A stretch of DNA of 32,000 nt from Halalkalibacterium halodurans (lineage in GTDB: Bacteria; Bacillota; Bacilli; Bacillales; Bacillaceae_D): positions 1 through 32,000 of the forward strand of contig NZ_SNUY01000005.1 of the NCBI RefSeq assembly GCF_004376175.1, given 5' to 3'. This document shows, in pieces, positions 1-32,000 of this stretch. Under the pieces are notes generated by a model. It was not told the origin of the DNA and searched no databases. It worked only from the letters and a program-made list of their open reading frames with translations. Positions within the stretch are counted from its first letter, which is position 1. Every line of letters begins with the position of its first letter. A program made the position numbers and the translations under genes.

Positions 1-1217
1 GTATCAATTTGTGGTGTCATCGATTGATGGATACGAAGCGTTCTACCAGTTTTCGCGCCATTACAGCATTGAATATGCTGTTCATTCGAACAGGAAAGTC
101 CTTCTTGCTTGTATTTTGGATCAAAGACTGGGCAAGTCCAAACATAGTGTTCTTTTGCTTCATCCAACCCTTTCAATTGTAACTTATGGCCACTAATACA
201 ATGAGGAACACCATACCTATCCAGCTTGGTCATGCCACAAGATTCAAGTGCTTTATCTTGAATTTTACGTGGATTTATGGGAGCCAATAGCTTTGCTTTA
301 AGAATGGATTTTGTGTGTTGTTGATTGTCCGCTGATTGATAAATCCCATCTGCGCTCACGTATTGCACTGTTTTTAGGAACTCTTCAGGAAGATCTTCCG
401 TTACCTTTTCCAAAGTGGGTTCTAGTGTTTTTGCATCATGTTCGTCTCCTTTAAACACACTTCTGGACAAAGGAAGTTCAGACTCTACACCACAGACCAA
501 GGAGATTTTATGTGCAATGTACGTGACGGTATTGCTTTTTCTCATCACGCCTACGTTATCATCCGTAGGAATCTTTGGGCAATGACATGGCTCAGAATGG
601 CTACATTTCTTCATTTTATGGACAGTGGCTTCCGCATCTACATGGGTGGTATCTACAGCGAGTTGTTCTTCTTTTCCTACGATACCGTGAAAAAGATTGT
701 AGCTCACCATAAGTTGCCGAGCTTTCTCCCAAAGTCCGTTTTCAATCATGATCTGATCAAAACGTTCAAATGTTTTCAAGGATGGTCGTGTATCAAAACC
801 ACAGACCATCCGGAAGTCAGAGTTCCCAATAACTTGAAGGTGTACACTGGAAACCATTACTTCCACATAGAGGAGTGGAGCCAAGAGGAAAGCTTTTAAT
901 AAAGCATAAAAGTTCACTCCTTTTCGTCCTTTGGCAGATCTCGTAGGCAATGTGCTCAAGTCCTGTGGAATATCTGGAAATAATTCTGTTGAAGATGGGG
1001 CTGCATCCGTTGAAGTTCGTTTTTTAAAATGATATTCAAACCGTGCTTGGAGAAATTCTTGTTCAATGGGAGAGAACACCTCCTCCCAAGGAAACTCCAA
1101 CCCTAATTTAACATAAGGAAGGTGACGTAAAGAAGAAAATGAATCTTCTGTAAATGAAAAAGAAGGTTGAAGATAGATTACATTTGAATAAGATTTTGGT
1201 ATGATAGAGGTAGTCAT
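1..1217 (-). CDS. DDE transposase, IS5/IS1182-like (partial; C-terminus lies beyond the window start)
   Basis: Manual reverse-strand translation from ATG at 1217 (SD AAAGGAG at 1224-1230) is open for 405 codons to base 1. It is missing from the ORF track, presumably because no stop lies in the window. N-terminal region GRKGVNFYALLKAFLLAPLLYVE...FRMVCGF...PSLKTFERF resembles the DUF772-type transposase N-domain. DDE-like motifs are LAVDTTHVDA and YVSADGIYQS, followed by a Cys-rich insert. Confidence 0.8.
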   Translation of the reverse strand, partial: MTTSIIPKSYSNVIYLQPSFSFTEDSFSSLRHLPYVKLGLEFPWEEVFSPIEQEFLQARFEYHFKKRTSTDAAPSSTELFPDIPQDLSTLPTRSAKGRKGVNFYALLKAFLLAPLLYVEVMVSSVHLQVIGNSDFRMVCGFDTRPSLKTFERFDQIMIENGLWEKARQLMVSYNLFHGIVGKEEQLAVDTTHVDAEATVHKMKKCSHSEPCHCPKIPTDDNVGVMRKSNTVTYIAHKISLVCGVESELPLSRSVFKGDEHDAKTLEPTLEKVTEDLPEEFLKTVQYVSADGIYQSADNQQHTKSILKAKLLAPINPRKIQDKALESCGMTKLDRYGVPHCISGHKLQLKGLDEAKEHYVWTCPVFDPKYKQEGLSCSNEQHIQCCNGAKTGRTLRIHQSMTPQID

Positions 1218-1623
1218 AATGAACTCCTTTCGTGATAGTTGCTAGATACTTCTATTCTACCAAAGGAGCACCATTATGGCTTTTCTTTTTGCCTGAATGA
1301 TCAAAGTTTCCGTTTTCCATAAAAATCCTGTAAATAACTAGAATGACGATATGGTGAAATGGCTGATTATGGCCAAAAATCGCTAAAATTGAGGTTTGAC
1401 AAAACATAAAGAACTTGATCACGTAAAAAGGTATGGGAACACATCTATAGTAGCAAATTGAATGGAATCAGTAATATCAAGGGTTACAGAAATTTGTCCT
1501 GTGGCTCTTTGTTTTTTTCATTATTTTTTCTCTCCACTCCATTTTCTTGTTCAAAGATAAAAACTAGTCTACCACCGTTTTAAGGTGAAAGCCATCGTTT
1601 TCCCTTATACTAGAATTTAAAGG

Positions 1624-1657
1624 GTAAAAAAAGAAGCCCCCAAACGAAGGGCCTCTC
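1624..1657 (-). terminator. Rho-independent terminator after spoIID
   Basis: Minus strand reads GAGGCCC-ttcgttt-GGG(G)CUUC followed by TTTTTTT, immediately after the spoIID stop. The stem has one bulge and one G-U pair. Confidence 0.55.
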
Positions 1658-2683
1658 TTAGTCTCCTCGTGCCATCAGTTGTTGTTCATAAGGTCCTACA
1701 GACTCGATTTCAACCCCTTGATAGTAATGGCTAATAATTTCTTGATACGTACTACCATTTAGAGCCATCCCATTGGCTCCGTATTGGCTCATCCCCACAC
1801 CATGGCCCCAGCCTTTTGTTTCAATGACAATGTTGTCTCCTTGCCTTTTCCATTGAAAATCAGCCGAGTTGAGTTCAAGCTCTTCACGGACAACCCGCCC
1901 CGATATTTCTGTTCCGTTAATGTTCACTTTTGCTACCCGACCGCCTTCCGTTCTGGCCACGATCGACCCAATCGAGCCATCATCAGGCAATGTAACACCT
2001 AGACGCTCTTGAAATTCTTCGACAGATAGAACTTTTTCGCCAATGAAGCGCGGAGAATGTTGTTGATCCCAAGGGCTTTCCACACTTCGCAAATACGGGA
2101 TCTCACTTTTCCAATAGTCCTCCGAGTTTTCCGTATATCCGTTACTTGTTGAAAAAAAAGCAGCTGTAATCGGGGTCCCGTCATACGTAAGAACTTGTCC
2201 CGCTGTTTCCGATACCGCTTGCTTAATGCGAGCAATTTTCCAATGGTAATCCTTTCCCCACCGCTCTTTTAACTCCGCTTCGCTTTGATAGACTTGATGC
2301 ATTTCCGTATCTGTGATCATTGCACCTTCCGGAAGTTCGATATCATTCGGTTCAAGCAGCTGTTTCAGGAGGAATGTGCGGGCGGTTAGAGATTGGGCTT
2401 TTAATGCTTCTAGTTCAAATTCTGCTGGCATTTCGGATGCGACGACACCTACAACGTATTCTTCCAGTGGCACGGCTTCAACGGATTCAGTCTGACTGCG
2501 AAACACGTGTACGGCAAGTTCACTCTCAGGCAAATCTACCGCCTCAATCGGAGCCATTTGCGTCTCCTCAGTGACCATTTGGGGCTGACTCGGAAACATG
2601 ACGAGGAGCGCAGGTAAAAGAAGAATGACGCTGCAAAGTACAATTCCTATGACTATGAGTCGTTTCAATCTCAAACCTCCCAT
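1658..2683 (-). CDS. spoIID: Stage II sporulation protein D (lytic transglycosylase)
   Basis: 341 aa with an N-terminal TM segment. Conserved SpoIID-type sequence (FFSTSNGYTENSEDYW, WGHGVGMSQYGANGMA). Located downstream of murAA, as in B. subtilis. Confidence 0.9.
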   Translation of the reverse strand: MGGLRLKRLIVIGIVLCSVILLLPALLVMFPSQPQMVTEETQMAPIEAVDLPESELAVHVFRSQTESVEAVPLEEYVVGVVASEMPAEFELEALKAQSLTARTFLLKQLLEPNDIELPEGAMITDTEMHQVYQSEAELKERWGKDYHWKIARIKQAVSETAGQVLTYDGTPITAAFFSTSNGYTENSEDYWKSEIPYLRSVESPWDQQHSPRFIGEKVLSVEEFQERLGVTLPDDGSIGSIVARTEGGRVAKVNINGTEISGRVVREELELNSADFQWKRQGDNIVIETKGWGHGVGMSQYGANGMALNGSTYQEIISHYYQGVEIESVGPYEQQLMARGD

Positions 2684-2780
2684 CTAACAATGTTGGCATT
2701 CGTCTCTTCTCTACATTGTATGAAGGCTTGGGCTTGTCTAGAACCTTAATTTATTGAAATTAGTCACATTTAAAGAGCCA

Positions 2781-2809
2781 AATAAAAAAGCCCTCAGCAG
2801 AGGGGCTTC
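2781..2809 (-). terminator. Rho-independent terminator after murAA
   Basis: Minus strand reads AAGCCCCUC-ugcu-GAGGGCUU followed by TTTTTATTT, starting directly after the murAA stop at 2810. Confidence 0.8.
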
Positions 2810-4132
2810 TTAGACTAAATTTGTGTTTAGCTTTAATGGTGCTGGAGCATCGAGATTTTCCAATTCACGCTCAGTCTCCACCACACGTTCAATATCAGCA
2901 CCTAGACGCGCAAGCTTACCGGCTAGATCAACATATCCGCGGTCTACATGTTTTAATTCAACTACTCGCGTATGACCATCTGCGACAAGGCCAGCGAGTA
3001 CGAGAGCAGCACCTGCTCGTAGATCGGTCGCGGTTACTTCAGCACCTTGAAGTTGGCACGGCCCAGAGATTATGGCTGAGCGTCCTTCGATTTTAATATT
3101 GCCGTTCATTCGACGGAACTCTTCAACGTGCATAAAGCGATTCTCAAACACCGTTTCTGTGATGACACTCGTTCCGTTCGCCCGAAGAAGCAATGCCATC
3201 ATTTGCGATTGCATATCTGTTGGAAACCCTGGGTGCGGCATGGTTTTAATGTCTACTGGTTTTAATTCATCTGGGCCAATGACGCGAATGCCGTTATCCT
3301 CTTCAATCGTTTTTACTCCCATTTCATGCATTTTTGCAATTAATGGACGCAGATGTTCTGCAACGGCACCTTCGATGAAAACATCGCCGCCGGTAATGGC
3401 AGCAGCTACCATAAATGTACCAGCTTCAATACGATCCGAGATCACCGTGTGCTCCGCTCCTACTAGTTCATCAACACCTTCAATGCGGATAACACCTGTT
3501 CCTGCACCGCGTACTTTTGCTCCCATGGCATTTAAATAGTTAGCCAAACAAACGATCTCTGGCTCTTCAGCAGCGTTTTCAAGGATCGTCATTCCTTCTG
3601 CCATGGCTGCTGCCATCATAATGTTTTCAGTAGCCCCTACGCTTGGGAAGTCAAGATAAATCTTCGTTCCCTGGAGTCGACCTTCGACCTTCGCTTCAAT
3701 AAAACCATTTCCAATCTCCACTGTCGCTCCCATGGCTTCAAACCCTTTTAAATGCTGGTCAATTGGACGCGAGCCGATCGCACACCCTCCTGGAAGTGCA
3801 ATCCGTGCATGACCAACGCGGGCAAGAAGGGGACCCATGACTAAGAAAGAGGCGCGCATTTTTCGTACATATTCGAAAGGCGCTTCTGTCTTTAAGGGGT
3901 TTGTTGCATTCACAACGAACTCGCCATTTTCATATTCAACGTTTATATTAAGATTGCGTAAAACTTCTTTCATCGTGTATACATCGGCTAATTTTGGCAC
4001 ATCATATATTTTGCTCGTGCCGCGGCTAGCTAGAATTGATGCTGCGATAACAGGCAAGACGGCATTCTTTGCCCCTTCTACCTTAACAGATCCGCTAAGC
4101 TGCCTGCCACCTCGGACAATTATTTTTTCCAA
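2810..4132 (-). CDS. murAA: UDP-N-acetylglucosamine 1-carboxyvinyltransferase
   Basis: 440 aa. N-terminus [27 protein letters not shown]; active-site Cys context [13 protein letters not shown]. Synteny ywmB-murAA-spoIID. Confidence 0.95.
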
Positions 4133-4175
4133 CGTATTCCCCTCCGCGTCTCGTTATTAGGTCTTTTCTATATCA

Positions 4176-4925
4176 TTAATATTCAGTCGTAATTATAGGC
4201 GTGCCAAACGTAACGGTTGTTTGTTCGCCCAAACTCTTCTGTCTTAAGGCAATTTGCAGGTTCATGTCTTGGGTTCCTAGTTCAATGGATGGTTGCCACT
4301 TTGAATGAAAAGCGGAAATGGACAAAAAAGAATCTTCAACAAGAGCTTCCACCTTTTTTGCACCGAACGACTCGAGCATCTCCACTGCAAGCGTTTCTAA
4401 TGGGCGATCGAGTGATGGGACAGTTCCACGCATGGAAATGAAGGTAGCCGCTTCCCCTAAGCCAATATCCTGTTGTCGTTCAGACACCATATCCATTTTC
4501 GAATTCAAATCATCCAGTGACTGGCTTTGAACGTGGTACATCATATGTACCTGATCACGATCCCCTTCTCCAGAGTATCGAAGGATGGTGATGGTTTCGG
4601 TTAGAGGCCATTGAGGGTCATTGCGTGAGGCTGTTATCTTCTGATGAGGATCGCCTTGCATTGCTTCCGTCACGTACCAACTTTCCCCTAATGAAGCAAT
4701 AAAAGATTGGGCAAACTGTTGATACGCTGACTCTGTATCGACATCAGCAATTGTGTCTCGCGCTAAAAATGTCCACTCTTCTACCCCAACATCAAAGCCG
4801 TCCATCTGTTCTGCAAACGTTACGAGAAGATCTAGGTTTGACTTGTTTGTTTCCCCAAACGCCTGAAAATGTACCATCAAGAGTGCAAAAAGAATGAGCC
4901 CTCCAAACACCTTCTGCTTGTTCAT
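4176..4925 (-). CDS. ywmB: YwmB family (DUF1779) protein with signal peptide
   Basis: Start trimmed to ATG at 4925 (SD GGAGAGGGG 7 nt upstream); the track start at 4949 is a TTG. N-terminus MNKQKVFGGLILFALLMV is signal-like. Sits between ywzB and murAA as in B. subtilis. Confidence 0.75.
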   Translation of the reverse strand: MNKQKVFGGLILFALLMVHFQAFGETNKSNLDLLVTFAEQMDGFDVGVEEWTFLARDTIADVDTESAYQQFAQSFIASLGESWYVTEAMQGDPHQKITASRNDPQWPLTETITILRYSGEGDRDQVHMMYHVQSQSLDDLNSKMDMVSERQQDIGLGEAATFISMRGTVPSLDRPLETLAVEMLESFGAKKVEALVEDSFLSISAFHSKWQPSIELGTQDMNLQIALRQKSLGEQTTVTFGTPIITTEY

Positions 4926-5028
4926 TGTGATTTCCCCTCTCCGAATCAATGTGATTACTCACATTTTTTCCAAGAGGCAAAGTCGCATACATGGAAGTTG
5001 TAGTCAACCTTCGACATCTTCAGGTTGG

Positions 5029-5265
5029 TTATTGCCAAATGTAACGTAGCATAAGTGATGATTCTAAATACTGTAGAAAAAAACTGCTGACAAGATAAGC
5101 AAGAGCAATGGTGACAAAGATCATGAGTAACATCGCTTGGGGACTTTTCGGATTTTTGACAAATAAGTCAAACTTGAATGACTGCAAAGCCCACCACACG
5201 GCAGCGAGAAACATAACATGCACAACAATATGTATGAGTGCCTGTTGTCCAAAGTCTTGCATCAT
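5029..5265 (-). CDS. ywzB: DUF1146 small membrane protein (YwzB-like)
   Basis: 78 aa with two predicted TM helices. SD AAGGAGAAATGAGG upstream. Conserved position downstream of the atp operon. Confidence 0.7.
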   Translation of the reverse strand: MMQDFGQQALIHIVVHVMFLAAVWWALQSFKFDLFVKNPKSPQAMLLMIFVTIALAYLVSSFFLQYLESSLMLRYIWQ

Positions 5266-5632
5266 GTCCTCATTTCTCCTTCATAGCCTGTTCAATTACT
5301 TATCAACAAAGCTTTACCAACGTATGAAGATCATTGTTACCTTCGACTCTTACTCGTAAAGAGAAAAAGCCGACTTTTTTAATATAAGCTAGACTGTTTT
5401 CAAAAAAAAGGGTCTAAATCCCCATATCATTTAAAACAATCCATTCTACATAATACAAGAGATTACGTCATAAATCTACACCTTTTTTTAAAAAATTGTG
5501 AAGATGTACGAACATCGGGAAAAACGGACTCATTTCGCCAATACAACCTCCAATTACTCATACGTAAGCTACATGTTATCTTCCCTGTTTTCGTTTCATT
5601 AAACGTTGTCGACCAATGTAAAAATGTCTCTT

Positions 5633-5675
5633 ATGATGAAAAAGTGAACGATCATGATGAAAAAAGTACGATTTT
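5633..5675. repeat. Imperfect tandem direct repeat, 2 x ~21 bp
   Basis: atgatgaaaaagtgaacgatc is followed immediately by atgatgaaaaaagtacgattt, inside an otherwise unassigned AT-rich gap. Confidence 0.6.
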
Positions 5676-5814
5676 TTTGAAAAAATGGTTTCGTTTAATG
5701 GGGCGGAACAACTAAATGTTCCGATATTGGATAGGAAGGTATGTCTTTGCCCTAATCTGAACTTGTTTTTTCGCCAAGTGTTAGGGCATAGGAATGTTGT
5801 ACATTCTTCAACTG

Positions 5815-5846
5815 CAAAAAAGAACCTCCCCATCGGAGAGATCCTT
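5815..5846 (-). terminator. Rho-independent terminator of the atp operon (after atpC)
   Basis: Minus strand reads GAUCUCUCC-gau-GGGGAGGUU (includes G-U pairs) followed by CTTTTTTG, about 30 nt after the atpC stop. Confidence 0.6.
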
Positions 5847-5874
5847 TTCTTTGTTTATCCCGTGAAGTTTCACG

Positions 5875-6309
<435 letters not shown>

Positions 6310-6489
6310 CTACTGTTAGTTACAATAGGTAAATCACTCATGCCCTTCCTCTGCGACCCGCTTCGGACAGCATTTGTATGAAACGACACCTGGGCTGTCA
6401 TATTCCGCATTCCTAGTTCTTGCGAAAACGTAGGTCTTGTTCATTAAGAGAGGGCGAAGCGAGAGAGCTCCGCATTTCTCTAAACGCAC

Positions 6490-7914
<1,425 letters not shown>

Positions 7915-8018
7915 CTAATGGCCTTTCTGCCACAGTTTTGTCTATCAAATCACCGCCACACTACTTATGGCGCTATGTGCATAGAAGAGAGACCATCCAA
8001 AATAGATGGCTCTCCATA

Positions 8019-8903
<885 letters not shown>

Positions 8904-8918
8904 TCATTCAGATAAGAC

Positions 8919-10445
<1,527 letters not shown>

Positions 10446-10496
10446 CTAATCTGTTCAGCTAATTTCCCGAGCTAAGCTGAACATCGTTCAATTCAT

Positions 10497-11048
10497 TTAT
10501 GAACGCGGACCGCTTACAAGCTCCCGATGAAGCACATCAAGCTGCCCTTTAATGCTACCATCATAGATCCGATCGCCAATGCGGATTTTCAAGCCGCCAA
10601 TGACTGATGGATCCACAATATTTTCAATCAAAAGCTTGGCCTTTCCTACCTTTTTCGCAAAAAGTACAGACAGTTGATCCTTTTCTGCCTCCGATAGTGG
10701 TTTAGCAGAATAAACGAACGCCTCTGCGATCTTTTGCGCGTCATACGAAAGGGATTTAAATTTTTGAACGACTGGAATGATAATGTCGATCCGTTTACGC
10801 TCAACAAGTACGACTAACGTGTTGAAAATGGTATCGTTCACTTTTCCTTTAAACGTCTTTTCCAATAGTTCACGCTTCTGCGTTAGCTCTGTCTTCGGAT
10901 GAGTCAAAAATTGCATGAGCTCAGGTGTATCTTGAAATACAGCCTTAATCAACTCTAACTCTGAAACAAACGATTCATGCAGTCCTTTTTCTTGAGCCAA
11001 CTCAAAAAGAGCAACAGCATAACGATTCGCTACCGCATGGTTGCTCAT
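10497..11048 (-). CDS. atpH: F0F1 ATP synthase subunit delta
   Basis: 183 aa with an OSCP-like sequence. The start overlaps the atpF stop (ATGA). Position between atpF and atpA. Confidence 0.9.
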
Positions 11049-11533
11049 AGCTCTTCGCCTACCTCTTTGAGATATTCTGCAATCAACTTCTCCTGCTCTT
11101 TTTCATCTAGCTCTTTCTCAATCACTTTTGTTGCGATTAGAACAGAAAGGGACGCAACTTGTTCACGAAGAGACGCAACAGCTTGCTCTTTTTCTCGTTG
11201 GATTTCGGCAAGAGCCGCTTCTTTCAAGCGCTCTCCTTCTGCACGTGCTGCTTCAACGATTTCCTGCCCTTGTTGCTCACTGAGCTTTTTCGCTTTTTGA
11301 ACAATTTCCTGTGCTTCTTCCCTCGCTTTTTCAACAGCAAGGCGTTGTTGCTCTAAATATTCTTGTGCGTCTTTACGGTCTTTATCCGCCTGATCAATTT
11401 GGTCGTTGATCATTCGCTCCCGTTTCTCCATGACCCCCATTAATGGTTTAAGGGCGAACTTGCTTAAAAGGACAAGAAGCACGATGAAGGCAAATAATTG
11501 ATAGGCAATCGAACCCCAGTTTATATCAAACAC
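11045..11533 (-). CDS. atpF: F0F1 ATP synthase subunit b
   Basis: Start trimmed to GTG at 11533 (SD AAAGGAG about 10 nt upstream), giving 162 aa. N-terminus [23 protein letters not shown] is a single TM helix, followed by a long charged coiled coil. The track N-terminus has no ortholog-like sequence. Confidence 0.85.
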
Positions 11534-11734
11534 GAGCGCGCAACTCCTTTCTTTGACGATACATAAGGAATGGCGAAGGTTCCCCCAAAGGAACATCATC
11601 GCCATTTCCACTTACTAAAAGAAGACTGGTTGAAAAAGACGAAGTTAGACGTCTTTTCCAAACCTGAGGCTTGCTAAAGTGTGCAGTCCCCTGTAATGAA
11701 CAGGCTTAGACAAAGCCCTTCTAGAGTTGTTCTA

Positions 11735-11977
<243 letters not shown>

Positions 11978-12015
11978 TTATTAAATATAGTTAAACGCTC
12001 AAATACGAGCATTCA

Positions 12016-13122
<1,107 letters not shown>

Positions 13123-13126
<4 letters not shown>

Positions 13127-13350
13127 GAGTCATCGTCTCCTAAATACGGTTGAACCACCTTAAAAACACCGTAAAAGCCTGAGCCAAGCCCTAACAAAAG
13201 GAATGCAATCAAGAGTATTGGTTCGGTCCCTAGCATGTTGTCAAGAAATCTACCAATTAACATACCAGTAACAACTCCACCAACTATGTAAGAGGAAATG
13301 ACCGAAACTAGTCCAATCGCTCGCCAAGGACTTTTGCTTCTTGGTGGCAT
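13123..13350 (-). CDS. atpZ: AtpZ/AtpI-family small membrane protein (first gene of the atp operon)
   Basis: 75 aa with two TM helices (MPPRSKSPWRAIGLVSVISSYIVGGV...). SD AAGGAG 9 nt upstream. Same position as atpZ described in alkaliphilic Bacillus. Confidence 0.7.
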
Positions 13351-13539
13351 CTGTCGCCACTCCTTCTTTAACTGGCTTTAAAGCGGTTTACTTAAGATGT
13401 TCAAAAAGTCGGAATTCAAAGCTAAACTTGTACCCATCTACACCTCGTACGATGACATAAGCATAAATGACTTCGCTTTGAATATCCTTGAAGGTTTCTT
13501 CATATTTAACGTGTAAACCCTCTCATTATACCCTTTGTA

Positions 13540-13568
13540 ATCGTACAATAGGGTTATGTTCATGTCAA
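13540..13568 (-). promoter_or_regulatory. Candidate sigma-A promoter for the atp operon
   Basis: Minus strand reads TTGACA (13563-13568), 17 nt spacer, TACGAT (13540-13545). A perfect TATAAT also lies at 13525-13530 but has no good -35. Assignment is tentative. Confidence 0.35.
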
Positions 13569-13653
13569 TGTATTTTCCAAACAAAAATTGCCCAGCAACG
13601 TTTAATGTTCGTCTGTTCACAATTTAGACAAAAACTTTCCTTTAAGGATTTGG

Positions 13654-13700
13654 AAAGGTAAGGGGTACTTTCTAACCACCATTTGTAACCCCTTACCTTT
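13654..13700. terminator. 13-bp perfect inverted repeat downstream of the S8 protease gene
   Basis: AAAGGTAAGGGGT (13654-13666) pairs with ACCCCTTACCTTT (13688-13700) across a 21-nt loop. The T6 run follows it only on the plus strand (13703-13708); on the minus strand the 3' flank is CCAAATCC. Confidence 0.5.
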
Positions 13701-13726
13701 AATTTTTTCGCTGTCATTTTTGGATA

Positions 13727-22450: not shown

Positions 22451-23497
22451 TTACCTTTGAATAATCCTTCCACCGGCAGCTTTTTCTAGCCGATTCATGA
22501 TCGCCACCCCTATGCCTTCTCGAGGAAACGTTTCGCCTATTATGACATCCACCTTTTGTTCATCAAATTGGCGGAGCACGTGATATAAATTGTGCGCCAC
22601 CTCTGCTAGATCGTTCCTACTACCGACCGAGAGGATGACATCGGCATCGTAATCTTGTTTGTGTTCATCCGTTGCCATAATCCCCACTTTGAATTGCTTT
22701 TCTCGCCACTTATCCACAAACGTTTGAATCGCCGCTTGATTTTCAACAAGGGTCAATTCCCCTTCTGGTGCATAATGGGTATATTTCATGCCTGGAGATT
22801 TTGGTTGCTCGTCCTTCCCTAAAAGGGCTGGATCGATTCGAATCGGCCCGAGTACCGCTTCTAGCTGCTCCCTAGTCACCCCGCCTGGGCGATACAATAT
22901 CGGCGGTGTCGTCGTACAATCAATCACAGTCGATTCCACCCCTTCTGCTGTCGGTCCTCCATCGACAACACCCGCGATTTTGCCTCGTAAATCAGCAAGA
23001 ACATGAGTGGCTGACGTCGGACTCGGCTTACCTGATCGGTTTGCACTCGGCGCAGCGATTGGTACATTTGCGGCTTCAATAAGCGCTTGTGCAACAGGAT
23101 GACTCGGCATTCGAACTGCAACCGTGTCGAGTCCAGCTGTAACAACGGTTGATACTTCCTCTCCTTTCGGGAATATGATCGTCAGCGGACCCGGCCAAAA
23201 AGCATTAATCAACAGATTGGCCGAATCGGGGATATGCGAAACTAAACGTAGCAACTGTTCTTTCCTTGAAATGTGGACAATAAGTGGATTATCGCTCGGA
23301 CGCCCTTTCGCTATGAAGATTTTCTGTACCGCTTCATCAGACAAAGCATTCGCCCCTAGTCCATAAACGGTCTCTGTTGGTAAAGCCACAAGCTCACCTT
23401 TTTTTATCCACAACGCTGCTTCCTTGATTTCGTTACTGTTTTTATTGATATGTTGATTATTATCCACAATCCAGTGGTTCGTCTGTTTATAACTCAT
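22451..23497 (-). CDS. tsaC: L-threonylcarbamoyladenylate synthase (Sua5/YwlC type)
   Basis: 348 aa. YrdC-domain motifs LPTETVYGLGANA and KGRPSDNPLIVHI, plus a C-terminal Sua5 domain. Confidence 0.92.
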   Translation of the reverse strand: MSYKQTNHWIVDNNQHINKNSNEIKEAALWIKKGELVALPTETVYGLGANALSDEAVQKIFIAKGRPSDNPLIVHISRKEQLLRLVSHIPDSANLLINAFWPGPLTIIFPKGEEVSTVVTAGLDTVAVRMPSHPVAQALIEAANVPIAAPSANRSGKPSPTSATHVLADLRGKIAGVVDGGPTAEGVESTVIDCTTTPPILYRPGGVTREQLEAVLGPIRIDPALLGKDEQPKSPGMKYTHYAPEGELTLVENQAAIQTFVDKWREKQFKVGIMATDEHKQDYDADVILSVGSRNDLAEVAHNLYHVLRQFDEQKVDVIIGETFPREGIGVAIMNRLEKAAGGRIIQR

Positions 23498-23644
23498 CTT
23501 TTTTTCACTCCTATCCTTCCATTTTGCGTTTTCCCCTGCCCATTGTCAATGAAGAGAATTTCTGCAGCGATCACCTTGTTTTCATTCTATTTTTTTCACA
23601 ACAAAAAGATAGTTATCCACCCTATGTGAACAAACTGTGGATAA
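22710..23644. promoter_or_regulatory. DnaA-box cluster (four perfect TTATCCACA boxes plus near-consensus boxes)
   Basis: Perfect 9-mers lie on the plus strand at 22710-22718, 23404-23412 and 23460-23468, and on the minus strand at 23636-23644. An 8/9 box TTATCCACC lies at 23613-23621. The last two form the arms of the inverted repeat AGTTATCCAC/GTGGATAACT. Confidence 0.75.
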
Positions 23645-23672
23645 CTACCTCGATTTTACTTTCGTCTATTAG

Positions 23673-24110
23673 TTATAATTGGCATGAGAAGACAGCAATC
23701 TCTTTTGCAGCTGTTTGGCGGAAATGGCTTGAGGTTTTAATCGATTCAGGCAATTGATCTTGGTCCATTTGCTTAAATCCTAGGATCGCAAAGAGCTCAC
23801 TTGCTTGCTTCGCGCAAAGATATACAGTCTCTACACCTTTTTCCTTCGCATGGGCAAGAGCAACTTGGAGAAATTCCAGACTCCTATAGCTTGTCCAATT
23901 GGGAGCGTCAATGACGAGCGATCGAAGCAGCCCTTCCTTTCCGAAACACTCCACCCCTACCGTGCCAATTACTTGGTGATTCTCGTTCTCTACGACGAGA
24001 AAATCCTTGAGATGATCTTCCATCGCCCCTTCTTGCAATCCTGCTTTTGCGAGCAGACGCTGAATCGGTAGCAAGTCTTTTTCCGATGCTTTGCGAATCA
24101 CAAAACTCAC
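23673..24110 (-). CDS. ywlB: GNAT-family N-acetyltransferase (YwlB-like)
   Basis: About 145 aa. Acetyl-CoA-binding-like core LLRSLVID...RSLEFLQVALAHAKEKGVETVYL. Start uncertain: GTG at 24110 has the best SD spacing (AAGGG + 8 nt), while the track uses GTG at 24119. Position between spoIIR and tsaC. Confidence 0.75.
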   Translation of the reverse strand: MSFVIRKASEKDLLPIQRLLAKAGLQEGAMEDHLKDFLVVENENHQVIGTVGVECFGKEGLLRSLVIDAPNWTSYRSLEFLQVALAHAKEKGVETVYLCAKQASELFAILGFKQMDQDQLPESIKTSSHFRQTAAKEIAVFSCQL

Positions 24111-24164
24111 CGGCAACACCCTTTCTCTAGCCTATTGCTACCATTCTATGTGATAAAGGGATAA

Positions 24165-24797
24165 TTATGACGCTGTCCCAAAGATTCGTTCAATGATAGA
24201 AGAAAAGAGTTCAACGATAAAGAGCGAGACAACGACATCATCTTGTTCCTCTTCCACCTCTTCCTCTACTGTCTCTTCTTCATCAGATGCATCCACCGCG
24301 TCTCCGCTAGCCATATCAAGAAAACATAACGGCGGAAATAGTACACACCACCAGTTTTCACCGTTTCCTTCCCCTAACGTAATCAAAACAGTATCGTAAA
24401 TACCTGCTTGATAAACAATATTACCATATAGTTTTGTCGGAAACTGCGCTTGCGTAAAGGATACTGTGTAATCTTGTTCTAGCCCGAGGGCCGCTAATTC
24501 AGACTCTACCATTCGATCAATTTTCGGTAGATTTTCTCGGATCATTTGTTTTGCGTCATCCAAATCATCTAGCCCTGTCACCCATTCTGTGATTTGCCCG
24601 TTCACAACATCACGGATATTTCGCTTTACCATTTGGTCTTTAATCGCATCGCTGTTGGCAAGAATCCGTAAGCGTATTGCTTCTTCTTCCCCTACTTCTT
24701 GATGGTGGGCCAAAGCGGCATGGTAGCTTTGCGACTCGTATGATAACACTAACACAAAAAGAGAGAATAATAGATAGATAACAACCTTTTGATTCAT
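24165..24797 (-). CDS. spoIIR: Stage II sporulation protein R
   Basis: Start trimmed to ATG at 24797 (MNQKVVIYLLFSLFVLVLS signal; SD AAAGGTGG 8 nt upstream). Conserved IRLRILANSD and NWWCVLFPPLCF. Acidic C-terminal tail. Confidence 0.9.
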   Translation of the reverse strand: MNQKVVIYLLFSLFVLVLSYESQSYHAALAHHQEVGEEEAIRLRILANSDAIKDQMVKRNIRDVVNGQITEWVTGLDDLDDAKQMIRENLPKIDRMVESELAALGLEQDYTVSFTQAQFPTKLYGNIVYQAGIYDTVLITLGEGNGENWWCVLFPPLCFLDMASGDAVDASDEEETVEEEVEEEQDDVVVSLFIVELFSSIIERIFGTAS

Positions 24798-24878
24798 CTG
24801 AAAAACCACCTTTCGTCTTGTTCACAAGTCTCGACGAAGGTGGCTCTTTTTAAACGTGAATTGTTTCGACAAATTCGA

Positions 24879-25748
24879 CTAGTATGATGTCTCGTTCCAA
24901 TAGGCGAGGACGATTCGATCTTTGCCGTTTAGATCGTACAGAACGTCTACTGCCGCTTTCGGATAGGCTGTTTGCATAAGCTTTTTTACATCCATCCCTT
25001 GCCCAGTCCCAATTTCTAAAGCGACCATTCCTTTTTCCTCTTTCGTTAGGGCCGGAAGTTGACTCATGAGCCGCCTGTAAACATCAAGACCATCCACCCC
25101 ACCAAACAAGGCTAAGGCTGGTTCGTGGTCTCGGACATGGACCGCTAGCGTGTCCTTCTCCACCGTTGGGATATAAGGTGGATTTGAAACGATGACATCA
25201 AAGCGCTCCCCTGTCTTTAGAAATGGCTCTCCTAAATCGCCATGAATCAATTGGACGTTGGCTCCGAGCCTGCGCGCGTTATCAGCGGCCACTTGCAATG
25301 CATCGCGAGAAATATCAACTGCTGTCACATTGGTCCGTTCTTCTTCCAATGCTAATGTTACCGCGATCGCACCGCTTCCTGTACCAATATCTAAAATAGT
25401 GATCTCTTCCTCTTTCTTGAACTGACGACGAATCTCCTTCAACACTGCAAGCACTAACTCTTCTGTTTCCGGCCGAGGAATGAGTACGTGCTGATCCACT
25501 TGAAACTGCCGCCCGTAAAAAGATTCCACCCCTATAAGATGCTGGACTGGAACGCCTGAGGCATGAGCAGCTAAGTCCTCTTCTAGACGGTGGAAAAGCT
25601 CACCGTCAAGCTCTTCATGGAAGCTCGCCAAAAAGCGGGCGCGATCCATTTGTAAATAGTGTCGAAGCAACATCTCAGCGACTGGTTCTTCTAATTGACG
25701 CTCCCGCAAAAAAGAAAAAGCCCAGTGGAGGGCTTCATGGACTCGCAT
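24879..25748 (-). CDS. prmC: Peptide chain release factor N5-glutamine methyltransferase
   Basis: 289 aa. SAM motif ILDIGTGSGAIA and catalytic NPPY (VSNPPYI). Immediately downstream of prfA. Confidence 0.93.
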   Translation of the reverse strand: MRVHEALHWAFSFLRERQLEEPVAEMLLRHYLQMDRARFLASFHEELDGELFHRLEEDLAAHASGVPVQHLIGVESFYGRQFQVDQHVLIPRPETEELVLAVLKEIRRQFKKEEEITILDIGTGSGAIAVTLALEEERTNVTAVDISRDALQVAADNARRLGANVQLIHGDLGEPFLKTGERFDVIVSNPPYIPTVEKDTLAVHVRDHEPALALFGGVDGLDVYRRLMSQLPALTKEEKGMVALEIGTGQGMDVKKLMQTAYPKAAVDVLYDLNGKDRIVLAYWNETSY

Positions 25749-25752
25749 CGCC

Positions 25753-26823
25753 TTAATCTTCCTGCTGTTTCATGAGCTCTGCTTGCTCATGAACGATAAG
25801 CGATTCAATGATTTCATCGAGCTTTCCTTGGAGGATTTGCTCTAGCTTTTGCAGCGTCAAACCGATGCGGTGGTCGGTTACGCGGCTTTGCGGGAAGTTA
25901 TAAGTCCGAATCCGTTCTGAACGATCTCCGGTCCCAACGGCCGATTTTCGCGTTTGGTCGTATTCCGCTTGCGCCTCCTGTTGAAACTTATCGTAAATAC
26001 GAGCGCGAAGAACTTTCATCGCTTTTTCTTTATTTTTGATTTGTGACTTCTCGTCTTGACATGAAACCACGATCCCTGTCGGTAAGTGGGTCAAGCGGAC
26101 GGCAGACATTGTCGTATTAACACTTTGGCCTCCTGGACCACTGGAAGCGAATGTGTCCACACGAATGTCTTTTTCATGGATGTCTACTTCCACTTCCTCT
26201 GCCTCAGGTAACACGGCCACCGTCGCAGTCGATGTATGAATCCGGCCACCCGACTCCGTCTGTGGTACACGCTGAACGCGATGGGCTCCATTTTCATATT
26301 TTAATTTTGAATAAGCCCCTTTCCCATTGACAGAGAAGATAATCTCTTTGTAGCCACCGAGCTCAGTTGAAGAAGCTTCGATCACTTCGATTTTCCATCC
26401 TTGGGCTTCGGCATAGCGAGCGTACATTTTGTACAGGTCTGCCGCGAACAACTGGGCTTCATCGCCACCTGCTGCCCCGCGAATTTCGACGATTACGTTT
26501 TTATCATCGTTCGGATCTTTCGGAAGCAAGAGGACTTTTAATTTGGCTTCTAGGTCCTCTTTCCGTGTTGCAAGCTCATCAATTTCTTCTTTCACCATCG
26601 CGTACATCTCATCATCAAGCTTATCTTCGAGCATCTCTTTCGCATCTTGATATTGATCCATGACCGTTTTATACTCACGGTACACTTGGACCGTTTCTTC
26701 CATATCTGCTTGCTCTTTCGAATACTCACGTAGCTTATTCGAATCGCTAATGACCTCTGGGTCACTTAACAATTCATTTAATCGTTCATAACGCTCATCT
26801 AATGATTGCAAACGTTCAAACAC
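25753..26823 (-). CDS. prfA: Peptide chain release factor 1
   Basis: 356 aa with a GTG start and SD GAGGTG 7 nt upstream. GGQ motif [12 protein letters not shown] and PxT-type tripeptide context [17 protein letters not shown]. Confidence 0.97.
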
Positions 26824-26853
26824 GCCAATTCACCTCATTTTCATAACATTGTC

Positions 26854-26882
26854 ATTATAGTATACGGGAAGTTCCCGGTCAA
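26854..26882 (-). promoter_or_regulatory. Sigma-A promoter for prfA-prmC
   Basis: Minus strand reads TTGACC (26877-26882), 17 nt spacer, TATAAT (26854-26859), about 30 nt upstream of the prfA start. Confidence 0.7.
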
Positions 26883-26960
26883 TCAGGCGTTCCCCTCGTT
26901 TCTTCTCGGCTTCATTAGGGTATAGTACAAGTAATGTTCTGTAAACAAGAGGTGAAAGCG

Positions 26961-28271
26961 ATGAAGTATGTTATCATTGGCGGCGATGCGGCAGGGATGA
27001 GTGCCGCGATGGAAATCGTTCGTAACGAGGAAGCAGCAAACATTACAACCTTGGAAATGGGCTCCATTTATTCATATGCCCAGTGCGGGTTACCTTATGT
27101 CGTTGGAGGGGTCATCCCTCAGACAGAAAAACTAATTGCCCGCACGATTGAAACATTTCGTAACAAATATGGAATCGATGCCAGAACCAATCATGAAGTG
27201 ACAAAGATTGATCCTGATTCAAAGCATGTGTACGGAGCTAACTTCGAGATTCCTTATGATAAGCTGCTGATCGCCACAGGTGCCCGCCCCCTTGTTCCCA
27301 ACTGGCCTGGTAGGACACTTGCCGGAATCCATACGATTAAAACGATCCCTGATACAGAAGTTTTACTCGCTGATTTAAAGGGAGAAATAAAAAATGTCGT
27401 CATCGTGGGCGGCGGGTATATCGGATTAGAAATGGCAGAGAATCTAGCCCTTACCGGTAAAAACGTAACCATAGTAGAAGCAAACGCTCAATTGGCGGCG
27501 ATTTTTGACCAGGAAATGGGGGAAATCATCCATCAGGAAGCTGAAAGAAAAGGAGTAACGCTCCGCCTTAAGGAAGAGGTAAAAGGGTTTGAAGGGACAG
27601 ATCGTGTACAAGCCGTTGTTACAAGTAGCGCAACCGTTCCAGCAGAGCTCGTCATCATTGCTATTGGCGTCGTACCCAATACAACGTTCCTTGAGGGCCA
27701 ACCTTTCCATCGCCACGAAAACAGCGCCCTGAAAGTAAATGCCTACATGGAGACTAACCTCCCAGACATTTATGCAGCGGGAGACTGTGCGACCCAGTAT
27801 CATCGCATTAAAAAGATGGATGACTACATACCATTAGGTACGCATGCGAATAAACAAGGACGGCTTGCTGGTTTAAATATGGTTGGGAAAAGGCGAGCCT
27901 TTGCCGGTGTAGTCGGAACCTCGATCATTAAATTTTTCGATTTATCCCTAGGGCGTACGGGACTTTCAGAGAAGGAGACGAGAGATGCTCGGCTTCCAGC
28001 ATCGTCGATTACCTTTGACGGGCGTGACATCGCCGGATACTACCCAGGAGCCGAACCTTTAAAAATCAAGCTCGTTTACCATTCAGAAACGAACCAACTT
28101 CTAGGAGGCCAAGTGATTGGTACGAACGGTGTGGCCAAACGGGTCGATGTCCTCGCGACAGCCCTTTATCAACAGCTAACCTTAGAGGAGTTGCTCGACC
28201 TTGATCTTTCCTATGCCCCTCCTTTTAACGGCGTATGGGACCCGATCCAACAAGCAGCCCGTCGAGCGTAA
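26961..28271 (+). CDS. CoA-disulfide reductase / NADH oxidase family FAD-dependent oxidoreductase
   Basis: Start trimmed to ATG at 26961 (MKYVIIGGDAAGMSAA dinucleotide fold; SD AGAGGTGAAAG). Single redox Cys context SYAQCGLPYVVGG. Second Rossmann motif VVIVGGGYIGLEMAE. Length 436 aa. Confidence 0.85.
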   Translation: MKYVIIGGDAAGMSAAMEIVRNEEAANITTLEMGSIYSYAQCGLPYVVGGVIPQTEKLIARTIETFRNKYGIDARTNHEVTKIDPDSKHVYGANFEIPYDKLLIATGARPLVPNWPGRTLAGIHTIKTIPDTEVLLADLKGEIKNVVIVGGGYIGLEMAENLALTGKNVTIVEANAQLAAIFDQEMGEIIHQEAERKGVTLRLKEEVKGFEGTDRVQAVVTSSATVPAELVIIAIGVVPNTTFLEGQPFHRHENSALKVNAYMETNLPDIYAAGDCATQYHRIKKMDDYIPLGTHANKQGRLAGLNMVGKRRAFAGVVGTSIIKFFDLSLGRTGLSEKETRDARLPASSITFDGRDIAGYYPGAEPLKIKLVYHSETNQLLGGQVIGTNGVAKRVDVLATALYQQLTLEELLDLDLSYAPPFNGVWDPIQQAARRA

Positions 28272-28475
28272 AGAGAGCTTTTCTTCCTTAAACTAAGCAA
28301 AGGCGCCGACTCTTAAGAGTAAGCGGTCAATGAACACGAACATAGGCTACCATTCAGTGGGAGATGGGAGACAACACCTTACCGAATGGAGTTTCACTTT
28401 ATTTGCAGGTCAAAAGAAGGATTTTCTCCTATCCATCGCGAACCTATGAACAGCTTACATAGAGGAGGACTACAA

Positions 28476-29027
28476 GTGTCAAAAGCATTGATTGTCATTG
28501 ATTACACTAATGATTTTATTGCTGATGATGGAGCGCTCACGTGTGGTGAACCTGGTCAGGCAATCGAACCTTATATCGCTCAACTCATCCACACATTCGT
28601 TGCTGAACAGCATTATGTTGTATATGCCACTGACATCCATCATGCCGATGATGTCCACCACCCAGAAATGAAGCTGTTTCCGCCCCACAATTTGGAGGGC
28701 AGCGAAGGTCGCCACTTATACGGATCGTTACAAGAACAATTCGAGAGCATCCGAGAGCTACCATTTGTGAACTGGATCGATAAGACTCGGTACTCTGCGT
28801 TTGCCGGCACCGATCTAGAACTTCGTTTACGGGAACGAGGCATCCGTGAACTCCACCTCGTCGGTGTTTGTACCGACATTTGTGTCCTCCATACAGCTGT
28901 CGACGCATATAACAAAGGGTTTTCTCTTGTGATCCATGAAAGAGGGGTCGCTAGCTTTAACGAAGTAGGTCACAAGTGGGCTCTCGGTCACTTTAAGAGC
29001 TCGCTAGGTGCAGACGTTCGCTCATGA
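28476..29027 (+). CDS. pncA: Nicotinamidase/pyrazinamidase (isochorismatase family)
   Basis: Start trimmed to GTG at 28476 (SD AGAGGAGGA 6 nt upstream), giving 183 aa. SKALIVIDYTNDFIADDGALTCGEPG...TRYSAFAGTDLELRLRERGI..LHLVGVCTDICVLHTAVDAYNKGF aligns closely with B. subtilis PncA as recalled. Confidence 0.9.
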   Translation: MSKALIVIDYTNDFIADDGALTCGEPGQAIEPYIAQLIHTFVAEQHYVVYATDIHHADDVHHPEMKLFPPHNLEGSEGRHLYGSLQEQFESIRELPFVNWIDKTRYSAFAGTDLELRLRERGIRELHLVGVCTDICVLHTAVDAYNKGFSLVIHERGVASFNEVGHKWALGHFKSSLGADVRS

Positions 29028-29167
29028 GGAACAAAGGGGATAACACCTGAACACATCTCTTCTAAAGAAGACTTCGTGAGAGTCCCGTTCCTTTTATACT
29101 CGATCGCTATAAAACCTTGACTTATCCGAAGTCTTCATGGCATCAATAAACAGTAACTCCCTAAACT

Positions 29168-29208
29168 TAAAAAGAGGATGACGCAAAAAAAGCGTCACCC
29201 ACCTTTTT
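29168..29208. terminator. Bidirectional terminator between pncA and the convergent lipoprotein gene
   Basis: GGATGACGC (29176-29184) pairs with GCGTCACCC (29192-29200) with one mismatch and an A7 loop. T-runs flank it on both strands. It overlaps the lipoprotein stop codon. Confidence 0.55.
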
Positions 29209-29650
29209 GAGATAAATGGACTTGGTACCGAGGAATCTGACGCTGCATGTCTTCGCGCAGGTCGTTCATGATTTTATTTCTTTGCTCTTTCTTCATGTTA
29301 CGTGGAAATTCCACATTCACCCACGCGTGGCTCCCTGCTGTCATAACCATGCTCGAGCGCAAGCCGTGCTCGTCTTGGATAATGCTGCGAATCGTTTCAA
29401 TATCCGTTGCAATCGTCGGCCTCGTTTCGTATGCCGTTCGGAAACTCGGACCCGAATTTTGCTCACGCGCATCTGGGGCAATGGACCGCTTATAAATGTT
29501 GTCGTAGTTAGCAGGCCCCGGCCCTAATAAGCCATACGTTACTTGACCGGCTGGGGGCTCGTTTAGCCCTTGCGCTTGTGGGCGTTCCATTTCTCTACAG
29601 CCTACAAGGCATGTAAGGGCCACCATGCAAGCAATCCATCCTTTTCTCAT
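29195..29650 (-). CDS. Lipoprotein, possibly YhcN/YlaJ-family sporulation lipoprotein
   Basis: Lipobox MRKGWIACMVALTCLVGC. The C-terminal half (AWVNVEFPRNMKKEQRNKIMNDLREDMQRQIPRYQVHLS) resembles the YhcN/YlaJ pattern. SD GGAGGTG upstream. Confidence 0.55.
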   Translation of the reverse strand: MRKGWIACMVALTCLVGCREMERPQAQGLNEPPAGQVTYGLLGPGPANYDNIYKRSIAPDAREQNSGPSFRTAYETRPTIATDIETIRSIIQDEHGLRSSMVMTAGSHAWVNVEFPRNMKKEQRNKIMNDLREDMQRQIPRYQVHLSQKGG

Positions 29651-29730
29651 AAAAAGGGCACCTCCATTATGCAGAATGTAAAGCTCTGCATGCTTAGGGT
29701 ACCCGTTGACAGCTATGATTGTGTTCGTTA

Positions 29731-30345
29731 CTATTCGCCAGAAGAAGCGGTTTCTGGTAATTTGCTCGGCTTATTCGTTACTTGATGACAATGACGACAG
29801 CGCGGCTCATAGGCTTCTGCTGCTCCGACTAAAATGATTGGATCATGATAAGAAGCCGGCTTACCATCAATGAGCCGTTGTGTTCGGCTTGCTGGCGAGC
29901 CACATACTGGGCAAATGGCTTGAAGCTTGGTTACATACTCAGCCATAGCCATTAATGTACGCGTCGGCTCAAAAGGCTCTCCGCGAAAGTCCTGATCCAA
30001 TCCAGCACAAATGACACGAACCCCGTGATCTGCTAAATAATCGACAACACCGATGACGTCTTCATCAAAAAACTGTACTTCATCAATGGCAACAATATCT
30101 GTATCTTCACTCCACTGCTCAAGAATGGACATCGCCCGTTCAACTGGTATGGCACACACTTTGTTTCCATTATGCGAAACGACTTCCTGTTCACTATACC
30201 GATTGTCAATCGCTGGCTTAAACACTTGCACTTTTAGTCGGCCGTAAGTCGCACGACGAACCCGACGGATAAGCTCTTCCGATTTCCCAGAAAACATGCT
30301 TCCACAGATGACCTCGATCCAGCCTTCTTTATGTATCATTTGCAT
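29731..30345 (-). CDS. tdk: Thymidine kinase
   Basis: Start trimmed to ATG at 30345 ([34 protein letters not shown]; SD AAGGTGGGGA). Walker A GSMFSGKS; zinc-ribbon cysteines CPVCG...CRHCH. Confidence 0.93.
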
Positions 30346-30462
30346 CGTTGTCCCCACCTTACCGAAACAATTTTTTCTATTTGTGAAGGAAAAACGAGTG
30401 CATCGCCTCTCCCTATTCCTTATGTCATCATCAACCGATCCGTTCCTTTTTCCTTTCATGAA

Positions 30463-30495
30463 GAAAAAAACAGGCACCGAATTGCGCGTGCCTGT
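30463..30495 (-). terminator. Rho-independent terminator after rpmE
   Basis: Minus strand reads ACAGGCAC-gcgcaauucg-GUGCCUGU followed by TTTTTTT, 12 nt after the rpmE stop. Confidence 0.85.
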
Positions 30496-30507
30496 TGGTT
30501 GTACGGT

Positions 30508-30753
30508 TTACTTAAGGTTGTATTTTTTCTTAAAGCGGTCAACACGGCCACCAGCGTCAGCAAGTTTTTGCTTGCCAGTGTAGAATGGGTGAGAGTCAGA
30601 GCTAATCTCGACTTTGATTAATGGATAAGTGTTTCCATCTTCCCACTCAATGGTTTCGTTTGACGTTTTCGTCGAACCGCTTAGAAATTTAAAACCTGTG
30701 CTCGTATCCATAAATACAACTTTCTTGTAATCTGGATGGATTCCTGGTTTCAT
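30508..30753 (-). CDS. rpmE: 50S ribosomal protein L31, type B (Cys-less)
   Basis: Start trimmed to ATG at 30753 ([28 protein letters not shown]...[12 protein letters not shown]...[13 protein letters not shown]), giving 81 aa. It contains no cysteine. SD AAAGGAG upstream. Confidence 0.9.
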
Positions 30754-30817
30754 CCTTTTCAACTCCTTTATGCCCTGATTCTTTCGAAACAGAGTTTTCT
30801 CAATCACACATGACGAA

Positions 30818-30846
30818 ATTATATCAAGCCTGCGAAGGGATTGCAA
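30818..30846 (-). promoter_or_regulatory. Sigma-A promoter for rpmE
   Basis: Minus strand reads TTGCAA (30841-30846), 17 nt spacer, TATAAT (30818-30823), in the rho-rpmE spacer. Confidence 0.7.
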
Positions 30847-30864
30847 CCGAATTTTTTAGGTAGC

Positions 30865-32000
30865 CTACTTTTTTCGAGTGCCATTCGTCATATCTTTTTC
30901 CATCGCTTCGAAAAATTCGTCGTTCGTTTTTGTTTCTTTCACACGGCGAATAAAATGATCGACAAATTCCGGTGAATCGTTCATTGTCTTTCTCACCGCC
31001 CAAAGCTTTTCTAAATGTTCTTTTGGCATGAGGAGTTCCTCTTTCCGCGTGCTTGAACGGCGAATATCGATTGCAGGGAAAATCCGACGCTCCGATAGCT
31101 TCCGATCTAAGTGAAGCTCCATATTCCCTGTACCTTTAAATTCTTCATAAATGACGTCATCCATCCGTGACCCTGTTTCCACAAGCGCGGTCGCCAAAAT
31201 CGTTAAGCTTCCGCCTTCTTCAATGTTCCGCGCCGCTCCGAAAAATCGCTTCGGACGGTGGAATGCCGCTGGATCAATTCCTCCAGACAACGTTCGTCCA
31301 CTCGGTGGAATGACTAAGTTGTAGGCACGGGCGAGTCGGGTAATGCTATCCATTAGGATGATGACATCCTTTTTGTGCTCTACAAGACGCATCGCTCGCT
31401 CTAACACGAGCTCGGCCACTTTAATATGATTCTCTGGTACCTCATCGAATGTCGAGCTGACCACGTCGGCATCTACGGAGCGCTCAATGTCTGTAACTTC
31501 TTCCGGACGCTCATCAATGAGGAGGACGATTAGTTCTACATCCGGGTGGTTGTGGACAATGCTGTTAGCAATCTCTTTCAACAAGGATGTCTTCCCTGCC
31601 TTTGGCGGCGCTACAATTAAGCCACGCTGACCAAATCCAACGGGTGAGATCATATCGATAATCCGCGAAGAAATTCGTCCAGGCGTTGTTTCTAAATTAA
31701 GCTTTCTCTCAGGGTATAATGGCGTAAGAGCTGGAAAGTGCGGCCGCTCTTTGGACGTATCGGGATCTTCTCCGTTAACCGCTTCCACATGCAAAAGGCC
31801 ATGATAACGCTCATTTTCTTTAGGTGGCCTTACTTTACCTGATACCTTGTCTCCATTTCGCAAATCAAAACGGCGAATTTGTGAGGCAGAAATGTAAATG
31901 TCTTCAGAGCTTGGCATGTAATTAATTGGTCTTAAGAAACCAAACCCTTCCGACTGGATAATTTCGAGGACCCCTTCCATGAACATAAGTCCGTCTTCCT
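30865..32000 (-). CDS. rho: Transcription termination factor Rho (partial; N-terminus beyond the window end)
   Basis: The reading frame stays open past the track start (..[13 protein letters not shown]) to base 32000. RNA-binding domain GFGFLR; Walker A PPKAGKT; C-terminus typical of Bacillus Rho. Confidence 0.95.

Follow-up and report, generated by a model that had tools for sequence, protein, structure and literature searches.

A DnaA-box cluster between ywlB and tsaC of Halalkalibacterium halodurans that reaches into the tsaC coding sequence

What accounts for four perfect DnaA boxes lying within 935 bp in and upstream of the gene tsaC (ywlC) of Halalkalibacterium halodurans? Such a group could be a product of chance, a by-product of the protein that the gene encodes, or a set of binding sites maintained as DNA, and it raises the further question of what DnaA would do at this locus. 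Herein, "the window" denotes the whole stretch of DNA that was analysed, 32,000 bp in length.

The locus has a precedent in Bacillus subtilis, where six DnaA-box clusters are known outside oriC, one of them being ywlC-ywlB (PMC3245932, PMC2533591); a sequence-only reading of the window had described these clusters correctly. Ishikawa 2007 reported eight stable DnaA sites in B. subtilis, of which one lies between ywlB and ywlC and is bound in vivo, and found that over-produced DnaA represses ywlC, a DnaA-regulated gene in this species (PMC2533591). DnaA-dependent repression of ywlC is the established role of this B. subtilis cluster, DBC[ywlC-ywlB] (PMC2533591). In vitro, ATP-DnaA binds the B. 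subtilis ywlB-ywlC region with an apparent Kd of 0.25 uM, and 9 sites are predicted there within 300 bp (Smith & Grossman 2015, PMC4447404). In a 2025 paper PywlC-lacZ, which covers the stretch from -240 to +73 of the ORF, served as a read-out of repression by DnaA, and the fusion responded to the DnaA level. Table 3 of Ishikawa 2007 marks ywlC-ywlB of B. halodurans as conserved, with an index A (see below) >= 0.3 (PMC2533591). Since the species is listed there, the cluster is not a discovery; it has been known as a computational prediction since 2007. What is new is the position of two of its sites within the first 32 codons of tsaC, and their conservation at the DNA level.

Anatomy of the cluster

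The window carries rho, rpmE (with an L31 leader), tdk, prfA, prmC, spoIIR, a ywlB-like gene, tsaC, mntP, ywlE, an MCP gene, rpiB, ywlG, glyA, upp, a subtilase gene, the atp operon, ywmB, murAA and spoIID. This order is syntenic with B. subtilis, and the gene order of the B. subtilis ywl region is identical. The product of tsaC contains the Pfam domains Sua5_yciO_yrdC and Sua5_C and is 54% identical to B. subtilis YwlC, while the ywlB-like product is 29% identical to YwlB over its full length. Together with the gene order and a box array homologous to those of 22 other Bacillaceae loci (see below), these flanking orthologs bear out the earlier proposal of a positional ortholog of DBC[ywlC-ywlB].

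A direct search of the 32-kb window for TTATCCACA returned the four perfect boxes already noted in the sequence-only reading, and no perfect box beyond these four (Table 1). We used 100 dinucleotide-preserving shuffles of the window as a null for perfect boxes. The shuffled window held 0.25 perfect boxes on average and 2 at most, close to the earlier estimate of ~0.24, so that the Poisson probability of at least 4 is ~1.3e-4. The chance that 4 random points all fall inside 935 of 32000 bp is ~1e-4. When one mismatch was allowed, 17 boxes were found in the window versus 7.85 expected, with 6 of the 17 inside the interval. Chance or base composition as the origin of the cluster was thus ruled out by the shuffles.

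The density and affinity of the boxes were scored with the published Ishikawa index, A = density x affinity with a threshold of 0.3, which was re-implemented here. On the B. subtilis locus (L085) the re-implemented index gave d = 7.0, an affinity sum of 8 and A = 1.14, equal to the published values. In B. subtilis, A exceeds 0.3 at exactly the eight sites bound in vivo (Ishikawa 2007, PMC2533591). We defined a cluster as at least four closely spaced boxes, each with at most one mismatch to TTATNCACA, with A > 0.3. In the window such a cluster is present, with A = 1.05 at 23592-23644, and the next-best value in the 32 kb outside it was below 0.05. It lies between the orthologs of ywlB and ywlC (tsaC) in the conserved prfA...glyA neighbourhood, which is the location of DBC[ywlC-ywlB].

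Upstream of the gene, the sequence-only reading had described two intergenic boxes as the arms of a 10-bp inverted repeat. Both boxes, including the 8/9 box TTATCCACC, and the repeat itself were recovered; the arms are AGTTATCCAC (23611-23620) and GTGGATAACT (23637-23646), 16 nt apart, and the repeat widens to a 21-nt imperfect palindrome with 81% complementarity (23607-23650). The description was incomplete, as it had overlooked box B between the two, along with the weak boxes at 23592 and 23484. Since the degenerate box B stands between boxes A and C, the "inverted repeat" is a three-box array with a spacing of 11-12 bp. The weak box at 23592 is the fourth of the array and brings it to its index of 1.05. 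Box A is the first of a three-box array kept in Halalkalibacter, Alkalihalophilus and H. ligniniphilum, and a middle box occupies the position of box B in relatives too, for example TTGTCCACA in two of them (L086 and L087). The box-like TTATAAACA at 23484 could be a weak DnaA box or could reflect a constraint on translation initiation.

Table 1. Genes, DnaA boxes and predicted promoter at the ywlB-tsaC locus (positions in the window)
Feature	Position	Strand	Sequence or codons	Remarks
tsaC (ywlC)	22451..23497	-		L-threonylcarbamoyladenylate synthase, Sua5 type; TIGR00057 211 bits (cutoff 123)
Perfect box	22710..22718	+	TTATCCACA; codons 260-263, TTT GTG GAT AAG = F V D K	Doubtful member
Near-box	23272..23280	-	TTGTCCACA (8/9); codons 73-76	Invariant I-V-H-I motif; doubtful cluster member
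Coding DnaA box G, perfect	23404..23412	+	TTATCCACA; codons 29-32, TTG TGG ATA AAA = L W I K	+102..+110 from predicted start
Coding DnaA box F, perfect	23460..23468	+	TTATCCACA, TGTGGATAA on coding strand; codons 10-13, ATT GTG GAT AAT = I V D N	+46..+54 from predicted start
Box-like sequence	23484..23492	-	TTATAAACA; codons 2-5 (S-Y-K-Q)	DNA-level invariant in alkaliphile clade
Predicted sigma-A promoter of tsaC	23521..23549	-	TTGACA-17 nt-CAAAAT	10/12 consensus matches
Weak box	23592..23600	+	TTTTTCACA, 1 mismatch to TTATNCACA	Uncertain as real site
Intergenic DnaA box C	23613..23621	+	TTATCCACC (8/9)	Opposed to tsaC; 10-bp inverted repeat with box A
Intergenic DnaA box B	23625..23633	-	TTGTTCACA, 1 mismatch to TTATNCACA	11 bp start-to-start from box A
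Intergenic DnaA box A, perfect	23636..23644	-	TTATCCACA	tsaC orientation; about -130..-122 from predicted start
ywlB ortholog	23673..24119	-		148 aa, GNAT-like; upstream neighbour of tsaC; cluster boundary

Within the gene, two boxes had been placed at the 5' end with a possible third, as "two to three" in the N-terminal coding sequence. Two of them, at 23460 and 23404, do lie there, but the box at 22710 belongs to the 3' third of tsaC, within the C-terminal Sua5 domain, and the perfect box closest to it is 686 bp away. Four other H. halodurans assemblies also have this box intact, but it is absent from all other loci of the alkaliphile clade, and three favourable synonymous choices suffice to make a box of F-V-D-K. 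It is a species-specific and possibly fortuitous site. The near-box at 23272 also occurs in some Clostridia and archaea, so the amino-acid motif I-V-H-I can produce a near-box. A protein-driven origin is likely for the box at 23272, and possible for the one at 22710. Box-like sequences were also found in excess in the rest of tsaC in Bacillaceae (45 observed versus 12.4 expected); in the window alone there were 2 versus 0.91, which is not significant.

GC skew is negative throughout the 32-kb window, which places the window in one replichore, with the minus strand as the leading strand and the genes co-oriented with replication. A replication origin (oriC) at the cluster was rejected, as the window contains neither dnaA nor dnaN and its GC skew does not switch. 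The surroundings of the boxes are coding or promoter sequence. In assembly GCA_034259345.1, the gene for an identical TsaC protein lies 3.92 Mb into a contig of 4.27 Mb.

Conservation across Bacillaceae and codon choice within tsaC

The comparison set comprised at least 80 tsaC loci from a genome collection and 9 from named species, anchored on the invariant PTETVYG motif. The genome-collection loci listed, among which B. subtilis was absent, were mostly those of Clostridia and archaea, which served as an outgroup; the B. subtilis locus was retrieved with a YwlC query sequence that is 99% identical to a database entry. Multiple boxes were present at all of the other Bacillaceae loci (22/22), and A exceeded 0.3 at 19 of the 22. 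Between -500 and +950 of PTETVYG, the number of boxes that differ at no more than one position was 4-11 at Bacillaceae loci, and 7-11 if a single locus is set aside; some clusters lay a little further upstream than this range. Among the ~60 non-Bacillaceae loci listed (Clostridia, archaea, Paenibacillus and others), there were 0-2 boxes and A did not exceed 0.05. The cluster is thus conserved at the same locus in relatives and, among the loci listed, absent outside the family.

The alkaliphile clade (8 loci: the window, Halalkalibacter, H. ligniniphilum, Alkalihalophilus, B. solitudinis, Shouchella and Marinococcus) shares the layout of the window, with an upstream intergenic array of two to five boxes; in several of its genera the intergenic trio consists of two direct boxes and one inverted box. 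On the coding strand, TGTGGATAA occurs at -88 (V11-D12-N/K13) in 8/8 loci of this clade, and a second TGTGGATAA at -32 (residues 29-32) is perfect in seven and deviates at one position in the remaining locus. In B. subtilis, B. safensis, B. cereus, Aeribacillus and others, the intergenic boxes number four to six and stop 3 nt short of TTGTTT, which resembles a -35 element; the coding boxes are at -69 (L-S-T = TTATCCACA), -58 (Y-P-Q = TTATCCACA), and -88 and -76 (V-D-K/N). The positions of coding boxes turn over among clades (-88, -76, -69, -58, -32), and of 23 loci, 20 had at least two coding boxes. Pontibacillus retains the cluster despite an intervening gene between cluster and tsaC.

The sequence-only reading had suggested that the boxes constrain codon choice. 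Alignment of tsaC 5' ends from related Bacillaceae showed boxes conserved beyond what the protein requires, and the effect was stronger than claimed. In a codon alignment of 20 Bacillaceae tsaC genes, there were 88 invariant residues with synonymous codons. Only two of these used a single codon in 20/20 genes, V11 (GTG) and D12 (GAT), and these two form the core of box F. Other invariant Val columns used three or four codons, the commonest in 7-8 of the 20 genes. We then resampled the N-terminal 31-39 codons of 23 genes synonymously, with each gene's own codon usage. The observed number of perfect N-terminal boxes was 30, compared with 3.9 expected; with one mismatch allowed, 45 were observed and 19.6 expected. 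Kinship among the sequences makes simple probabilities inexact, but the control columns within the same gene, which share its phylogeny, show no such effect.

Box G presents the same picture at the level of both codon and residue. In the alkaliphile clade I31 is encoded by ATA in 8/8 genes, while ATA accounts for 14% of Ile codons there. The box is retained despite residue changes, as ATG TGG ATA ACG (M-W-I-T) and CTG TGG ATA AGT (L-W-I-S), and the L-L of other Bacillaceae is replaced by W30-I31 exactly at the box. A purely protein-driven origin of boxes F and G was rejected by the codon tests, and a known RNA element as the cause of conservation was sought in the tsaC leader and 5' coding region, with none found at Rfam gathering thresholds. 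The coding boxes F and G are maintained by selection on DNA, not on protein.

A broader reading, which we hold to be somewhat favoured by these data, is that in Bacillaceae TsaC the N-terminal ~35 residues serve two uses, their conserved motifs being translated DnaA boxes under selection on DNA. V-D-K/N would then be TGTGGATAA, L-S-T and Y-P-Q would be TTATCCACA, and L-W-I-K would again be TGTGGATAA. The boxes would shift codon, reading frame and orientation by clade while at least two stay downstream of the promoter, and in the alkaliphile clade the protein itself would have been altered (L-L to W-I), creating a box. If true, this would be an unusually clear bacterial example in which the operator of a transcription factor has shaped the sequence of a protein while a whole family diverged. 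No description of family-wide codon-level conservation and turnover of coding boxes in tsaC was found in the literature searched. The PywlC reporter of the Grossman laboratory, which reaches to +73, suggests that the B. subtilis coding sites were at least tacitly known.

The tsaC promoter and the predicted effect of DnaA

The intergenic boxes and the coding boxes flank the predicted sigma-A promoter of tsaC, which ends 24 nt from the start codon. Six alkaliphile genera (the clade minus Shouchella and Marinococcus) align here without gaps, and among them TTGACA is invariant, as are A/A/A/T of the -10 element. Counted from the predicted start, close to position 23514 of the minus strand, boxes A-C occupy -99..-130 and boxes F and G lie within +46..+110. 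The intergenic boxes of H. halodurans stand ~50 bp upstream of the -35 element, whereas those of B. subtilis, B. cereus and Aeribacillus abut it. With this gap simple occlusion of the -35 element does not apply, and we infer the sign of the regulation. Inspection of the window by eye revealed no more distant promoter directly next to the boxes, such as B. subtilis and B. cereus have. No terminator was found in the intergenic stretch between ywlB and tsaC, so read-through transcription from upstream is possible.

The explanation that we consider highly probable, by analogy with B. subtilis, is that this is a conserved DnaA-box cluster around the tsaC promoter and that the predicted binding of DnaA would lower tsaC transcription. 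DnaA, preferentially in its ATP form, would bind boxes A-C cooperatively at their spacing of 11-12 bp, and also boxes F and G, so that the two groups would bracket the predicted promoter. An increase in active DnaA, such as may follow a disturbance of replication, would fill the boxes on either side of the promoter, and less tsaC would be transcribed. Repression may proceed via promoter occlusion or looping, via a polymerase roadblock at the coding boxes, or through a combination of these. The cluster would incidentally hold several DnaA molecules on the left replichore, probably near the origin, with little control of initiation by this cluster alone; a contribution from titration of DnaA is possible and, by the B. 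subtilis data, would be small. Since the geometry of boxes and promoter is unlike that of B. subtilis, the weakest step is the direction in which tsaC would be regulated in H. halodurans, and how strongly.

Should the cluster mainly control initiation, through datA-like titration or inactivation of DnaA near oriC, regulation of tsaC would be incidental. Deletion of all six non-origin clusters of B. subtilis leads to over-initiation, with a 1.37-fold ori/ter, and the clusters are generally origin-proximal (Okumura et al. 2011/2012, PMC3245932). The orthologous loci in complete genomes are found on the left replichore near the origin, ~0.2 Mb (A. pseudofirmus) and ~0.27 Mb (B. cereus) from the record end, the skew of the window is negative throughout, and Pontibacillus keeps its cluster though another gene separates it from tsaC. 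However, single deletion of DBC[ywlC-ywlB] left a relative ori/ter of 1.01, and its re-insertion near oriC (353 degrees) in the six-fold mutant gave 1.28 versus 1.37, which is little rescue; the clusters that did rescue were yydA-yycS (0.92) and ywcI-vpr (1.16) (PMC3245932). DBC[ywlC-ywlB] thus neither causes nor rescues over-initiation. Of the earlier statement that such clusters bind DnaA and modulate initiation, binding holds in B. subtilis, but the initiation role was overstated for this member. In 20 genera boxes are placed precisely at the 5' end of tsaC, both around it and within it, which also points to a promoter-linked role, and we regard a main role in initiation as unlikely. A different sign of regulation, with DnaA activating tsaC in H. 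halodurans, is suggested by the strong boxes well upstream of the -35 element, at -99..-130, as at sda, whose expression requires DnaA boxes upstream of its promoter (PMC2533591). Against this, two perfect boxes lie downstream of the start, at positions typical of repression, and B. subtilis ywlC is repressed; activation is decidedly improbable.

The coding boxes might be by-products of the protein motifs V-D-N/K and L-W-I-K, so that only the intergenic pair matters, or the cluster might be chance. [I/V]-D does stand at the same position in non-Bacillaceae Sua5 proteins, the amino-acid sequence by itself leads one to expect ~1 box per N-terminus when one mismatch is allowed, and the boxes at 22710 and 23272 fit such an origin. 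These points are outweighed by the fixed codons of V11 and D12, alone among the 88 invariant residues, by an 8-fold excess of perfect boxes over synonymous resampling, by a rare ATA fixed throughout the alkaliphile clade in a box that outlasts residue changes, and by W30-I31 standing in place of L-L exactly where the box arises, while the probability of the cluster under chance was put below 1e-4 (the individual estimates being ~1e-4 and ~1.3e-4). We hold this account to be very unlikely. The imperfect palindrome could also be the operator of a different dimeric regulator, given the complementarity of its arms. Yet the conserved portion of both arms is exactly the DnaA box, relatives retain the boxes and lose the extended palindrome, the 9-mer recurs within the coding region, and there is no Rfam element at the site, which leaves this possibility extremely small.

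As to significance, no new type of element is involved. The analysis independently confirms that an alkaliphile, and Bacillaceae at large, have conserved a secondary DnaA site characterised in B. subtilis, and this conservation supports a coupling of t6A modification (tsaC) to DnaA activity as an old, selected trait. The codon result extends the operator into coding sequence, which suggests that the cluster as defined in published work, and as deleted there, is "intergenic" and does not cover the whole site. Synonymous changes at the GTG and GAT of codons 11-12, and at the TTG and ATA of codons 29 and 31, would separate the function of the DNA from that of the protein.

Comparison with known DnaA-box clusters

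The cluster most resembles DBC[ywlC-ywlB] of B. subtilis. Both have the same two orthologous flanking genes, lie on the same side of the replichore, and contain multiple boxes of the TTATNCACA type with similar indices (1.05 here and 1.14 in B. subtilis), and in both species the boxes reach into the first ~35 codons of tsaC. They differ in detail. H. halodurans has three to four intergenic boxes set back from the -35 element, while B. subtilis has five that abut it and one in the 5' UTR. The predicted promoter of H. halodurans is proximal to the start codon, unlike that of B. subtilis. The coding boxes of B. subtilis are TTATCCACA at codons 14-16 (L-S-T) and TGATCCACA at codons 17-20 (N-D-P-Q); those of H. 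halodurans use other codons (V-D-N and L-W-I-K) and have the opposite orientation. The cluster here is predicted from sequence, whereas DBC[ywlC-ywlB] is backed by binding and expression experiments.

As in dnaA autoregulation and at sda, yydA and trmE, a box cluster lies beside a sigma-A promoter, an arrangement in which transcription is set by DnaA activity. Unlike in those cases, the target here is a gene for t6A tRNA modification and the operator is partly inside the coding sequence. With E. coli datA, a locus relatively near the origin, it shares a group of high-affinity DnaA boxes located outside oriC, and it too is probably not far from the origin. However, datA acts through IHF-dependent hydrolysis of DnaA-ATP, whereas the cluster here is not known to require an IHF-type factor. 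Moreover, datA has a measurable effect on initiation, an effect that DBC[ywlC-ywlB] alone does not have in B. subtilis.

Clusters lying apart from tsaC

The DnaA-box cluster of Pontibacillus marinus and that of Virgibacillus indicus occupy the 3' end of ywlB, the upstream neighbor gene, and tsaC lies 480–760 nt downstream. Neither of these two tsaC genes carries the V-D coding box, that is, the DnaA box on the V11-D12 codons. In Pontibacillus, the cluster is separated from tsaC by a 167-aa ORF on the opposite strand, so the cluster is retained even without coupling to the tsaC promoter.

Features of the window and clusters of the Pontibacillus and Virgibacillus loci (A, Ishikawa density-times-affinity index, cluster threshold 0.3)
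Feature	Position	Strand	Remarks
Box-like TTATAAACA	23484-23492	minus	tsaC codons 2-5; 1 mismatch to TTATNCACA
DnaA-box cluster, Pontibacillus marinus	L015:2237-2350		A = 1.17
DnaA-box cluster, Virgibacillus indicus	L017:2369-2525		A = 1.02
Two overlapping 1-mismatch DnaA boxes, ATATCCACA and ATATTCACA	18320-18336	plus	5' part of glyA
Methyl-accepting chemotaxis protein gene, 436 aa	19865-21175	minus	between ywlE and rpiB
L31-Firmicutes ribosomal-protein leader	30763-30794	minus	RF03156, 34 bits, at gathering threshold; upstream of rpmE

Box-like sequences within tsaC and elsewhere in the window

Codons 2-5 of tsaC read AGT TAT AAA CA, with all synonymous positions invariant in the eight genes of the alkaliphile clade (8/8); the box-like sequence there could be an additional weak DnaA box or could reflect a translation-initiation constraint. 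Past codon 40, tsaC of 23 Bacillaceae loci held 45 box-like 9-mers (at most one mismatch to the DnaA box), while 12.4 were expected from synonymous resampling. Examples lie at +100, +137 and +249/252 from the invariant PTETVYG motif; at the last of these, several genera have perfect boxes and the window has none. The box pair in glyA is isolated, and its score is far under the cluster threshold.

The chemotaxis gene shares 23 nt with the 3' end of ywlE. It is inserted likewise in A. pseudofirmus, H. akibai and Aeribacillus, and is absent between ywlE and rpiB in B. subtilis, B. solitudinis and Shouchella. A mechanically called 112-aa ORF (30508..30846) overlaps the L31-Firmicutes leader and is probably an over-call.

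Non-origin clusters and tRNA-modification genes

tRNA-modification genes adjoin three of the six non-origin DnaA clusters of B. subtilis: ywlC, gcp and trmE-gidA. Two of them, ywlC (tsaC) and gcp (tsaD), belong to the t6A pathway, whose function was still unknown when the B. subtilis clusters were first mapped (PMC2533591, PMC4447404).
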